A stretch of 64,000 nt of DNA from Terriglobia bacterium (GTDB lineage Bacteria > Acidobacteriota > Terriglobia > 20CM-2-55-15), in contig CBDAOY010000008.1 in assembly GCA_965198225.1 (NCBI GenBank), positions 704,001 through 768,000 on the forward strand, written 5' to 3'. A program made the position numbers and the translations under genes. Positions within the stretch are counted from its first letter, which is position 1. Each line of letters opens with the position of its first letter. Below are positions 1-64,000 of the stretch, piece by piece. Under the pieces are notes generated by a model. That model did no database searches. It was not told the origin of the DNA and was given only the letters and a program-made list of their open reading frames with translations.

Positions 1-1
1 A

Positions 2-1060
2 GAAATCCTGATCCGCCACGACCAGCCGACTGGCGCCTGGTTCGTCATCGCGATCCACTCGACCCGACTCGGCCCCGCAACGGGCGGGACCAGGATGAAG
101 CATTACCCGGACCTCGACGCCGCGATCTCGGACGCAATGCGCCTGGCTCGAGGCATGACGTACAAGTTCGCCGTGACTGAATGGTCGCGCGGCGGCGGTA
201 AAGCGGTAATCGCGCTGCCCGAGCCCTTCGACGCTACGCTTCGCGTCGACATGCTTCGTAGATACGGCCGGTTGATCTACCAACTTGGTGGACTGTATGA
301 GACCGGACCGGACGTGGGGACTTCTCCGGCCGACATGGATGTCATCGCGGAAACGGGAGCTCCCTACGTGTTCTGTCGCACGCCGGAGAGGGGCGGGGCC
401 GGCGATTCGAGCCCCCCGACTGCTGCCGGGGTCCACAGCGGCATCCGCGTCGTCTGCGACCGTCTCTTTGGGACCAGGTCGCTGGAGGGTCGCCGGATTC
501 TGGTCCAGGGGGCCGGCAGTGTTGGCTCGCGCCTGACGAACCTGCTCCTCGCCGATGGCGCCCAGGTCCTGCTCGCCGAGGTCGATTCCACCCGGGCCGC
601 GCCTCTCGTGAATCTTCCGGGAGTCACGCCAATCGATGCGGCTAAGGCGCTGGAGACGCCCTGCGACGTCTTCGCGCCGTGTGCTCTGGGCGGGGTTCTG
701 AGCCCGTCGACGATCGAGGGTCTTAAATGCCGCGCCGTCGCCGGCGCGGCGAACAACCAGCTGGGGGAGTCCGACGACGCGAGCCGGCTCCGCGATCGCG
801 GGATCCTGTATGCGCCCGACTACATCATCAACATCGGCGGAGCGCTGGCGATTCCCGGGATCGAGAAACTGGGCTGGTCGGCGGCCGAAGCCGAACGCCG
901 GGTCCGCGAGACGGTCGAATCGACGCTGGTGCGCGTGTTCGACTTCGCGGAAGCGGAGGGCGTGACGACCGAGGAGGCGGCACGACGTATCGCGACGACC
1001 CGGCTCGATCAGGAGGGAGGCTCCCGTCCTCAAGAAGACGGTAACGAAATTGCTACATGA
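2..1060 (+). CDS. Glu/Leu/Phe/Val dehydrogenase (leucine dehydrogenase-like), 5'-partial
   Basis: Frame is open from the window edge (IAIHSTRLGPATGGTRM). Motifs GMTYK, GGGKAV, GPDVGT, GAGSVG, APCALGG, GAANNQL, YAPDYIINIGG. Confidence 0.92.
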   Translation, partial: EILIRHDQPTGAWFVIAIHSTRLGPATGGTRMKHYPDLDAAISDAMRLARGMTYKFAVTEWSRGGGKAVIALPEPFDATLRVDMLRRYGRLIYQLGGLYETGPDVGTSPADMDVIAETGAPYVFCRTPERGGAGDSSPPTAAGVHSGIRVVCDRLFGTRSLEGRRILVQGAGSVGSRLTNLLLADGAQVLLAEVDSTRAAPLVNLPGVTPIDAAKALETPCDVFAPCALGGVLSPSTIEGLKCRAVAGAANNQLGESDDASRLRDRGILYAPDYIINIGGALAIPGIEKLGWSAAEAERRVRETVESTLVRVFDFAEAEGVTTEEAARRIATTRLDQEGGSRPQEDGNEIAT

Positions 1061-1164
1061 ATGGTCTGATGAGGAATGAAGGCCGGCTCGGAAATTGTTT
1101 TTAACCGTGCCGGCCGCCATGCCGATTCTCACAATAGAGGGATCGTGTGCATAGGAGTAGACGC

Positions 1165-1338
1165 ATGGATACTGAAGTCGCCCGAGAATTAAGGAAAGTC
1201 GCCGCCTCGCTGGCGGTCATCGAGGACCGACTGGCTTGGATCGAAGCCGAGCGCCGGAAGGAAACCGAGACCCGAACGGAATTCCCGCCGATGCCGTTCC
1301 CGGGTTTCGACCTGCCGCAATCCTCGCTCCCCATTTAG
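1165..1338 (+). CDS. small hypothetical protein (57 aa)
   Basis: AGGAG 7 nt before ATG 1165; helical coiled-coil-like N-terminus. Confidence 0.5.
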   Translation: MDTEVARELRKVAASLAVIEDRLAWIEAERRKETETRTEFPPMPFPGFDLPQSSLPI

Positions 1339-1421
1339 CTGCCGTCGGAGGCGCCCCGGGTGTCAGCCCGACGCCGTCGCCGGGCGTGGCGGGTCAGATT
1401 TCTGTCGCGGCCCAGAGGGCG

Positions 1422-2606
1422 CTAACGCGGAACCGGCTTGTCGAGTGAATCCCACCCATAAGCCCGCGCCACGCGATCTGTCAGTTCTTCGAGTATGATC
1501 CCCCCGCGATCGCCGTTGGTCATGATCGCGACTCCATATCCCTTCACTTTGTGGGCCAGCAAGGTTGCGCGGAACCCCCAGTTCGATCCCCCGTGGCCGA
1601 AGTACCAGCCCTCCCCGAGCTTCGAAATCCGAAACCCGACCCCGTAGTCTCCGACTCCTACCGGGTTGACCATCTCCTGGACCGTCGTCCGGGACAAGAT
1701 CTTGTTCGACCTATTTCTGAGTGACTCCTGGACCTCGATGGCGAACTTTGCCAGATCCGTTGGGGTGGTCCACAGGCCGGCAGCGGCCAGTTCCGGGTAG
1801 ACGTGCCACTTCCCATCCCTGGCCCGTCCCCGCCTGTCGTGGGCCCGGGCAGCATTACGGTCACGCTCCCGACCGAGGGGCTGTTCGTAGGCGCTCCGGG
1901 TCATGCCGATCGGCCCGAGCACCCACTGCTGGAGCAGCTCCGGAAAGGGTCTTCCCAGCGCGTCAGTGAGGGCCAGCTCCATCATCGTGACGCCACCGCC
2001 CGAATATTTGAACGTGGTCAGCGGTGGACGCTCCAGAAAGACCCGACCGACGTTGGACGGGGGGGTCCCGTTCAGAATCTGGACGACGCTCGGCCTGGGG
2101 CTGTCGGGATGGTATCCCGGGAAGCCGAACCCGTCGCCTGTGCCGGACGTGTGGCTGGTGAGGGTGCGGGGAGTGACGGGCTGATCCCGCGTGAACCGGC
2201 TCTCGGGCAGCTCCCAGGAGGTGAGAATCGTGTTGATGTCATCGTCGAGCGAGAACCTGCCGTCCTGGACAGCCTTGAGGACAGCCATCGCGGCCACCGC
2301 TTTGCTGATCGATGCGGCCTGGAACAGGGTCTCGGTGTCCACACGGGCTCCTGTTCTAACATCCGCGACGCCGTAAGCTTTGGCCCAGTGGATCTTGAAG
2401 TCGTGGATGACGGCGATGCTGACGCCGGGCACCCCCGCAATTGTCATGATTTCGTCGAGTGTGTAGGGATCGAGTCCCTGTCGGTTTGGCGTCTGGGAGC
2501 TCTCGATCGTCCCGATGATGTCGGCGACCGGATCCTGCGAGCGGGCTGCGATCACGAAGCCCAACGTCAGCAGCAACGCGCTCGTGAGAGCGCGGCAACT
2601 CGTCAT
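1422..2606 (-). CDS. secreted serine hydrolase, beta-lactamase class C/AmpC-like family
   Basis: Signal peptide, SxxK (ASISK), LTSHTSG, YSGGG, HGG. Confidence 0.9.
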   Translation of the reverse strand: MTSCRALTSALLLTLGFVIAARSQDPVADIIGTIESSQTPNRQGLDPYTLDEIMTIAGVPGVSIAVIHDFKIHWAKAYGVADVRTGARVDTETLFQAASISKAVAAMAVLKAVQDGRFSLDDDINTILTSWELPESRFTRDQPVTPRTLTSHTSGTGDGFGFPGYHPDSPRPSVVQILNGTPPSNVGRVFLERPPLTTFKYSGGGVTMMELALTDALGRPFPELLQQWVLGPIGMTRSAYEQPLGRERDRNAARAHDRRGRARDGKWHVYPELAAAGLWTTPTDLAKFAIEVQESLRNRSNKILSRTTVQEMVNPVGVGDYGVGFRISKLGEGWYFGHGGSNWGFRATLLAHKVKGYGVAIMTNGDRGGIILEELTDRVARAYGWDSLDKPVPR

Positions 2607-2704
2607 TTGGCACCCTCCTCGAGGCCCGCATGTTAGTGGTGGCCACCAGCGGAGTCAATGCCACCTGGTTGAACCAGGCAACAAAAAAGCAGAGAATTGG
2701 ACGC

Positions 2705-3418
2705 ATGGTTGTTCCAAGGCCACTGGGCGCCCTCCTACTCGTCGCAGCACTGGCGGTTCCTTCGGAGGGGCAGGACAGCGGGAACGCTCCGGCGTGGAGC
2801 AAGAAGGACGCGGAAAAGATCGTACGGAACAGCCTGGGTGAGGAGCAGAAAGGGGTATTCGGATTCTCTCTTCTCGCCGTCGGCGGAAAAGCCATCCTGG
2901 CTCGATGGATCACCGAACCCACCGCAAGAGCGCTGGATCGGCTCTCCGAGTTGGATGAGCGAGGACGGGTTCCGCGCGTCGAGGGCCTCTACCGTCCCGA
3001 CTATTACACGATCGCCTTCTCGCTCGCCGACCTCATCCGTAGTGAGAGTCTCTTGCCGGGGCTCGATATCCCGGACTTCGCAGCCGGCGACCTGATTGGC
3101 GACACCGAGATTCCGGATTTCAAGGCCGATGGGTTCGGCAGCGACGCGGACATTCCGATCGTTCTCCAACCAAAGGACGCCAGCTCTCGCGCGGCGCGCC
3201 TGGCCGGCGTGCGAATGGTGCCGGCGCGATCGGTTGGTTTCATCCGGACCCAACCCATGTTGCTGCGGTTTGAGAAAGCCGACGCGGCCGGGCATCCCCT
3301 CGTGGCATCGCTCGACCAGGAGATCGATCTCGTCATCCGTCTCGGCGACACAGGCCGGGCAATTCGGGTCCGGTTCAAACTGAAAGACCTCCCCGTCAAG
3401 AGTCACTCGGAACTCTAG
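2705..3418 (+). CDS. hypothetical exported protein
   Basis: Signal peptide after ATG 2705 (LGALLLVAALAVPSEG); no family recognised; start uncertain. Confidence 0.6.
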   Translation: MVVPRPLGALLLVAALAVPSEGQDSGNAPAWSKKDAEKIVRNSLGEEQKGVFGFSLLAVGGKAILARWITEPTARALDRLSELDERGRVPRVEGLYRPDYYTIAFSLADLIRSESLLPGLDIPDFAAGDLIGDTEIPDFKADGFGSDADIPIVLQPKDASSRAARLAGVRMVPARSVGFIRTQPMLLRFEKADAAGHPLVASLDQEIDLVIRLGDTGRAIRVRFKLKDLPVKSHSEL

Positions 3419-3439
3419 CCCTAAGAAGTCTTCACATCT

Positions 3440-3859
3440 ATGCGCATTCTGTTGGTTTGTCTGGGAAACATCTGCCGCAGCCCGATGGCGGGCGGGATTC
3501 TCGCCTCGCGTGCCGTGCAGTCAGGTTTGGAGCTGGAGGTCCGGACGGCCGGCCTCTACGCGCAGACGGGGCTCGGCTTGAGCGAACACGCCGTGAGTGC
3601 GATGCGAGAGATCGACATCGACATCTCCCGGGACCATCCTCGGCAGTTGGACAGGGAGTTGGTGGCCTGGGCCGATCTCATCGTCCCTATGGAGCGGGCT
3701 CAGGGCAGCGCCATCGAAGTCCTTTTCGCCGGAGCCGCTCCGAAACTGCGTGCCCTGGCCACCGACATCGACGACCCGTACGGATCGGACCTGACCACCT
3801 ATCGAGAATGCCGCGACCGGATCGCCGACCAATTGGAAAGTCTGATCTCCAGCCTTTAG
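3440..3859 (+). CDS. low-molecular-weight protein tyrosine/arginine phosphatase
   Basis: CLGNICRS P-loop and DDPY motif. Confidence 0.92.
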   Translation: MRILLVCLGNICRSPMAGGILASRAVQSGLELEVRTAGLYAQTGLGLSEHAVSAMREIDIDISRDHPRQLDRELVAWADLIVPMERAQGSAIEVLFAGAAPKLRALATDIDDPYGSDLTTYRECRDRIADQLESLISSL

Positions 3860-3919
3860 CTGGGCGGGGGTGAACGACTAAAGATGCTGACAGCTGAAAG
3901 CAGATGGCTGACAGCTAAG

Positions 3920-3993
<74 letters not shown>

Positions 3994-4076
3994 AAAAGAA
4001 TTTGTTTACTACGTTAGGTCCTTGTTTCGCAAACGCAATGATGTTTTCGGCGTGGTTGGGAGCAACAAATAGCGGG

Positions 4077-4192
4077 CTAGGAGTCTGCGCGGTAGAACGA
4101 TTTTGGGTCATTGTGACCACAGCATAGTGTGTGTGCGCAGCACTTAGCATCGACATGTAGTACCGGGTTTCTTCTGCCGCGCAGACTCCTAG
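4077..4192. mobile_element. MITE-like element A (116 bp, CTAG at both ends)
   Basis: CTAGGAGTCTGCGCGGTAGAA ... TTCTGCCGCGCAGACTCCTAG: 21-bp inverted repeat with 1 mismatch, no ORF. Confidence 0.7.
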
Positions 4193-4208
4193 TGACCTGT
4201 AACAGTGC
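4189..4208 (+). repeat. family-B terminal repeat, left end
   Basis: CTAGTGACCTGTAACAGTGC, identical to 15273-15292 and inverse of 5575-5594. Confidence 0.85.
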
Positions 4209-4216
4209 CACTGGTC

Positions 4217-4792
4217 CTACAATATCCGAAGCAGGCGCTTGGATTCTTCCAGTAGCCGGTCCAGGTCCATTGGTTTTGCCATAAAGCAGTCGGCGCCGGC
4301 CTGGAGTATCCGGGGTTCGACTTCGGGTTGACCGCTCATTGCGATGATCGCTGTCCTGCTCCGAGGGTCCTCCTTGATCCGACGGCACACTTCGAGTCCG
4401 TCCACTCCGGGAATCAGGATGTCGAGTACGAGCAGGTCGGGATGCCAACGTCCGATGTCGATCAGGGCACTTATTCCGTCCGAGGCAGAGGTGACCTCGT
4501 AGACGCCCTGCCGCTCAAAGAAGCTCTTGAGAATCTTGACGATATCGTCCTCATCCTCGACGATCAGTACCTTGAATTTTTCCTCTGTCAGCGCCGGCGG
4601 GACGGGAATCTGGTGTTTCCGCAGGAAAGCGAGCAGATCCTCGCGCCCGATGCGTCGATGTCCCCCCGGGGTGCGGTAGGATATCAGCAGATCCTGTTCG
4701 ATCCAGTTGATGACCGAACGCGGGTTAACCTGCAGGAGCTTACTGACTTCGTGGGTCGTAAAAACGCTCTTTACTTCAGTACTGGATGCCAT
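4217..4792 (-). CDS. response regulator with N-terminal excisionase/MerR-like HTH_17 domain
   Basis: TTHEVSKLLQV..W.....YRTPGGHRRI, then REC domain (IVEDE, LVLDILIPGVDG, KP). Confidence 0.9.
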   Translation of the reverse strand: MASSTEVKSVFTTHEVSKLLQVNPRSVINWIEQDLLISYRTPGGHRRIGREDLLAFLRKHQIPVPPALTEEKFKVLIVEDEDDIVKILKSFFERQGVYEVTSASDGISALIDIGRWHPDLLVLDILIPGVDGLEVCRRIKEDPRSRTAIIAMSGQPEVEPRILQAGADCFMAKPMDLDRLLEESKRLLRIL

Positions 4793-5026
4793 CCACGGGC
4801 TCCTCTTAGTGGCAATCGTCTCAAAGGGGGCTACTTATTCGCTTGCCGAAATGGCTGGCGCCAGCCACCAGCTTAAAGTGACGTCGTGCACTCCACAAGG
4901 GAGACGTTCCCTCGAGCTGGCTCGGCCTCACGGCCCTCCAGTCAACTTCGGGATTTCGACCGTTCCCTTCACTGTACACAGTCACTGTGATGGCGAGCGT
5001 CTATACCGTAACATAATGACTTTGCA

Positions 5027-5527
5027 ATGGAAAACGCTATCCGGAATTGGGTCGAAACCGACTTGGACCTCATCGTCGCGGCCTGGCTGACTTCGCTTCA
5101 GGATCTGGCTCGGGGAGATCTGGAACTCCGCCAGGACCCGGACCGGCCGCTCCGGCGATGGCTGCTCGAACGGCTGAAACAACCCGAAGCGTTCGGTCTT
5201 GTGGCTGAGACGGGGGGTGATCTCGCCGGCTTCCTGCTGGGCCGAATCACAATCTGGGAGTCGGATCCACCGATACTGGTTCCGCGGAGCACGGGTGTCA
5301 TCGACATGGTGTACGTCGCCGAGCCCGCCCGTAGGCGGGGCGTTGGCTCCCAACTCGTCGAGGAGGCGCTCGCGTATGCGGCTCGGCGGGGTGTCTCAGT
5401 AGTCGAGACCACCTACGAAACAGGTAACCCTGATGCGGCAGGGATGTGGAAGAAGCTCGGGTTCAGGCCCTGGATCGAGAAGGTTTACCGCACGACCAAA
5501 GCCTCGCCCCGAAGAGCGGGCTTCTAG
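5027..5527 (+). CDS. GNAT family N-acetyltransferase
   Basis: VYVAEPARRRGVGSQL motif A; N..A..MWKKLGF. Confidence 0.88.
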   Translation: MENAIRNWVETDLDLIVAAWLTSLQDLARGDLELRQDPDRPLRRWLLERLKQPEAFGLVAETGGDLAGFLLGRITIWESDPPILVPRSTGVIDMVYVAEPARRRGVGSQLVEEALAYAARRGVSVVETTYETGNPDAAGMWKKLGFRPWIEKVYRTTKASPRRAGF

Positions 5528-5574
5528 CCCCGCCTGACCGATCGGGATTGCACGGACAAATCGAGCCACGGACA

Positions 5575-5594
5575 GCACTGTTACAGGTCACTAG
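5575..5594 (-). repeat. family-B terminal repeat, right end
   Basis: GCACTGTTACAGGTCACTAG, exact reverse complement of 4189-4208. Confidence 0.85.
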
Positions 5595-5750
5595 GAGTGG
5601 TCTTTCGGACGGCAGACCACAGGCTTCTTCCGATCGGTGCAATCTGTGTAATCCGTGGCTTTCATATGCGGGTAGTCAGCGGCTTACGGGTCATCCAGGC
5701 ACTGGATTGCACGGACAAATATAAAACCATCCAGTCCATCATGGTTGGCC

Positions 5751-5779
5751 TTGCCCGATTCACCGTGATCCTCTAAACT
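5751..5779 (+). promoter_or_regulatory. sigma70-type promoter of etfBA
   Basis: TTGCCC-N17-TAAACT. Confidence 0.55.
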
Positions 5780-5846
5780 ATACAGTTTTCTTTTGCGGTG
5801 AACCCCCGCATGCCGCCTTCCTGGAACGATATCTGGAGTACGACGC

Positions 5847-6644
5847 GTGAAAATAATCAGCTGCATGAGGCCGGTTCCGGACCCGGCCTCCCGCCTCGTT
5901 ATCAACGAAGACAAGAAGTGGATCAAGGATCAGGAGCTGACCTTCGTCGCCAGCGAAGCCGACAACTACGCGCTGGAAGAAGCGTTGCGGCTGAAGGAGA
6001 AACATTCAGGTGAGGTCGTCGTCCTGTCCATCGGCGGCGACCACGCGGCCAGAGTTTTGCGTTCCGGCCTTGCCATGGGAGCGGACCGCGCCATCCACCT
6101 GTCGGACGACCAGTTCGGCGGCTCCGACGAATTCGCGACCGCCCGGATCATCGCGAAGGCCGTCGAGAAAGACGGTGATGCCGACATGCTGCTGACCGGC
6201 GTGCAGTCCGATGACCTCGGGACGGGGACGACCGGGATCATGGTTGCCGAGCTGCTGGGCTGGGCTCACGCGACTGTCGTAATCGCGGTCGAGGCCGACC
6301 CCGATGGCGCCTCGGTAAAAGCCCGTCGCGAGTTGGAAGGTGGGGTGAACGAGACGGTGGAGCTGCCGACGCCCTGTGTTCTGACTGTCCAGTTCGGCAT
6401 CAACCAGCCCCGCTACGCATCATTGAAGGGGATCATGGCCGCCAAGAAGAAGGAAATGAAGACCTGGTCGGGGGCCGACATCGGGCTCTCGGCTGATTTG
6501 GTCGGACGCGCCGGAGCCCTCTACGAGATCGGCGAGGTGTTCGTCCCGGCGAGGAAGAGCCAGGTCGAGATGATCGCCGGCACCCCGGGAGAGGCGGCGG
6601 GCAAACTGGTGGAGAAACTCCGGAAGGAAGCAAAGGTACTTTGA
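5847..6644 (+). CDS. etfB: electron transfer flavoprotein beta subunit
   Basis: ALEEALRLKE, LAMGADRAIH, GVQSDD, NQPRYASLKGIMAAKKK. Confidence 0.95.
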   Translation: MKIISCMRPVPDPASRLVINEDKKWIKDQELTFVASEADNYALEEALRLKEKHSGEVVVLSIGGDHAARVLRSGLAMGADRAIHLSDDQFGGSDEFATARIIAKAVEKDGDADMLLTGVQSDDLGTGTTGIMVAELLGWAHATVVIAVEADPDGASVKARRELEGGVNETVELPTPCVLTVQFGINQPRYASLKGIMAAKKKEMKTWSGADIGLSADLVGRAGALYEIGEVFVPARKSQVEMIAGTPGEAAGKLVEKLRKEAKVL

Positions 6645-6769
6645 CCGATCGATCTCAAGATCGATCGGTCTGTCAGCGATCAGCGATCAGCTGCTTCGGA
6701 GGCGGGACAATAGTCAAATCCGACTGAGCTGACAGCTTTGATCGCTGAATGCCGTATTAAGAGGTTGAA

Positions 6770-7747
6770 ATGATACTCGTCATTGCGGAACACGAGGACG
6801 ACAGGTTCAAACCGATCACGAACGAGCTGACGGTGTTTGCCCAGAGGCTGGGGCGGGACCTCGAAAAGCCCGTCGCGGCGGTCGTGCTGGGCGCCAACGT
6901 CGGCGCTCTCGCCGACGAACTGAAGGACCGGCACCTCGACCGCGTGATTCAGATCGAAGACCCTAAGCTGGCCGACTACAGCCCGGATGGCTATGTTGCC
7001 GCGCTCAGGCAGCTGATCGAGCGGGAAAAACCACTCCTCGTGCTCGCCGGTCACACGACCATCGGGTACGACTACACGCCGCGACTGGCGGCGGGAGTCG
7101 GTCGTCCCCTCATCGCCGGCTGTGTCGACTACGAGATTCAGGGTGAGGCGCTTCTGCTCACCCGACCGGTTTTCAATGCCAAGATGAACATGCGCGTGTC
7201 CCTGCGTGGCGAGCCGCCTTACTTTGCGACGGGAGCCCCGGGAGCCTATCCCGGCGACGAGGTCGAGCTGGGCGGCAGCCCGGCGCTGGAGACGTTCTCC
7301 GCAGATCTCTCAGGAGTCGAGATTCGGCGCCGGGTGGTCGAAAGAGTAGCCGCCGAGAAGGGGCAGGTCGATCTCAGCTCCGCCGACATCATCGTCTCCG
7401 GGGGGCGGGGTTTGAAGAAAAAGGAGAACTTCAGCGTGGTTTCCGATCTCGCCGAAGCGCTCGGAGGGGCCGTCGGCGCCTCCCGGCCCGTCGTCGACGC
7501 CGAATGGCTGCCGCGGGAGTACCAGATCGGTAGTTCCGGACAGACGGTCTCGCCGAAGCTCTACTTCGCGATCGGGATATCGGGAGCCATTCAGCACTTG
7601 GTCGGCATGCAGAGTTCTCGTTGCATCGTCGCCATCAACAAGGACGCTGACGCCCCTATCTTCAAGGTGGCCCATTACGGGATCGTCGACGATCTCTTCA
7701 AGGTCGTGCCGGAAATCACGAAGATCGTCAAGGAATTGAACACATGA
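6770..7747 (+). CDS. etfA: electron transfer flavoprotein alpha subunit
   Basis: IIVSGGRG, GASRPVVD, QIGSSGQTVSPKLY, GISGAIQH, AINKDADAPIF. Confidence 0.95.
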   Translation: MILVIAEHEDDRFKPITNELTVFAQRLGRDLEKPVAAVVLGANVGALADELKDRHLDRVIQIEDPKLADYSPDGYVAALRQLIEREKPLLVLAGHTTIGYDYTPRLAAGVGRPLIAGCVDYEIQGEALLLTRPVFNAKMNMRVSLRGEPPYFATGAPGAYPGDEVELGGSPALETFSADLSGVEIRRRVVERVAAEKGQVDLSSADIIVSGGRGLKKKENFSVVSDLAEALGGAVGASRPVVDAEWLPREYQIGSSGQTVSPKLYFAIGISGAIQHLVGMQSSRCIVAINKDADAPIFKVAHYGIVDDLFKVVPEITKIVKELNT

Positions 7748-7772
7748 GGGTTAACCCCCGCGTCTTTGGTGT

Positions 7773-7801
7773 TTGACTCCGCAGACCGCTTCGCATATAG
7801 T
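7773..7801 (+). promoter_or_regulatory. sigma70 promoter of the cytochrome c gene
   Basis: TTGACT-N17-TATAGT. Confidence 0.65.
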
Positions 7802-7875
7802 GGCCCGGCTGGCAGCGTCCCGCTGTCTTGCACGGAATCAGATTGCGGATCGATTCACAGGAAGAGGAGGAAGAT

Positions 7876-8298
7876 ATGCGGAAAGCGTCGTTAGTGATCG
7901 GGCTGAGTTTGATCCTGGCCTTGGTCCTAAACGTCATGGCCATCCAGCGGATGCATCCGGACATCATGAAGGACATCGGCTCCACGAGGGGAAGCCTGCA
8001 GCGGAACATCGAGGCCGGCGAAGGTGACGCGGCAGCGATGGATGCCGAGAAGCTCGAAGGGTTCTTCAAGGAAGTCGTCCCGATGTATGAACGGATGGGG
8101 AATATGGACTCGGCAGTCGAGATGGCCAACAAGGCGGCGGCGGCATCGGCCGAAGCAGCGATGGCAGCCAAGGCCGGCGACATGGAGAAGGCCATGGCGG
8201 CTCACGGAAACATCGTCGGAGCTTGCCGCGGATGTCACGGCCAGTATCGCGAGAAGGCCCCCGACGGATCATATCGAATTAAGAGACCCGGAGGCTAG
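7876..8298 (+). CDS. class II cytochrome c (c'/c556-like)
   Basis: GAGGAGG RBS, signal peptide, helical Ala-rich body, C-terminal CRGCH. Confidence 0.85.
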   Translation: MRKASLVIGLSLILALVLNVMAIQRMHPDIMKDIGSTRGSLQRNIEAGEGDAAAMDAEKLEGFFKEVVPMYERMGNMDSAVEMANKAAAASAEAAMAAKAGDMEKAMAAHGNIVGACRGCHGQYREKAPDGSYRIKRPGG

Positions 8299-8446
8299 AA
8301 CAGGTCAGTTTCTGCAGAAAAGAGGAGGTCCAGCTATCCCTCTTTCTGTTAGTGTTCAGACAGCTCGTTGCGGGTTGGGACACCCGTCAGCAATAGAGCA
8401 CGTATTTTGTTTTGACATTGTTGTGGCAAAACGAGTAATCTTTCAG

Positions 8447-8522
8447 CCGTGAGTGGTGTCTATAATTAGATTTCCTCCACCATCCCACTCTCCCCGCGGC
8501 CGAGCCGCGGGGATTTTTTTTT
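8447..8522 (+). ncRNA. candidate small RNA with intrinsic terminator
   Basis: TTGACA(8412)-N18-TAATCT promoter, CU-rich TTTCCTCCACCATCCCACTC, terminator hairpin. Confidence 0.45.
8491..8522 (+). terminator. Rho-independent terminator
   Basis: TCCCCGCGGC-CGA-GCCGCGGGGA followed by T9. Confidence 0.85.
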
Positions 8523-8534
8523 GAGAATGAGCCT

Positions 8535-9533
8535 GTGATTCAAATACTCCTTCTCTCCTCCCTCCTGTTTGCAGACGGATTCCTTCACGAAGATGCGGAA
8601 GCAGACCGCCTGGTTCGCCAGACGATGTCGGCGTCATATCATCTCCGGCTCGACGAAGCCCGGGACGATGCGCGCCGACTGCAGCAGCGATACCCCGGAC
8701 ATCCCGTCGGTTTCACACTAATGGCCGAGACATACTGGTGGGAGGCTCAAGCCGACCCCGGCAATGAGACGATCGAAGACGCATACTATGAGGCCCAGGC
8801 AGAGGCGTTGGCGAAAGCTGAAGCCGCATTGGACGGGGAAGTCCATCCACGTACCGAGATCCTCTCCTTCCTGGCCTCGACCGAGGGAAGTCTGGCGCGC
8901 TTCGAAGTGACGCAGAAGCAGGCGTGGTTCAGTGCCGTCCGGGCTGGTCTGCGCGCTCACCGGTACGCGCGCGACGCGTACGAACTCGACGAGAGCCTCT
9001 ACGATGTGTACCTGGGCCTGGGAGCGTTCAACTTCTTCAGCGGATCTCTGCCCGCCGTCCTGCAACCTTTCGCCTTCGTGATCGGTGCCAGTGGAGACAA
9101 GGAACTGGGCCTGGAGCAGCTGCGACTTGCCCGGGACCAGTCGCGCTATGCGAGGACCGAGGCGCGGATCGTTTCCTACACCGCGCTGCTGGAGGACGGT
9201 CAGTATGCGGCTGCGTTCGAGATGCTGGAAGGCATGCGTTCAGACTACCCGGCCAACCACGTCTTCTTCGTCTGGGCCACCGACTGGTTCCTGCGACAAG
9301 GCCGCGGGTCGGGGGCGTTGGACTACCTCGAACGAATCTGGAGAGAGGATCGCGAGAGCCTGCCGGCAACGGCCCAGTTCGCACTGATCGAGAAGGCTCG
9401 CGTGCAGACTTTGATGAGCCGCGGCGCCGACGCGCTGGCCACGATCGAACGGATCCGCGAGCTCCCGGTGGAGGATCCGCTGCTGGCGAAGAAGATCGTT
9501 CTGGTGGAGACTCAGGCGAGGAATCAGCAGTAA
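8535..9533 (+). CDS. exported TPR-like helical protein
   Basis: Signal peptide, helical repeats (YDVYLGLGAFNF, GDKELGLEQL). Confidence 0.7.
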   Translation: MIQILLLSSLLFADGFLHEDAEADRLVRQTMSASYHLRLDEARDDARRLQQRYPGHPVGFTLMAETYWWEAQADPGNETIEDAYYEAQAEALAKAEAALDGEVHPRTEILSFLASTEGSLARFEVTQKQAWFSAVRAGLRAHRYARDAYELDESLYDVYLGLGAFNFFSGSLPAVLQPFAFVIGASGDKELGLEQLRLARDQSRYARTEARIVSYTALLEDGQYAAAFEMLEGMRSDYPANHVFFVWATDWFLRQGRGSGALDYLERIWREDRESLPATAQFALIEKARVQTLMSRGADALATIERIRELPVEDPLLAKKIVLVETQARNQQ

Positions 9534-9642
9534 GACCGTAGTCCGTAGGCCGTTGTCCGTTGTGCGCGGTCGCCGACACTTCTGCTTAGTGAAGACCCGG
9601 TAGTCCGTTGAAGCCTTCCCTGACTTTTCTGTTTAGTGAAGA

Positions 9643-9682
9643 CCCGGGGACAGGGCAAGCCCTGTCCCCCTCACAGTGGCTC
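9643..9682 (+). repeat. GGGGACAGGG-type palindromic repeat (inverted copy at 55418-55459)
   Basis: CCCGGGGACAGGGCAAGCCCTGTCCCCCTCACAGTGGCTC; related hairpin near 46815-46841. Confidence 0.7.
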
Positions 9683-9779
9683 TCTTTCGGGTCATTCCGC
9701 GTAACGAAAGAAAGGCCGGCGGTCATCGAACGCCGCTCCGAAAACAACTGACTACCGGCAACTGACTACTGACTACTTC

Positions 9780-11006
9780 CTAAATAACTCCCATCCGCCG
9801 TCCCACCTTTTCGAATGCCCCCAAAGCCCGGTCCATATCCTCTCGACCGAGGGCCGCGTGGTCTCCCGAAATCTGGGCCCGGAGGCGAGCTTCTCCGAGC
9901 GGTACGACCGGATACCAGAGTCCTTTGATGTAAACCCCTTCTTCGAGCAACGCGGCGCTCATTTCCATAGCAACCGAGGCCTCACCGAGCATGATGGGCA
10001 CGATCGGGTGCGCCCCTTCGATGATCTCGAAGCCGAGTGCCTGAATCTGGCGGCGGAAATAGTCCGTGTTGTCGTGAAGCTGCTGGATAAGCGCGTTGTC
10101 CTTCATCAGAACGTCGAGGGCTTCGATCGCTGCCAGGACGATCGAAGGCGGCAGGGAATTCGAAAAGGTGTAGGGGCGGGATTTCTGCCTCAGGAAATCG
10201 ATCATCCGGGCTTCTCCGGCCACGTAGCCCCCGGCCGCGCCTCCCAGAGCCTTTCCGAGGGTGCCGCTGAGGACTTCCACCTGGCCGAGGACGCCCTGCG
10301 CCTCCGGAGTGCCTCTTCCGGTTTCGCCGACGACTCCGACGCCATGCGAGTCGTCGATGAAGAGCACGTGGCCGAACTCTCGGGAGAGTTCGATCAACTC
10401 CGGTACGGGAGCCAGATCACCTTCCATGCTGAACACCCCGTCGGACGCCACAAACCCAAAGCGGTAGGAGATTTCGCGTGAATCGGTTTCCAGCATCTGT
10501 CGGAGATTCGCGGTGTCGACGTGCTCGTAGATCTTCCTGTGAACCACTTCAGCCCGGCAGAGACGGGTTCCGTCGATGATGCTGGCGTGGTTGAGACGGT
10601 CGCTGTAGATCACGTCACGATACAGCTCCAGTCCCATTCTCTCGTTGATTATGGCAGCGAAGAAACCTTCGTTCGCCGCGTAGCAGGAAGAGAACAGAAT
10701 GCTGTCTTCGGTGCCGAGAAACTCTGCCAGTTTCTCCTCCAGCCGGCGATGAATCGTCAGAGTGCCGCAGATGAAGCGGACCGACGAAACACCGTACCCG
10801 TAGTCCCGTATGCCTCGGATAGCCGCTTCCCGGATTCGGGGATCCGATGCGAGGCCCAGGTAGTTGTTCGATGCAAGCATGACCACATCGCGGTCCCCGA
10901 CGCGGACAATGGCCCCCTGCTCGGAATCGATCAGCGTTTCGTCCTTGTACGTCTTGGTTTCTTCCAGACGGTTCAGTTCGTCGGCGATCGCATCATGGAG
11001 GTTCAT
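9780..11006 (-). CDS. kbl: glycine C-acetyltransferase (2-amino-3-ketobutyrate CoA ligase)
   Basis: SNNYLGL, SVRFICGT, NHASIIDG, DGVFSMEG, DDSHG, TLGKALGG, RPYTFSN; overlaps tdh stop. Confidence 0.93.
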   Translation of the reverse strand: MNLHDAIADELNRLEETKTYKDETLIDSEQGAIVRVGDRDVVMLASNNYLGLASDPRIREAAIRGIRDYGYGVSSVRFICGTLTIHRRLEEKLAEFLGTEDSILFSSCYAANEGFFAAIINERMGLELYRDVIYSDRLNHASIIDGTRLCRAEVVHRKIYEHVDTANLRQMLETDSREISYRFGFVASDGVFSMEGDLAPVPELIELSREFGHVLFIDDSHGVGVVGETGRGTPEAQGVLGQVEVLSGTLGKALGGAAGGYVAGEARMIDFLRQKSRPYTFSNSLPPSIVLAAIEALDVLMKDNALIQQLHDNTDYFRRQIQALGFEIIEGAHPIVPIMLGEASVAMEMSAALLEEGVYIKGLWYPVVPLGEARLRAQISGDHAALGREDMDRALGAFEKVGRRMGVI

Positions 11007-12235
11007 GGCTTCAACAGTACCTTGATTGCATCACGACGCATGATGGCCGTGATGCCGGTTTCGAACTCGTCGAGCGGCAGCTCGTGGGTCACGAACCCGC
11101 CCGCCAGCAGCTCATCTGCCAGCCCCGCCCGCAGCAGGTTTCTCATCGTCTCCCAGGTCCGGAACACGCGGCGTCCGATGATACCCTTGAGAGTCACGCC
11201 ACGGAAAATGACATCGTTCGCAAAGTTCATTTCGATCTTATCCTCCGGCATACCGAGCAGTGCCATCGTGCCTCCCATCCTGATGATATCGAGGCCGTCG
11301 CGGTAGGCGCCGTAGTTCCCCGACATCTCCAGGACCGCATCCACGCCGGTTCCGTTGGTTTCCTCGGCCACGACGCTCTTGAGCCGCTCGCGGGCGCCGG
11401 CAAGACCCAGGTCGAAGCAGTGGTCGGCGCCGAAACGGAGTGCAAGTGAAAACAAAGTCCTTTCGACGTATTCCGGGCCTCGCTCCGAGCCTGGAGGAGT
11501 GAAATCGGTGACGTAGATCTTCGAGGCCCCGCTGCGCCGCGCCAACGCCGTAGCCATCAGTCCTTGAACGCCGGCTCCGAGGATTGCGACGGATTTGCCG
11601 GCAAGGTCGACCTCACCCACCGTGTGGACCGCGTTCCCAAGGGCATCCATGAACGCGATCGCCTCGACGGGGATCTCCCCCTTGCGAAAGACCACGACGT
11701 TCGACGCGGAGATGACGACGTATTCGGCGAACGCCCCGTGTTCATGGAGACCCTTGATGATGGTGTTCTGGCAATGGTGCCGGTCTCCCAGTCGGCACTG
11801 GTAGCACCAGCCACATGTAATGTGCATTTCCGCCGAACAATAAAAGTGTTCTTCGATGAATTCCACGAACCGACGATCTTCGGCAAGTTCGTACGCACTT
11901 CGGCCCTCGACGAAAGCGTCGACCGTGTCGTCCTGCACCGCATGATGTGCAATCATGCCGGCCAGTCGGACTCGTGCGGATTGCGCTGCGTCGACGATCT
12001 GTCCGCAGAACTCATGGCCCAGGATCACCGGGTTCGTTCGTGCTCCGAGCATGGCGTCACGGAACGCGTGCTTGCTCTTGTAGATTCCGACGTCGCTGCC
12101 ACAGATGCCGGCGGCCACTACTCGGATCTTGACTTCATCGGGGTGGGCGAGGTCGGGCGTGGGGAGCTCTTCAAGCGTCAGTCCCTCCGGCCAGTCTTGG
12201 CCCTCCGAGGGCCTGCTCTTGACGATGGCTTTCAT
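11003..12235 (-). CDS. tdh: L-threonine 3-dehydrogenase (Zn-dependent MDR) with an insertion
   Basis: GICGSD, GHEFCG, CGWCYQC..C, DALGNAVH, LEMSG, KGIIGRR; coupled to kbl; start at MKAIVK. Confidence 0.88.
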   Translation of the reverse strand: MKAIVKSRPSEGQDWPEGLTLEELPTPDLAHPDEVKIRVVAAGICGSDVGIYKSKHAFRDAMLGARTNPVILGHEFCGQIVDAAQSARVRLAGMIAHHAVQDDTVDAFVEGRSAYELAEDRRFVEFIEEHFYCSAEMHITCGWCYQCRLGDRHHCQNTIIKGLHEHGAFAEYVVISASNVVVFRKGEIPVEAIAFMDALGNAVHTVGEVDLAGKSVAILGAGVQGLMATALARRSGASKIYVTDFTPPGSERGPEYVERTLFSLALRFGADHCFDLGLAGARERLKSVVAEETNGTGVDAVLEMSGNYGAYRDGLDIIRMGGTMALLGMPEDKIEMNFANDVIFRGVTLKGIIGRRVFRTWETMRNLLRAGLADELLAGGFVTHELPLDEFETGITAIMRRDAIKVLLKP

Positions 12236-12466
12236 CAGAGGCTCATAGTATGCGGGTGAAAAACGCGGCCTAGTGTAGCAAGAAATGACTACAGTGAAGC
12301 CCCCCGTTTGACGATGAGAGTATTGAAACGGTCGTTTGGAGTATCCGAACGTCCGAAGCGGAGGGCTCTTTATCAAGGGGAGGAGCCCTCCGCGTTGTAC
12401 CCCTCGGCGGGGCGCCAGACAAACGCGCCGTTCTAGTTCTCTGCCGCCGTTTCGTAACGTGCCGCC

Positions 12467-12622
12467 ATGAGAAAATTGCTACGACGCCTGCTGTTTTTCG
12501 GCCTGCTTTTTGAGGGGCTGGGAATGATCAATCTGCCCGTTGTACTGACCGCAATCACCGTCGCAATAGCGATAACTGTGTTTAGTCATCTTTTGCTCGT
12601 TCGAGGCACGAATTCCGCTTGA
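12467..12622 (+). CDS. small hydrophobic protein (51 aa), below the ORF-track cut-off
   Basis: MRKLLRRLLFFGLLFEGLGMINLPVVLTAITVAIAITVFSHLLLVRGTNSA. Confidence 0.45.
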   Translation: MRKLLRRLLFFGLLFEGLGMINLPVVLTAITVAIAITVFSHLLLVRGTNSA

Positions 12623-12673
12623 TTCTCTCCTGCTGAGGTAATACTCTAGGCCCCCTGTTCCGGAGGCAAGTCG

Positions 12674-13036
12674 ATGCGGTTTTTTCTGCTGTTGGTTACT
12701 GTCGCGTATGTTCAACCGCTAAGCGCGCTGGACCAATCAAAGCAGGTCAGCCCGTCTATCGAGGCCATCGCTCGCGCCATATCCCACGAACAAATCGACG
12801 TCGCTTTGGTGAAGCTCGACAGCTTCGATAGTGTGGTTGCGCGGCTGACAACAAGTCCGGACCGGGAACGCGGGTTCCACGACGGGAATGTGAACGAATA
12901 CACTCTGAAGGATGTTTCGGCAGGCGGCTACACCCTTGGTGTCCGAGCCGTCGGGCGCGAAGCTCCAGTGAGCCTGGTCGGCGCCCACGTCAACCCACCA
13001 CGCGGGGAGACCGTCAACAGGGTCGCACCGCAGTAA
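12674..13036 (+). CDS. hypothetical exported protein
   Basis: GGAGG RBS, signal peptide. Confidence 0.5.
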   Translation: MRFFLLLVTVAYVQPLSALDQSKQVSPSIEAIARAISHEQIDVALVKLDSFDSVVARLTTSPDRERGFHDGNVNEYTLKDVSAGGYTLGVRAVGREAPVSLVGAHVNPPRGETVNRVAPQ

Positions 13037-13182
13037 AATCCTAAACCAACCCGGTTCGTGTTTTGATCGGGGATTTTGCGACGTGTGAGGATCAGCCCCT
13101 GCACGCAGGAAGCGAAAAAAGAGGGCCACCCTTCGTGCGCTTCTGTTAGCTCGACGGACTTTTTCATTTAATACCAGCGACC

Positions 13183-14643
13183 GTGGGACCTGCGACATTG
13201 ACTAGCCAAGCTCTGATTCTTACCGACGACAGCAAACTGGCACAGTCCTTGACCGAGACGCTGGGGTCTTGCAAGTTCGGGTCAGGCGCGACGGCCGAGC
13301 CGGAGAGTGCGTTGAAGAGGCTGCGTTCGAGGAAGACGGCCCTCGTCCTTGTCGACCTGGATCTCTCTTCCAGCGACCCAATTGCTTTCCTGGCAAAGGC
13401 GCAGAAGGCTGCGCCTTCGGCGATCCTCATGCCGCTGGCGAGCCACGAATCGATCATGCGGGCCGCGGAAGCAGGAGAGCTGGGCCTTCACCAATACTTG
13501 AAGAAACCGGTGCATGTCGAAGAAATACGAATGGCGTTGGATCAGACAAAGATCGTAGCGCAGATTCGCGACGAGCTTGCGGGGTTGCAGGCCGCGATGG
13601 CCGGGCTGCACGGTTCAGCGGAGCTGTACGGTTCGAGTCCCGAGATCCAGTCGGTCTTGAAAGTGGTTGGTCAGGCCGCTGCGACCTCGGCAAACGTGAT
13701 GATCCTGGGCGAGCCGGGTACCGGCAAGCGCCTGATCGGTGAAGTCCTGCATCGCGACAGTTCGAGAAACTCCGGCCGATTCCTCCACCTCAGTTGTGCC
13801 GGTTTGAGCGAGACGCTTATCGAGAGCGAGTTGTTCGGCCACGAAGAGGGCGCATACGCCGGGGCCCGAGCACGCCAACTGGGCCGGCTTGAATTGTGTG
13901 ACGGCGGCACACTCTTCATCGATGAGATCGGCGAACTACCGCGCAAGGTCCAGGACAAACTACTACGTTTCCTGACCACCCAGACGTTTCAGGTGCTCGG
14001 GCGGCGGGGTTCTCTCTCCACCGCCGACGTCCGGATCGTTACGGCTTCGAGTCAGCACCTGGAGCAATTCGTCCGTGATGGCCGGTTCAACAGGGAGTTG
14101 TTTCAGCGACTCAACGGGATCCAGATCAAGGTGCCGACTCTGCAGCAGCGAAAGAGCGACATCCCGGCGCTGGTCGATCAATTCATGCGCGACATCGCGC
14201 GTAGCAGGACGGAGCCGGTCCGCACGATCACGCCGGACGCACTCGCCAGGCTGATGCAATACGATTGGCCCGGGAACGTCCGGGAACTGGAATCAACGAT
14301 TGCTCATGCAGTACCCCTGGCTGCGGAAGGATGCATCGGGATGGCCGATTTGCCGCCGTTCCCCGAGCCGGCCGAAACGGAGCAGGCGCCGCCTCTGATA
14401 CCAGGAGCGACGATCCAGGAAATCGAACGGGAAGCCATCGTCCGGACCCTGGAGTACGTCGGTGGCTCGACCACCCGGGCGGCGAGAACCCTCAACATGA
14501 GCGTTCGCAAGATTCAATACAAGCTGAAGGAGTACCGCCTCACGGCGGCCGTCCGTTCCGAAACCCACCGGGCCGTTCCTTCCGAAAAACCCTTCCCGAA
14601 GAAGCGCGCAGTTTTCATCGGTGGGGTCGACTCAGCCGATTGA
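13183..14643 (+). CDS. NtrC-family REC-AAA+-HTH regulator with an atypical GAFTGA loop
   Basis: GEPGTGK, ESELFGHEEGAYAGA, TLFIDEIG, WPGNVRELE, Fis-type HTH. Confidence 0.9.
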   Translation: MGPATLTSQALILTDDSKLAQSLTETLGSCKFGSGATAEPESALKRLRSRKTALVLVDLDLSSSDPIAFLAKAQKAAPSAILMPLASHESIMRAAEAGELGLHQYLKKPVHVEEIRMALDQTKIVAQIRDELAGLQAAMAGLHGSAELYGSSPEIQSVLKVVGQAAATSANVMILGEPGTGKRLIGEVLHRDSSRNSGRFLHLSCAGLSETLIESELFGHEEGAYAGARARQLGRLELCDGGTLFIDEIGELPRKVQDKLLRFLTTQTFQVLGRRGSLSTADVRIVTASSQHLEQFVRDGRFNRELFQRLNGIQIKVPTLQQRKSDIPALVDQFMRDIARSRTEPVRTITPDALARLMQYDWPGNVRELESTIAHAVPLAAEGCIGMADLPPFPEPAETEQAPPLIPGATIQEIEREAIVRTLEYVGGSTTRAARTLNMSVRKIQYKLKEYRLTAAVRSETHRAVPSEKPFPKKRAVFIGGVDSAD

Positions 14644-14949
14644 AACCACCAAACAATACTTGATTCTTGAGCAGGCGTTCAGCCATCAGCTTTCAGTTCA
14701 ATCGGATGGGATTGTCCTCCCATTTTCGAAGTAGCTGAAGGCTGAACGCTGAGGGCTGATCGCAGGCTTCATCTCGTAAATCTGAGAGCAAAAAACCCTC
14801 AAACTCGAGGATCAAGCGTCCCGAAAACCCTTTTCGGCTGAATGACTTCGCGCGATAAAATTAATTGTGTTACAGTTATTTCTGTTTTTGTCGATGAAAA
14901 CGTTTAGAGGACCGTTGGTCCAACCGCTACGGAGGCAAGAGAGAATACG

Positions 14950-15276
14950 ATGCCGTGGTCGGCAGCGCATGGTTTCAGGTTTACGAGCGCATCCATCTTG
15001 TCGAATGTTCCGAGGAAGCCGGGAGTCTTCGGGTTGTACAACGATCAGGGTTGGGTGTTCATCGGGCAGGGGGAGAGCCTTCAGCAGTCCCTGTTCCAGT
15101 GTTTGGACAAGAGTCGCGAGTACTTCTGGCCGAACGAACCGCAAGGTTATACCTTCGAACTCTGCCACGCCGCCGATTGCAACGTGAGACGCGATCAACT
15201 GATTCTCGAATACTATCCCATCCGCAACCACCTGCCTGAAGCGGCCCGATACCACGCCAAGAGTCGCGAAGCCTAG
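14950..15276 (+). CDS. small GIY-YIG-like protein, degenerate
   Basis: P.KPGVFGLY...WVFIGQG..L, C-terminal LILEYYPIRN. Confidence 0.6.
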   Translation: MPWSAAHGFRFTSASILSNVPRKPGVFGLYNDQGWVFIGQGESLQQSLFQCLDKSREYFWPNEPQGYTFELCHAADCNVRRDQLILEYYPIRNHLPEAARYHAKSREA

Positions 15277-15547
15277 TGACCTGTAACAGTGCTATCGGTA
15301 CCAGCGTTCGGCGGAACGGCGTCGGATTCTAGGAGTGACGCCCGAGCCAATGCTGTTTCATTGCGAGGGCGTTACGACACCGAAGACGGCGCCGTTGGGC
15401 CGAACCCTTCGGGCCGATGGGGGTTGCGGGCGATCTCTTTGTCGGAAGCCGTCACCGATGAATGAGCATCGCTTTCCGTCTCCCTCCTCGACCTCGCCCG
15501 CAAGACCCATCGGCGATGGTGCCGATAGCACTGTTACAGGCCACTAG
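15273..15547. mobile_element. MITE, family B (275 bp)
   Basis: 30-bp terminal inverted repeats with 2 mismatches: CTAGTGACCTGTAACAGTGCTATCGGTACC ... GGTGCCGATAGCACTGTTACAGGCCACTAG; no transposase. Confidence 0.85.
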
Positions 15548-15680
15548 CCAGCCCGTTTAGTCGCAGTTTGTGCCATGTCCAGTGAACCGGAAGCGTGAGG
15601 TTCCGGCTGCCGCGGACCGGGGAAGCCCCGATTGGCAGCCGAAGCCGCACGGAACCGATCTTGCACTTGTGTTCGGCACG

Positions 15681-16007
15681 ATGACCCTACGTCGAAGCGA
15701 GAAACGGGACGGCACCGCGCGCCGACCCTACCGGGTCCGATGCCGGAAGTGCGGTCGCCGGTTCAACCTGTTCGACGCATCATGGTGTGGCTGCCGGCAC
15801 CACCGGCCGACAAAGGTGTGTCCGCACTGTCGCAGGTGCCTGTGCGACCTGCCCGGCTACGACGACAAATTAGATGAAAATCGTGCCGAACCGCGGAAGT
15901 CGGGCTCCTGCTGGGTCGAGCCTCCTGACAATCCGTCCTGCTGGGTCGAGCCTCCTGACACGTTCCGGCGTCGCGGTTTCGATCCGCTAATGGTGTACTA
16001 CCTGTGA
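15681..16007 (+). CDS. small Cys-rich (Zn-finger-like) protein
   Basis: CRKC-x10-CGC-x8-CPHCRRCLC; start uncertain. Confidence 0.65.
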   Translation: MTLRRSEKRDGTARRPYRVRCRKCGRRFNLFDASWCGCRHHRPTKVCPHCRRCLCDLPGYDDKLDENRAEPRKSGSCWVEPPDNPSCWVEPPDTFRRRGFDPLMVYYL

Positions 16008-16277
16008 AGGCCGTTTGGTCCTGGTGTACCAGGTGTTTCCCCATTCTCAAATCTCGAATCTCCAACCTCGAATTTCCAATGCGGAATTTCCGTTAGTCAA
16101 ATCTGCAATGACCGCGCAGTGTCGACCTCCAAACGCATCGCAGATCTTTCATCGAAAAATCCCCATTGGAGACTTGGTGATTCGAAAATGGAAATTGGAT
16201 ATTGTCGGAGCCAACCGATCGGAAATTTCGGAATCTCCAGCAAGACCCATCCGATTGAGGTGTTAGCTGACCGCTGA

Positions 16278-17165
16278 TCACCGGACTTCGCGGGGTAGCG
16301 TGCCTCTCATGACGAACTCGCGGGTCGTGGGCTCCCCATCGGGCCCCATGATGTGAATGCGGAATCCCGGCCGATTCTCGTCGCCCGTCAGCTCCACGGG
16401 ATAGGAACCCCGCAGGTTTCGGAGCCGGAGTGTCGTTTCGTACTGGCGTTCATCGAGGTTCCAGATGAACACCCGGATTCCGTCGAAGTCCAGCCCGGGT
16501 GCCGTCTCGGGACGGCGCTCGGCGACGACGTACCAGTCTATAGGTCCTTCTTCGGGATCTTCGACCCGTTTCAACCGTTGCACGGCCGTGTAGACGCGTC
16601 CCTCAGTGAATGGGCGGATGGGCTCGGGAATGTCGTACTCCATCAACTGGTGGTAAACCCAGCCCACCTCGTCGGCCGAAGGGCGAACCTTGAACCAGAT
16701 GTCGGTCGAATCGCTGTCCGGACGCGGTGTGGTGGCCCGTTCCAGTACCTCCAGCACTGCACCCCGTCGTAGACGACGGATGATCGTCGTTTGACGGCCG
16801 GGTTCCAACCGAAGGTTGACCTGATCGGTGGCGCGCGCCGTGTTCTGCACAGGCTGATCCAGGGCGTCGGCGACCCGCGCGACGAGAACCTGCCGGGTGG
16901 AGTCGCGGATCAGGGTGCTTTCTGCCATCCAGCCTTCGATCAGATCCTGGTCCCGGACCCGATACCACGTGCCCTGCTTCTCGATGATCGAAACGCGGTT
17001 CCCCTCGTCGAGCGTGAACATCGTTCGCGACGAAGGGCTCCCGTCGATGCGAACCGACGTGTTGTCGCGTAGGATCGTTGCTTCATCGATTGCGGGGTCC
17101 ATGGCCGGGACACAGCTCGCCGCGAGCACCACTAGACCGATCAGACAGGTTTGAATACCTTTCAT
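16278..17165 (-). CDS. SH3-domain lipoprotein
   Basis: Lipobox LAASC; two SH3b-like repeats (WYRVR..EGWM; VNLRLEPG..WFKVR..VGWVY). Confidence 0.85.
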   Translation of the reverse strand: MKGIQTCLIGLVVLAASCVPAMDPAIDEATILRDNTSVRIDGSPSSRTMFTLDEGNRVSIIEKQGTWYRVRDQDLIEGWMAESTLIRDSTRQVLVARVADALDQPVQNTARATDQVNLRLEPGRQTTIIRRLRRGAVLEVLERATTPRPDSDSTDIWFKVRPSADEVGWVYHQLMEYDIPEPIRPFTEGRVYTAVQRLKRVEDPEEGPIDWYVVAERRPETAPGLDFDGIRVFIWNLDERQYETTLRLRNLRGSYPVELTGDENRPGFRIHIMGPDGEPTTREFVMRGTLPREVR

Positions 17166-17242
17166 AGCACGGTGTTACGGCTCGCCCTCGGGTCAGCCTC
17201 ACTCGTTCCAAATTATATTACGATGGGATAAGATTGGTCCCT

Positions 17243-17494
17243 ATGGCCGGGCAATCTGAAGAAACTCCCGACTTCGAGGCGGCGCTCGAGAGGCTGGAAG
17301 AGATCGTCAAGGCTCTCGAGGACGGGGAGCTCGCACTGGACTCGTCCCTGGAACTGTTCGAAGAAGGGATCCGGTTGTCCAGGCTATGTCACGGAAAGCT
17401 GGAGCAGGCTGAGCGACGCGTCGAGCTACTGCTCAAGGATGCCTCCGGTCAGGTCCGCGCAGTGGATTTCGAAGCGGATGACGATGAAAACTAG
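17243..17494 (+). CDS. xseB: exodeoxyribonuclease VII small subunit
   Basis: FEAALERLEEIV..LE.G.L.L..SL..FEEG..L...C...L..AE. Confidence 0.95.
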   Translation: MAGQSEETPDFEAALERLEEIVKALEDGELALDSSLELFEEGIRLSRLCHGKLEQAERRVELLLKDASGQVRAVDFEADDDEN

Positions 17495-18389
17495 CGAGAA
17501 CGGCGGCGGGAATCCGGAGGTTTTCTTCGATCAGGTCCGTCCCGCGGTCGATGAGACTCTCGATCGTCTGCTCCCTGCTGAGGACGTCCCGCCGGCGGCC
17601 CTGCACCGGGCGATGCGATACAGCGTGTTCGCAGGCGGCAAGAGAATGCGCCCACTCCTCTGCATCGCCGGTTACTCTGCGTTCCGCGACGATTGGCGTC
17701 GGGTTCTGCCGGTGTCGTCGACCCTGGAACTCGTGCACACCTACTCGCTGATCCACGACGATCTCCCTTCTATGGACGACGACGATTGGCGTCGGGGAAT
17801 CCCATCCTGCCACAAGGTCCACGGCGAGGCGATGGCGATACTGGCCGGCGACGGCCTGCTCACGCTGGCGTTCGAGACACTGGCAATGACTGACTTTACG
17901 GGCGAGCAGATACGGCACGTTACCGCGCGGCTCGCGCGGGCGGCCGGGACATCACGGGGAATGATTGCCGGTCAGGTCATGGATCTGGCGGCGGAAGGGA
18001 ATAGCATCGACCAGGCCGAGCTGGAATCGATTCACCGCTACAAGACAGGCGCGTTGCTGCAGGCGTCGATCGAGATCGGGTCTTACCTGGCTGATGCAGG
18101 AGAGGCCGCGATGGAGAGCATCGGTGACTATGGACGGAAAGTCGGGCTGGCGTTCCAGATCGTGGACGACATCCTCGACGAGACCGCCTCGAGCGATACT
18201 CTGGGCAAGACGTCAGGCAAGGACAGGAAGCAGCGCAAAGCAACCTACCCCTCCGTGCACGGCATCGAGGCCTCACGCCGGATGGTCGGCAGGATCACAG
18301 CCCAGGCCCGGGAGCGTACACGGTCCCTGGGCGATCGTGGCGAACTGCTGGTTCACATCGCCGACTACCTGGAGAAGCGGTCGAATTGA
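17484..18389 (+). CDS. ispA: farnesyl/geranylgeranyl diphosphate synthase
   Basis: GGKRMRP, HTYSLIHDDLPSMDDDDWRRG, GQVMD, KTGALL, FQIVDDILD. Confidence 0.95.
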   Translation: MKTSENGGGNPEVFFDQVRPAVDETLDRLLPAEDVPPAALHRAMRYSVFAGGKRMRPLLCIAGYSAFRDDWRRVLPVSSTLELVHTYSLIHDDLPSMDDDDWRRGIPSCHKVHGEAMAILAGDGLLTLAFETLAMTDFTGEQIRHVTARLARAAGTSRGMIAGQVMDLAAEGNSIDQAELESIHRYKTGALLQASIEIGSYLADAGEAAMESIGDYGRKVGLAFQIVDDILDETASSDTLGKTSGKDRKQRKATYPSVHGIEASRRMVGRITAQARERTRSLGDRGELLVHIADYLEKRSN

Positions 18390-19147
18390 AGAAAGCGCGC
18401 ATCGACAGACTTCTGGTCGACAGGGGCCTGGTGGAGACACGGGAGCGTGCCCGTGCGTTGATCATGGCCGGCGACGTCCTGGTCGGCGATCGACCGGTCA
18501 CCAAGGCCGGCGCCGGTGTCGACGTCGAGGCTGAGGTTCGACTGCGCCGCCCGACGCACCCCTATGTGGGCCGCGGGGGTGTGAAGCTAAGGGGCGCGCT
18601 CGACGCGCTCGAGATCGACCCAACCGGACAGACGTGCGCGGACATCGGTTCCTCGACCGGTGGATTCACCCACTGCCTTTTGTTGGCGGGCGCCCGGCTC
18701 GTGTACGCCATCGACGTGGACACAACGCAGCTCGACTGGAAACTCCAGGGCGACGACAGGGTAGTCCCCGTCGAGGGCAACGCGCGCTATCTTCAGCAGG
18801 ACTGGATACCCGAGGCCCTCGACCTGGTGACCATCGATGTGTCGTTCATCTCCGTCTCGAGGATACTCTCGCGCATTCCCGCCGTGCTCGCGGACGCGGG
18901 CCGTTGCCTGGCACTGGTTAAACCGCAATTCGAACTGGGCCCGGGTCTGGTCGGGAAGGGTGGGATCGTGACCGACCCGGCACTGCATCGCGAGGCGGTG
19001 CGGAATGTGATCGATTCGGCGGGGCCAACCAGGCTCGTCTTCCGGGCGGAGTGTCCGTCTCCCATAACCGGAAAAGAAGGGAATCGGGAGTTCTTCGTCC
19101 TTTTCGACAATGAGCGAGCTGCTTCGGATGCTCGCCGAGAACGATGA
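18386..19147 (+). CDS. tlyA: TlyA family rRNA methyltransferase
   Basis: S4 domain, YVGRGGVKL, DIGSSTGGFT, DVSFIS, LVKPQFE, SPITG..GNREF. Confidence 0.95.
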   Translation: MKKARIDRLLVDRGLVETRERARALIMAGDVLVGDRPVTKAGAGVDVEAEVRLRRPTHPYVGRGGVKLRGALDALEIDPTGQTCADIGSSTGGFTHCLLLAGARLVYAIDVDTTQLDWKLQGDDRVVPVEGNARYLQQDWIPEALDLVTIDVSFISVSRILSRIPAVLADAGRCLALVKPQFELGPGLVGKGGIVTDPALHREAVRNVIDSAGPTRLVFRAECPSPITGKEGNREFFVLFDNERAASDARRER

Positions 19148-20004
19148 CAATCCTGAAGATCGGCGTCCTTACCAAGCCCGAGCAGCCGGAGGTCGCCCGA
19201 GTGGCCTCGGACATGGTCGACTGGTGTCGCGAGCGTGGAATCGACGTCTTGCTTCCGTTGGATCTCGCACGGCGGATCGACCGTCAGGAATTCGGAGTTT
19301 CCGACGAGATGCTGGCGTCGGGGCCGGAACTGCTCGTCGTCATCGGCGGTGATGGAACGTTGCTGGCCGCCGCACGCCTGCTCGGGGGCCGCCCGGTTCC
19401 TATTCTCGCGATAAACCATGGCGGGCTCGGCTTTCTGACCGAGGTGACGTTGCCGGAGCTTTATCCCGAGCTGGAGAAAGTCCTGGGCGGAGAGTTTGGC
19501 ACCGATCGGCGCGTGATGCTCGACGCGCGCTTGCTGCGTGGGAGCGATGTCGTCGGTGTCCAGCGTGCCTTGAACGACGTCGTGATCAACAAGGGCACGC
19601 TGGCCCGGATCATCGAACTCGAGACTCGGGTGAACGACCAGCGCGTTTCGACGTTCCGTGCCGACGGCCTGATCATCGCCACGCCGACCGGGTCGACCGC
19701 CTACAACCTGTCGGCCGGGGGGCCGATCGTGCACCCCGACATGAGCGCGATGCTGGTGACTCCGATCTGTTCGCACACGCTGACCAACCGCCCGTTGGTT
19801 CTACCCGGACAGGCTCGGGTGACGGTCACGCTGAAGTCGGCCGGCGACGAGGGCGTCTACCTGACCGTGGATGGGCAGATCGGTATCGAGATGAAAGCCG
19901 GCGATCGACTGGAGGTCGGGCCGTCCTCGGAAGAAATCCTTCTGGTCGCACCTGAGGGAAAGAACTACTTCGACGTCCTGCGGGACAAGCTCAAGTGGGG
20001 CTGA
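19144..20004 (+). CDS. nadK: NAD kinase
   Basis: GGDGTLL, GLGFL, LND, DGLIIATPTGSTAYNLSAGG. Confidence 0.96.
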   Translation: MTILKIGVLTKPEQPEVARVASDMVDWCRERGIDVLLPLDLARRIDRQEFGVSDEMLASGPELLVVIGGDGTLLAAARLLGGRPVPILAINHGGLGFLTEVTLPELYPELEKVLGGEFGTDRRVMLDARLLRGSDVVGVQRALNDVVINKGTLARIIELETRVNDQRVSTFRADGLIIATPTGSTAYNLSAGGPIVHPDMSAMLVTPICSHTLTNRPLVLPGQARVTVTLKSAGDEGVYLTVDGQIGIEMKAGDRLEVGPSSEEILLVAPEGKNYFDVLRDKLKWG

Positions 20005-20016
20005 CGCTTCCCCGGC

Positions 20017-20025
20017 TGTTATAAT
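20017..20025 (+). promoter_or_regulatory. extended -10 promoter
   Basis: TGTTATAAT ahead of the Zn-ribbon/LeuA-like pair. Confidence 0.55.
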
Positions 20026-20084
20026 GTACCCCTTCGGCGACGCGTGACATGATCGGTGCGGACACCCCAAGGAGAGATTGAGAC

Positions 20085-20291
20085 GTGAAGAGCAAATCGG
20101 CGCGGCAGACCGTGTGCAACGAACCGGGTAAGACCGCCAAACAGGCGTTCTGCGGAGGCAAACTGAAGCTGATCACCCCACTCGAACCGGAAATCGCGCG
20201 CTCCGTGGCCAAAGACCTGGACGTCTTTCGATGCCAGGATTGCGGTACCCTGTACACCGAAGAGAGCCCGTACGCCGCGGCGAAACGGTAG
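20085..20291 (+). CDS. small Zn-ribbon protein (68 aa)
   Basis: AAGGAGA RBS; C-x11-C ... CQDCG. Confidence 0.7.
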   Translation: MKSKSARQTVCNEPGKTAKQAFCGGKLKLITPLEPEIARSVAKDLDVFRCQDCGTLYTEESPYAAAKR

Positions 20292-20323
20292 CAGGTGAGG
20301 CGGTGCCGCCGGGAGGGGAGGAC

Positions 20324-21556
20324 GTGTCCGAAAAGACCGAACTGATTCACGACTGGAACAAGGTCGACTGCACCACACGCGACAGCCGGAAACCGGTCCA
20401 ACTCGACGATGAGACGCTCCGAGACGGTCTCCAATCGCCCACTGTCCAGGACCCACCGATCCAGGAGAAGATCCGCCTTCTGCACTTGATGGACGCCCTT
20501 GGTATCGACATGGCGGACATCGGTCTGCCTGGAGCCGGCCCCAGGGCTTACGCTGATGTGCTTGAACTGGCGACAGAGATCAGCAGGTCCAAACTCAAGG
20601 TTTACCCGAACTGTGCCGCCCGCACGACGATCCGTGACATCGAACCCATCATCTCCGTCGCGGAGAAAACCGGCACCGAGATCGAGGCAGCCACCTTTCT
20701 GGGTTCCAGCCTGATCCGCCAGTATGTCGAGAACTGGGAGATAGATACGCTCCTCCATCGCACTGAAGAAGCCGTCAGTTTCGGGGTCCAGCACGACGTG
20801 CCGGTCATGTACGTGACCGAGGACACCTCGCGCGCCTTTCCTGAGACGATCAAGCGGCTTTACACGGTTGCCATCGAATGCGGTGCGCGCCATATCGTGA
20901 TTACCGACACGGTGGGGCATTCGACTCCCGACGGCGTCCGTGCCCTGATTCGATTCATGATCAAAGAGGTCATCGAGCCGTCCGGTGAAGAAATCAAGCT
21001 GGCCTGGCACGGCCACAACGACCGGGGCCTCGCCGTCCCGAATTCGCTGATCGCTCTGGAAGCTGGGGCCGACGTGGTTCATGGTTGTGCACTCGGTGTC
21101 GGTGAGCGTGTCGGAAACACAGCGATGGATCAAATCCTGGTCAACCTGAAGCTGCTGGGTTGGATCGACCGCGATCTGTCGGCGCTGAAAGAGTATTGCG
21201 ACATCGCTTCCCAGGCGTGCCGGGTTCCGATCCCCCCGGGCTATCCCGTCGTCGGTAGCGATGCCTTCCGGACGGCCACAGGGGTCCATGCCGCCGCCGT
21301 GATCAAGGCGATCAAGAAGGGCGAGGCGGAATTGGCCGACAGCGTCTACTCCGGGGTGCCGGCCAATCTGTTCGGGTTGGAGCAGGCGATCGAGATCGGC
21401 CACATGAGCGGCAAGTCGAACGTCGTCTACTGGCTGGAGAAGAGAGGGATCGAGGCCACAGACGAGCGTGTCGACGCAATCTACGACTACGCCAAGAAGT
21501 CCGACCGGCTGCTCACCAGCGAAGAAATTCTGCAGATCGCAAAACCCCCCGCGTAG
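20324..21556 (+). CDS. LeuA-family DRE-TIM acyltransferase lacking the C-terminal regulatory domain
   Basis: DETLRDGLQ, DTVG, HGHNDRGLA, GVGERVGN; about 410 aa; GGAGG RBS. Confidence 0.85.
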   Translation: MSEKTELIHDWNKVDCTTRDSRKPVQLDDETLRDGLQSPTVQDPPIQEKIRLLHLMDALGIDMADIGLPGAGPRAYADVLELATEISRSKLKVYPNCAARTTIRDIEPIISVAEKTGTEIEAATFLGSSLIRQYVENWEIDTLLHRTEEAVSFGVQHDVPVMYVTEDTSRAFPETIKRLYTVAIECGARHIVITDTVGHSTPDGVRALIRFMIKEVIEPSGEEIKLAWHGHNDRGLAVPNSLIALEAGADVVHGCALGVGERVGNTAMDQILVNLKLLGWIDRDLSALKEYCDIASQACRVPIPPGYPVVGSDAFRTATGVHAAAVIKAIKKGEAELADSVYSGVPANLFGLEQAIEIGHMSGKSNVVYWLEKRGIEATDERVDAIYDYAKKSDRLLTSEEILQIAKPPA

Positions 21557-21583
21557 GCTGGATTTTTCAGAAGAATCCGACGA

Positions 21584-21661
21584 TGTGCGGTCACAGACCG
21601 CACCTACACCGGCCTGATATATATATCTCCCCTGGGTGTAGGTGCGCTCTATGAGCGCACA
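21584..21661. repeat. GTAG-type REP pair
   Basis: TGTGCGGTCACAGACCGCACCTACAC and GTGTAGGTGCGCTCTATGAGCGCACA. Confidence 0.85.
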
Positions 21662-21679
21662 TCGGGCGGCAGAATCCGA

Positions 21680-22510
21680 TCAGGCGGGGACGGTCTGGGC
21701 TTCGAACACCCGTTTGATGGCCCGCGACACGGCCACCTCTATCAGGCTGCGTTCGTACGGGTCGTCTTCCAATTCCGCGATTTCGAGCATTTCCTCGGCC
21801 GCGGCCTCCGACGCGACCTTCATGTTGTTGTCGCTGAGCGCTTGCCGCGCCAGGGCCTTCTCCGCGGCCGGCGACCGCACCGGTATGATCGTCGAGCTGG
21901 AAACGACGATTTCCGGCCCGCTGGCGATGTTCCGGCGGAGTTTGGTCCGGATTGCGGCCGATACCGTGTTCTTCCCGGCGCCGGGGTTCACGCGAAAGAA
22001 CCCGACGCGGTCCTTGGAATCCAGTACTGGAAACTCCACGTGCGCGGGGAACTCTCCCCGGTTCAAACCTTCGGCGGCTTCGACCAGGAAATCCTCAATC
22101 CCGAGCGTTCGCGATCCGCTCGGAGATTGAAGGCGAACCTGGGCTCGGAGAGTGACCAGGGCCGTCGACAGATCGAAATAGGGGGACTCGGGATCCAGAC
22201 CCTCGAACACGGTGAGCCGATTCCGTACCAGCGGGTTGGCAAGCGTCGACAATGCCTGTTTCAGCAGACCGTTCTCGCCGCTGATCTTTCGTAGCACCTC
22301 CCCGAAGGTCGCTCCAGTCCCGAAGGAAACTTTTCCGCGCCGTTTCGATACGGCTCCGAATCCGGGGATCTTACCGACGTCGATGACGACTCTACTGGCC
22401 GGTATCCGCATCGCAGGGTCGATCCCCGAGACCAGCATCGCGCGTTGCCCGTGCTTCGCCAGAAGCCTTGCCAGGCCTGCAAGTGTTTGTGGAACTTGTG
22501 CTTTCGGCAT
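21680..22510 (-). CDS. CoxM/xanthine dehydrogenase FAD-binding subunit-like protein, divergent
   Basis: P.TL..L, VIDV, GTGATF, ANPLVRNRLT, DL.TALVTL.A; C-terminal CO-dehydrogenase flavoprotein-like domain. Confidence 0.75.
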   Translation of the reverse strand: MPKAQVPQTLAGLARLLAKHGQRAMLVSGIDPAMRIPASRVVIDVGKIPGFGAVSKRRGKVSFGTGATFGEVLRKISGENGLLKQALSTLANPLVRNRLTVFEGLDPESPYFDLSTALVTLRAQVRLQSPSGSRTLGIEDFLVEAAEGLNRGEFPAHVEFPVLDSKDRVGFFRVNPGAGKNTVSAAIRTKLRRNIASGPEIVVSSSTIIPVRSPAAEKALARQALSDNNMKVASEAAAEEMLEIAELEDDPYERSLIEVAVSRAIKRVFEAQTVPA

Positions 22511-22593
22511 CAGTGAGTCCCGGCGCGTCCCGCGCTCGAAAAAAGCCGGTCGGATTCTAGAGACGTCAGCCTCGAAAGTCAAGCCTAACTGAA

Positions 22594-22656
22594 GAAGACC
22601 TCTTCTCCGAGGGACACGTCTTCTCCGAAGGAGACGTCTTCTTCGAAGAAGACCTC
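22594..22656. repeat. 18-bp tandem quasi-palindromic array (3.5 units)
   Basis: GAAGACCTCTTCTCCGAG / GGACACGTCTTCTCCGAA / GGAGACGTCTTCTTCGAA / GAAGACCTC. Confidence 0.7.
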
Positions 22657-22705
22657 GACCAGTTGTCAGTAGTCAGTAGTCAGGACTATTGCTACACTTG
22701 GCGGA

Positions 22706-23536
22706 ATGGAAGTGGACATTTTCGACGAGGTCGTAAACCTCCGACGGCTGGGCAAGAAGGCCGCGCTGGCAACAATCGTCCAGATCCGGGGCTCGGTTCC
22801 CAGTTTCCAGACGGCGAAGATGCTGGTGCGGGAAGACGGCTCCACCCTCGGGTCGGTCGGCGGCGGCTGTGTCGAAGCGGACGTCTGGGCGGCCGCTCAG
22901 GAAGTCATCAAGGAGGAGCGCTCGCGGGTGTTGAGTTTCGACCTCACTGATGAATCCATGGCCGACAGCGGACTGATCTGCGGAGGAAAGCTCGAGATCT
23001 TCGTCGAACCGATCATGCCCGTTCCCCGGGTTGTCATCTTCGGCGCGGGGCATATCTCGACGCAGGTGTCCAAGATTGCCACGATCGCCGGGTTCAAGTC
23101 CTGGGTCGTCGACGATCGGCCCATCTACGCCAACGAGACGCGCTTCCCCGAAGCGGAACGCATCTTCGCCGACAGTTTTGAGGACGCCTTCAAGGCCATC
23201 GATCCGGATGAGAACACCTACCTGGTCATCGTCACCCGCGGCCACCAGGAGGACCAGAACGTCCTCCGCTGGGCCGTGGGCACCGAGGCCCGCTACGTGG
23301 GGATGATCGGCAGCAAGCGGAAGATCCGCGCCATCGTCAGGGATCTCGAGAAAGAGGGGATCGACCTGGACCGACTGGAACGCGTGCATATGCCGATCGG
23401 ACTCGACATCGGTGCAGTCGTCCCGGAGGAAATTGCCGTAGCGATCGTTGCCGAGCTTGTCCAGAAACGCCGCACGGGATCCAGCCACCGACTCAGCAAG
23501 AAGCTTTATCAAACGAGTGCTTCGTCCGCCGGGTAG
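22706..23536 (+). CDS. xdhC: XdhC/CoxI family molybdoenzyme maturation factor
   Basis: GSVP..TAKM, GSVGGGCVE, GLICGG, FGAGH, VTRGH..D, YVGMIGSKRK, PIGLDIG..PEEIA. Confidence 0.92.
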   Translation: MEVDIFDEVVNLRRLGKKAALATIVQIRGSVPSFQTAKMLVREDGSTLGSVGGGCVEADVWAAAQEVIKEERSRVLSFDLTDESMADSGLICGGKLEIFVEPIMPVPRVVIFGAGHISTQVSKIATIAGFKSWVVDDRPIYANETRFPEAERIFADSFEDAFKAIDPDENTYLVIVTRGHQEDQNVLRWAVGTEARYVGMIGSKRKIRAIVRDLEKEGIDLDRLERVHMPIGLDIGAVVPEEIAVAIVAELVQKRRTGSSHRLSKKLYQTSASSAG

Positions 23537-23796
23537 TAGTGCTGCGCTGCCGGGACGTCATATCTGTGGGGCCGGACGGCCGATCGTTCCGTGAAATTCA
23601 ACCGACACAGCGCGCTGATCGTGGTAACGATCCTGCACCCTACTCGGCCGAAGAAGGCGCTGAACTCCTCGGGAACTGACTGAACGCGCATCCGCGGCGA
23701 CGCTTCTCGCGGGGTCTGCTTCTAACGAAGCGGCATCGGGGCGAGTCTAAACCAGCCAGTGGCGGCATGCTGCCGCGGGCTGCCTACTGTATCGCG

Positions 23797-24336
23797 ATGA
23801 AGATTTACACCAAGACCGGAGACCGGGGACAGACACGTCTTTTCGATGGCACGCGCGTCGCGAAGAACGATCTGCGCGTCGAGGCCTACGGGAACGTGGA
23901 CGAGCTGAATTCGGCCATCGGATCCGCCCTCGCGTTCACATCGGACGCCGGAATCGCGGAACTACTTCAGAACATCCAGCAGGAGCTGTTTTCTCTGGGC
24001 GCTCAGCTCGCCGACCCGAAATTTGACGCCGAGCAGTTCGCGAAACCGAGCCTGTCCCCGGAATGGGTGGCCGCCCTGGAGAACGCCATGGATCAGCTCG
24101 ACGAGGAGTTGCCTCCACTGCGAGCGTTCGTTCTCCCCGGCGGCGGCCAGTGTGGGGCCTTGCTGCACCTGGCGCGGACCATATGCAGGCGCGCGGAGCG
24201 AACCGTCGTCGAATTGAATGAAACGACCTCACTCGACCCGAAGGTGATCGAATATCTCAACAGATTGTCAGATCTTCTGTTCGTTCTGGCACGGGTCGTC
24301 AACCATAGAGAAGGGAAACAGGAAATCCAATGGTAA
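23797..24336 (+). CDS. pduO: ATP:cob(I)alamin adenosyltransferase, PduO type
   Basis: KIYTKTGDRGQT, AYGNVDELNS, FVLPGG, ARTICRRAER, YLNRLSDLLF. Confidence 0.94.
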   Translation: MKIYTKTGDRGQTRLFDGTRVAKNDLRVEAYGNVDELNSAIGSALAFTSDAGIAELLQNIQQELFSLGAQLADPKFDAEQFAKPSLSPEWVAALENAMDQLDEELPPLRAFVLPGGGQCGALLHLARTICRRAERTVVELNETTSLDPKVIEYLNRLSDLLFVLARVVNHREGKQEIQW

Positions 24337-24869
24337 ACCGACTTTTTGCCTCAACCCTATTCATCCTCCTGCTCGGGGTCCCGGCTTCGGCGCAGTTCGA
24401 GGACGACTTCCCTCGGGTGGAGATCGGCTTCGGGTATGCCAATTATGGTCTGCCCGGCGTCGGCGGAAGCACGGAGCGCCTGAATGGCTTCGCGATGCAC
24501 AGCGGGTTCAACCTGGACAGCTGGTTCGGGATCGAGAACTACACGGGTGCCTACAGCGTGCCGAACGACATCACGTTGATCACGAACATTTTCGGTGGAA
24601 AGCTCGTGGCGCGCGACCTGGTCGAGGGTCGGATCTCGCCGTATCTCGTCGCCGGATTCGGAGTGGGCTATTTCACGAGTAACCGGTCCAGGGGCGGGTT
24701 CAGCGAGGCGGCTTACCGATTGGGTGGAGGAATCGACTTCAACCTCACCGGAGGCATGGCCTTGAGAGTGGATGTCAGCAACATGGCCATCAACAACATC
24801 GACGTCGGAGGCGGTTGGGGGGCGAACCTCAATATCTCGACCGGGCTCGTCTTCAACTTAGGGAACTAG
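24330..24869 (+). CDS. outer-membrane beta-barrel protein
   Basis: Signal peptide, alternating beta-strands, SPYLVAGFG, terminal GLVFNLG. Confidence 0.85.
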   Translation: MVNRLFASTLFILLLGVPASAQFEDDFPRVEIGFGYANYGLPGVGGSTERLNGFAMHSGFNLDSWFGIENYTGAYSVPNDITLITNIFGGKLVARDLVEGRISPYLVAGFGVGYFTSNRSRGGFSEAAYRLGGGIDFNLTGGMALRVDVSNMAINNIDVGGGWGANLNISTGLVFNLGN

Positions 24870-24899
24870 AGCCGTGGTGGGCGGGAGGCGCTGGCGGCC

Positions 24900-25157
24900 T
24901 CAGCTCGTGGTCCCCGCCATGCGGTGTGCGACCAGATAGGCCGTATCGGTCTGCGGCTGGACGTGGACGTAGAACCAGTGGTTCCCCGACACGACTTCAA
25001 AGAAATCCTGCCGATTGGCATCCGGGATCACGCTTCCGTTCTCCATTGCCCAACCTAAATCCTCGAGATAAGCGGCCATTGCCGAGTTCATCGGGACCAG
25101 ATCGTATTCCGTTGTCGACATTCCATTGTTCGATCCCTCTGATGTCGCCAAGATCAT
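24900..25157 (-). CDS. hypothetical protein (85 aa)
   Basis: AGGAGA RBS 7 nt before ATG 25157. Confidence 0.55.
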   Translation of the reverse strand: MILATSEGSNNGMSTTEYDLVPMNSAMAAYLEDLGWAMENGSVIPDANRQDFFEVVSGNHWFYVHVQPQTDTAYLVAHRMAGTTS

Positions 25158-25319
25158 TGGTGATTCTCCTTTCTGCCTTCCGACGTCCGTTGCTCTCAAC
25201 ACTATTACGGGGTCAGAAGGGAAAAGGTTTCAAGAATTCGCGGACGGAGACCGAATTGTCCCGTTTCCAAGTTATTGATTCCGTACCACACTCGATTCGG
25301 TCTCCGTCCCCGAGTTCGG

Positions 25320-25844
25320 TTAATCCGTCAGTCCGGCTGATTGGTCCACCAGCGTGTCGCCCCGGGAGGAGACCCGGCCCTCCGAATCGATCACGAAGAT
25401 GCTCGGCGTTCGATGCACCGAATAGAGCCGCCCCACGCTTCCGTCGGGGTCCAGGGCGACAGGGAAGCGGATGAAGTACCGCCGTATTGCAGCCAAGACT
25501 TTGGCGCGATCCTCCATTAAGTTGACGCTGATGACGGGAACTCCTGCATCGAAGATGCTGTTCAGTTCCGAGATCGTGGCTACCGAGACAGGATCCCAGG
25601 ACGCCCAGAACGCCAGAATGAAGCGGCGCCCTTTGAGGTCCTCCGACCGAACGGTTTCGCCCGAAGGGCTCGCCAGCGCGAAGTCCGGAGCATGCTCCAG
25701 GACCAGTGCCGATTCCGCCGCCGGGTCAAGCGCGGCCTTGACGACGAACAACGAGGTGACCGCGGTCGAGAGAAAAAGCGCGGACACGCCGATCGCCGTG
25801 AGGGTGATCAAGGCTATGCGAAGGGCTGTCGCCGGCCGTTCCAT
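25320..25844 (-). CDS. membrane-anchored TlpA/redoxin-fold protein without CxxC
   Basis: TM helix, APDFAL, DLKGR.FILAFWASW(DPVS), FPVALDPDG, TPSIFVID.EG. Confidence 0.8.
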   Translation of the reverse strand: MERPATALRIALITLTAIGVSALFLSTAVTSLFVVKAALDPAAESALVLEHAPDFALASPSGETVRSEDLKGRRFILAFWASWDPVSVATISELNSIFDAGVPVISVNLMEDRAKVLAAIRRYFIRFPVALDPDGSVGRLYSVHRTPSIFVIDSEGRVSSRGDTLVDQSAGLTD

Positions 25845-25855
25845 AACGCTGTCAA

Positions 25856-25871
25856 TGCACGAACAGTGCCA
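25856..25871 (-). promoter_or_regulatory. sigma54 (-24/-12) promoter
   Basis: Minus strand TGGCACTGTTCGTGCA (GG-N10-GC), about 12 nt before the ATG. Confidence 0.55.
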
Positions 25872-26189
25872 CTCCGTGCCGGCCAGAGCCGCCGGTTTTC
25901 GCCGGCGGCGACCCGAAGAGCTCGGAAGCGCGGCGGCGAGTCCGCAAATCCGTTGTACGGCTGAACTGAATCTGATAGGCTCGGGTCCGTTTACAAGAGA
26001 TATGCTTCCCCAGCTGGCCCGCGTCCCGAGAGTCGAATCGAGGCCTTTCCTGACTCGCCCCTCCCACACGTGTCCGTTAGCCAAGAGAACGCACACTCTC
26101 TTGAGCGATTGCAACAAGCGGGTCGGATTCACTTTCAGGCGCCGGATTTATCCGGGCCTATCGCCCCAGGGCGAGACCAGGAGTTTTTG

Positions 26190-26510
<321 letters not shown>

Positions 26511-26691
26511 CGAAGCGCAGAAGCCCGTCGTCCGCGTTTCTGAAAGCGTCTAGCGCCTGCAGCCGCAGAGCGATCTTCTGCGGAAAACCCTTCTCTTGCA
26601 CCGAATTCTGTCGCGCACCGATACTTTATAATGTAAAGTACTTCGTATTTTGAGGGAGCGTGTCGGAACGAATACCGAAGAGGAGAAGCCA

Positions 26692-27180
26692 ATGATCGAG
26701 ACGCAGATCGCGACAGCACCCACCGTCGGAATACCAACCTGCCACCACGAGCGCATCCTCGTCGGAGCCCGTTCCAGCTCGGAGTTCGTCGACATCACAG
26801 ACCTCGTAGTGAAGGCGGTCCGGAACTCCGGTGTTCGGTTCGGCATTGCCAACGTGCAGACCCGTCACACCACGACCGGGATCATCGTCAACGAACACGA
26901 GCCGCTCCTGCTCGACGACATGTCCGGCCTGCTCGACCGATTGGTGCCCGGTGGGGCGGAATACCGACACGACGATATGACGATCCGGCGTGTGAACCTG
27001 ATGCCGGGGGAGCCCGCAAACGGCCATTCGCACTGCCGCGCGATGCTGCTGGGGACTTCCGAAACGCTGAACGTGGTCGACGAACGGCTGGATCTGGGCC
27101 GGTGGCAACGGGTGTTTCTGGTGGAACTGGACCGGGACAGGGAGCGCGAAGTCAGCGTGATGGTCATGGGGTCCACCTAG
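26692..27180 (+). CDS. yjbQ: YjbQ/UPF0047 family protein
   Basis: FVDITD, HTTTGIIVNE, YRHD, NGHSH, LGRWQRVFLVELD. Confidence 0.92.
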   Translation: MIETQIATAPTVGIPTCHHERILVGARSSSEFVDITDLVVKAVRNSGVRFGIANVQTRHTTTGIIVNEHEPLLLDDMSGLLDRLVPGGAEYRHDDMTIRRVNLMPGEPANGHSHCRAMLLGTSETLNVVDERLDLGRWQRVFLVELDRDREREVSVMVMGST

Positions 27181-27249
27181 AAAAAAGTCAGATGTCGGGT
27201 AACCGAGTGGGCCCGTCGGGCGTCTCTTAGGTATGACGCACTTATCGCT

Positions 27250-27777
27250 AGCTACAAGACCGAGATCGCAGCCTACGAGATCGACAAGATGCTCGGGTTG
27301 GGGATGGTCCCGGCCACCGTCGAGCGTGTGATCGATCATCGACGCGGGTCCCTGCAGCTCTGGGTGGATGTCCTGATGTCGGAAGAGGAGCGGCTGGAAG
27401 GCCGGAAACCACCGCCGGACGCGCTCGCCTGGAGTCGGATGACGACTGATTTCGCGCTCTTCGACAACTTGATCGATAACACCGATCGTCACCTCAACAA
27501 CCTCCTGATAACCTCGGAATGGAAGATTGCCTTGATCGACCATTCGCGCTCTTTCCGCAGGAATAAGAAGCTGCGAAAGCCTGCGAGCCTCACCCGGTTC
27601 TCCGAGTCGTTGCTGGACGCCATCTCGCAACTGGACCGCGAGACCCTCAAGGAGGGGGTCGGCCAGTACCTGACTGGAGTGCAGATCAAGGGCTTGCTGG
27701 AGCGACGGGACCGCATTCTGGAGCGCTCGCGCAAGCTCGTCCTGGAGCGCGGACCGGAGGTGGTCCTCTACCCATAA
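27250..27777 (+). pseudogene. 5'-truncated atypical kinase (PI3/4-kinase-like fold)
   Basis: SYKTEIAAYEIDKMLGLGMVPATVER, DNLIDNTDRHLNN, LIDHSRSF; no start codon or N-lobe upstream of the EIAAY helix. Confidence 0.6.
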
Positions 27778-27843
27778 GTTCTGGTCGTTCGCTAAACGCT
27801 GACCGAGTTAAGGTTTTCGGATTGACCAGACGATGACTCGGGT

Positions 27844-28734
27844 ATGGCTTCCCGACCTGTCCCGACCCGAAGACGTACGCTCGTGCTGGGGGTCGCGGTT
27901 GCCGGTCTGTGTCGATTGACCCTCGCCGCGGTGTCGGATGTTCCCCTTCCTGATGCCGCTGAATTCATCGAGAAGGCCCGGACGCGAGCCGTGGAACAGT
28001 TCGACGAGACCTCCGTGCTCGCCGGATACGTCTACCGCCTGAAGCAAACCGACGAAGACCTGGGTCGAGGTGGCACGGTCAAGAAAGCACAGACCACCGA
28101 CGCCGAGGTCTACCATTTCGAGCACGGACGCTTCCGCAAGGTGCTCGCCCGGAATGGCGTCACGCTTTCGGAGAAGGACGCCCGCCGCCAGGAAACCGAG
28201 CTCTCGAAACACGTGTCCGGTGAAAAGGTGCAGAAACAGACAGCTCCTCCGTGGATGCCGTCGCGAGGCTCCGATGAAGACCGCCTCGAGATGATGCGGG
28301 ACATCGGCGGAGCGTTCGACTTCGAACTGCTGCGACGGGAGGACCTGCGCGGGCGTCCGACCATCGTCGTCCGTTTCATGCCCAGGAAACGCGCCGAGTT
28401 CGACAGCCGGATGGGCAAGATCCTGCTCCCTCACGTCGAGGGGCTGGCCTGGGTTGACGAAACCGATCTGGGCCTTTCACGAGTCGAGGTCCGCGTAGCC
28501 CGCAACGTCAACGTCGGCATCTTCGGCCTGATGGCACGTATCCACAAAGGAACGGCCTACGTTCGCGACTGGCTAAGGGCAGATGGCGGTGACTGGCTTC
28601 CCGCTACAACGACGGTCCAGTTCAAGGCCCGAACCCTGCTCGTCCGCGGCACCCATCGTCGGATGAGGGAAGAGTATTCCGACTACAGGAAGCTCTCCAA
28701 CTCCCCAGAGCATGGCGCGCTCCAGCGCTTCTGA
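27844..28734 (+). CDS. hypothetical exported beta-rich protein
   Basis: Signal peptide; F.FELL.RE.LRGR.TIVVRF.P, EGLAWVDE, EEYSDYRK. Confidence 0.75.
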   Translation: MASRPVPTRRRTLVLGVAVAGLCRLTLAAVSDVPLPDAAEFIEKARTRAVEQFDETSVLAGYVYRLKQTDEDLGRGGTVKKAQTTDAEVYHFEHGRFRKVLARNGVTLSEKDARRQETELSKHVSGEKVQKQTAPPWMPSRGSDEDRLEMMRDIGGAFDFELLRREDLRGRPTIVVRFMPRKRAEFDSRMGKILLPHVEGLAWVDETDLGLSRVEVRVARNVNVGIFGLMARIHKGTAYVRDWLRADGGDWLPATTTVQFKARTLLVRGTHRRMREEYSDYRKLSNSPEHGALQRF

Positions 28735-28751
28735 CTCACTCATTTACACCC

Positions 28752-28984
28752 TGTGTGCTCATAGAGCGCATCCACAGCGGAACAGTACGACCTCTGGCAA
28801 GTGTAGGTCCGTTCCATGAGCGCACAGTGCTCCGGTTTGAGGGAGGCGTGGGGGGACCGGACCAGCTGTCTTTCTCCACAGACCCGCGCACTGCGATCGG
28901 TACTTGAACGCTCCCGTTTTCGTCGGGAAGGGGACGGTGGGCCCGACGCTAATGAATGGTTCCGGTCATAGACCGCACCTACAC
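28752..28984. repeat. degenerate GTAG-type REP cluster
   Basis: GTGTGCTCATAGAGCGCA, GTGTAGGTCCGTTCCATGAGCGCAC, CGGTCATAGACCGCACCTACAC. Confidence 0.7.
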
Positions 28985-28993
28985 GTTTGAAAC

Positions 28994-29530
28994 TTGCTTT
29001 GGCACGTCTTCCAGTGCCAGTCTTGTGGCATGACAGGTCCCGCCCCGAGCCACGAACGACCGCCGGAAATCCGTGTGTTCACGGCCGAGGAACGGGTGAT
29101 CGTCGAACAGACGGTAGGGAAACGGCGGACGGCGGCGCTTGGCGGGCTAATAACGCCGGTGGCCTTCGGGTGGGGGTTCTCGGGTGGCTTGACAGATTCA
29201 GTGCTGTATGGGGGCATCGGAGTGGGGTTGCTCCTCTTCATGTTCGTCGCCGGTAGCTACAGAAACCTGCGTGGCGACCTGAATCAGGGCATCGTCGAAA
29301 CGATCAAGGGCCCTCTGGAAGACTTCAAGGCCAACCCTCTCGGCATGGCTTCATTCAGCGTCGGGGGAAAGAGGTTCAAGGCGCTCGTCAATCAAAGGGA
29401 TACGGGCGCGATTGCCACCGTGAACTACCTCCCGCGGTCCAGAATCGTCCTGTCGGTAGAAGTGGACCGTGACATCTCCGTTCTGGGACTCTACCCGCTC
29501 GTTGCTCGAATTCTCCTCCCACCGCCCTGA
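28994..29530 (+). CDS. hypothetical membrane protein (N-terminal CxxC, two TM segments)
   Basis: FQCQSCG; two hydrophobic segments; start uncertain. Confidence 0.6.
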   Translation: MLWHVFQCQSCGMTGPAPSHERPPEIRVFTAEERVIVEQTVGKRRTAALGGLITPVAFGWGFSGGLTDSVLYGGIGVGLLLFMFVAGSYRNLRGDLNQGIVETIKGPLEDFKANPLGMASFSVGGKRFKALVNQRDTGAIATVNYLPRSRIVLSVEVDRDISVLGLYPLVARILLPPP

Positions 29531-29714
29531 ACGAAATCTGAAAACCGGGTCGCACCCGTTTGACCGGGATTCCTTCGTCTCTTAACATTTACGCAAGTTT
29601 TTCCAAACTTGGCGAAGGAACGCCTTTTCTATCGATGTACGGTTCAGGTGGCGAGGAACCATGCTGGAGCGTGGACGGGAGTAAGATCACATCTTTACCC
29701 TGAGCGGGGGGAAG

Positions 29715-29921
29715 GTGCAGCAGTTCGTCGAATACTTTGGACACTGCTGCGGCTGCGGACGCGTACCGACAGGCTACTGCCGCCGGTGCCTGAAAAACTG
29801 CTGGCCTTGTACGATAGCTCCAGCCCACAACGAGGGGAATCCGCACGGGCGCCGCAAAGAGATCATCCTGCACACCAGATCAACGGTCGGTACGCTCGGT
29901 CTGTGGACGTGTCTCAGTTGA
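29715..29921 (+). CDS. small Cys-rich protein
   Basis: HCCGC-x7-CRRC-x3-CWPC; G-rich RBS. Confidence 0.4.
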   Translation: MQQFVEYFGHCCGCGRVPTGYCRRCLKNCWPCTIAPAHNEGNPHGRRKEIILHTRSTVGTLGLWTCLS

Positions 29922-29938
29922 AACTTAGTCTCGTTTTC

Positions 29939-30184
29939 TTATGGAAGCGGGTCTGGTGGAGCCCCGAGGCGTTTCTTCAACTCCCGGTGCAGTTTCTTGA
30001 CTCCTTGCAAGGTCAACTCGTCGTTGTCCATCAGATGGAGGAGCTCGGCATGGGTCAGGACATATTGCAGGTTGTCGCCAAGAATGACTTTGCCGGTCTC
30101 AAAGGGTTGAGTCTGTATGCCCTGGTCTCGAAGCTTTGCGATCGCGCGTTTGATCCGCGTGGACTCAGTACTGGGTTTGGGCAT
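29939..30184 (-). CDS. hypothetical protein (81 aa)
   Basis: Protein-like composition; start uncertain. Confidence 0.5.
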   Translation of the reverse strand: MPKPSTESTRIKRAIAKLRDQGIQTQPFETGKVILGDNLQYVLTHAELLHLMDNDELTLQGVKKLHRELKKRLGAPPDPLP

Positions 30185-30414
30185 CTTGCACCAGGTCTTT
30201 AAGCTGGTCGGCGAAGGTTCTTCGAAGGGTCGGCTCGCCCATGTCGCACCACTCCTGAAGAGGAAGGGGACGGCAGCATGAGTGTAATACCAGGCGGGCG
30301 ATCAATTCTAGGAAAAGCGCCATATTTGAACAGCTGTGTCAGGAGACATCGAAGAGCGGCGCGAAAGATCGGTTCCCAGAGCTAAGGAATACGAGCCGAT
30401 AGTCCGTTGACCGT

Positions 30415-30615
30415 TCATATCTCCGGGTAAAAGTCAAAGAACGCATCAACACTCTGAGCAAGCTGATTCTGGATAGTGCTTCGGTCTCCGTGAAGCAGGT
30501 GCATCGTCACGCGGGCGCTCTTGCCGTTTTTCAACTCAACAACCGCGTCCTCGACAGCCTCCAGTTCGTCGGCCGGCAAAAGCCGCAGCCCATAGATCAA
30601 AGCCAGATCGGCCAT
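30415..30615 (-). CDS. small hypothetical protein (66 aa)
   Basis: GGAGAAG RBS; MADLALIYG...SVDAFFDFYPEI. Confidence 0.7.
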   Translation of the reverse strand: MADLALIYGLRLLPADELEAVEDAVVELKNGKSARVTMHLLHGDRSTIQNQLAQSVDAFFDFYPEI

Positions 30616-31033
30616 ATCTTCTTCTCCGTTTCTGCAGCCCGCCTCGCCAACGAGGGGCCGTTGAGATTTGCACTCCTTCAAGAGAGCCTAGAGTTTCAAC
30701 TATTGCAAGTTGACGGTCAAGCTGCCTCGACCGTTTACGAAAAGGGCTGGGGAGACCCCGGAACTCAAATGAAGCGAAGAGCTACGATTCGATAGCCGAT
30801 CCAATGGACATGGATGGCCCTGCCGGAACTGACCGATTCTTGAGACTCTGCAGAGGTTTTTCGGTCATGGTAAATTGGGTTCCCGAAAGAGTCGAGAACT
30901 GAGAGGGCACGACTAAGAACGTATCGTGCCAGCGGCACGCGGTTGGACCCCACGGTTGCCATCACGCTCACCCGATTGTGCGCGAGAAAAAGGTTTAGTC
31001 CACGCCGCATCGGGTGACAGGAGATCGGGTTCG

Positions 31034-33252
31034 ATGAATCTCATAGAGAGCCAGCCGCGAGCGACCTCGACTCACGGATTCTGCCTTGCCGTCCTGATAT
31101 TCGCTATGGCCATGGCTCCGACCTCCTATGCTCAGATCAACCTCCAGATCTTTCCGAACGGATCTTCGAATGAAATCAGAGGCAACCGGAACGCCATGAC
31201 CGCCGATTTTACGTCCCTCGGAGCCGGCCTGGTCGTAACGGGATCGCTGTTGGCGAACTCACCGCTGACGACGACGACTCTGACTATCAGCTACCCTGCA
31301 GCCATCACTTCCAATAACGTCGGTCCAATTCCAGCGAGTGATGGTCTCCGCATCGAAGGTAGCACCGGCGTCTTCGCGACGGCCGCGATCACGACTGTTC
31401 AGTTCAGCTCGGGCAGGATCGACCTCAGCTTACCGGGGTTCGGTAGCACGACGAACACTCTTTCCGGTTCGTTCCGGCTGGTGGGGGTCCGTATCGATAC
31501 CACGGGATTGTCCGCGCCGGTGACGGCGACGTTCTCCCTGAACACCTCATCAAACAATTACTTGCTGTCCACCCCGAGCGGCACGGTAATCACGACCCTT
31601 GGCGATGGTATCGGTAGCCTGGCCCTCGGAGCGCGGTCGGGCGCAACCGACTTCGGAACCGCGACTCTGCTGACGAACGCCACCGTCAGTGACAACACCG
31701 CTTCACTTCTGATTACCGAAGGTTTTGCATCGGCGTGGCGGACCAGCTTTCAATCGTCCGGGAGCAACACGTCGCTCGTCAACGGAGTTCAGGCAAAGCT
31801 CACATTCGCCGGTATCCAATCCGGCATGACGTTGACCCTCTCGAACCCGAGCAGCAGCCCCACGCTCACTGGTGTTTCGATCGATGACACCGAGCTCACG
31901 GCATCGAGTGGAGACAATGACAGTACGATTTCGTTCACAGGTACAAGCTTGACGGCGGTCGAAGAAATCCAGATCGACGTGACCGTTTCCCTTGGCCCGG
32001 GCACGACAAGTCTCAGTGTTGGTTCGGTGACGGCGGCCGCGAGTCTGGCTCCAGAGGGTGCCGCGCTCGATTCGAATAACGTACCGACGGCATCCGGTGG
32101 GTATCCCAGATTCGTACCGGCCGAGGTGGGGTCTGTTGCCAATATCGCCATCGGTGCATCTCCGGCGATACCAGTTGCGGGAGCGACGAATCCCGTACCT
32201 ACCGTTATTGGCCTGGTTCCTGCAAAAGGTCCCCCCGGAATCAGTTTTGCCGCGACCCTTTTTGGTGCGAATCTCACGGGCGCAACGTCGATCGACTTCA
32301 CCGGGACGGGCGTGACCGGGGTTGTCGGTTCCGGCGGCACGTCCAGTCGTGTTCCGCTTTCGGTCACGATCGATTCCGACGCGCCGAGTGGGCCGAGATT
32401 GGTGACAGTGACAACCTCTTTGGGTATTCTGTTCCGTTCGAAGGCTTTGCCGTGGAACAGCCACAACCTCGACGGCCAGCGAGCCCCCTGGAACTCGTAC
32501 CGGCAGTAGAGCAGGGAATTGTAATCACCGGTTACGCCATCGTGACACCGGATCCGACAACACCTGTTCCCGTGACGTTTGTAACCTTGAGACTGATGGA
32601 GCAGGGATTAGTCGTGTCTCAGGCGGACATCCCGGTGGCGACTATCGCAACCACGGCTTCACTGTTTGCTGACGTAGCATCCACGATCAACAGACGGATG
32701 GGAGTCGCTGTGATCAATCCCGGCTCTGCAAGAACCGATATCGCGATCACGCTTGTAGATCAGAGCGGGGCACCCGTTGCCAGTTCTACAACAATGGCGG
32801 TAGAACCCTATTCTCAGGTGGCACGGTTTCTCGGAGAGTTGTTCCCAGCCGCTGCCGTCGAACCCGCATTCACCGGACATCTCAGCTTGCGCGGAGATCT
32901 ACCCTTCGCGGTTGTTGCCTTAAGCTTCAACGGGCGAGTTTTTGCCGCAACCGGTCCTCGAAACGCTGGCGAGGCAGTCGCGGTTCCGGAAAGAATCCTG
33001 CAACAAGTCGGTCCGTTCACGACAGCGAAAGTTGGCGGGCCGCTCGCTCAGATCCTCCCACAAGTCGCTTTCGGTGGCGGTTGGGTGACTCAAATCGCTC
33101 TGGTCAACACTGGCGCCTCGCTGTCTACCGGCCGGCTTGACGTTTTCGATTCGGATGGCCTGCCGTTAGCGGTGAAGTTTGACGGCGAGACAAACAGTAC
33201 AGTCGAGTACTCCATACCAGCGGGAGGAACCTTAGTCCTTACGCCACGGTAG
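31034..33252 (+). pseudogene. large Ser/Thr-rich exported surface protein with IPT/TIG domain, frameshifted near 32425
   Basis: ORFs 31034-32509 and 32452-33252 join if one base is added at GGTATTCT (giving G-I-S-V-P-F-E-G-F-A-V-E-Q). Confidence 0.7.
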
Positions 33253-33436
33253 CGACCGATCAAGCTTTGGTAAAAGCATGAGCCGCGTTCTTGGTCCAAC
33301 CTGACCGATCGAGAGCGCTGTCGGAGAACTGCGATGCGGTGGGCACAGAATGACGTACAATCTGCCTCACCTTCCAGTCGAGTGGAGAATACCCATTGAA
33401 ACAGACGCTTCAGATCCAATAACTTAGACACACCCG

Positions 33437-33509
33437 GGGCGGTTAGCTCAGTTGGAAGAGCATTCGGTTTACACCCGAAAGGTCACAAGTTCGAGCCTTG
33501 TACCGCCCA
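33437..33509 (+). tRNA. tRNA-Val (TAC), CCA not encoded
   Basis: GGGCGGTTAGCTCAGTTGGAAGAGCATTCGGTTTACACCCGAAAGGTCACAAGTTCGAGCCTTGTACCGCCCA. Confidence 0.96.
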
Positions 33510-33543
33510 TTTTCCCACCCATTTCAGTTCTGGAAGGAGCTCG

Positions 33544-35190
33544 ATGACGACGAAGGATCCGGACGAATCCGCGGGCAGCGCCGAGATAGTCGGGAGTGAG
33601 CTTCTTTACCATCCCTGGGTCAACAAGGGTACCGCGTTCACCGAGGAAGAGCGTGCCGCCTGGAAGCTGGAAGGGCGGCTGCCGCCGCGTGTTCACTCCC
33701 AGGACCTTCAGGTGGAGCAGGTCATGGAGATGTTCCGGAAGAAGACGTCCGACCTGGAGCGGCATATCTTCCTCATGGCGCTCCAGGATCGGAACGAAAG
33801 GCTCTTCTATCGCACTCTGGGGGACAACATCGAAGAGTTGATGCCGATCATCTACACCCCGACGGTCGGTGAGGCCTCACGGGAGTACTCCCACACCTTC
33901 CGTCGTCCACAGGGCCTCTATATCTGTGCCGGTCACAGGGGCCGGATTGGGAAAGTGCTCCGGAACTGGTCGGCGCCCGACGTCGGCATCATCGTCGTCA
34001 CCGACGGAGAGCGAATCCTCGGTTTGGGGGACCTCGGCGTCAACGGGATGGGCATTCCCATCGGGAAGCTGGTCCTCTACACCGCCGCTGCGGGAATCCA
34101 TCCCTCGCTCACGCTACCGATCGCGCTCGACGTCGGGACGAATAACGTCGAACTGCGCGAGGACCCCATGTACCTGGGCTTGGCTCAGGAGAGACTGGAC
34201 GGGAAGGAATACGACGAGTTTCTCGACGAGTTCGTCGAGGCAGTCGAGGAGGTGTTTCCACGAGCGCTACTTCAATTCGAGGACTTTGCCAACAAACACG
34301 CGATCCCGCTTCTCCGGCGCTATAAGAACCGGACCCGAACGTTCAACGACGACATGCAGGGAACCGCCGCGGTTGTCCTGGCCGGCTTCTTTGCCGCCAA
34401 TCGTATCGTCGGTAAGAGCTTGATCGATCATAAGATCCTCTTCCTGGGCGCGGGGACGGCCGGGACGGGAATCGCCGACCTGGTCGTGACGGCAATGGTG
34501 AAGGAAGGGCTTTCGCAGGCCGAAGCCAGGCGGCGCTGCTGGTTTGTCGATGTCGATGGCTTGCTCGTCAGAAGTCGAACCAATCTTTCCGAGCACAACC
34601 TTCCTTATGCCCACGAGCACGAATCCCTGCGTGACCTCCATTCCGCCGTGGCCGCGCTGGGGCCGACGGCCCTCATCGGAGTTTCGGGACAGGCCGGCCT
34701 GTTTACACAGTCCGTCGTCGAGGCGATGGCCCGCTTCAATCGCCGGCCGATCATCTTTCCCCTGTCGAACCCCTCATCCAATGCCGAATGCAGCGCCGAA
34801 GAGGCCTATCGGTGGACGAACGGTGCCGCCGTGGTCTCGACAGGCAGCCCTTTCCATCCAGTCGAGCTCCAGGGTCGCACTTTCGTCCCCGGCCAGGGCA
34901 ACAACGCCTACATCTTTCCGGGACTCGGGTTGGGGGTCATCGCTTCCGGTTCCAGTCTGGTGACCGACGAGATGTTTTTCGTGGCTGCGAGAACGCTCGC
35001 GGATCAGGTAACGCAGCAATCGTTGGAGCGAGGGACGATCTATCCGTCCTTGGGCGACCTCTACCGGGTTTCGGTTGAGATAGCCACAGCGGTGGCCCGG
35101 CTCGCCTACGAGGAGGGGTTGGCCACGGTGCCGGAACCAAACGACCTCGAAGAGCATGTTAGAGCGATGAGATACGATCCCCGCTACTAA
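33544..35190 (+). CDS. maeA: NAD(P)-dependent malic enzyme, large SfcA/MaeA type
   Basis: NKGTAFT, PIIYTPTVG, VTDGERILGLGDLG, QFEDF, FNDDMQGT, GAGTAG, PLSNP, GQGNNAYIFPG. Confidence 0.95.
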   Translation: MTTKDPDESAGSAEIVGSELLYHPWVNKGTAFTEEERAAWKLEGRLPPRVHSQDLQVEQVMEMFRKKTSDLERHIFLMALQDRNERLFYRTLGDNIEELMPIIYTPTVGEASREYSHTFRRPQGLYICAGHRGRIGKVLRNWSAPDVGIIVVTDGERILGLGDLGVNGMGIPIGKLVLYTAAAGIHPSLTLPIALDVGTNNVELREDPMYLGLAQERLDGKEYDEFLDEFVEAVEEVFPRALLQFEDFANKHAIPLLRRYKNRTRTFNDDMQGTAAVVLAGFFAANRIVGKSLIDHKILFLGAGTAGTGIADLVVTAMVKEGLSQAEARRRCWFVDVDGLLVRSRTNLSEHNLPYAHEHESLRDLHSAVAALGPTALIGVSGQAGLFTQSVVEAMARFNRRPIIFPLSNPSSNAECSAEEAYRWTNGAAVVSTGSPFHPVELQGRTFVPGQGNNAYIFPGLGLGVIASGSSLVTDEMFFVAARTLADQVTQQSLERGTIYPSLGDLYRVSVEIATAVARLAYEEGLATVPEPNDLEEHVRAMRYDPRY

Positions 35191-35399
35191 CCAGCGACTC
35201 GCTCCCCCCCGGAATTCTCCCAGAAATCCTGTAACGATTCGCCGCCCGAACCGGTCTTAGAGGTGTCGGCGGTACTTACACGGTAGATTTGACCGGCCGT
35301 GGCGCGATTTTTTTGAACTTTTTTCCGCAAGCTTCGTATTCGAGTTCAAGCGCGCGGATGTGCGATAGCAAGTTTGCCGATTCTGGAGGATGAGACGCG

Positions 35400-36107
35400 A
35401 TGAACGAGCAAAGTCAGGAATTGATTCGACTCGAGAACGTGACGAAGGTGTTCTACACGGATGAAGTAGAAACACATGCCCTGTCGGGGATTCATCTCGA
35501 CATCCGTGCTGGGGAATACGTTTCGATGTCGGGACCGTCGGGTTGCGGAAAGTCGACGCTGCTGTCGATCCTGGGACTCCTGGACACACCCAGCGAGGGC
35601 ACCTACTGGCTGAACGATCGCCATGTCGCCGATCTCACGCTGGCCGAACGAGCTCGTATCCGGAATCGCGAAATCGGCTTTATTTTCCAGAGTTTCAACC
35701 TCATCGGGGATCTGACCGTATACGAAAACGTGGAGCTGCCCTTGATCTACCGCGGCATGCCCGCATCGGAACGGAAATCACGCGTCCAGGAAGCCTTCGA
35801 ACGGGTTCAGATGGCGCACCGAATGAAGCACTATCCGTCTCAGCTCAGCGGTGGACAGCAGCAGCGCGTCGCAGTCGCGCGTGCCCTGTCGGGGCACCCC
35901 TCGATCCTCCTGGCCGACGAGCCGACAGGGAACCTCGATTCCAAGAACGGCGAAGCGACGATGGAGCTTCTCGAGGAGTTGCACCGGGACGGTTCGACAA
36001 TCTGCATGGTCACCCACGACCCGCGGTACGCGGAGAGGGCGGAACGTATCGTGAACCTGTTCGACGGCGTGATCGTCGAGGAACAGGCTGCCGCCGGGGT
36101 GAGCTGA
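35400..36107 (+). CDS. ABC transporter ATP-binding protein, MacB/LolD type
   Basis: GPSGCGKST, LSGGQQQRVAVARAL, LADEPTGNLD, VTHD. Confidence 0.95.
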   Translation: MNEQSQELIRLENVTKVFYTDEVETHALSGIHLDIRAGEYVSMSGPSGCGKSTLLSILGLLDTPSEGTYWLNDRHVADLTLAERARIRNREIGFIFQSFNLIGDLTVYENVELPLIYRGMPASERKSRVQEAFERVQMAHRMKHYPSQLSGGQQQRVAVARALSGHPSILLADEPTGNLDSKNGEATMELLEELHRDGSTICMVTHDPRYAERAERIVNLFDGVIVEEQAAAGVS

Positions 36108-36447
36108 GCGCTCCAGAGTTTTTCCGAAGCCGGGGCCCGACCGAAACACCTCCCACACTCAGCAGCCCGTGGCCAGCAGTCTGATGGCTCGCGTTACGGC
36201 GGCGTTGCGCCAGATGCTAGGCGTCGCGCCGACCGATCTGCGTGTCCGGATAAATGTCGCGCGGCAACAACGCAGATGGTGTGACGCCGCCGTAACCCTT
36301 CGGGCGCACGGGGGTTGCGGTCGGATACTTTGTTGCTCGTCGTCATGATGGAAACAGCATCAGTTCCTCCTCGCGCCTCGTCTCCGCCTCGCAAGACCCG
36401 TGCGCGCGAACCATCAGACTGCTGGCCACGGGTTGCACGGCCTCGGC

Positions 36448-36588
36448 GAATACGGTGTAAGCGTCACCGATCCGTTCACTTTCATCGCTGTCGCTGGCCT
36501 CTTCACCGCCATGGCTTTCCTGGCCTGCTACCTGCCGGCCCGACGGGCGACCCGCCTCGACCCACTGACGTCACTGCGGTACGAATAA
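36448..36588 (+). pseudogene. C-terminal remnant of an ADOP/MacB-type ABC permease
   Basis: YGVSVTDPFTF...LACYLPARRATRLDPLTSLRYE, the typical FtsX-domain C-terminus; the rest of the gene is absent. Confidence 0.85.
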
Positions 36589-36593
36589 ACAAG

Positions 36594-36717
36594 GTGTGGG
36601 TGCGGCCTATGACCGCACACCCTTCGAACCGAAACACGCTCAGGCACGTGTAGGTGCGGTCTATGACCGCACAATCTTCGAGCCGAAACAATGTGCGCTC
36701 ATGGAGCGCACCTACAC
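36594..36717. repeat. GTAG-type REP/REPIN cluster
   Basis: Three REP units with the TTCGA(A/G)CCGAAAC spacer. Confidence 0.85.
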
Positions 36718-36810
36718 CCGATCGTGAAGTGTCGCGGCTACTTCCGGGGCTTGCGCTTCCTACCCCAGTGACTTAGCCTTTTCGACAAACCAGCCTCCTG
36801 GAGGTTCCTC

Positions 36811-37944
36811 GTGAAGCGAAGACTTGTTTTGGCGGTGGTCCTGTTTGCCGTTGGCAGCCTGGGCCATGCCCAGCAGAACGAACGACCTCGGGTTCGCGAT
36901 GTTGGTATCAATCCGGGAGTGCTCTCGCCCGGGCCGCTGAACGCGATCACCGACGTCGGGGGCGTTGCCGTTGGACACACCACGATCATTCGCGGCACCG
37001 ACATCCGGACCGGCGTCACGGCTATTCTGCCGCACCAGGGGAACCTGTTCCGCCGGAAGGTCCCCGGCGCCGTGTTCATCGGAAACGCTTTCGGCAAGCT
37101 CGCGGGCTCGACGCAGGTCAACGAACTCGGCGAAATCGAGACCCCGATCGTCCTGACCTCCACCCTGTCGGTGCCGCGCGTGGCCGACGCGGTGATGGAC
37201 TACATGCTGGCGCTGCCGGGCAACGAGAACGTGCGATCGATCAACCCGCTCGTCGGGGAGACCAACGATGGCGGCCTGAACGATATTCGTGGCCGCCACA
37301 TCACTTCAGAAGACGTCGCCAACGCGATCCGAGAGGCCTCGAGTGGCGCCGTCGACGAAGGTGTCGTGGGGGCCGGAGTCGGTACGACTGCGTTTGGCTT
37401 CAAGGGTGGGATCGGATCGTCTTCCCGGCGCCTGCCGGACGGATCGGGTGGATACACGGTTGGCGTCCTCGTGCAGACCAACTTCGGGGGCGTCCTGACG
37501 ATCAACGGCGCGCCGGTTGGAGAAGAACTGGGACGTTACTACATGCGGAATCAGATCGAGGGCGCGCCGGCGGGTGGCGCCGGAGGAGTCGACAATGCGG
37601 ACGGTTCCATCATGATCGTCGTTGGCACCGACGCCCCGATCGAAAACCGGAACCTCAAACGCCTGGCAGCCAGGGCAATGATGGGTCTGGGCCGAACCGG
37701 CTCGGCCTCCACCAACGGAAGCGGGGACTTCGTCATCGCGTTTTCCACCGCCCGCGAACCGGAACAGCTTCTGAGCAACAACCGCATGTCGCCTCTGTTT
37801 CTCGCCGTGATCGAAGCGACCGAAGAAGCAATCTACAACTCCCTGTTCCGCGCCACGTCCACGACAGGCAGGGGCCGCACCGTCGATGCGCTTCCGATAG
37901 AAAGAACACTGGAGATCATGCGCAAGTACGGCGCGATCCGTTAG
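36811..37944 (+). CDS. DmpA/P1 family (S58) aminopeptidase, exported
   Basis: NAITDV.GV.VGH, RTGVTAILP, NPLVGETNDG, GFKGGIGSSSR, NG|SGDF autocleavage site. Confidence 0.93.
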   Translation: MKRRLVLAVVLFAVGSLGHAQQNERPRVRDVGINPGVLSPGPLNAITDVGGVAVGHTTIIRGTDIRTGVTAILPHQGNLFRRKVPGAVFIGNAFGKLAGSTQVNELGEIETPIVLTSTLSVPRVADAVMDYMLALPGNENVRSINPLVGETNDGGLNDIRGRHITSEDVANAIREASSGAVDEGVVGAGVGTTAFGFKGGIGSSSRRLPDGSGGYTVGVLVQTNFGGVLTINGAPVGEELGRYYMRNQIEGAPAGGAGGVDNADGSIMIVVGTDAPIENRNLKRLAARAMMGLGRTGSASTNGSGDFVIAFSTAREPEQLLSNNRMSPLFLAVIEATEEAIYNSLFRATSTTGRGRTVDALPIERTLEIMRKYGAIR

Positions 37945-38018
37945 TGATCAAGCGTGATGTCAGCCCTCAGCGGCCAGCTATCAGCTCAGGCGGATGGGAC
38001 TATCGTCCCGTTCTTGAA

Positions 38019-38091
38019 GTGTATGTGCGCTCTATGAGCGCACAACGCGCCGGTCCGCGGGCATCTGTGCGGTCATAGACCGCACCTACAC
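38019..38091. repeat. GTAG-type REP pair
   Basis: GTGTATGTGCGCTCTATGAGCGCAC ... GTGCGGTCATAGACCGCACCTACAC. Confidence 0.85.
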
Positions 38092-38106
38092 CGGGGGGAG
38101 ACACGT

Positions 38107-39210
38107 TCAATTGACCGTAATCGTGCCGGGACCGATGCGCCCCAGGTTTCCATTGCCGGCGGTGATTCGGATCCCGGTCGTAAACAACAGGTCGTTCTGT
38201 TTCTTTCCCGGGACGGGGTTACTGAGGTAACGGTCGCTCACGGTGACCTGCCAGCTCAACCAGTCGTTGAGCCGCGTCACGGCCGTTGTATCGAATGTCA
38301 ATCGAAACTCCCCGAGGTCACTCATGTTCGGAAACACCGCCAGGCGCTGAGTCACCGATGTCAGGCTCGTGAGCCGGTAGCTCAAGTCTTCTCCGAAAAC
38401 GGACTCCCCAGACCTCCGGTCCAGGCCGTTCGCGAAGAACTCCTGGTTGGACGACGCACCCGCAAACAACTCGAGAGACGCCTGCGGCGTTTCCACCAGA
38501 TCCACACCCAATCCACCACCCAGTACCAGCCGAAGGTCGAGATCCTGGAACCGATCGAACTCCAGATCTGTAAAACCGAAAGTGAAGAACCGGTCGCTGA
38601 GGCTGAGCTCGTACCGGGAGCCGCCGCGGACCGCATTGGCGGTCGTAACCGATTCTCCCGTCGTCGAGTTGTCGGCGAAGACAGTGGTGAAGTAACCGCT
38701 GAGCTCATTGTCCTCGGTCGTCCGTGCCGCCCGGACACCGACGTTCAGCGCGCGCGTGTCGGCATTACCCTGAGTGGAACTGATGGCGGCGTCGATTGCA
38801 GCGGACCAGAAATCCGTGAAGCGGGGATTGTCCAGGCGCTCCCTCTCGATGCGCAGCCTTTCGTATTCGGGTTCGGAACGGATGGAGACGACACTCTCCC
38901 TGTTGACGGCCACCGTCTCGGCATCGGTTCGCACTTCGAGAGTTCCGGCGCCCGCCGACAGAGCGCCGACGATCAACCGCTCGTCGGCCAGCGTGACATA
39001 CATGCGGTCGTCGGACTGGATGTCCGAGATCGAATCCCAGTCGGCAGAGAGACTCCCGAGCAGCTCGGACCGGACTTCGATCCGGCCTCCTTCGAGACGC
39101 ACAATTGCCCCGGTAACGCGGTCTCCGTTGGTCAGGACGAGGCGATCGGCCTTGGCCGCCGTGCTGAAGAATGAGAGGGCGACAAGCGTGGGGAGGATGC
39201 GTTTCATCAT
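38107..39210 (-). CDS. DUF481-like outer-membrane protein
   Basis: D.L.L.NGDRVTG, TQGNADT, FDRFQDLDLR..LGGGLG, DRYLSNP.PG.K.ND. Confidence 0.85.
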   Translation of the reverse strand: MMKRILPTLVALSFFSTAAKADRLVLTNGDRVTGAIVRLEGGRIEVRSELLGSLSADWDSISDIQSDDRMYVTLADERLIVGALSAGAGTLEVRTDAETVAVNRESVVSIRSEPEYERLRIERERLDNPRFTDFWSAAIDAAISSTQGNADTRALNVGVRAARTTEDNELSGYFTTVFADNSTTGESVTTANAVRGGSRYELSLSDRFFTFGFTDLEFDRFQDLDLRLVLGGGLGVDLVETPQASLELFAGASSNQEFFANGLDRRSGESVFGEDLSYRLTSLTSVTQRLAVFPNMSDLGEFRLTFDTTAVTRLNDWLSWQVTVSDRYLSNPVPGKKQNDLLFTTGIRITAGNGNLGRIGPGTITVN

Positions 39211-39249
39211 CCTCCCAGCTTACCCAAAGAACGGCCGGAAAAGGGGTCG

Positions 39250-40695
39250 CTATGCCTCTTCGGGCTGGTGCAATTCTGTGATCTCCTCGATCATCGCCCT
39301 CGATTCGCTCGCGGCGAATGTCCCCCCTATCCACATGAGGAGCGCGCTGGTCGGGATCGCGAACAGAATCGCCGAGCCGGGCGGGAACACGGCCGGCGAG
39401 AACTGGACGATGACGTAGGTGGCAGCGCCTCCCAGCAGGGCCCCGATTCCGCCGGCAAGGTTCGCCTTCTTCCACCATATACCGGCAATCACCGGTACGA
39501 ACAGGCCGGCGCTGAGGAGGCCGATTGCGATCGTGTAGAACTCCGTGATCAGGGCTGGAGGATTGTACGCCAAAGACATCGCCGTCAGCCCCACGACCCA
39601 CGCGACGCCGACGGTAATCCAGTGGCCGGTCTTGTGGCTGACTTTTTTCTCGAGAAAGTTGCCGAGCAGGTCATGGGCAATCGCTGAGCTGCAGGCCAGC
39701 AGGAGCGCATCGGTCGTCGACATGACCGCTGCCAGAACCGCCGCTACCGCTATTCCCCGGAAGACAGGGCTGAATTCGGCTTCCATGACGCGGAGGAACA
39801 CCGTGTCCGCATCCTCGAGGTCCGGGAAGTTCATCTTGCCGACGGGCGTGACAGCTAGGACGGCGGCCAGGATCAGAATTGCGTAAAAAACCATCGAGAG
39901 GTTCAGGGACAGTTTGGCGCCACGGGAATCTCTCGCCGTGAAGACACGCATCACGATATGAGGGATGACCGAAATAGCCGACGCCCAGATCACGAACGAT
40001 CCCAGGTAGCTCGTGATCGGTTGGTCCGCTCCCATACGGCCCAACTCCGGCGCCGCCGCGGTCGCCTGGTCCATAATCGTCAGCGGGGAGCCGATGCGGA
40101 AAACCAGCAGGACCGCTGCGCCGACGACGACGAACAACATCAGCGTGCCCTGAAAAACGTCCGTCCATGTAATCGCAAGCATTCCGCCCAGCGAAACATA
40201 TGTGATGAACACCAGCGTGGCCAGAGTCAGCGCCGTGTTGTAGGGAATACCCAGGAGGGCGTTCGCGGTGATTCCGGCGGCCTTCATCTGGGCGATGATG
40301 TAGACGGTAAAGGTTACGACGATCAGGATCGGGACCAGGTAACGGACGATGGCGTGTGGGTATCGGTAGACCATGAAATCGGTGATGGTGAACTTACCGA
40401 ACTTCCGCAAAGGCGCAGCAACCAGGATCGCGGCTATCGGAAAGCCGATACTCGCACCGGTAAAGAGTGCCAGGGTTGCGGGGATACCCGAGGCGTAAGC
40501 CAATCCCATCACCCCGATTATCGAGCCGCCGCTCGCCAGCGCCGCCATGATTGCCATGCTGTTGACGACGGGTCCGATCTTCCGTCCGGCCACCCAGTAC
40601 TCGTCGCTCGATCGACTCACTTTGCGCGATGCGATCAGCCCGACGGCGATACATCCGGCCAGATACAGGACTGTCAGGACTTGCTCGACGATCAT
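39250..40695 (-). CDS. sodium:solute symporter (SSS) family
   Basis: About 13 TM segments, YWVAGR, GGMLAITWTDVFQG, PHIVMR, AAVMST.D. Confidence 0.93.
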   Translation of the reverse strand: MIVEQVLTVLYLAGCIAVGLIASRKVSRSSDEYWVAGRKIGPVVNSMAIMAALASGGSIIGVMGLAYASGIPATLALFTGASIGFPIAAILVAAPLRKFGKFTITDFMVYRYPHAIVRYLVPILIVVTFTVYIIAQMKAAGITANALLGIPYNTALTLATLVFITYVSLGGMLAITWTDVFQGTLMLFVVVGAAVLLVFRIGSPLTIMDQATAAAPELGRMGADQPITSYLGSFVIWASAISVIPHIVMRVFTARDSRGAKLSLNLSMVFYAILILAAVLAVTPVGKMNFPDLEDADTVFLRVMEAEFSPVFRGIAVAAVLAAVMSTTDALLLACSSAIAHDLLGNFLEKKVSHKTGHWITVGVAWVVGLTAMSLAYNPPALITEFYTIAIGLLSAGLFVPVIAGIWWKKANLAGGIGALLGGAATYVIVQFSPAVFPPGSAILFAIPTSALLMWIGGTFAASESRAMIEEITELHQPEEA

Positions 40696-40916
40696 CGATC
40701 TCCTCCCCCTGGACTGCGCTTTTTCTCGGAGCGTACGAAACGAATCAGTGCGCTGCTGGGGACGTACACCATCAGGAACACCATCCACCAGCCGAGCATC
40801 GACAGGCCGGCGACCTCCATGCCGCGCCAGAACGGCAGAAACGCCACTGCCGAGAAACCGATCAGTACGATCAGGTACCACCGGTCACCGGATGGCATAC
40901 TGATGAAATTGGACAT
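40692..40916 (-). CDS. small 2-TM partner protein of the SSS transporter
   Basis: AGGAGG RBS; ATGA overlap with the symporter start. Confidence 0.8.
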   Translation of the reverse strand: MSNFISMPSGDRWYLIVLIGFSAVAFLPFWRGMEVAGLSMLGWWMVFLMVYVPSSALIRFVRSEKKRSPGGGDR

Positions 40917-41242
40917 GAATCCTCCTCGCTGGTCACTCGCCGAACCCGGCGGCGTCGTTAATATAGTGGATAAACGGATCACCCGCAATCTGCACGGGAG
41001 GCACACGATCGAAATTCGCTATCGGGCGGTTCGATCCGGTTTGAGGTCGTTCAGGCGCCGTCCAAAAGCGTTGATCTTGTGCTGGAAAACCATTATTTTG
41101 TTGATCTCCGACTGCCGGTCGAATCCGCACCCTGGACCGACCGGTGTTCCTGTCACAGCCTGCGTGTGTAAGTTTTGGGAAGAACGTGTGGTCGGCCGGC
41201 GCCCCAGCCGGTCGACAGCCTGATGAGCGGTATAGGAGGACT

Positions 41243-41605
41243 ATGAGTCTGTCAATGAAGACCCGGAAAATAGAGGATATTGTCGCGTTGGATCTGGCCG
41301 GACGCCTGACGCTGGGTGAACCGACGTTGCTGCTTCGTGAGACGGTCCGACGCTACTCGACCGATGGATCCAGAAAATTCATCGTCAATCTTGGCGACGT
41401 GTCCTACATCGATAGTGCCGGCCTGGGCGAGCTGATCGCAACCTACACTACGATTCGCAACAAGAGTGGTGACGTGAAGCTCCTCAACCTGACATCGAAA
41501 GCGAAAGATCTGCTCCAGATGACAAAGCTGCTGACGGTTTTCGACACATATGACGACGAAGAAAAGGCTGTCGAGGCCTTGAAGGGCGGAGCGGCCGGTG
41601 CGTAG
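41243..41605 (+). CDS. STAS anti-sigma factor antagonist
   Basis: NLGDVSYIDSAGLGEL, LLQMTKL. Confidence 0.93.
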   Translation: MSLSMKTRKIEDIVALDLAGRLTLGEPTLLLRETVRRYSTDGSRKFIVNLGDVSYIDSAGLGELIATYTTIRNKSGDVKLLNLTSKAKDLLQMTKLLTVFDTYDDEEKAVEALKGGAAGA

Positions 41606-41684
41606 ATAGCTACCGGTTTCCGATGCAGGAGGGAAACCGCCGCGGTCCTTGTGTTTCGAAGCTTGCCGTCCAGAAGAAACGCCG

Positions 41685-43364
41685 ATGACGAAGCCAATGC
41701 CGGATGCGATTCTCGAGGTTGTGGAAGAGGTTGGCACGACCCGGACCGTCCACATCACCGAGACCCCGTTCCGGATCGGTCGGAGCGGGGGAGGAAAGAA
41801 TCACCTGGCGCTGGAGGACGGGCGGATATCCCGTCAGTCTGCGGCGATCCGGTTCGAGGATGGACAGTTCTACCTCGAAGACCTGGGTCAGCGCCGTGGT
41901 CTGTTCCTGAACGGTGGGAAGGTCAACGAACCCCTGCCGCTCCGCGAAGGGGACGTTGTGACGTTCGGCAACGCGGAGAGCATCAATCTGATCTTTCGAA
42001 GCGGCCCGACGAAGGAGTCCCTGACCAACCTTTTGTCGCGTCTCGATCAAACGTCGGTCACCGAGGAAACCGGCGATCGGGATCTGAGGCAGCTCAGCCT
42101 GCTTCTCGAAGCCACCGCCCTGCTCCAGGCACACATGCCTTTCCAGGAAGTTCTCGGGGCCATGGTCGATCGGGCCATCACTGTGACCGCGGCGGATCGC
42201 GGGGTGTTGATCGAGGCTGATTCGGAGCGCGAATTGCGGCCGTTGGTGGCACGCCGCCGGGGTGGATTCAACCTGCCGGTCAACAGTGTCGAAGCCAGCA
42301 AGACCGCGATCGATCACGCGCTTGCCGAACATCGTGGCTTTATCGAGCAGGACGTCGACCTGGCCGACGAGTCGGTGCGACAGGCCGAGAGCATCGTCAA
42401 CCAGCAACTGCGCTCGGTCATCGCCATACCGCTGTACTCCATGGCACGGGTTCATTCGCTCGACTCGACGAGCTTGTCGTCTGGAGGAAACCTGCTGGGC
42501 GTTCTCTATCTCGACAGTCGCCGTCCGGCAGCGTTTTCCGGATTGGACAAGCAGATCCTGGACGCGCTGGCGATCGAGGCCGCCAGCGTCATCGACAATG
42601 CGCGGATGGTCGAGATCGAGCGAGAGCGCCGCCAGATGGAACAGGATCTGTCCATCGCCAGGGACATCCAGCAGAGGCTCCTTCCGAAGGAGATCAAACC
42701 GTATCCGTTCTTCGAGGTCACCGGCGTCGACGATTCCTGCTATTCGGTCGGCGGAGATTATTACGACCTCGTTGACCTGGGACCGGAACGCACGGCGTTC
42801 GTTATCGCGGACGTGGCCGGAAAGGGCCTGGCTGCAGCTCTGTTGACAGCGATGATCCAGGGCGGTTTCGCGGGCATGAGCTTGACGCAGGATCCGACGC
42901 GCTTGATCACCCACTTCAACCGGTACATCTGGGCGCGTTCGGAACCCAATCGGTACGCAACGGTCTTTATGGGGTTGCTCGACGAGCAGGGCCGGTTTGA
43001 CTTCATCAACGCCGGCCATCACTCGGCCCTGCTCGTGCGCAACGGCGATGTCGACGAGCCGTTCCAGCCCGATAGTTTTCCGGTCGGTATGTTCCCAGAC
43101 GCCGAGTTTGCAACCAGAACCTCCCAGCTGGAGCCGGGCGACACGCTCGTGATGTTCACGGACGGCATCAACGAAGCCGTCGACGCAAAAGGGGAAGAGT
43201 TCGGAACGGAGCGGTTGCGCGAGGTCGTGCATTCCAACGCCGAGTCATCGGTTCAAGAGATTCAGCAGTCGATCCTGAAGGCCGTTTCGGAGTTCGTTCA
43301 CGGCGCGGACCAAGCCGACGATATGACGTTGCTGATACTACGTTATACGGGAACAGTGAATTAG
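41685..43364 (+). CDS. FHA-GAF-SpoIIE(PP2C) phosphatase, RsbU-like
   Basis: IGRS..ISRQ (FHA), GVLYLDS (GAF), ARDIQ, VGGDYYD, IADVAGKG, FTDGINEA, DDMT. Confidence 0.93.
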   Translation: MTKPMPDAILEVVEEVGTTRTVHITETPFRIGRSGGGKNHLALEDGRISRQSAAIRFEDGQFYLEDLGQRRGLFLNGGKVNEPLPLREGDVVTFGNAESINLIFRSGPTKESLTNLLSRLDQTSVTEETGDRDLRQLSLLLEATALLQAHMPFQEVLGAMVDRAITVTAADRGVLIEADSERELRPLVARRRGGFNLPVNSVEASKTAIDHALAEHRGFIEQDVDLADESVRQAESIVNQQLRSVIAIPLYSMARVHSLDSTSLSSGGNLLGVLYLDSRRPAAFSGLDKQILDALAIEAASVIDNARMVEIERERRQMEQDLSIARDIQQRLLPKEIKPYPFFEVTGVDDSCYSVGGDYYDLVDLGPERTAFVIADVAGKGLAAALLTAMIQGGFAGMSLTQDPTRLITHFNRYIWARSEPNRYATVFMGLLDEQGRFDFINAGHHSALLVRNGDVDEPFQPDSFPVGMFPDAEFATRTSQLEPGDTLVMFTDGINEAVDAKGEEFGTERLREVVHSNAESSVQEIQQSILKAVSEFVHGADQADDMTLLILRYTGTVN

Positions 43365-43367
43365 CAG

Positions 43368-43491
43368 GTGTAGGTGCGGTATATGACCGCACATTCTTCG
43401 AACCGAAACGCCGTGCGCTCATAGAGCGCACCTACACTTGATCTAGGGTTTCGCCCTACGGCTCGCTGTGCGGTCATAGACCGCACCTACA
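43368..43491. repeat. GTAG-type REP/REPIN cluster
   Basis: Three REP units between convergent genes. Confidence 0.85.
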
Positions 43492-43492
43492 G

Positions 43493-44305
43493 TTACCGGA
43501 ATAAGAACTCCTTCAGTTCGCCCAGCTTTTCCAGTCCCAGCCCCATGATCGCTCCTTCGTGGACTTCGCCGTCAACTGCGAAGAAAAGTTTAGGCTCGTT
43601 CGCCGCATCGAACAGTTCGGCGCCGAGGTCGAACGGGAGGACGGGGTCGTCCTGGGCATGGATGATGGCGATCGGGAAGCGGATGCGGCCGATCTTTCCG
43701 ATCGAATCGTAGCGTGTGCGCAGAATCCAACCCATTGGGAGCCCGAAGATCCGCCGGGCAACTCCGGCAACGCTCGTAAGTGGAGCCTCGAGGATCAATC
43801 CGCCGACCCGTTCCTCGCTTGCGAGATCCACACTGACCGCCGTGCCCAGCGACTGGCCCATGAGATAGATCTTTTCTGGGGCGTAACCTCGCGACCGCGC
43901 ATAGTCGTAGGCTCCCCGGATGTCGGAGTACGTTCCTTCTTCCGACGGACTCCCGTCGCTGTTACCGTAGCCGCGGTAGTCGTAAGCAAAGACATCAATC
44001 TCGAGTTCCTGCCTGAGGAAGTCCGCCATCTCGCGCCTGTGGCCGATGTTGCCGCCGTTCCCGTGGCTGACGATCAGCACTCGCCCGGCGCCATGCGGGA
44101 GGAACCATCCGTGCAGGCGCGTTCCGTCGCGAGCCTCGAAATACACGTCGTCGTGGGGGGATGACGGGCTCCCGATGACGCCGCCCGTCGGGTAGTAAAT
44201 CAGTCGATGTTCAAACAGCAGCATGTAAGCAACCAGCACGACGGAAGTGATGACGACGATACGCACCAGGGGCAAAAGTGACCGGGCGTGGCGAAAAGGG
44301 GGCAT
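43493..44305 (-). CDS. alpha/beta hydrolase (ABHD17/YfhR-like)
   Basis: LHGWF, HGNGGN, DYRGYG.S.G.PSEEG, GQSLG, D..LP; real start near 44305, not 45691. Confidence 0.9.
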   Translation of the reverse strand: MPPFRHARSLLPLVRIVVITSVVLVAYMLLFEHRLIYYPTGGVIGSPSSPHDDVYFEARDGTRLHGWFLPHGAGRVLIVSHGNGGNIGHRREMADFLRQELEIDVFAYDYRGYGNSDGSPSEEGTYSDIRGAYDYARSRGYAPEKIYLMGQSLGTAVSVDLASEERVGGLILEAPLTSVAGVARRIFGLPMGWILRTRYDSIGKIGRIRFPIAIIHAQDDPVLPFDLGAELFDAANEPKLFFAVDGEVHEGAIMGLGLEKLGELKEFLFR

Positions 44306-44428
44306 TTCTGGCGAGTCTCTCTCAGGCGTGGTCCGAGCGCAAGCGCCGATGCCCAAAACTCGGTCTTTCAGACAGCCGGGACTTGTGCTGAAATATGCCG
44401 GTCGAAGCAATCCGGAGGAGTGTTTCTT

Positions 44429-45379
44429 ATGCAGCGATTCTCGGTTTATCTGACCCTCTTTCTGCTTCTGTGCGTTGGAGGCACGGCCGTCGCCCAGGAT
44501 GTGATCCGCACCTCGAACCCCGGCGACCGGGGTCTGGGCGAAGACGACTTCCCGAGAGTCAAGAGGATCGCTCGGAATGTCTATACCTACGAAGCGCTGA
44601 CAGGACCGGCCGACGACCGCTACACCACGAACACGATGTTTGTCGTCAGCGACGAGGGTGTCCTGGTTGCCGATGGCCAGGGAAACCCTGCCGAGACGGC
44701 GCGGCTCGTGGAAGAGATCGGCAAGATCAGTGACGCGCCGATCACGCAGGTCGTGATCTGTTCCGATCATGGGGATCATACGAACGGCAACGTGTCGTTT
44801 CCTCGGACGGCCGACTTCATCGCTCATCCAGACTCGAAGGCGAATCTGGAGCGCGCGGCGAGCAATCCCGCCCGGAGGCCCGATGCACCTGAGGTCGTGA
44901 TGCCGACGACACTGGCCCAGGACCGTCTGGTCGTGGAACTCGGGAGTACGGAAATCCAGATTCTGTTCCTTGGTCGGGCACATACCGGCGGAGATCTGTT
45001 CGTCTACCTGCCGGAGGAAAAGATCCTGTTCACGACCGAGGTCTTCCTGAACCGGCTCTTTTCGGGTTATCGCAGCTCCTACCCGAGCGAGTGGCTGGAG
45101 GTTATGACCAAAGCGGAAGAGCTCGACGTCGATGTCTACCTTCCAGGCCACGGTTTCATCGATGATCCTGAGGTTCTCGAGGAAGAATGGTTCGCGTACA
45201 AGCGCCACATGGAGGTCGTACTTGCAGAAGTCCAGCGCCTGCACGCGGCGGGACTCTCCGTTGAGGACGCGATCGATCAGGCGGATTTCGGCGAGTACTC
45301 CACGTGGTCCGGAGCCGAATCGCAGGGGCCCATCGGGATCCGGCGGATCTACGCGGAGCTGAACGGAGAGTTGAACTAG
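44429..45379 (+). CDS. exported MBL-fold metallo-hydrolase
   Basis: GGAGGAG RBS, signal peptide, SDHGDHTNGN, AHTGGD, PGHG. Confidence 0.88.
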   Translation: MQRFSVYLTLFLLLCVGGTAVAQDVIRTSNPGDRGLGEDDFPRVKRIARNVYTYEALTGPADDRYTTNTMFVVSDEGVLVADGQGNPAETARLVEEIGKISDAPITQVVICSDHGDHTNGNVSFPRTADFIAHPDSKANLERAASNPARRPDAPEVVMPTTLAQDRLVVELGSTEIQILFLGRAHTGGDLFVYLPEEKILFTTEVFLNRLFSGYRSSYPSEWLEVMTKAEELDVDVYLPGHGFIDDPEVLEEEWFAYKRHMEVVLAEVQRLHAAGLSVEDAIDQADFGEYSTWSGAESQGPIGIRRIYAELNGELN

Positions 45380-45450
45380 TGGCCTGTAACAGTGCGATCG
45401 GTACCTGCGTTCGGCGGAACGGCGTCGGATTCTAGGAGTGACGCTCGAGC
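45376..45450 (+). mobile_element. left-end fragment of MITE family B
   Basis: 75 bp matching 15273-15347 with 4 mismatches. Confidence 0.85.
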
Positions 45451-45490
45451 TGAAGGCTGATTGCTCTGCGATACTTGAAGAATTAGTGGG

Positions 45491-45519
45491 TTGACACACT
45501 TCAGGCGGGAGTTCAAACT
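45491..45519 (+). promoter_or_regulatory. sigma70 promoter of the phhA leader
   Basis: TTGACA-N17-CAAACT. Confidence 0.65.
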
Positions 45520-45529
45520 TGTTGTTGCG

Positions 45530-45664
45530 ATGAACCTCGAGAGCACAAATCGAATTGGACAAACCGACGACGCGGCCACTGCCGCAGCCCAGCGGCGTGC
45601 TCTGTCTGCCGGCTACTACTTTTATTACTCTTACGCGTACTCGCGGAGGTGGATAGCCGGGTAA
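45530..45664 (+). CDS. Tyr-rich attenuator leader peptide (44 aa)
   Basis: MNLESTNRIGQTDDAATAAAQRRALSAGYYFYYSYAYSRRWIAG; 6 Tyr + 1 Phe in 9 codons. Confidence 0.8.
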   Translation: MNLESTNRIGQTDDAATAAAQRRALSAGYYFYYSYAYSRRWIAG

Positions 45665-45689
45665 GCTGATCGAAACAGCAAAGGATTTC

Positions 45690-45732
45690 AAAGCCCGCTT
45701 CCACCGACGGTGGAGGCGGGCTTTTTCTTTTT
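45690..45732 (+). terminator. attenuator terminator upstream of phhA
   Basis: AAAGCCCGCTTCCACC-GAC-GGTGGAGGCGGGCTTT-TTCTTTTT. Confidence 0.88.
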
Positions 45733-45749
45733 GGAAGGAGGAAACTCAG

Positions 45750-45920
45750 ATGATTCACGATCCATTCGATGATCCGGGCCTGGAGGTGGCCTGGGAACCT
45801 GCACCAGATGACGAGCCACCGGCTCGCCTGTTGCGGTTTCCCGGGGTCACAGTCGCTTCCGAGTTCGACGAGCGTGTGTTGAACGACCCCAAGGAGGTCC
45901 TCGATGGAAGTCGCGCTTAA
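45750..45920 (+). CDS. small acidic protein (56 aa) overlapping the phhA start
   Basis: AAGGAGG RBS; MIHDPFDDPGLEVAWEPAPDDEPPARLLRFPGVTVASEFDERVLNDPKEVLDGSRA. Confidence 0.55.
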   Translation: MIHDPFDDPGLEVAWEPAPDDEPPARLLRFPGVTVASEFDERVLNDPKEVLDGSRA

Positions 45921-46767
45921 GAGCATCGCTTTCCTGGACCTTGACCACCCCGGCGCCAGGGATCCGGTATACCGCCTCCGCAGGGATTCCATCGCGCAAC
46001 TGACTCGGGAGTCGAGAGAGAAGGGAGAGCCGCCGCCGGTTCTCGAATACACCGAAGAAGAGCATGGCGTCTGGAGGATCATTTGCACCAGGCTGGGTCC
46101 GCTGCACGAACAGCATGCGAACAGGCGCTATCTGGAGGCGAAGAAGGCGCTTCGAATACCCGAGGATCACATTCCGCAGCTTCGGGAGTTGAGCGATCGA
46201 CTTGCCAGCTACCATGGTTTTCGGCTCGGGGCGGTCGAGGGGCTCGTCGATTCCCGGAGCTTCCTGAGCCAGTTTGCGCAGAAGTCGATGTGGTGCACTC
46301 AGTACATCCGTCACGCCTCCAGGCCCGAATACACACCGGAGCCCGACATCATCCATGAGGTCATCGGACATGTACCCGCGTTCACGGACAAGGACCTGTG
46401 TGACCTTTCGGTTTTGATCGGCCGGGCGGCGAGGGTTGCGAATGAAGAACAGCTCGAGCAGTTGGAGCGGATCTACTGGTTCACGATCGAGTTCGGGCTG
46501 ATCGAAGAGGCCGGACAGGTGAACGCCTACGGTGCGGGCCTCCTGGGTTCATTCGGCGAACTGCAACACGTGTATTCGGGAGAAGTCGAGAGGAAACCTT
46601 TTGTTCTGGATGAAGTCGTCAACGCGACCTACAACCACACCGAGATGCAGTCCAGGCTGTACGTCGTCCCGTCGTTTGCATTCTTGAGGGAACAGATCGA
46701 GCTCTACCTCCGGAAGTACGGGTTGGAGCATGCGCTGGAGAAGGAAGAAGTGACGAGCGAGCAGTGA
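45904..46767 (+). CDS. phhA: phenylalanine 4-monooxygenase (pterin-dependent aromatic amino acid hydroxylase)
   Basis: DHPG.RDPVYR.RR, CTQYIRH, YTPEPDIIHEVIGHVP, YWFTIEFGL, AYGAGLL.S.GEL. Confidence 0.93.
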   Translation: MEVALKSIAFLDLDHPGARDPVYRLRRDSIAQLTRESREKGEPPPVLEYTEEEHGVWRIICTRLGPLHEQHANRRYLEAKKALRIPEDHIPQLRELSDRLASYHGFRLGAVEGLVDSRSFLSQFAQKSMWCTQYIRHASRPEYTPEPDIIHEVIGHVPAFTDKDLCDLSVLIGRAARVANEEQLEQLERIYWFTIEFGLIEEAGQVNAYGAGLLGSFGELQHVYSGEVERKPFVLDEVVNATYNHTEMQSRLYVVPSFAFLREQIELYLRKYGLEHALEKEEVTSEQ

Positions 46768-46927
46768 GAAGAAGAAGTGGCGAGTGACAAGTGACGAGCA
46801 AGAAAGGACATAGAATGGGGACAGTCTCAACTGTCCCCATTCTATCGTACGTGTTTTGTTGCGTTTAAGGGACCCCTCGCACGCACCCGGTCCCCGCGGC
46901 GCAGCCGCCAACGGCCTACGACCTCCC

Positions 46928-48958
46928 CTACCGCTGGTCTCCTCCCCCCATCAGGTAGTCCCAGTGCTCCCGGGCCCGGCCGAGGATCCGCGGAAGGTCT
47001 TCCCCGAGAAGGTACCCGTCGTCGATCAGTTCGATCGCAGCCTCGGACACCAGGCCCAGGTAGTGCTCCCGGCTCTGGTAGCGTTCCTGGATCGAAGACC
47101 TCGGGTCGTCTTTCTGCATGCGCTCGGTCCGCGTGAGAGGGAGCGGTATGTAGGACCCCTGCATCCCTGACAACACGTTCTCCGGTCCGGATTCCGGACG
47201 GAACAGGTTCCAGCCGGTGTAGGTCGCAAGCGGTACTGCTACCTCCGGCATTTTGAGGCCGCCGACCTCGTTGCCGTCCGCATCGACCTGGGGAACCATC
47301 ACCGGAAAGCTGGACAGGACTGCCGGGGGTTCGATCGTCACGATTCCCTTCGTACGAAACTCCGGACCGTAGTCCGCGCGATAGGCGCCGTGGGGAGCGG
47401 CGGGCTGACCCACGCCCGGGAGTTCGGGGAAATCCACGTCCGCGGGAAGGACCAGTTCGTCACCGGCGATGCGCGGATAGCTGCTCGCCGGTGGAGGTAG
47501 TCCGTCCCGCGTCCAGTTGTCCATCGCCAGGAGCAGGCTCCGCATGAACCAGGAGTAGTCGTTCGGATTGCTCAACTGCTGCCCGCTGGTTTGTACCGGA
47601 GGGAATCGTCCGGGCCCGTGCTGGCCGCCGGCGAACGAGTAGATGCGGACGTTCTCCATCAACGGTATGTCTTCCAGACCGTCGATGGTCGTATGAATCA
47701 ACGATGCCGCCCGGCCCCAGTACTCGTAGGACGAGTTCGTGTAGAAGACCTTCGGCAGGAACTGCGGTTCGACGCGTGACAGGAGACCGTCCCGGATGCC
47801 CGTCTCCGCGTCGTTCTGCTCGACGTCCGTGAACGGGAAGATGTCGCTCGGGTAGAGCTTGTTCAGGAAAGGATGCCCGTCGCGGGACGGCTGCGCGAAC
47901 CGATGGTTGAAGCTTCCTCGGCCGCCCCCGGCCACGTGGGCGATGACGCCGTCAAAGGCCTTCCGGTGCCCCTCGTCCTCGTTGAACCCATAGTAGAGAA
48001 ACGTCCGTAGAAACCGGCCGCTCTGGGAGATGCCAAAGGCCAGGGCCCTGTCGATCGCGCCCTCGGGCAGCGAGAGTTCTTCGGAGGAGCCGTACTTCAG
48101 GCGCGAGACCGCATCCCGGATGGCAGCAGAACCCAGGCCGACGAGCGGCGGATCCTGCGACGTGTAGACGACGTCGTAGAGCTTGTGGGGTTCGAATCCG
48201 CCTGCCAGATAGACGCGCCCCCGATCCGGAACGACCTGTCCGTCCTCCAACCTCGCGAACTGCCACTGATCGCGGGGGACGACGCGGCGCTGGCCATCGA
48301 CCGAGTCCCGGACCGTCATCACGTTGGTGGAAGCATCCGGGTTCGCGACCAGGTAGGGGATGTGGTTGCGGTCGGCCAGGGACGCGTCGAACACCTTCCG
48401 GTTCACCACGACCTCACTCCGGACCAGGCCCTCGAGGGCCTCCCCGTCGTCGGTGGCGATCGGGGGATAGACACGAACCAGCCCATCCCGGAGGGGAGGA
48501 TCGAACTGCCAGCCCAGCCACAGCAGGGTGAACCCGTTCCGCATCAGGAAGCCGTCGCCCATATGCGCTTCGGTCTCCGGATCGATGCTTCCCTGGCCGC
48601 GGTTGAAGTATCGCAACATACCCTTGCCGCCCCGGTTCGACACTTCATAGAGGACCGTGCCGTTTCCCCTGGCGGCATCTTTCGGTTTGATGAGAAAGAA
48701 GTCGGAGTGAAATTCGACCCGGCCGCGTGTGTTTCGGGGCGCCAGGTCGATGTCGGCGATGATTCGGTTGGCCGAGTTGGCTGGATCGACCTCGAAGTAG
48801 ATCGTGCCCACCAGCTTCTCGTACGCGCCGGCCAGGCCATAGGCCTTCCCGACGGCCAGGTCCTCGCGCGAATGCACCTCGATACGAACGACTTCGGCCG
48901 ACGCGGTCGAAACGGCCAAGAAAACCACCGCTAGAAGTATGGGTAGGGAGCGACGCAT
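46928..48958 (-). CDS. exported alpha/beta-hydrolase domain protein
   Basis: Signal peptide, YEV.NRG, GISQSGRFLR, FNHRFAQP, EYWGRAASL, PQVDADGNE. Confidence 0.85.
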   Translation of the reverse strand: MRRSLPILLAVVFLAVSTASAEVVRIEVHSREDLAVGKAYGLAGAYEKLVGTIYFEVDPANSANRIIADIDLAPRNTRGRVEFHSDFFLIKPKDAARGNGTVLYEVSNRGGKGMLRYFNRGQGSIDPETEAHMGDGFLMRNGFTLLWLGWQFDPPLRDGLVRVYPPIATDDGEALEGLVRSEVVVNRKVFDASLADRNHIPYLVANPDASTNVMTVRDSVDGQRRVVPRDQWQFARLEDGQVVPDRGRVYLAGGFEPHKLYDVVYTSQDPPLVGLGSAAIRDAVSRLKYGSSEELSLPEGAIDRALAFGISQSGRFLRTFLYYGFNEDEGHRKAFDGVIAHVAGGGRGSFNHRFAQPSRDGHPFLNKLYPSDIFPFTDVEQNDAETGIRDGLLSRVEPQFLPKVFYTNSSYEYWGRAASLIHTTIDGLEDIPLMENVRIYSFAGGQHGPGRFPPVQTSGQQLSNPNDYSWFMRSLLLAMDNWTRDGLPPPASSYPRIAGDELVLPADVDFPELPGVGQPAAPHGAYRADYGPEFRTKGIVTIEPPAVLSSFPVMVPQVDADGNEVGGLKMPEVAVPLATYTGWNLFRPESGPENVLSGMQGSYIPLPLTRTERMQKDDPRSSIQERYQSREHYLGLVSEAAIELIDDGYLLGEDLPRILGRAREHWDYLMGGGDQR

Positions 48959-49165
48959 GATTCCTCCTGTGGGTCTGGGAGTGTCGTTGCAAACGTAATT
49001 GTAAGGGGCTTAGGTGTCAATCAGTTTTGGGGGAGAGAAGAAGTGACGAGTGAAGAGTGACAAGTGACGAGTCGGAGGCGCACTCCTTTAACTGACTACT
49101 GACTACTGACTACCCACATGCTGTATCATTCCAGAATCCTGATTCCTTCCGAGAGGCACAACATC

Positions 49166-50122
49166 ATGAAGAAACCTATCGTCACAGTCGTGCTGGTTTT
49201 ATCGCTATTCGCCGGCAGCGGGCTCGCTCAGACAGACAGCCATGTTTTCGTGTTGAACAAGCAGTCCGACACGTTGTCGATCATCGATGCCGCTTCCCTG
49301 GAGGTGAGTGCGACCATCGAGGTCGGGCAGCAGCCTCACGAACTGGCTATCGTTCCGGGCGGTGGCAAGGCATACGTTTCGAACGTGGGGGAGAACTCCA
49401 TCTCGGTCGTCGACCTGAACAGCCGTTCCGAGACTAAGAAGATCACGACGCCGGATTTCTCGTTCCCACATGGGATTGCGTTCACACCCGACTCGAGGAT
49501 CGCGGTGGTGACGAGCGAGCGCGCCCAGAAGATCGTCATCATCGACGCTCAGGCGGATGAGATCCTGCGCTCGATCGACACGCCGGAGGCCGGAACCCAC
49601 ATGGTCGTGCTCGATTCGACCGGTCGCTGGGCTTATTTTTCGAACCGCGACTCGAACACGGTTTCGATCATGGATCTCGAGGACTACAGCCTGGTCGCCT
49701 CGATCCCGGCGGGCGACGGAGCCGAGGGTATTGCGCTCTCGCCCGACGGCAAGCAGGTCTGGACCGGCGACCGCCGCGGCAATAGCGTGACCGTCATAGA
49801 CACCGAGAGCCGCCGCGTGATCGAGCGGTTGCCGGGCGGCGAAGCGCCGATTCGGGCCGCCTTCAGTCCGGATGGTTCCCGTGTCTATGTTCCCAATTCG
49901 TCTTCGGCCGACGTTTGGGTGTACGACAGCCAGTCGCGTGAGCATCTAAAGACGATCGAGGTTGGAGGCAGTCCCGGCGGTGTAGTGTTTTCCGACGACG
50001 GATCGAAGGCCTACGTGGCGTGCGGCGGGGAAGGCGCGGTCTACGTGATCGATACCGCGAGCCTGGAAGTCACCGGCAAGGTCGGCGTCGGCCGGGGTCC
50101 GGACGGGATCACTTATCGGTAA
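49166..50122 (+). CDS. YVTN/YncE-type beta-propeller protein
   Basis: Repeated VG..P..IA..PDG..AYV.N...N.VSVID. Confidence 0.9.
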   Translation: MKKPIVTVVLVLSLFAGSGLAQTDSHVFVLNKQSDTLSIIDAASLEVSATIEVGQQPHELAIVPGGGKAYVSNVGENSISVVDLNSRSETKKITTPDFSFPHGIAFTPDSRIAVVTSERAQKIVIIDAQADEILRSIDTPEAGTHMVVLDSTGRWAYFSNRDSNTVSIMDLEDYSLVASIPAGDGAEGIALSPDGKQVWTGDRRGNSVTVIDTESRRVIERLPGGEAPIRAAFSPDGSRVYVPNSSSADVWVYDSQSREHLKTIEVGGSPGGVVFSDDGSKAYVACGGEGAVYVIDTASLEVTGKVGVGRGPDGITYR

Positions 50123-50161
50123 GGCGGCGGGCAGATGCTGGTGCCCGCAAGGAGGCGTTCG

Positions 50162-52210
50162 ATGAAAGCCATAGGACCCATTTCGGTAACTCTCGCCGTC
50201 GTGCTGGTTTTCGTGCCGGGGGCAGGAGCACAAGCTCCGACGGTGGACGACCTGCTCGGTATCGAGACGGTTTCTACGGCCCGGATCTCTCCCGACGGGA
50301 AGACGGTTGCGTTCGTAGTGACGCGGGCGGACTTTGACGAGAACGCCAACATCGGGCAAATCTGGCTGGCCGACGTGGGTTCCGCGGAGTCCTTCCAGTT
50401 GACCCGGGGCAACCGGTCCTCCTCGAACCCGCAGTGGTCACCCGACGGCCAGTGGCTGACGTTTACGAGCAGCCGCGCTGAAGGGAAGAATCAGATCTTT
50501 GCGATCCGGCCGGGGGGAGGCGAGGCGTTCCCGCTGACCGACTCTGAAACGGGAGTTGGCGCCTTCGAGTGGTCCAGGGACGGAAAGAGGATCGCCTTCG
50601 TCGCGTCTCCGGAATCGGAAGCGAGGAAGAATCGCGACGAGATGTACGGTGCCTTTACCGTGGTCCGGCGGGATTACACGTTCCGTCACGTCTTTACGAT
50701 CGACGTCGGGGACGCGCTGCGGAGTCCAGCGAAACCGACACAGCGGACCAGCGGCCGGGACTTCAACGTCGGCAACTTCTCCTGGTCACCCGACGGGACA
50801 CGGATCGCATTCAGCGGCACCGTCAACCCGGATCTAACCCAGCGGCACACCTCCGACATCTATGTCCTCGAACTGAACGACGACTCCGTACGGAAGATCG
50901 TCTCGACGCCGGGTTCGGACAGAGCTCCGCAGTGGTCACCCGACGGGACGCGGATTGTTTTCACCAGCATCATGGGGAGGACCGACGAATACCCGGTGAA
51001 CTCACGGCTCGCGCTCGTACCGGCGGACGGCAGCGCCGTCCCCCGCTCGATCACCGATGCGTTCGACGAGAACGTCCGCTTCGTCGACTGGAATTCCCAT
51101 GGCTTGTTTTTTTCCGCCTCGCAGAAGACGGCAACCCATTTATTCCGGGTCGATCCCGGGGACGGGCGCGTGGAGCGTGTGTCCGGACCGGACGCGTTCA
51201 TGGGCGGATCGTTTTCGTTCTCCGAAGACGGTACCGAACTGGGTTTGACGGTTCGTTCTCCAACGACGCTCAACGAGGTTGGCGTGACTGGACTCGAAAC
51301 GTTCGCGCCGAGAACACTGACGCGGATGACCGAGCAGACCAGCGGTTTGATGCTCGGCACCCGCGAGGTGATCTCGTGGACGAGTCGCGACGGGGCGACG
51401 ATCGAAGGTGTGTTGATCAAGCCCGCGGATTTCAATCCGTCGAACAAGTATGCCCTGCTGACCGTAATTCATGGCGGTCCGACGGGGATCGATCGTCCGG
51501 CCCTGCTCGCCGGAGACACCCGCTACTACCCGTCCGACATCTGGGCGGCTCGCGGGGCGCTCATCCTGAAGGTGAATTACAGGGGCAGCGCGGGTTACGG
51601 GGAGCAGTTCCGACAGTTGAACGTCCGGAACCTGGGTGTCGGTGATGCCTGGGACGTGTTGTCGGGAGTCGACCATCTGATCGATCAGGGTTGGGTCGAT
51701 CCCGACCGGGTCGGGTGCATGGGATGGAGCCAGGGGGGCTACATCTCCGCTTTCCTGACGGCCTCTTCGGACCGTTTCGCGGCGATTTCGGTCGGAGCCG
51801 GGATTTCGAACTGGGCAACCTACTACTACAACACCGACATCACGCAGTTCACTATCAACTACCTCGGAGACGACCCGGTGGACGATCCGGACATTTACGA
51901 GAAGACCTCCCCGATGGCCTACATCAAAAACGCCCAGACACCGACGCTGATCCAGCACGGAGAGCTGGATCGGAGAGTGCCGATCCCGAACGGGTACGAA
52001 TTGCGTCAGGGTCTGGAGGATCGTGGCGTTCCCGTGGAGATGGTCGTCTACAGAGGGTTCGGCCACGGCATCAACAAGCCGCGATCGACCCGTGCGGTGA
52101 TGGAACACAACCTGGCCTGGTTCAACCACTTCATATTCGGGGACCCCATGGTCGACCTGACCACCCTGGGAGCCGACGAGTCGAAGGAAAAGACCGATCA
52201 GAGGCAATAG
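50162..52210 (+). CDS. S9 family peptidase
   Basis: WSPDG propeller repeats, HGGP, NYRGS.GYG, GWSQGG, HGE.D.RVP, GHG. Confidence 0.94.
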   Translation: MKAIGPISVTLAVVLVFVPGAGAQAPTVDDLLGIETVSTARISPDGKTVAFVVTRADFDENANIGQIWLADVGSAESFQLTRGNRSSSNPQWSPDGQWLTFTSSRAEGKNQIFAIRPGGGEAFPLTDSETGVGAFEWSRDGKRIAFVASPESEARKNRDEMYGAFTVVRRDYTFRHVFTIDVGDALRSPAKPTQRTSGRDFNVGNFSWSPDGTRIAFSGTVNPDLTQRHTSDIYVLELNDDSVRKIVSTPGSDRAPQWSPDGTRIVFTSIMGRTDEYPVNSRLALVPADGSAVPRSITDAFDENVRFVDWNSHGLFFSASQKTATHLFRVDPGDGRVERVSGPDAFMGGSFSFSEDGTELGLTVRSPTTLNEVGVTGLETFAPRTLTRMTEQTSGLMLGTREVISWTSRDGATIEGVLIKPADFNPSNKYALLTVIHGGPTGIDRPALLAGDTRYYPSDIWAARGALILKVNYRGSAGYGEQFRQLNVRNLGVGDAWDVLSGVDHLIDQGWVDPDRVGCMGWSQGGYISAFLTASSDRFAAISVGAGISNWATYYYNTDITQFTINYLGDDPVDDPDIYEKTSPMAYIKNAQTPTLIQHGELDRRVPIPNGYELRQGLEDRGVPVEMVVYRGFGHGINKPRSTRAVMEHNLAWFNHFIFGDPMVDLTTLGADESKEKTDQRQ

Positions 52211-52213
52211 CCC

Positions 52214-52813
52214 TCAGGTCAGGGATCGAGTGAACAGGTCGCCGAAATCTTCGGCGATCTGTTCGGCCGTCATCTTCCCCCGGGGCGAGTACCACTGGAC
52301 GATCCAGTTCAACGCGCCCAGAATCGCCCACACAGTCGTCTTGACGTCGGAGGCCCTGAAGACTCCCTCCTTCATACCTGCCTCCACCACCTGGCGGTAG
52401 GCTTTCTCGTACCGATCCCGCTTCCGGACGATTTCCTTGAGTTGATCCTTTGGAAGCGACCGAAAGTCCGTGTGGGCTGTCGAGCCCGGCAGCTCCTCGA
52501 GCACCGTCCGGACGTGAAGCGCGATCAACCCTTTCAGTTTGGCGTCGGCCGTCTGATCCGATTCCACGACTTCGTCCGCCTGCTCGGTGAGACGTTCCAG
52601 GGAGTATTCCTGGCAGAAATAGAGGAGGTCCTGCTTGGAAGAGAAGTAGTAGTAGAGGTTGCCCTTGGCCATCTGCGCTTTTTCGGCAATCTCTGCCATC
52701 GTAGCTCCGGTGAATCCGTTGCGAGTGAAAGCGGCCGACGCAGAGCGGAGGATCTCCAGCCTGCGTTCGGTGAAGCGCCGATTACGCTTGACGGGTTTTT
52801 GTTTGTCGGCCAA
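52214..52813 (-). CDS. TetR family regulator (PaaR/KstR2-like)
   Basis: GF..ATM.EIA.....KGNLYYYFSSKQDL; C-terminal GALNWIVQWYSP.G. Confidence 0.9.
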   Translation of the reverse strand: MADKQKPVKRNRRFTERRLEILRSASAAFTRNGFTGATMAEIAEKAQMAKGNLYYYFSSKQDLLYFCQEYSLERLTEQADEVVESDQTADAKLKGLIALHVRTVLEELPGSTAHTDFRSLPKDQLKEIVRKRDRYEKAYRQVVEAGMKEGVFRASDVKTTVWAILGALNWIVQWYSPRGKMTAEQIAEDFGDLFTRSLT

Positions 52814-53708
52814 TCGGGCCTCCTCGGTGGATCTTTCGTCGCTTGCCCTTCGGCTCAGGGTCTTCCGGACGTGCCGCGCGGACCGATGCCGTGATCAATC
52901 CGACGGCGTCCCGGATCGGGGTCGAGCTCGTGTCGATCGTCTGTGTGGCCTCCGAGTAGAGAGGCGACCGAATCGACAAGATCGAGCGCAGTTCGGTCAT
53001 CGCGGATCGTCGGTTGGCCATCGGACGGGTGTCACCCTGGCCAAGCACGCGTTCCCAGTGGTCCTCCGGTGAGGCCTTCAGCCACACGGTATGCGTGCGG
53101 CGCTTCAACAGGGACCAGGTTTCCGGGTCGGTCACGATCGATCCACCGGTTGCGATCACCATCTGTTCGTTACGGGACAGAAGGCGCAGCATCAGGTCGT
53201 GGGCAAGGCGCTTATAGTAACTCTCGCCATGGAGAGAGAACAGCTCCGACAGTGAGAGGTTGGATTCCTCCTCGATCATGGCGTCCAATTCCACGAAAGA
53301 GATTTTCAGACGTCCTGCAAGGTTGGGTCCGATCGTCGATTTGCCCGCTCCGCGCAGACCCACCAGCGAGATCGACGGCCGTCTGTCTTCCTGAAGGCGT
53401 GTTCCGAGCCAGGCTGACAGCTCCTCCAGATCCTCGTCGGAGCATCGATCAACGAGAGCGATGACCCGCTCGAGCGAACTCCCGCTGCCCGTGTCCGGCG
53501 GCAGCAGCTTGACGAGCGGAACGCCCAGGGCCCGGGCAACGTCGGCCAGGCGGGCGACGGAGATGTTGCCCCTGCCGGCCTCCAGATCCGAAAGAAAGCG
53601 AGACGAGACGCCGGATCTCTCGGCAACTTCCTTGATTGTCCAGCCGGTTGTGTTCCGCAAAGTCCGGACGCGTTGTCCGACCTCAAGCAAAAGAGTGTCC
53701 TGATCCAT
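52782..53708 (-). CDS. boxR: BzdR/BoxR-type regulator (XRE HTH + shikimate-kinase-like acyl-CoA sensor)
   Basis: VAERSGVSSRFLSDLEAGRGNISV; ISLVGLRGAGKST, ATGGSIV, WLKA.PE.H..RV..QGD.RPMA. Confidence 0.9.
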   Translation of the reverse strand: MDQDTLLLEVGQRVRTLRNTTGWTIKEVAERSGVSSRFLSDLEAGRGNISVARLADVARALGVPLVKLLPPDTGSGSSLERVIALVDRCSDEDLEELSAWLGTRLQEDRRPSISLVGLRGAGKSTIGPNLAGRLKISFVELDAMIEEESNLSLSELFSLHGESYYKRLAHDLMLRLLSRNEQMVIATGGSIVTDPETWSLLKRRTHTVWLKASPEDHWERVLGQGDTRPMANRRSAMTELRSILSIRSPLYSEATQTIDTSSTPIRDAVGLITASVRAARPEDPEPKGKRRKIHRGGPIGRQTKTRQA

Positions 53709-53728
53709 GTCAGCCTATATACGCAATA

Positions 53729-53776
53729 TGCAGTATAGTGCGTATTGACTTCAAGCATAATGTGCAATATAGTACA
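53729..53776 (+). promoter_or_regulatory. catabolic operon promoter with two BzdR/BoxR-type operator boxes
   Basis: TTGACT(53745)-N17-TATAGT; TGCA-N6-TGCG at 53729 and TGCA-N6-TACA at 53763. Confidence 0.75.
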
Positions 53777-53849
53777 AACTTCGCTCTCAGCACTTTTCTG
53801 TATCTATACCCTCACACAAGATCAAGTTTGGGGCTTTAGGGAGGACCGA

Positions 53850-55286
53850 ATGGCCAAGATGTTTATCGGTGGGGAGTCGGTGGATGCCGCTTCCGGAGAC
53901 ACGTACGACGTCATTAACCCTGCAACCGGCGAGGTCGTCGACACGGTCGCCAAAGGCAACGAGGAAGACACGAGGCGTGCAATCGACAGCGCCACGGAGG
54001 CGTTTGCAGAATGGGCAGACACCGCCGCCGAATCCCGTGCCCATCTGATACAGAAGGGGATCGAACTCGTCAAGGCCGAGATCGACGACCTGTCAGTCAC
54101 TCTGACCAAAGAGCAGGGTAAACCCGTCAGCGAGTCGAAGCGCGAGATCGAGCACTTCCTCCACGGGATGTCGTTTTACGCGGGTCTCGCTTCGAAGGTA
54201 CGCGGCTCCTACGTCCCTCTCCCCAACAACAGCATGTACGGCATGGTTTTGAAGCAACCCGTGGGCGTATGCGGGGCAATCGTTCCCTGGAACTTCCCGA
54301 CGACGTTGATGGGAACCAAGATCGGCCCGGCCATGGCGGCCGGATGCACCTCGATCGTCAAGCCCGCATCGACGACCCCGCTGACGACGGTTCGGATCGT
54401 CGAGCTGTTCAACCAGGCCGGGCTCTCGAAAGGGGTGCTGAACGTGGTGACGGGTCCAGGCAGCGTGGTCGGCGAAGAACTGCTTCAGAATTCGAAAGTC
54501 AGGCGGATCGCATTCACCGGAGAGAGCGGAACCGGCAAGCACATCATGGAGGTTGCCGGCGGCAACATGAAGCGCGTGACGCTGGAGTTGGGCGGCAGCG
54601 ATCCCATGATCGTCTGCGAGGACGCGTTCATGAAAGGTGCGCTGACCGGCGCTGCTGTTGGCCGTTTCTACAACTGTGGTCAGGCCTGCCTGGCAGTCAA
54701 GCGGCTGTTCGTATTCGAGAATGTTTATGACGAGTTCGTCGAAGGGCTGGTCGGCAAGGCCGGGCGACTGGTGCCCGGCAACGGAATGAACGAAAAGGTC
54801 CGGATGGGACCGATGCACACGGCGGCCCAGAGAGAGGAAGTCGAGTCCCAGATCAAGGATGCCGTCGATCGCGGCGGGAAGGTCCTGGTCGGCGGCACCC
54901 GGCCCGAAGGCGAGGAATACGACAAGGGCAACTACCTGACTCCGGCCATCATCGTTGACGCGCCGCTGGATTCCCGTATCGCGACCGAAGAAGTGTTCGG
55001 GCCCGCCCTGCCGGTCTTCAAGGTCGGCGACCTGGATGAGGCGATCGAGAAAGCCAACAGCTCGGTGTTCGGCCTGGGTGCTTCGATCTGGACGAGCGAC
55101 CTGACCCGGGCGCGAAGGGCGGCGGAGCGGTTGGAGGCAGGAAACGTCTGGGTCAATTCGCTACATATCGGCTACGACGAAATGCCGTTCGGCGGGGTGA
55201 AGGACAGCGGAATAGGCCGCGAACACGGTCCCGAAGCCCTGGAGCATTACCTGGAACCCAAAGGGGTGGTGGTCGCGACCTTGTAG
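53850..55286 (+). CDS. aldehyde dehydrogenase (paralogue 1)
   Basis: PWNFP, FTGE, LELGGSDP, NCGQAC, EEVFGP, PFGGVK.SG.GRE. Confidence 0.93.
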   Translation: MAKMFIGGESVDAASGDTYDVINPATGEVVDTVAKGNEEDTRRAIDSATEAFAEWADTAAESRAHLIQKGIELVKAEIDDLSVTLTKEQGKPVSESKREIEHFLHGMSFYAGLASKVRGSYVPLPNNSMYGMVLKQPVGVCGAIVPWNFPTTLMGTKIGPAMAAGCTSIVKPASTTPLTTVRIVELFNQAGLSKGVLNVVTGPGSVVGEELLQNSKVRRIAFTGESGTGKHIMEVAGGNMKRVTLELGGSDPMIVCEDAFMKGALTGAAVGRFYNCGQACLAVKRLFVFENVYDEFVEGLVGKAGRLVPGNGMNEKVRMGPMHTAAQREEVESQIKDAVDRGGKVLVGGTRPEGEEYDKGNYLTPAIIVDAPLDSRIATEEVFGPALPVFKVGDLDEAIEKANSSVFGLGASIWTSDLTRARRAAERLEAGNVWVNSLHIGYDEMPFGGVKDSGIGREHGPEALEHYLEPKGVVVATL

Positions 55287-55294
55287 CGGGTCGG

Positions 55295-55546
55295 GTGTAG
55301 GTGCGCTCTATGAGCGCACATCGTCTCGGTTTGAAGAGTGTGCGGTCACAGACCGCACCTACACCGGGCCATAGGTCGTTCCTGCTTGGATACCTTTTGG
55401 GAAAACGGTCCGTGAGGGAGCCACTGTGAGGGGGACAGGGGTATAGCCCTGTCCCCGGGTTTTGAGGCAAGCAGACAACGTTCCCGAACGACGGAGCGCG
55501 CATGGTCTCGGTTCGAAGAGTGTGCGGTCATAGACCGCACCTACAC
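55295..55546. repeat. compound REP cluster between the two ALDH genes
   Basis: GTAG-type REPIN 55295-55364, GGGGACAGGG repeat 55418-55459, second REPIN half 55494-55546. Confidence 0.85.
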
Positions 55547-55616
55547 CGGCGCAAGGTTGCTCCTGCATAGATGCGAAAGACGGGAACACGTAGAGTCGAA
55601 AAAGAAGGCAGGCTCA

Positions 55617-57065
55617 ATGCCGACAAAGATGATGGTCGCGGGCGAGTGGCGGAACTCGGCGGGCGGCAAAGAAAAAGAGATCCGGAACCCGGCCACAGGA
55701 GAGGTCGTCGACACGGTCGTCGAGGCGACGGAGTCGGATATCGCGGCGGCAATCGACTCCGCGGAGTCCGCTTTCCGGGATTGGGCCGCCACCCCCCCGC
55801 CGCGACGAGCCGAGATCGTGGACAGGGGAGCCCGCCTTGTCAAGGAGCGCGAGAAGGACTTAGCTCGCCTGCTGACTCAGGAGCAGGGCAAGCCGCTCCG
55901 GGAGGCGATGCTGGAGATTCGCCGCTTCGTTCACACGCTCAATCACTACACCGGTATGGCCAAAAGCATCCGGGGCGGCTACGTTCCCCTGCTCAACGAG
56001 CGCAGCTACGGGATGATCATCAAGAAACCGATCGGTATCGTGGGCTCGATCGTTCCATGGAATTTTCCGGTTGCGCTGATGGGGAACAAGATCGGGCCCG
56101 CCCTGATCGCGGGTGACACGATTGTCGTCAAGCCGGCCGGCACGACGCCCCTGACGGCGACGGCCTGCGTCGGTGTGCTCAACGAGGCTGGACTTCCACC
56201 GGGAGTCCTGAACATCGTGCCTGGACCCGGTGGGGTAGTCGGGGAAGCGCTGCTGAAGGACCCTAGAGTGCGCAAGATTGGATTTACGGGTGCGACGGAA
56301 ACAGGGCGACATGTCATGGAAGTGGCCGCCGAAACCGTGAAGCGAGTGACGCTTGAGCTGGGGGGGAGCGACCCGATGATCGTCTGCGACGACGCGAATA
56401 TCGATGCCGCGGTCAGCGCGGCTTCGGTCGGGCGCTTCTTCAATTGCGGTCAGGCGTGTCTTGCCATCAAGCGGCTGTACCTGTTCGACGAGATCTATGA
56501 CGAGTTCGTCGAGAAACTCGTCGCCAAAGTTGGGAAATTGCGTATCGGCAATGGACTCGAACAGGGTGTTCTGGTCGGACCGCTGCACAGCGCCGCTCAG
56601 CGTGAAGAGGTCGAAGAGCAGGTGCGGGATGCCGTGGAGGGTGGAGCCACCGTACTCGCCGGCGGGAAACGCCCTGAGGGAGACGGCCTGGACAAGGGAC
56701 ACTTCTACATGCCGACCCTTCTGGCGGACGTCGATGAGCAGTCGAAGGTCGTCCAGGAAGAGGTATTCGGCCCCGCCCTTCCGATCATGCGGGTCTCGGA
56801 GATGGACGAAGCGATCGAGCGTGCCAATTCATCGATATTCGGCCTGGGCTCTTCGGTGTGGACGCGCAACATCGACCGTGCCAACGAAGGGGCCGAACGG
56901 CTGGAGTCGGGTTACACGTGGGTGAATTCCCCGCAGATCATATTCGATGAGCTGCCCTTCGGGGGCGCCAAACAAAGTGGCCTCGGTAAGGAGCACGGGT
57001 CGGAGGCGTTCGACTACTACATGGAAACCAAGTCGGTTGTGATCGCGAAGAACACGACAGGCTGA
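55617..57065 (+). CDS. aldehyde dehydrogenase (paralogue 2)
   Basis: PWNFP, FTGA, LELGGSDP, NCGQAC, EEVFGP. Confidence 0.93.
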   Translation: MPTKMMVAGEWRNSAGGKEKEIRNPATGEVVDTVVEATESDIAAAIDSAESAFRDWAATPPPRRAEIVDRGARLVKEREKDLARLLTQEQGKPLREAMLEIRRFVHTLNHYTGMAKSIRGGYVPLLNERSYGMIIKKPIGIVGSIVPWNFPVALMGNKIGPALIAGDTIVVKPAGTTPLTATACVGVLNEAGLPPGVLNIVPGPGGVVGEALLKDPRVRKIGFTGATETGRHVMEVAAETVKRVTLELGGSDPMIVCDDANIDAAVSAASVGRFFNCGQACLAIKRLYLFDEIYDEFVEKLVAKVGKLRIGNGLEQGVLVGPLHSAAQREEVEEQVRDAVEGGATVLAGGKRPEGDGLDKGHFYMPTLLADVDEQSKVVQEEVFGPALPIMRVSEMDEAIERANSSIFGLGSSVWTRNIDRANEGAERLESGYTWVNSPQIIFDELPFGGAKQSGLGKEHGSEAFDYYMETKSVVIAKNTTG

Positions 57066-57127
57066 ATACTTCATTCGGACCAAAGCTATGGGATTCAGCG
57101 TCGCTGAAACCCGGGAGTGAAACGATT

Positions 57128-57910
57128 ATGGCCCTGGTAGATTATCGGGTTGAAGGCGGCCTCGGGATCATCGAGATCAACAATCCGCCGGCAAACGTCT
57201 ACACCCTGGACAGTCTGAAACTACTGGACGAGGCGATCGTGAAGACGCGGTTCGATTCCTCGGTCCACGTGATCGTGATAATGGGTGCCGGCGACAAGTT
57301 CTTCTCTGCGGGTGCCGACATCCGGATGCTCTCCTCGGAGACCACGGACTTCAAGAACAACTTTGCGCTGTTCGGTCACGAGACCCTGTTGCGTCTGGAG
57401 AATACGCCAAAGCTGGTGATCGCCGGCATCAACGGTCACTGTGTGGGCGGGGGCCTGGAGATCGCGATGGCGTGTGACATCCGGATCGCAAAAAAGGACG
57501 CGGGGCGGGTGGGGCTTGCCGAGGTCAATCTCGGTGTGATTCCCGGAATGGGCGGTACCCAGCGGTTGCCACGCCTCGTCGGTCGGGCACGCGCCCTGGA
57601 ACTCGGGGCGACCGGGCGCATGATCGCCTTCGAGGAGGCCGAAGCCTGGAACCTGATTCACGACATCTTTGATCCCGAAGACTTCAAGCAACAGGTGATG
57701 GACTACGCCGGCCAGTTCGTCGCTCCAAACAAGCCGAGCAAGGCGGTGGGTTTGATCAAGCGCGCGATTCAATCCGGTATCAACGGAAGTCTCGCCGACG
57801 GCCTGGCCCTGGAAAGGGAAGCCCTGGCCCAGGCCTTTGACAGTGCGGATGCTGCCGAGGGATTGAGCGCTTATCAGGAGAAGCGGGTGGCCAAGTTCGT
57901 TGGCAAGTAA
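57128..57910 (+). CDS. enoyl-CoA hydratase/crotonase family
   Basis: FSAGADI, GGGLEIAMACD, LAEVNLGVIPG.GGTQRL (both catalytic Glu present). Confidence 0.92.
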   Translation: MALVDYRVEGGLGIIEINNPPANVYTLDSLKLLDEAIVKTRFDSSVHVIVIMGAGDKFFSAGADIRMLSSETTDFKNNFALFGHETLLRLENTPKLVIAGINGHCVGGGLEIAMACDIRIAKKDAGRVGLAEVNLGVIPGMGGTQRLPRLVGRARALELGATGRMIAFEEAEAWNLIHDIFDPEDFKQQVMDYAGQFVAPNKPSKAVGLIKRAIQSGINGSLADGLALEREALAQAFDSADAAEGLSAYQEKRVAKFVGK

Positions 57911-57972
57911 GCTGGGCAGGGTTCAACGGTGACAGGTCCTCGACCTGACCCGTTATGAGGAGGTAAGTTTAC

Positions 57973-59076
57973 GTGGCCAGAATTTCGACATTTGATGACT
58001 GGACCGACTATTTCCGCGAGTGGCAGAAGGACATCGGTCTGGATGCTTCGCGATTCGACGACTACGAATTTGAAGTGAAGTTCGGCCCGGTTGCATCGGA
58101 AGAGATCGAATTCGGCGATTTCGCCGGGCGCCCCAAGTGGGAGAGGGTGATCCAGATACCGGACCAGCGGATCCGGGACTCCCTGCTGCACTTGATTACG
58201 TTCCAGGGAGACACCGAGTTCGCGTCCGTCGAGCAGCAGAAGCACCTGCTCGACACCGCTCCGAGTGATTACGATCTGCAGTCGGCGCTCAAGATCATGA
58301 GGGAAGAGATGCGTCACGGGACGCAGATGTGCTACCTCCTCGTGAAGTACTTCGGCGACACCGGAAAACTCGAAGCTCAGAAACTCCTGGAGAGGCGTGC
58401 GTACGAGAACAGTCGCCTCCTGGGAGCTTTCAACCAGGACATCAGCGATTGGCTCGATTTCTACTGTTTCACGGAACTGGTCGACCGCGACGGCAAGTAT
58501 CAGCTGACCATGCTGAGCCACTCTGGGTTCAAACCTCTCGCGGCGAGTATGCAGCCGATGTTGGGAGAGGAGTTCTTCCACCTCCTGACCGGGCACACGG
58601 GTTTGAGCAGGATCATTAAAGCCGGAAAGGTTCCTCATGACATCCTGCAGAAACACGTCAACAAGTGGTATTCCGTCGCCCTGGATCTGTTTGGTGTGGA
58701 CCAGTCTTCCTCGGCGGCCTGGTTCTACGCCTGGGGACTCAAGGGACGTTACGACGAAGGGAGTGTCGAAGGCGAACCTGATCGGGACAAGCTGAACGAG
58801 GCGGCCCGCGGTCATTACATGGCGGAAGTTGCCGAGTTGTTCGCCGCACTGAACAAGTTGATACCGGAAGACCAGCCCAAGCTGAGCCTGCCGGATCCGA
58901 AATTTCACCGCGGTATCGGTGAGTTCGCGGACAAGAGATACGGCGCAACGGGAGAGCTGCTGTCACCGGATGCATACGCGACTCATCTCGAGAAAACTCT
59001 TCCTACCGCGGCGGACAAGGCGAAGCTGTCTGAGGTCTTCAAGGACCAGGACTGGATTCTCAAGGTAGAACAATAG
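57973..59076 (+). CDS. BoxB-like di-iron aromatic-CoA epoxidase subunit (short form)
   Basis: QGDTEFASVEQQ, TAPS.YD, EEMRH, DRDGKYQL, EEFFH, LDLFG: the BoxB motif series. Confidence 0.85.
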   Translation: MARISTFDDWTDYFREWQKDIGLDASRFDDYEFEVKFGPVASEEIEFGDFAGRPKWERVIQIPDQRIRDSLLHLITFQGDTEFASVEQQKHLLDTAPSDYDLQSALKIMREEMRHGTQMCYLLVKYFGDTGKLEAQKLLERRAYENSRLLGAFNQDISDWLDFYCFTELVDRDGKYQLTMLSHSGFKPLAASMQPMLGEEFFHLLTGHTGLSRIIKAGKVPHDILQKHVNKWYSVALDLFGVDQSSSAAWFYAWGLKGRYDEGSVEGEPDRDKLNEAARGHYMAEVAELFAALNKLIPEDQPKLSLPDPKFHRGIGEFADKRYGATGELLSPDAYATHLEKTLPTAADKAKLSEVFKDQDWILKVEQ

Positions 59077-59080
59077 ACTG

Positions 59081-59404
59081 ATGTCCGACAAGTACGTCCT
59101 CGTTTGTCAGAACGCCGATTGCAAAGCCCGGCAGGCGGGCGAGTTGTTGGAGGCGCTGGACAAACGGCTGAAGGATTCCGCCGACATTACGGTTAAACCG
59201 TACATGTGCTTCGGGGCCTGTCAGTCGGGCCCGAACATCGTGATGTATCCCCAGAAAGTCTGGTACGCGAAGGTGAGCCCGGACGACGTTGAGGACATTG
59301 CGGGCTATGCCGAGGGCGGGCCGGAAGTCGGGCGGTTGACCGAGGGCGTCGACCGGGGACTTCAGGAACTGATCTACCAGCTGTTGGACGCGGGACTGTT
59401 CTAG
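59081..59404 (+). CDS. thioredoxin-like [2Fe-2S] ferredoxin (NuoE-like)
   Basis: VCQNADC ... CFGACQSGP..MYP...WY..V. Confidence 0.9.
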   Translation: MSDKYVLVCQNADCKARQAGELLEALDKRLKDSADITVKPYMCFGACQSGPNIVMYPQKVWYAKVSPDDVEDIAGYAEGGPEVGRLTEGVDRGLQELIYQLLDAGLF

Positions 59405-59553
59405 TGGCCTGTAGCAGGTCACTATACGCCTGATCCTCGGGATCAAGCGTGCGGTCAGCGGTCAGCTTTCAGCTTCCTGCCAGGAAACGGGACGCTCAGG
59501 GCCTTCATCCAGAAGCCTGAACGCTGAAAGCCGATGGCTGATTGCATCTGCCC

Positions 59554-60843
59554 ATGATTGTTTTCCCAAACGGCGTCAAGTCGGCTCCAGGCAGCCCCGG
59601 CCGGGCGGGCCGTCCCGCGGAGCCCGAAAGCTTTGAGGCCTATCTGTCTTCCGGCGGGTATCAGGCGCTTGAAGCCGCCCTCGGCCGGTCGCGGTCCGCC
59701 GTCATCGACGAGATTGCCGCTGCGGGACTGAGAGGGAAGGGCGGCGCGGGCTTTCCGGCCGCGAAGAAGTGGCAGATTGCCGCCGAGACAGACGCCCGTC
59801 CGCGCTACGTCGTCTGTAACGCCGGCGAAGATGAGCCGGGAAGTTTCAAGGACCGAGCCGCGATCGAGCACCGGCCGCACCTGGTCTTGGAAGGAATGAT
59901 CCTGGCGGCTTACGCGGTCGGTGCGGAGCAAGCCTACCTCTACCTCAACGAGACCTACGACACCTGTCACGATCGCATCAGCGGGGCGATAGCGGAGGCT
60001 CGCGGGGCGTCCTACCTGGGCGAGCGGATCTGCGGCACGACGTTTTCGATGGAAGTGTCAATCTGCAGAGCGCCGACGACGTATGTAGCCGGAGAGGACT
60101 CGGCATCCCTGGAATTCCTGGAGGGGCGCGAGGCGAAGCCGCGGGAAAAGCCACCTTACCCTGCAGTGGCCGGCCTGTACGGTAAGCCGACGATCGTCAA
60201 CAACGTGGAGACCCTGGCGCACGTTCCCGCGATCCTTCGGCACGGCGCCGCCTGGTATCGTGGTTTTGGAGTGGAACACAGTCCAGGCACGATGATCTTC
60301 TGCCTGGGCGAGGAGGTGAACGCGCCGGGCGCCTACGAGCTCCCTGTCGGGACGACCGCACGGTACTTGCTCGAAGAATGCGGGGGAGGGCTGCGGGACG
60401 CTCGATCGGTTCGGGCGTTCCTTCCCGGCGGGCCGTCGTGCGCTTTCCTGAAGGGCGACGACCTGGATGTTGCGCTCGAGCCGGAGGCGCTCAAGGCGGC
60501 GGGATCGAGTCTCGGTTGCGGTGTGATGCGGTATTATCCGGAAGGAACGTGCATGCTCGAACCCGCCCTAGATCTGGCGGGGTTTTTTGCGAAGGAATGC
60601 TGTGAGCAGTGTCCTGCGTGTCGAATGGAGACGTCGATGCTGGCAGCCTTGTTGGAGAGGATCCGGCAGGGGCAGGGCGATCGGCACCTGTACGAGCAGT
60701 TTCCGAAGATCATCGAATTCAATCGCGGAAAAGGTTACTGCGCTCTCATCAACATGCCGGGCCCCCCGCTTCTGAGCGCAATCCGGCTGTTCCGGGAGGA
60801 CTTCGATCATCACCTGGAGCATGGCACCTGCCTGCAGGCCTGA
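59554..60843 (+). CDS. NuoF/HoxF-like FMN/[4Fe-4S] NAD(P)H-binding subunit
   Basis: GLRGKGGAGFP, CNAGEDEPGSFKDR, YVAGEDSA, PTIVNNVETL, GGPS, CEQCPAC...C. Confidence 0.9.
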   Translation: MIVFPNGVKSAPGSPGRAGRPAEPESFEAYLSSGGYQALEAALGRSRSAVIDEIAAAGLRGKGGAGFPAAKKWQIAAETDARPRYVVCNAGEDEPGSFKDRAAIEHRPHLVLEGMILAAYAVGAEQAYLYLNETYDTCHDRISGAIAEARGASYLGERICGTTFSMEVSICRAPTTYVAGEDSASLEFLEGREAKPREKPPYPAVAGLYGKPTIVNNVETLAHVPAILRHGAAWYRGFGVEHSPGTMIFCLGEEVNAPGAYELPVGTTARYLLEECGGGLRDARSVRAFLPGGPSCAFLKGDDLDVALEPEALKAAGSSLGCGVMRYYPEGTCMLEPALDLAGFFAKECCEQCPACRMETSMLAALLERIRQGQGDRHLYEQFPKIIEFNRGKGYCALINMPGPPLLSAIRLFREDFDHHLEHGTCLQA

Positions 60844-60845
60844 AC

Positions 60846-61571
60846 ATGTTTGACGACAAGATTGAAGCCGCTGACTTCAACAAGATGCCGGAGGAATACC
60901 GGGATCTGCTGGTTCGCGTGTTGCGGATTCAGGCCGACTGCGAAATAGGCGGACCGCATCTCTACGTACGCGAATGGTTGCTGGGGGCACCGAGCGCCGA
61001 AGAACAGTGGAAGGTTGCCAAGACAGCGGCGGAGGAGATCGACCATTTTCACAAGATCAATGTCCTGTTGAACGAGCTCGGCTTTGACGCCTCGGATCGC
61101 CTGTTCATACAGAAGCCGGAGCGTTACGTGGACGCGTTCCGGAAGGACATGCCGACGTGGGCGGACTGGGCCGTTTTCGGGATGCTGATCGACCGGGTGG
61201 GACAATATCAGCTCGACGAGTTCGTCGATTGCAGCTACCTGCCGTTGGCACGCCTTTTGCCGCCCTACGACAACCAGATCCTCGAGGAGGAGCAGGGACA
61301 CGTCCACTTCGGCCTTTTGAAGATGGTCGAGCTCATGAAGACCGAGGAAGGCAAGCGACAGGTCCAGAACGCTGTCGACCGGTGGTACATCACCGCCCTG
61401 GACATGTTCGGTCAGACGGAATCCCGGCGCAGCCATCGCTACATCGACTGGGGCATCAAGCGGCGCACGAACATGGAAGCGCGGCGGGCTTACATTGCCG
61501 AGGTGAACCCGATCCTGGAAAAACTGGGGCTGAACATTCCGGATGCCGAAGAGGGAAGGAAGTTCATGTAG
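60846..61571 (+). CDS. PaaA/PaaC-family ferritin-like di-iron subunit (241 aa)
   Basis: MPEEYR, QADCE, APS, EEIDH, IDRVG, CSY.PL, EEQGH, Q.AVDRWY..ALDMFG, WGIKRRTN. Confidence 0.85.
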   Translation: MFDDKIEAADFNKMPEEYRDLLVRVLRIQADCEIGGPHLYVREWLLGAPSAEEQWKVAKTAAEEIDHFHKINVLLNELGFDASDRLFIQKPERYVDAFRKDMPTWADWAVFGMLIDRVGQYQLDEFVDCSYLPLARLLPPYDNQILEEEQGHVHFGLLKMVELMKTEEGKRQVQNAVDRWYITALDMFGQTESRRSHRYIDWGIKRRTNMEARRAYIAEVNPILEKLGLNIPDAEEGRKFM

Positions 61572-61658
61572 CAGGGAAGTGACAAGTTGTTGAAGAAGTG
61601 GTCAGCCAGCCGGAAACCCCTGCGGCCATCTCTCAACTGACTACTGACTACTTCTTCT

Positions 61659-62444
61659 TCACTTCCCCTTGAACTTCGGCTCCCTTTTCTCCAGGAACGC
61701 CTCGACGCCTTCCTTGAAGTCATCGGTGCGGGTGGTTTCGGCGATCAGGGCACTCTCCTGCGCGAGGTGGACGTCGAGCAGGTTCTTGTGGCTGCTGTTG
61801 ATCAAAAGCTTGATCCTGCCCAAGGCCTCGGTGGGCCCCCGGGCCATTTGCTTCGCCCAGACGGAAGTCTCTTCCTCCAATCGATCATCCGGAACGACGC
61901 GATTGATGATTCCCCATTTGTATGCGTCGGTCGCCGAAATGGAATCCCCCGTGAAGAACAACTCAGTCGCCTTCCCGACTCCCACGAGGCGCGGGAGGAA
62001 ATAGGTTCCTTCGGAGGTCAGGCCGAGCTGGACCCACGATTGGTTGAAACTGGCCGACTCGGCGGCGATCCGAAGGTCGCATGCCAGCGCGAGGTTGAAC
62101 CCCTGACCGCTCGCGACGCCGTGGATGGCGGCGATCACGGGCTTCGGGATCGTCCGCAGTTGCATCTCGAGCAAGTGCACCCGGTTGATCCAGTTCTTCA
62201 TGAACGCCTCGGTGTCGCCATCCATCATGTTTTCCATGACATGGATGTCGCCGCCGGAACTGAAGGCTCTGCCGTTCCCCTTTAGGATGATGGCGCGAAC
62301 ATCGCTGTTCTGAGTGGCATCGAAGATTGCCCGGAGCATCTCGTCCAGCATGTCGAGATCGATGGCGTTCAGGTTTTCGGGCCGGTCCATAGTGAGCGTA
62401 CCGACCTGATCGACCACTGAAAACTGGATGTTCTTGTAGTCCAT
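61659..62444 (-). CDS. crotonase family, PaaG-like isomerase
   Basis: RPENLNA, AFSSGGD, GQGFNLALACD (first Glu absent), LGLTSEG, DFKEGV.AFLEKREP.F.G. Confidence 0.85.
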   Translation of the reverse strand: MDYKNIQFSVVDQVGTLTMDRPENLNAIDLDMLDEMLRAIFDATQNSDVRAIILKGNGRAFSSGGDIHVMENMMDGDTEAFMKNWINRVHLLEMQLRTIPKPVIAAIHGVASGQGFNLALACDLRIAAESASFNQSWVQLGLTSEGTYFLPRLVGVGKATELFFTGDSISATDAYKWGIINRVVPDDRLEEETSVWAKQMARGPTEALGRIKLLINSSHKNLLDVHLAQESALIAETTRTDDFKEGVEAFLEKREPKFKGK

Positions 62445-62518
62445 AGGGCGGCGATTATACCAGATCGATTTCGGGGCCCTCGGCCTCGACTGAAGCGGTC
62501 GGCGGCCCAAGGGTTGTC

Positions 62519-63622
62519 TTAGGCGAGAAGGGCGCGCTGGACGAACCAGTAGAACCCCAATGACATGATCGCTACCGAAGCGACGGTCATGACACGTTCC
62601 TTCCAGCGAGTTCGGCCGAGGTAGATCAACAGGGGAAACAGCGCGCTGACAAACACCAGTTGGCCGATCTCCACTCCGATATTGAAGGAGAACAGCGACA
62701 CCGCAAGCGTTCGGCGGCTCAGCTCCATTTCCTGCAGGACGTTCGAGAACCCGAACCCATGGACGAGTCCGAAGAGGAAGGTGATCTTCCAGCGATGGAC
62801 CAGGGTGTGACCCGTGAAGTTTTCGATGGCGATGTAGGCGATGCTCAGCGCAATCAGGCTCTCGATGAGTCGCGCCGGCAGGGCGACCAGGCCGAAGGTT
62901 GCCAACGCGAGAGTGACGCTGTGCGCGAGGGTGAAGGAAGTAACGACTTTGGCAAGCGCCAGGAGAGTGGTCGTCGCCATCAGGAGGCCCACGAGAAAGG
63001 CCAGATGGTCGTAGCCCGTGAATATGTGTTCGATCCCGAGCTCGCTGAAATCCAGCATCGTCACCCAGAGGGGAACGCCGGCAGCATAATCGATGTCGAT
63101 TTCCGGTTCGTCGGCGCTGAGCACACCGTGGCGTGCTTCGTCACCTTCGCCGATCTGCAGGAGGTGGCGATGGTTGGGTTGTGTGATCTCGTCGAGCCTC
63201 GACACAACCCGGAGGTCGGTCACCTCGTGTTCGAATCGGTAGACGATGTTCAGCCGGGCGACGTTGTCGGCGACGAAATCATAGTTGTCGAGAAAGGACT
63301 CCGCCGGAACATCGGGTGCCCGGACCAGAAAGTGCTCTCGGATCGCCTCGAAAAACTCGACGATGACTTCATCGAGCTCGTCGGAGGTGGCGAGGCCGTC
63401 GGCGTCGGCGTCGACCTGCGGCCCGGCGTGCAGGTCCAGGAGGTTCAGCGTCAGCGCGACCCGAACGACCGGGCCTTCCGCGGAGAAACGGGAATAGCTG
63501 GTCGAGAAGTCGTGGGCCGTGGCTCTCGTGGCAAAAGCCAGAGCCAGGAGGAGAAAAAGACCTACTGTAAAAGCCCTACGTCGTTTCAACATGCCCTCCA
63601 GATCGTATACTGATTCCGGCAC
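62519..63622 (-). CDS. HupE/UreJ family protein
   Basis: ATAH after signal peptide; GIEHIFTGYDHLAF, FTLAHSVTL, FGLVHGFGF, FNIGVEIGQ; start uncertain (63592 possible). Confidence 0.9.
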   Translation of the reverse strand: MPESVYDLEGMLKRRRAFTVGLFLLLALAFATRATAHDFSTSYSRFSAEGPVVRVALTLNLLDLHAGPQVDADADGLATSDELDEVIVEFFEAIREHFLVRAPDVPAESFLDNYDFVADNVARLNIVYRFEHEVTDLRVVSRLDEITQPNHRHLLQIGEGDEARHGVLSADEPEIDIDYAAGVPLWVTMLDFSELGIEHIFTGYDHLAFLVGLLMATTTLLALAKVVTSFTLAHSVTLALATFGLVALPARLIESLIALSIAYIAIENFTGHTLVHRWKITFLFGLVHGFGFSNVLQEMELSRRTLAVSLFSFNIGVEIGQLVFVSALFPLLIYLGRTRWKERVMTVASVAIMSLGFYWFVQRALLA

Positions 63623-63632
63623 GGGTGTTGCA
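63617..63632 (+). promoter_or_regulatory. sigma54 (-24/-12) promoter
   Basis: CGGCACGGGTGTTGCA (GG-N10-GC) upstream of ATG 63687. Confidence 0.5.
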
Positions 63633-63686
63633 TTACTTTTCTCCGTCCGAGATCGGTGAATCGGACCGGTTGACGCTCCGACTCCT

Positions 63687-64000
63687 ATGACCTACATCCT
63701 CGCAGCGACACTGCTCCCGCCCCTCTTGATTTTCGGGCTGTATCACCTGGCCACGTGGTTCGACCTGTTCGGCATCAATAAAATGGCGTTCTGGCGGCGG
63801 CTCGCCCTGACCTCCGCGATCGCGCACGCATTCCTCGTCACTGGCTTCTTTCTGTTCTCCTACTATGATTTTCAGGACAACCGCCTGCTGCTGTCCGGAG
63901 GGAGCAGCTTTGAAGCGTTCCTGTTCGGCAGGTCTGAATTCTGGCGCCTGATGGTGATCTTCGACACCGTCCCCGCAATGGTCACCTTGGGATTGTTCTC
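63687..64000 (+). CDS. hypothetical membrane protein, 3'-partial
   Basis: MTYILAATLLPPLLIFGLYHLATWFDLFGINKMAFWRRLALTSAIAHAFLVTGFFLFSYY..., open to the window end. Confidence 0.7.
   Translation, partial: MTYILAATLLPPLLIFGLYHLATWFDLFGINKMAFWRRLALTSAIAHAFLVTGFFLFSYYDFQDNRLLLSGGSSFEAFLFGRSEFWRLMVIFDTVPAMVTLGLF

Follow-up and report, generated by a model that had tools for sequence, protein, structure and literature searches.

A putative tyrosine-sensing leader-peptide attenuator upstream of the phenylalanine hydroxylase gene phhA in Acidobacteriota

The DNA preceding phhA in a Terriglobia genome most probably constitutes a classical ribosome-mediated leader-peptide attenuator by which the level of charged tRNA-Tyr governs this gene, a reading which, from the sequence, we consider correct with a probability of about 0.85. 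Leader-peptide attenuation is textbook knowledge for Trp, Phe, His, Thr, Leu and Ile/Val, and the conversion of Phe to Tyr by PhhA is established enzymology. Within the window, i.e., the whole 64,000-nt stretch of DNA that was analysed, the four elements of the layout of such attenuators (an ORF with clustered codons, a terminator, an antiterminator and an anti-antiterminator) are all present upstream of phhA (Table 1), and the gene controlled would supply the very amino acid sensed, since its product scores as an equivalog of phenylalanine 4-monooxygenase (NF008877) and tyrA was not found in the genome.

Table 1. Coordinates of the putative attenuator and of the adjoining features in the window
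Feature	Position	Strand	Remarks
Promoter	45491-45519	+	-35 TTGACA 45491-45496, 17-nt spacer, -10 CAAACT 45514-45519
Leader-peptide ORF	45530-45664	+	44 codons + TAA (ATG 45530, TAA 45662-45664); peptide MNLESTNRIGQTDDAATAAAQRRALSAGYYFYYSYAYSRRWIAG
Segment 1 (anti-antiterminator 5' strand)	45609-45622	+	overlaps first Tyr codons; pairs with segment 2; MFE structure
Regulatory codon run	45614-45640	+	6 Tyr codons (5 TAC, 1 TAT) in 9, plus one Phe (TTT)
Segment 2	45646-45661	+	pairs with segment 1 or segment 3 (antiterminator); ends 1 nt before leader stop
Terminator hairpin	45690-45724	+	segment 3 45690-45705, loop 45706-45708, segment 4 45709-45724; 16 pairs
Terminator T tract	45722-45732	+	TTTTTCTTTTT
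56-codon ORF	45750-45920	+	MIHDPFDDPGLEV...; strong ribosome-binding site GGAAGGAGG upstream
phhA, phenylalanine 4-monooxygenase, 287 aa	45904-46767	+	PF00351, E = 2.3e-76
16-bp hairpin	46810-46845	.	terminator scan, reported on - strand; between convergent phhA and hydrolase gene 46928-48958(-)

The leader ORF and its tyrosine codons

The 44-codon ORF with a Tyr run described in an earlier note on this DNA was found exactly at the positions named there, the run reading TAC TAC TTT TAT TAC TCT TAC GCG TAC (YYFYYSYAY). A six-frame screen of the 6.4-Mb genome for small ORFs of 8-90 aa found just one with four or more Tyr in any stretch of 7 residues, the phhA leader ORF. A second mini-ORF with a "YYY" stretch (G000:C4:387830-387865, - strand) was set aside as a chance occurrence, as the apparent terminator associated with it is convergent and no gene lies downstream. 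A genome-wide search, with crude thresholds, for small ORFs followed by a terminator, whatever the amino acid, yielded 54 candidates, among which the terminator of the phhA leader is the most stable and no other convincing leader-peptide attenuator was recognised. The leader peptide itself has no match in Pfam.

Alternative pairings of the leader RNA

The earlier note had also pointed to the complementarity between GGTGGATAGCCGGG (45648-45661) and CCCGCTTCCACC (45694-45705) in the 5' arm of a 16-bp terminator with a U-tract; both segments are present as claimed and the terminator scan recovers a hairpin of 16 pairs with a 3-nt loop. The alternative partner of segment 2 corresponds to positions 45693-45705 of segment 3, so defined that helices 1:2 (45609-45622 with 45646-45660; -23.6 kcal/mol), 2:3 (45648-45662 with 45693-45705; -22.8 kcal/mol) and 3:4 (the terminator; -29.8 kcal/mol) are mutually exclusive. 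Overall, the RNA 45520-45735 folds with -92 kcal/mol (z = -5.47), a stability not equalled by any of 200 shuffled sequences.

The effect of a ribosome was simulated by masking a 30-nt footprint in transcripts ended ahead of segment 4. In the window, a footprint placed on Tyr codon 1, 2, 3, 4 or 5 leaves segment 3 paired with segment 2, and no such pairing occurs when the ribosome is at the stop codon or absent. The sixth Tyr codon (45638) lies near segment 2 and a stall modelled there gave no antiterminator, so that this codon may be a non-working one. Over seven sequences the same folding gave a clean switch in two, the window (G000) and the related locus L095, but only a partial switch in G002, G003 and G007 and none in G020 and G012; the behaviour foreseen for RNA folded with and without the ribosome footprint is therefore seen in the window and L095 and is partial or absent in five relatives.

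None of the 4227 Rfam families matches positions 45200-46100 at threshold. The top match, a hepatitis C element (28.8 of 140 bits), is spurious, and the known amino acid leaders remain below their gathering scores, with 21.2 bits for Thr_leader RF00506 (gathering 55), 16.8 for Trp_leader RF00513 (41) and 15.2 for Leu_leader RF00512 (50).

Promoter and transcription

The promoter TTGACA-N17-CAAACT is present where it had been proposed, and it is its conservation that argues for its being real: in 6 of 7 related loci (alignment A5) the hexamers are kept while the spacer has diverged, and 10 to 13 nt separate the -10 from the leader ATG. In the window the -10 ends 10 nt ahead of the ATG, from which we infer that the transcript has at most a very short 5' extension in front of the leader ORF. 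By consensus the promoter is weak, its -10 matching TATAAT at only 3 of 6 positions, which is why it escaped a simple promoter scan; the same scan returned no site in the entire interval 45000-47200 and hence neither supports the proposed promoter nor excludes another one.

A weak hint of transcription comes from four short RNA-library contigs of one study, all identical to the window: two runs gave one contig each over 45535/6-45698 (depths 5.7 and 6.4), two others single contigs over 45785-45950 and 46026-46193 (depths 2.8 and 2.7). Transcript ends, strand and level cannot be read from these contigs, which may reflect DNA admixture, and the parts that they leave uncovered are uninformative.

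Conservation in the PhhA clade of the window

Promoter, ATG, Tyr run, segment 2 and terminator occur in the same order in 6 of the 7 genomes (three genera) of the clade defined by the PhhA of the window, and in one metagenome contig; the exception is the G017 orthologue, which has the terminator and no Tyr ORF. In alignment A1 the leader ATG is invariant, and in the six longer-leader sequences the gaps between ATG and Tyr run are multiples of three (3, 6 or 9 nt). The run itself varies, being YYFYYSYAY in the window, YYFYYFSF in G002 and G003 and YYFYYFY in G012, with one Phe codon inside it in the window and three in G002 and G003.

All three helices are conserved. In an admittedly thin sample of 7 sequences representing about 4 lineages, and with structures derived from one of the 7, helix 1:2 has 87.8% of its cells paired as against 39-63% in slid controls, helix 2:3 90.9% as against 37-50% and helix 3:4 90.5% as against 31-57%, with four, two and three pairs, respectively, changed on both sides. 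Thus, folding and conservation together confirm the trp/his/pheA-type layout that had been recognised from the window alone.

Tyrosine leaders in other lineages

The expectation that Tyr-rich ORFs should precede other phhA genes was borne out not only by the clade relatives but also by metagenome loci and by some Bacteroidota, in which leaders recur with sequences differing from that of the window. Among Pyrinomonadaceae metagenome loci a Tyr-run ORF lies ahead of phhA in 60 of 69, as opposed to none of 69 on the reverse strand. The 46 distinct leaders of this family, mostly of the YRYYYYYGPLS type and with Phe within or beside the run in 4 of the 46 aligned, share a covarying terminator in which one pair is changed on both sides in 20 sequences. 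RNAalifold returns here only the terminator and a hairpin following the Tyr run, and the 2:3 duplex is not clearly better than in shuffled sequences (median z = -1.2, 35 loci). In Bacteroidota all six loci inspected display a Tyr-run ORF, a strong terminator and then phhA. A tyrA gene is present in 2 of 12 leader-bearing Pyrinomonadaceae genomes; of the 9 Bacteroidota genomes having a Tyr-run ORF, 4 possess it, one of them at a borderline score.

phhA and its neighbourhood

The PhhA of the window scores 257.4 bits against PF00351 (cut-off 22.7) and 250.6 bits against the NCBIfam equivalog NF008877 (cut-off 247). The gene does not follow the terminator directly, as the earlier note had it, the 56-codon ORF being interposed. 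This small ORF overlaps the start of phhA (45904) by 17 nt and its TAA falls within codons 5-6 of phhA, which makes translational coupling of the two likely. It is kept in all six loci of genera g1 and g10 and in L095, and no relatives of it were found in Pfam, NCBIfam or the Atlas. A two-tier control of phhA, in which the Tyr attenuator would be complemented by the small ORF product (56-91 aa, N-terminus MI-x-DPF-D/E) acting as a lineage-specific partner or regulator of PhhA, is a speculative extension that we regard as doubtful; if true, the small protein might take over from the N-terminal regulatory domain known from animal PAH, which is missing here, and act as a phenylalanine sensor, and a Phe auxotroph would weigh both signals in setting the conversion of imported Phe to Tyr.

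Downstream, the hairpin at 46810-46845 ends the phhA unit, which is therefore without a downstream partner gene. The neighbours of phhA are a MBL-fold protein and a hydrolase; the gene for pterin dehydratase (L091) is located about 44 kb away and no Tyr leader is found ahead of it.

The tyrosine pathway

The earlier note had asked whether the genome lacks tyrA. Profile searches of the 97% complete genome gave no PDH_N or PDH_C match, tblastn with the TyrA and PDT of relatives found nothing, and tyrA is likewise absent from the closed single-contig genome G002 of the same genus, in which neither PDH_N nor PDT was detected; taken by itself, the window's own genome, being 97% complete, may still have a gene that its assembly lacks. 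Also not found in the latter are pheA (PDT), an AroQ-type chorismate mutase (CM_2) and homogentisate dioxygenase (HgmA), and HPPD gave a match only below cut-off. The genome does encode chorismate synthase and pterin-4a-carbinolamine dehydratase. Since tyrA, pheA, AroQ-type chorismate mutase and homogentisate dioxygenase were all unfound, PhhA seems to be the sole source of tyrosine, and since pheA and AroQ-type chorismate mutase are lacking, its substrate would have to be external, that is, imported phenylalanine.

Of 150 Terriglobia genomes sampled across the class, 29 have a PAH, and these were grouped by the identity of their PAH to the protein of the window. The Tyr leader is found in 6 of 7 genomes of the window clade and in none of 22 of the other PAH clade, whereas PDH_N scores over the cut-off in all 22 of the latter and in only one of the 7, a genome without Tyr ORF. 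HgmA, in turn, is absent from all 7 and present in 12 of the 22, sometimes beside PAH.

Proposed mechanism

The features read from the sequence and their conservation, together with the alternative pairings and the genes present, suggest the following scenario for transcription start, ribosome stalling and response to tyrosine. Transcription would begin a few bases ahead of the leader ATG. If no ribosome is present, or if the ribosome reads through to the stop codon that abuts segment 2, the latter would be either bound by segment 1 or covered; with segment 2 unavailable, the 3:4 terminator would form and RNA polymerase would stop near 45730. A shortage of Tyr-tRNA, on the other hand, would make the ribosome stall on the Tyr codons at 45614-45634, where it would cover segment 1; segment 2 could then engage segment 3 ahead of the synthesis of segment 4. 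This 2:3 pairing would block the terminator and allow transcription of the small ORF and phhA, whose product would then convert phenylalanine to tyrosine. The switch would in this way set the share of imported Phe that is converted.

Alternative interpretations

Because Phe codons lie inside the run in the window as well as in G002, G003 and G012, Phe starvation could also relieve termination, and the attenuator might respond to a general shortage of Phe- and Tyr-tRNA, stalls at either type of codon being effective. A precedent could be seen in the Phe-Tyr-Phe leader aroR of Corynebacterium glutamicum, which according to a review (PMC11802643) responds to Phe and not to Tyr. However, Tyr is the only residue common to the runs of all lineages, most of the 46 Pyrinomonadaceae leaders are without Phe in the run or beside it, most Bacteroidota leaders also lack it, and the UUU codon belongs to the 1:2 helix, which offers a possible reason for its being kept. 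Moreover, inducing a Phe-consuming enzyme under Phe shortage would seem counter-productive rather than adaptive, so that we hold dual sensing to be improbable.

More improbable still is that the Tyr ORF and the hairpin represent an independent small gene, encoding a small protein or an sRNA, with phhA transcribed from a separate promoter and no switching at all. This would agree with the great stability of the terminator (-29.8 kcal/mol), with the RNA-library contigs of leader and phhA being separate pieces and with the G017 orthologue, in which the terminator stands without a Tyr ORF. Yet the T tract and the ATG of the small ORF are only 17 nt apart and therefore leave no room for a separate promoter, the complementarity of segment 2 to the 5' arm of the terminator is conserved with changes on both sides, and the peptide is unconserved between lineages outside the Tyr run. 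Furthermore, in each lineage examined Tyr-run leaders precede phhA, and the window's own genome has none elsewhere.

That the Tyr/Phe-rich peptide could be a product rather than a sensor, for instance a precursor acted upon by the neighbouring aromatic hydroxylase, is suggested by the adjacency of an aromatic-rich peptide and an aromatic hydroxylase gene, and ribosomal peptides with modified tyrosines have been reported. Nevertheless, PhhA passes the equivalog model for a phenylalanine 4-monooxygenase acting on the free amino acid, no further maturation or export genes adjoin and a terminator with an alternative pairing separates the two genes. An attenuator accounts for the tyrA loss seen in these genomes, which would be left unexplained by a peptide product, an idea that we find scarcely credible. 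A leader-peptide attenuator responding to Tyr-tRNA is the preferred interpretation.

Comparison with known systems

The established mechanism of trp and pheA is summarised in the review PMC11802643. The phhA leader resembles the enterobacterial attenuators (trpL-trpEDCBA, pheL-pheA, hisL, thrL and leuL) in having a short ORF with a cluster of codons for the end product, four RNA segments that form mutually exclusive 1:2, 2:3 and 3:4 pairings, an intrinsic terminator preceding the regulated gene and a stop codon that adjoins segment 2. Unlike them, it would sense tyrosine and control a hydroxylase that converts another amino acid instead of an enzyme of the chorismate pathway; its ORF is long (44 codons), apparently begins almost at the 5' end of the mRNA and has no Shine-Dalgarno sequence, and its host belongs to Acidobacteriota. 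Comparable, too, is the aroR leader upstream of aroF in C. glutamicum (Neshat et al. 2014, as reported in the review PMC11802643), likewise a Tyr-containing leader peptide that controls an aromatic-pathway gene by ribosome stalling; the difference is that, in that account, aroR consists of Phe-Tyr-Phe and answers to Phe, whereas Tyr accounts for 6 of the 9 codons in the phhA leader run and the enzyme makes tyrosine.

Tyrosine genes are also regulated by T-boxes, as stated in PMC1262725. The Tyr T-boxes of Firmicutes are similar in being RNA-level terminator/antiterminator switches that report tRNA-Tyr charging but, unlike the proposed phhA attenuator, they recognise uncharged tRNA by direct binding and work independently of translation; on 45200-46100 Rfam gave no T-box match even at E up to 10.

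The phhABC cluster of Pseudomonas aeruginosa (PhhR/sigma-54) is, according to PMC1173090, induced for Phe/Tyr catabolism and has a divergently encoded activator as well as clustered phhB and phhC. The two PhhA proteins belong to the same enzyme family (PF00351), but phhA in the window has unrelated neighbours, a pterin dehydratase gene some 44 kb off and no homogentisate dioxygenase that could be found. The earlier note's distinction between this gene and the PhhR-controlled catabolic type is borne out as regards gene neighbourhood and homogentisate pathway: the neighbours are unrelated, HgmA is unfound and HPPD stays below cut-off. An anabolic PAH has been published as a route to Tyr, in some cases the main one, for bacteria whose prephenate/arogenate dehydrogenase is absent or dispensable (PMC7311316). 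The fitness data presented there include the PAH gene of Echinicola vietnamensis, and the passages on them mention no leader peptide or attenuator; in the genome of the window pheA was not found either.

Novelty and biological meaning

What appears to be undescribed is only the attenuator, the anabolic role of PAH being already known. Full-text searches, which did not extend to most subscription journals, so that an earlier description may exist, yielded no account of a leader peptide or attenuator for phhA, in line with the earlier note's statement that no characterised Tyr leader of this kind was known; in the papers searched, tyrosine was met only in connection with T-boxes and protein regulators. 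If true, a phhA leader with Tyr codons would add tyrosine to the amino acids subject to leader attenuation and would extend the mechanism to Acidobacteriota and, judging from the loci seen, Bacteroidota.

Since, in the sample of the class, the leader-bearing clade is without tyrA and HgmA and the leaderless clade has tyrA always and HgmA often, the leader marks the tyrosine-making PAH. It could accordingly serve in annotation, allowing tyrosine-making and catabolic PAH to be told apart from the sequence alone, and should improve predictions of auxotrophies and pathways. With pheA, tyrA and AroQ-type chorismate mutase all unfound, the lineage should depend on phenylalanine from its surroundings and convert it to tyrosine as needed.

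Organization of the phhA locus

The gene for phenylalanine hydroxylase (PhhA or PAH), the enzyme that converts phenylalanine to tyrosine, matches PF00351 with E = 2.3e-76 in a profile search and lies above the curated cut-off of the phenylalanine 4-monooxygenase equivalog (250.6 bits vs 247). Since an MBL-fold protein is encoded upstream and a convergent alpha/beta hydrolase downstream, the transcription unit would comprise only the leader, a small ORF and phhA. The window sequence and the terminator scan bear out the positions at which the earlier note had placed the promoter, leader ORF, Tyr run, paired segments and terminator; it had phhA follow next after the terminator, having missed the intervening small ORF. 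Between the convergent phhA and hydrolase genes lies a perfect 16-bp hairpin (46810-46845) that probably ends both transcripts.

Features of the phhA transcription unit (window positions)
Feature	Position	Strand	Basis
-35 hexamer TTGACA	45491-45496	+	read from window sequence
Promoter spacer, 17 nt	between -35 and -10 hexamers	+	read from window sequence
-10 hexamer CAAACT	45514-45519	+	read from window sequence
Gap from -10 to ATG	10 nt	+	read from window sequence
Leader ORF, 44 codons, stop TAA at 45662-45664	45530-45664	+	window sequence, ORF listing
Tyr-codon run (six Tyr, one Phe, one Ser, one Ala codon)	45614-45640	+	
Terminator hairpin, 16 bp	45690-45724	+	terminator scan
Terminator T tract	45722-45732	+	
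Small ORF, 56 codons, strong ribosome-binding site	45750-45920	+	ORF listing
phhA	45904-46767	+	PF00351; phenylalanine 4-monooxygenase equivalog

The small ORF is found in all six loci of the genera g1 and g10 as well as on the metagenome contig L095, with a length of 56-91 aa. Among relatives its N-terminus, MI-[HYC]-DPF-[DE], is kept, with third codon positions varying synonymously; its middle is variable and acidic, and its TAA stop always falls within phhA codons 4-6 (overlap 11-17 nt). No family match was found for its product, which could be a partner protein, or the ORF could couple translation to phhA. In Pyrinomonadaceae loci (L019-L057, L100-L170) the separate small ORF is replaced by an in-frame N-terminal extension of PhhA, ~30 residues long and bearing a conserved LL-S/A-DHVD-M/A-R motif.

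A single short contig, identical to the window, was obtained from each of four RNA-library runs of one study. Two cover 45535/6-45698, i.e., the leader up to the terminator 5' arm (depths 5.7 and 6.4), one covers 45785-45950 (depth 2.8) and one 46026-46193 (depth 2.7); contigs of this kind reveal neither ends nor strand nor level, and the libraries may contain DNA, so that they hint only weakly at the presence of the leader region in RNA samples.

Alternative helices of the leader RNA

The RNA spanning 45520-45735 folds at -92 kcal/mol (z = -5.47), none of 200 shuffled sequences being equally stable. In its minimum-energy fold segment 1, which overlaps the first Tyr codons, is paired with segment 2 (anti-antiterminator 1:2) and the terminator 3:4 is formed. 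When the ribosome was modelled as a 30-nt unpaired footprint on a transcript ended before segment 4, a footprint on any of Tyr codons 1-5 of the window sequence caused segment 3 to pair with segment 2 (antiterminator 2:3); no 2:3 pairing resulted in the model when the footprint was moved to the sixth Tyr codon or the stop codon, or was left out. The stop codon lies directly 3' of segment 2, so that a ribosome finishing the peptide would cover this segment. As modelled, the leader switch follows a trp-type logic, and the freeing of the antiterminator by a stall at the Tyr codons, put forward in the earlier note, agrees with these folds for the first five codons.

Stability and conservation of the three helices; pairing values are from the seven-sequence leader alignment, which holds few independent lineages and whose structures were derived from one of the aligned sequences
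Helix	Position	Energy folded alone (kcal/mol)	Cells paired	Slid controls	Pairs changed on both sides
1:2	45609-45622 with 45646-45660	-23.6	87.8%	39-63%	4
2:3	45648-45662 with 45693-45705	-22.8	90.9%	37-50%	2
3:4		-29.8	90.5%	31-57%	3

Conservation in the PhhA clade of the window

In a search of relatives, six further genomes of the family, belonging to three genera, proved to encode PhhA orthologues of 56-72% identity, and L095 one of 71%. In five of these six genomes and on L095, phhA is preceded by a leader ORF containing a Tyr run and, after it, a terminator, the relatives' leader peptides reading ...SFGYYFYYFSFRGGG, ...RAYYFYTGGGG, ...RAYYFYYFYAAGGG, ...SFSYYFYYVS and MTSGTAEVTHSYYYGYPYWSRRRGEK. 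The sixth genome, G017 (locus L006; PhhA 58% identity), has a terminator-like hairpin with T tract directly before phhA, ~100 nt upstream, and no Tyr ORF, the short ORF found there (MLDSLSVDARS) being free of Tyr codons; this genome has prephenate dehydratase (PDT) and a weak match to the tyrA domain PDH_N.

Throughout the alignment the leader ATG is invariant, and the six longer-leader sequences have gaps of 3, 6 and 9 nt between ATG and Tyr run. The promoter hexamers are kept (TTGACA in 6/7, CA-N-ACT in 6/7) and the spacer has diverged. The -10 element ends 10-13 nt before the leader ATG, a distance suggesting that the leader mRNA is leaderless or nearly so. Masking by the ribosome yielded a clean switch only in the window's own genome and L095, a partial one in G002, G003 and G007, and none in G020 and G012. 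Folding and the pairing conservation of the three helices in relatives confirm the trp-type attenuator layout originally proposed.

Could the leader be a chance occurrence?

All six frames of the own genome (G000; 6.4 Mb, 9 contigs) were scanned for ORFs of 8-90 aa that have a start codon and, near the C-terminus, a single-amino-acid run, the Tyr threshold being at least 4 in 7 residues. Across all amino acids 4,764 ORFs were obtained, exactly one of which, the phhA leader, was for tyrosine; 54 were then followed by a hairpin and T run, and the hairpin of the phhA leader is the most stable of the 54. At a relaxed Tyr threshold (at least 3 in 6 residues) the number rose to 38 ORFs, 3 of which have a terminator behind them.

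The only further candidate deserving attention, a mini-ORF at G000:C4:387830-387865 (-), has three Tyr codons in a row in one frame, with a hairpin of -21 kcal/mol and a T tract behind it, and CAAACT stands 10 nt before an ATG, a spacing identical to that of the phhA leader. As a second Tyr leader it was dropped, since it lies at what seems to be a convergent terminator with no gene downstream on that strand, and the mini-ORF is probably due to chance. G000:C5:27846-27905 (+) holds a 19-codon ORF that encodes five Trp (LGWIPWWWPLGLASRQLPW); behind it lie a hairpin with T tract and then a 128-aa ORF, which we take to resemble 6-pyruvoyl-tetrahydropterin synthase/QueD. Chance Trp matches were many in the scan.

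Tyrosine supply and the apparent lack of tyrA

Family searches of the own genome, 97% complete, found neither of the tyrA domains (PDH_N, PDH_C), nor PDT (PF00800, pheA), nor CM_2 (PF01817; the mutase search covered the AroQ type), nor HgmA_C, and the best HPPD match (31.7 bits) is below the cut-off of 277. Chorismate synthase is present, as is a pterin-4a-carbinolamine dehydratase gene, located ~44 kb from phhA and preceded by no Tyr leader. A tblastn search with TyrA of two relatives and PDT of G003 gave no match. PDH_N and PDT were likewise not found in G002, a closed genome in one contig that belongs to the same genus, nor PDT in G001 and in both genomes of genus g10 (G012, G020). The absence of tyrA, which the earlier note had named as a check of its reading, is thus what these searches indicate. 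Both the chorismate-to-Phe/Tyr branch and the homogentisate route appear to be missing; with tyrA, pheA, CM_2, HgmA and HPPD not found, PhhA looks like the only tyrosine source and phenylalanine would have to be taken up. Gene content accordingly predicts phenylalanine auxotrophy in the lineages of G000, G001, G002, G012 and G020. G003 is the only genome of its genus with a PDT match (L176, G003:C1:3136000-3148000); the frame is short (245 aa) and adjoins transposase-like ORFs with several near-identical copies in the own genome, and the gene may be either an acquisition or a remnant.

In the class, PAH occurs in 29 of 150 sampled genomes, each at least 90% complete, which split by identity to the window's PhhA into 7 (at least 55%) and 22 (31-39%). 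The former, which represent three genera of one family and are not independent, have the Tyr leader in 6/7, vs 0/22 within 600 nt upstream in the latter; PDH_N is over the cut-off in 1/7 (G017, without Tyr ORF) vs 22/22, and HgmA is found in 0/7 vs 12/22, three of them beside the PAH gene. Outside the class the link between leader and tyrA absence is looser: PDH_N is absent in 10 and present in 2 of 12 leader-bearing Pyrinomonadaceae genomes, and among the 9 Bacteroidota genomes that carry a Tyr-run ORF (completeness not given) it is found in 4, in one of them with a borderline score. A phhA leader beside tyrA fits the two redundant tyrosine routes that a passage of PMC7311316 describes for Echinicola vietnamensis.

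Tyr leaders in other lineages

Among 90 genome-collection PAH loci (L011 being the same place as L002), a script found a Tyr-run ORF with hairpin and T run within 120 nt in 36, nearly all from Pyrinomonadaceae or other Blastocatellia (e.g., ...YRYYYYYGPLS.GRDG.AMGCR...). Metagenome PAH loci were considered where 400 nt or more of upstream sequence was available; 60 of these 69 carry an ORF reaching the threshold of 4 Tyr in 7 residues, vs 0/69 when the reverse strand of these stretches was read. In 46 distinct Pyrinomonadaceae leaders the terminator covaries, with two-sided changes of one pair in 20 sequences and of a second pair in 6; an antiterminator could not be confirmed in this lineage. 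A Tyr-run ORF, a strong terminator with T tract and then phhA were seen at all six Bacteroidota loci inspected (Pontibacter, Roseivirga, a Cyclobacteriaceae MAG, Sphingobacteriaceae MAGs and others). Tyr-rich uORFs upstream of phhA orthologues, for which the earlier note had proposed to look, are therefore found in near relatives, metagenomes and Bacteroidota. No Tyr-run leader ORF was seen upstream of the PAH genes of a gammaproteobacterial MAG, Myxococcota and Nonomuraea in the set, apart from two segments with at least 3 Tyr (loci L015 and L022) that are probably due to chance.

Relation to known attenuators

The phhA leader belongs to no Rfam family; the leader models fall well short of their thresholds, and no T-box is present. 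No description of a leader peptide or attenuator on phhA was found in the full-text literature searched, whose coverage leaves subscription journals mostly outside. A review of the TyrA family mentions, in the part concerned, putative attenuators on tyrA operons only and presents phhA as a catabolic gene controlled by PhhR or AsnC-type regulators (PMC1173090); in an excerpt of a 2005 survey T-boxes are named for the control of tyrosine at the RNA level (PMC1262725), and according to a section of a 2025 review the C. glutamicum aroR leader (Phe-Tyr-Phe) responds to Phe, not Tyr (PMC11802643). The anabolic role assigned to phhA in the earlier note is supported here by gene content and is not new as such, biosynthetic use of PAH having been shown genetically in other bacteria (a passage of PMC7311316).

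Five of the six features that define a classical leader-peptide attenuator are recognizable in the anatomy of the phhA leader, namely leader ORF, terminator, antiterminator, anti-antiterminator and a target gene supplying the amino acid, and on these its putative assignment to the class is based; the sixth is the in vivo response. The mechanism would be of a known kind, whereas the sensed amino acid (Tyr) and the target gene (phhA) appear to be undescribed. Judging from sequence, we consider it highly probable (about 85%) that a real, conserved Tyr-codon leader-peptide attenuator controls an anabolic phhA. The Tyr leader would offer a practical means of telling biosynthetic from catabolic PAH.

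Follow-up and report, generated by a model that had tools for sequence, protein, structure and literature searches.

The closest described systems to the locus studied here are BoxAB, the benzoyl-CoA 2,3-epoxidase of Azoarcus/Aromatoleum evansii (BoxB structures 3PER, 3PF7, 3PM5 and 3Q1G), which is accompanied by BoxC and BoxD, and PaaABC(D)E, the phenylacetyl-CoA 1,2-epoxidase of E. coli and Pseudomonas, which is accompanied by PaaG and PaaZ. In A. evansii BoxB the di-iron ligands are Glu120, Glu150, His153, Asp211, Glu240 and His243, and benzoyl-CoA is contacted by a second shell made up of Gln116, Thr119, Ser123, Phe193, Phe203/206 and Thr210 (PMC5489048, excerpted text). BoxA is described as using NADPH and FAD and carrying two [4Fe-4S] clusters, and PaaE as a class IA FAD/[2Fe-2S] reductase (PMC4498308, excerpted text). 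The NuoE/NuoF subunits of complex I and the HydB, HoxF and NfnB proteins of bifurcating hydrogenases and NAD-linked dehydrogenases are also related to products of this locus.

We analyzed an aromatic-acid operon at positions 52214-62444 of a 64,000-nt window (the whole stretch of DNA examined) from a Terriglobia bacterium (GCA_965198225.1 CBDAOY010000008.1:704001-768000), a soil acidobacterium whose genome is 97% complete. ORF calls together with Pfam and NCBIfam searches located every gene named in a first-pass annotation at its given place and on its given strand, and the gene set described there was confirmed, with corrections to starts and families. We consider it reasonably probable that a BoxR-type regulator controls this operon and that the operon serves the aerobic breakdown of benzoyl-CoA, or of a close aryl-CoA analogue, by a short BoxB protein that receives its electrons from a ferredoxin and a NuoF-type flavoprotein. 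Our literature search found no paper describing a unit of short BoxB, ferredoxin and NuoF.

The central gene (57973-59076, plus strand) encodes a 367-aa di-iron oxygenase homologous to BoxB (E 6.7e-56 against 3PER). It scores 247.4 bits on the BoxB profile TIGR03225, under the cut-off of 499.1, in two stretches of which the best spans profile positions 64-324, and it is about 100 residues shorter than the 471 profile positions and the ~473 residues of the A. evansii protein. Nowhere in this genome did we find a TIGR03225 match over the cut-off; a truncated BoxB paralogue lies elsewhere in the genome. In a quick tree the protein fell into a clade separate from canonical BoxB (SH-aLRT 94), and we assign the gene, previously called BoxB-like, to a separate short family of ~365 aa. 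Alignment to 3PER showed that all six iron ligands are kept (E82, E112, H115, D171, E200 and H203), and in the sequence alignment six of the seven benzoyl-pocket residues that the excerpt names for Azoarcus BoxB are kept as well (Q78, T81, S85, F153, F163 and F166). The sole pocket change, Thr210 to V170, lies beside the ligand Asp, and this position is Val throughout the short family. The ligand and pocket positions were invariant in 15 family members. In this alignment the active site agrees with that of benzoyl-CoA epoxidase, and we propose that short BoxB is an aryl-CoA (benzoyl-CoA) epoxidase.

Because short BoxB stays under the curated cut-off and is missing ~100 residues, its substrate and product may differ from those of BoxB. 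The enzyme and its reductase could be a real oxygenase acting on another CoA ester, or catalyzing another reaction such as hydroxylation, in an operon that degrades a different acid; the family-wide Thr210 to Val change, the failure to find BoxC, the generic character of the aldehyde dehydrogenases (ALDHs) and of the crotonase Ech1, and the many short-BoxB loci of one clade (clade C) without catabolic neighbors would all fit. We nevertheless regard this as unlikely, with six of the seven benzoyl contacts retained and Gln116 kept, a regulator of BoxR type next to the operon and a benzoate-CoA ligase in the genome. The clusters of another clade (clade B), in Acidobacteriota, bear on the same question. 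They share with our locus a short BoxB (56-61% identity), Ech1 orthologues (56-59%), a PaaG-like crotonase and an ALDH, but lack the ferredoxin/NuoF pair, have a TetR-type instead of a BoxR-type regulator, and carry additional Mug-like, rhodanese and ArsC/Spx-like genes. In clade B short BoxB stands beside 4-hydroxybenzoyl-CoA-reductase-like genes, a cluster present in 13 of 80 loci (in L041 the alpha subunit, at 977.9 bits, falls short of its cut-off, 994.55), and these neighbors also point to benzoyl-CoA as the substrate.

Directly downstream of the proposed epoxidase gene, positions 59081-59404 (plus strand) encode a 107-aa thioredoxin-like [2Fe-2S] ferredoxin (Pfam 2Fe-2S_thioredx). The solved proteins that match it best are a ferredoxin of the 1F37 type and HydB, the latter in its N-terminal domain; it resembles this thioredoxin-like [2Fe-2S] domain and the C-terminal part of NuoE, and C9, C14, C43 and C47 were invariant in 16 sequences. 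The next gene (59542-60843, plus strand, starting at TTG 59542 or ATG 59554) encodes a NuoF/HydB-type flavoprotein with Complex1_51K, SLBB and NADH_4Fe-4S domains, which scores 402.9 bits on TIGR01959, under the cut-off of 558.65, and has HydB, NfnB, HoxF and Nqo1 as best solved relatives. Across 14 sequences the glycine-rich and acidic EDEPG motifs were invariant, as were C354, C357, C360 and C400, and the protein has predicted NADH, FMN and [4Fe-4S] sites, the same core as in its complex I and hydrogenase relatives. It differs from HydB in lacking the C-terminal ferredoxin domains (433 aa vs ~600), and, unlike in the NuoF and HydB systems, no NuoG, hydrogenase or formate-dehydrogenase partner adjoins it. 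The gene lies between two di-iron oxygenase genes and not in a nuo operon; the genome holds three NuoF paralogues including this one, the other two being elsewhere. Complex prediction for BoxB with the ferredoxin, in runs that used alignments of our own, had at least 75% agreeing contacts and a partner pLDDT of at least 85, gave an ipSAE of 0.44 (runs 0.44, 0.46 and 0.43) against 0.00 for the best of three controls. Of 80 solved complexes 58 attained this mark, as did 2 of 110 mismatched pairs; the range up to 0.60, however, holds only 7 of the 80 solved complexes and both passing mismatches. The score is a weak pass that lends the predicted pairing weak support.

The arrangement of these genes is conserved well beyond this genome. 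Ferredoxin and/or NuoF-like genes directly follow short BoxB in 25 of the best 80 genome loci, and the order ech1-BoxB-ferredoxin-NuoF is kept in all 10 loci of close relatives. In metagenomes the ferredoxin gene lies 5' of the NuoF-like gene in 7/7 loci with a NuoF identity of at least 56%, and BoxB lies 5' of the pair in the 4 loci of this kind that extend far enough. The combination of BoxB with the ferredoxin/NuoF pair is present in many uncultured soil bacteria. It had been suggested that a second di-iron gene would be conserved beside BoxB together with the pair; the pair was, whereas of 60 relatives only 10 carry the second di-iron gene, which occurs just once among 401 genomes sampled from the phylum and is confined to a few genera. 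Likewise, the suggested complex-I-type reductase belongs to a conserved unit but does not accompany short BoxB in general: since two other short-BoxB clades have no dedicated ferredoxin/NuoF pair, the proposed reductase is clade-specific within the family. In the five clade B and C genomes searched, no NuoF-like gene exceeded 42% identity, and 12 of the 28 BoxB-positive relatives have no close NuoF-like gene.

Short BoxB of the clades without the pair needs an unlinked reductase, and the same could hold here, with ferredoxin and NuoF forming a general NADH:ferredoxin diaphorase. One acidobacterial family has, in three genomes, a solitary pair set among housekeeping genes, with phosphofructokinase on one side and DNA polymerase I or peptidase genes on the other, and the pair could therefore be such a diaphorase; one of the three has no short BoxB at E<=1e-40. 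We judge this improbable for our locus. The BoxB-ferredoxin-NuoF order is constant though its flanks change (PEP-utilizing enzyme, TctA, Leu/Phe-tRNA transferase or polysaccharide deacetylase), and the trio persists in all 10 relatives' loci despite a NuoF identity of just 55-71%. A close NuoF-like gene occurs in 18 relatives, 16 of which carry BoxB too, and in one exceptional metagenome locus (L103) the pair adjoins the other di-iron gene instead of BoxB. The failure to find BoxA or PaaE in this genome likewise argues for the reductase role of the ferredoxin and NuoF.

In genome-wide searches BoxA (TIGR03224) matched with 20.8 bits at most (cut-off 459.2) and BoxC (TIGR03222) with 86.2 bits (cut-off 712.3), the latter match being Ech1 over profile positions 43-244 only; both searches ran without a positive control, as no genome searched gave any match over the cut-off. 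BoxA over the cut-off was also missing from 10/10 other short-BoxB genomes. The best PaaE match (TIGR02160) in this genome reached 32.7 bits against 420.8. Within the cluster we found no boxA, boxC, paaE or ligase gene, and Pfam and NCBIfam searches of the cluster detected no PaaB, PaaC, PaaD or PaaZ. The statement of the first-pass annotation that canonical parts are absent therefore stands for BoxA, BoxC and PaaE, none of which exceeds its cut-off in the genome, but not for the CoA ligase: a benzoate-CoA ligase (594.8 bits, cut-off 375.25) is encoded outside the cluster, ~500 kb away. The locus thus differs from BoxAB in having a NuoF-type FMN/[4Fe-4S] protein and a [2Fe-2S] ferredoxin in place of BoxA, and from BoxABCD in that two-domain BoxC was not found; it shares with BoxAB a homologous oxygenase with the same six ligands and a near-identical benzoyl pocket, a BoxR/BzdR-type regulator, and crotonase-family and ALDH genes alongside.

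The second di-iron gene (60846-61571, plus strand; Pfam PaaA_PaaC, 93.4 bits) and a PaaG-like crotonase gene are what the locus has in common with the Paa system. Its longest ORF (60609-61571) overlaps nuoF by 235 nt, and we place the true start at ATG 60846, 2 bases past the nuoF stop, which yields a predicted product of 241 aa. This protein scores 108.2 bits on the PaaA profile TIGR02156, where the cut-off is 280 and short BoxB reaches 43 bits, and among solved structures 4MUD (74 bits) and PaaA 3PVR (68 bits) match it best. Aligned with short BoxB, it agrees at all six ligand positions, and its pocket departs from that of short BoxB by T to C, S to G and F to W changes. The gene adjoins nuoF in 7/7 loci. 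We propose that it encodes a second di-iron oxygenase, to which we assign no substrate.

A crotonase gene of PaaG type, ech2 (61659-62510, minus strand), is convergent with the operon and stays beside the PaaA-like gene in 6/7 loci. Ech2 scores 214.3 bits on PaaG TIGR02280 (cut-off 345.15) and 212 bits on the alternative oxepin-CoA hydrolase profile (cut-off 300), with 6SL9, 3HRX and then E. coli PaaG 4FZW_C as best solved relatives, making it a candidate isomerase and/or ring-opening hydrolase. The single-domain crotonase Ech1 (57128-57910, plus strand; ECH_1, 164.9 bits) probably serves the lower pathway as an enoyl-CoA hydratase. Its best solved relatives are ordinary hydratases, with BoxC 2W3P at only 90 bits, and its orthologue occurs in 26 of 28 BoxB-positive but only 1 of 32 BoxB-negative relatives, which speaks for a CoA-ester setting of short BoxB. 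The earlier view of Ech1 as a stand-in for BoxC is unlikely: it is nearer to ordinary hydratases, and in another acidobacterial family its orthologue also adjoins a full-length two-domain BoxC-like gene. The ALDHs, too, look generic. Aldh1 (53851-55286, plus strand; Pfam Aldedh, 529.6 bits) has generic semialdehyde and betaine-aldehyde dehydrogenases as best solved relatives, and those of its paralogue Aldh2 (55557-57065, plus strand, exact start uncertain; Pfam, 543.2 bits; 56% identical to Aldh1) are likewise generic. Neither protein is close to the solved box-pathway ALDH, which is not among the matches of either at E<=1e-95. The aldh2 gene is kept 5' of ech1 in 9/10 relatives' loci.

Taken together, computation points to a pathway that is probably NADH-linked and BoxA-independent, with an epoxidase of the benzoyl-CoA type. 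Which way electrons flow, what the substrate and product are, and all later steps we infer as follows. NADH would reduce the FMN of the flavoprotein, and electrons would pass from its [4Fe-4S] cluster through the ferredoxin to the di-iron centre of short BoxB, so that flavoprotein and ferredoxin would replace both BoxA and PaaE. Short BoxB would then activate O2 and epoxidize the ring of the CoA ester. A crotonase would open the resulting epoxide/oxepin, with the PaaG/oxepin-hydrolase-like Ech2 as the more likely one; either Aldh1 or Aldh2 would oxidize the semialdehyde, and Ech2 and Ech1 might isomerize and hydrate the product towards beta-oxidation. The PaaA-like oxygenase may share the same reductase.

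Two spacers set this operon apart from those of its relatives. The 270-nt aldh1-aldh2 spacer (55287-55556) is built from two copies of a ~75-nt multi-copy hairpin unit flanking a central hairpin; it has 1149-1238 short matches genome-wide and no second full-length copy, and the corresponding gap in relatives is ~18 nt (the spacing in L099). The 137-nt ferredoxin-nuoF spacer (59405-59541) has a predicted fold of -63.5 kcal/mol, recurs in part at 3 further genome sites and is also missing in close relatives, where the two genes are almost contiguous. Such repeat insertions could have disturbed the operon so that it is decaying or silent and no longer works as a unit, and the truncated BoxB paralogue might be taken in the same sense. 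With nine intact ORFs of normal codon-position GC, conserved catalytic residues and a conserved promoter/operator block, however, decay seems very improbable, and we favor a working operon for benzoyl-CoA or a close analogue.

Two regulatory genes are divergent from the operon. The distal one, tetR (52214-52813, minus strand; TetR_N and TetR_C_24 in Pfam), shares 32 nt with the boxR ORF in the present gene calls, and may not belong to the system because L007 and L008, both close loci that extend to this point, have no counterpart next to the operon. The proximal gene (52782-53708, minus strand) encodes an HTH_3 protein with a shikimate-kinase-like (SKI) domain as predicted effector domain, which we classify as a BoxR/BzdR-type regulator on the basis of its 305.3 bits on NF006015 (cut-off 204). 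A BoxR-type gene is divergent from the operon in L007, L008, L099 and L102 as well. The start of aldh1 most likely has to be moved from 53745 to ATG 53851, which is preceded by GGGAGG; this ribosome-binding site and the ATG are kept in 5/5 aligned loci. Upstream of it lies a candidate promoter/operator (53719-53773, plus strand) with a -35 box TTGACT (53745-53750), a -10 box TATAGT (53768-53773) and two repeats, one direct (15 nt; 53725-53739 and 53759-53773) and one inverted (53719-53745). Its block TGAC-N14-GCAATATAGTAC is invariant in all five aligned loci, whose proteins are just 55-78% identical, and is a candidate operator-like element.

All genes of the cluster described in the first-pass annotation were present in the window, as judged from the ORF list together with Pfam and NCBIfam scans. 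The genome comprises 6.4 Mb in 9 contigs and is 97% complete; the closest loci among the matches listed carry the label Solibacteraceae, Acidobacteriota. The minus strand carries two regulator genes, one of the TetR family (52214-52813; ORF, Pfam/NCBIfam) and one encoding an HTH_3 plus shikimate-kinase-like protein (52782-53708) that scores 305.3 bits on the BoxR/BzdR-type subfamily model NF006015 (curated cut-off 204). The operon on the plus strand encodes, in order, two aldehyde dehydrogenases (aldh1 and aldh2), the crotonase Ech1, a BoxB-like protein, a thioredoxin-like [2Fe-2S] ferredoxin, a NuoF-like flavoprotein and a member of the PaaA/PaaC family, and is met by the convergent gene of the PaaG-like crotonase Ech2 (61659-62510, minus strand). 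We assigned the start of the PaaA-like gene to ATG 60846, two bases past the nuoF stop, giving a product of 241 aa, and discarded the start at 60609 because the longer ORF runs into nuoF. The aldh1 gene most likely starts at ATG 53851, preceded by GGGAGG, which leaves a divergent control region of 142 nt. This region contains a sigma-70-like promoter (TTGACT-17-TATAGT, 10/12 positions matching), an inverted repeat and a 15-nt direct repeat, the second copy of which spans the -10 hexamer; a TGAC-N14-GCAATATAGTAC block was invariant in 5/5 aligned loci. BzdR/BoxR operators contain TGCA repeats, and TGCA is found inside both copies of the 15-nt repeat.

The BoxB-like gene (57973-59076, plus strand) encodes an oxygenase of 367 aa, called short BoxB here, whose best solved relative is Azoarcus BoxB (3PER, E 6.7e-56). 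Its score on TIGR03225, the model for BoxB, is 247 bits, under the cut-off of 499. Excerpts of PMC5489048 name Glu120, Glu150, His153, Asp211, Glu240 and His243 as the iron ligands of BoxB, and Gln116, Thr119, Ser123, Phe193, Phe203/206 and Thr210 as its substrate shell. In the alignment to 3PER, short BoxB retains 6/6 ligands (E82, E112, H115, D171, E200 and H203) and 6/7 shell positions, the sole change being Thr210 to Val170, and ligand and shell positions were invariant across 15 members of the short-BoxB family. A search of a 90%-clustered collection returned 5099 family proteins at E<=0.001, the best 120 of which are nearly all 365-368 aa long and carry automatic names only; at 50% identity there were 1013 representatives, 122 of these at E<=1e-30. 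At the species level, at least 580 genomes carry short BoxB, with Acidobacteriota, Binatia and Methylomirabilota among the soil lineages represented. In a quick tree with SH-aLRT branch values, from which the locus L062 was left out, a branch with a value of 94 sets the short proteins apart from two representatives of canonical BoxB, whose TIGR03225 scores are 672 and 908 bits.

The same genome holds a second short-BoxB gene (C9:872583-873578, corresponding to L106:7584-8579), with 68% identity over the first 124 residues and a small internal duplication. Residues about 125-222 are absent, so that three of the six iron ligands are missing. This paralogue, surrounded by universal-stress, cytochrome c peroxidase and aconitase genes, has probably decayed. 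Apart from this truncated copy, tblastn with both di-iron proteins found no further PaaA/BoxB-family gene in the genome.

The first-pass annotation had noted the absence of boxA, full-length boxC, paaE and a CoA ligase here, and genome-wide this was borne out in part. Neither BoxA (best 20.8 bits versus 459) nor PaaE (best 32.7 versus 421) was found over cut-off in the genome of the window, and the same was true of BoxC, for which Ech1 gave the best score (86 bits versus 712). A benzoate-CoA ligase, by contrast, is present over cut-off (594.8 versus 375 bits), about 500 kb off and beside unrelated genes; another contig carries a 4-hydroxybenzoyl-CoA-reductase-like operon that stays under the cut-offs. 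BoxA was also considered as a hidden partner elsewhere, but neither ten further genomes with short BoxB nor four genomes of a family with a long BoxB-like gene gave a match over cut-off, in searches run without a positive control. None of the BoxA and BoxC searches gave a positive match, and their sensitivity is therefore not demonstrated.

In another acidobacterial family, a BoxR-type regulator is divergent from genes for a 588-aa two-domain BoxC-like crotonase and a 492-aa BoxB-like protein (L128:4544-14305), in a cluster that also has xanthine-dehydrogenase-family subunits (Fer2_2, MoCo, FAD_binding_5). BoxA over cut-off was not found in 4/4 genomes of this type, which looks like another BoxA-less box arrangement.

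Excerpts of PMC4498308 describe BoxB as a monomer that relies on BoxC and is served by BoxA, which uses NADPH and FAD and has two [4Fe-4S] clusters; PaaA requires the class IA reductase PaaE as well as PaaB and PaaC. The system in the window has its oxygenase fold and active site in common with BoxB, but by curated scores and partner proteins it belongs to neither Box nor Paa. Its partners are the ferredoxin (59081-59404) and the NuoF-like flavoprotein (59542-60843), both encoded on the plus strand. Alignments showed four invariant cysteines in the ferredoxin, and invariant FMN/NADH motifs and an invariant CxxCxxC...C cluster motif in the flavoprotein. The ferredoxin is similar both to 1F37, an Aquifex-type ferredoxin, and to the N-terminal domain found in hydrogenase subunits of the HydB type; the flavoprotein resembles HydB, NfnB, HoxF and Nqo1. 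From these sequence similarities, the two together look like a split HydB minus its C-terminal ferredoxin domains. Our full-text literature search, with most subscription journals outside it, returned no paper in which a NuoF-type reductase is tied to di-iron oxygenases, BoxB-type or other, and, within the same scope, no description of box genes in these lineages (Acidobacteria, Binatia).

We compared the best 80 genome loci found with the window's proteins, clustering the called neighbours and annotating cluster representatives; the codon-position-GC caller missed the BoxB gene of L062, which is hence outside the cluster counts and the tree. Three main contexts emerged that track the quick tree, with six loci in none of them. 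In context A (25 loci), the ferredoxin and NuoF-like genes come immediately after BoxB. The flanks of a 23-row context-A subclade (SH-aLRT 99) are unrelated and variable (PEP-utilising enzyme, radical SAM, TctA, Leu/Phe-tRNA transferase, polysaccharide deacetylase), which marks the trio of BoxB, ferredoxin and NuoF-like genes as a conserved unit. Context B, with about 30 loci mainly from Acidoferrales-type Acidobacteriota, has the order TetR, ech1 orthologue (56-59%), often ALDH, Mug-like, PaaG-like crotonase, BoxB, rhodanese, ArsC/Spx-like and 3-hydroxyacyl-CoA dehydrogenase. A three-subunit molybdoenzyme accompanies 13 of these loci; that of L041 best matches 4-hydroxybenzoyl-CoA reductase, with all subunits under the cut-offs (alpha 977.9 versus 994.55, beta 331 versus 404.55, gamma 167 versus 257.8 bits). 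Context C, a single clade of 18 loci, has no catabolic neighbours and instead UPF0158, MutY, DUF5777 and a FabH-like gene. No NuoF-like match above 42% identity was found in the five context B/C genomes searched.

The row labels of context A cover several phyla despite very short branches. MAGs among L010-L032 are labelled Binatia, Myxococcota, Thermodesulfobacteriota, Verrucomicrobiota, Chloroflexota and Eisenbacteria, and L031 and L032 lie 0.03 and 0.038 from their common node in the quick tree. Such short branches between differently labelled MAGs suggest mis-binned contigs or recent transfer, and we therefore left phyla uncounted for context A. The context-B operon from TetR and ech1 to BoxB contains, in 21 loci (L035:8522-9073 and 20 others), a gene of the Mug/uracil-DNA-glycosylase superfamily (about 170-180 aa), an odd location for a DNA-repair fold.

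Whether the ferredoxin/NuoF-like pair is tied to the oxygenase was also examined from the side of the flavoprotein. A metagenome scan with the NuoF-like protein gave 8 loci, 7 at >=56% identity, and the ferredoxin gene was immediately upstream in 7/7; four of these reach further and have BoxB upstream of the ferredoxin, two end at the ferredoxin, and one differs (L103, below). A close NuoF-like gene (E<=1e-120) is present in 18 of 60 related genomes, and BoxB in 16 of these 18; one of the two BoxB-less carriers is a 73%-complete assembly with the gene at a contig start. The order ech1-BoxB-fd-NuoF was kept in the ten best BoxB loci of the relatives (10/10), with NuoF identity down to 55%. Conversely, a close NuoF-like gene was not found in 12 of the 28 BoxB-positive relatives. 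Complex prediction gave weak support for a contact between BoxB and the ferredoxin: the score was 0.44 against 0.00 for the best of three controls, with runs sharing >=75% of contacts, a partner pLDDT of >=85 and own alignments supplied. In calibration, the mark was reached by 58/80 solved complexes and 2/110 mismatched pairs, and scores of <=0.60 comprised just 7 of the 80 solved complexes plus both passing mismatches.

In three genomes of one acidobacterial family (L136, L137 and L138) the ferredoxin/NuoF-like pair occurs alone, at 43-47% and 54-56% identity, flanked by phosphofructokinase and DNA polymerase I or peptidase genes. Like the context B/C genomes and the BoxB-positive relatives in which no close NuoF-like gene was found, this speaks against a tie of the pair to the oxygenase.

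The first-pass annotation had expected a second di-iron gene to be conserved beside BoxB, ferredoxin and NuoF. The conservation held for the ferredoxin and NuoF-like genes and failed for the PaaA-like gene (60846-61571, plus strand), which was found in only 10/60 relatives, after nuoF in 7/7 loci, and in 1/401 sampled genomes of the phylum, the window's own; it is a lineage-specific addition. Its product belongs to a family of its own (about 240 aa, 955 hits) and retains all six ligand positions, with a different pocket. On the metagenome contig L103 (1-6095), genes for an enoyl-CoA hydratase, a CoA-transferase, the ferredoxin, the NuoF-like protein, a PaaA-like protein (59%), an uncharacterised ORF and a GMC oxidoreductase follow one another; here the reductase pair accompanies the short PaaA-like oxygenase without BoxB. 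We considered an iron-free structural partner of the PaaC type and rejected it, given the six retained ligand positions and this pairing in L103. In one relative (L114, G425:C43:67735-71253) the PaaA-like gene is split over two frames and the NuoF-like match has one in-frame TAG, reflecting either decay or an assembly error.

Ech1 (57128-57910, plus strand) had been proposed as a stand-in for BoxC, and its distribution follows that of the oxygenase, with an orthologue in 26/28 BoxB-positive versus 1/32 BoxB-negative relatives and, unlinked and at 65-66% identity, in 5/5 Binatia-type genomes. Among solved structures, however, Ech1 is similar to ordinary enoyl-CoA hydratases, with just 90 bits to BoxC 2W3P, and an orthologue coexists with the 588-aa two-domain BoxC-like gene and the 492-aa BoxB-like gene in the other acidobacterial family. 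We therefore dropped substitution for BoxC as the leading idea; from these similarities Ech1 reads as a probable hydratase of the lower pathway, not a ring-opening enzyme. The better candidate for ring opening and double-bond shift would be Ech2. Among solved structures, Ech2 matches the Thermus-type 6SL9 and 3HRX best and E. coli PaaG next, and it reaches 212 bits on the model for alternative oxepin-CoA hydrolase; PMC4498308 lists 3HRX under PaaG. A crotonase similar to Ech2 is encoded directly upstream of BoxB in context B. Both aldehyde dehydrogenases look generic, and a role as BoxD orthologues was unsupported.

Several details of the initial reading were wrong or unproven; its central idea, that a BoxB-type epoxidase works independently of BoxA with a reductase of the complex-I/hydrogenase type, is probably right, all of its support being computational. 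Benzoyl-CoA occupies a central position in aromatic carbon turnover, and to our knowledge the only characterised aerobic CoA-dependent ring epoxidases have BoxA or PaaE as reductase. Part of the compact BoxB family is coupled to a complex-I/hydrogenase-type flavoprotein. We see an even chance that this represents a third electron supply for CoA-ester ring epoxidases, in which a split HydB/NuoF-type NADH dehydrogenase (FMN, [4Fe-4S]) and a thioredoxin-like [2Fe-2S] ferredoxin form a modular reductase for compact di-iron oxygenases, here serving short BoxB and short PaaA, and which with the BoxA-less short-BoxB family constitutes an unstudied, widespread aerobic aromatic-acid route in uncultured soil phyla. 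If true, current markers based on boxA, boxB and boxC above cut-off overlook much of the soil capacity for such chemistry, and a reductase type for which the literature searched gave no link to di-iron oxygenases can drive these enzymes. The trio stands alone in Binatia; the window sets it within a regulated catabolic operon and so provides a testable substrate hypothesis.

Three further features of the locus concern its spacers and its downstream flank. A HupE/UreJ-family membrane protein gene (62519-63622) adjoins ech2, a position kept in 5/7 of the relatives' loci; any connection with the supply of metal to the oxygenases would be speculative. The aldh1-aldh2 spacer (55287-55556) is 270 nt long, versus about 18 nt in the related locus L099, and consists of two copies of a ~75-nt hairpin unit flanking a central GC-rich hairpin. 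The unit has >1000 short matches in the genome; the full-length spacer has no second copy, and its identity as a copy of a 275-bp MITE was not confirmed, only the ~75-nt arms being multi-copy. The ferredoxin and NuoF-like genes are almost contiguous in close relatives, whereas in the window they are separated by 137 nt (59405-59541) with a strong predicted fold (-63.5 kcal/mol), a 28-36-nt part of which is found again at three other genome sites.
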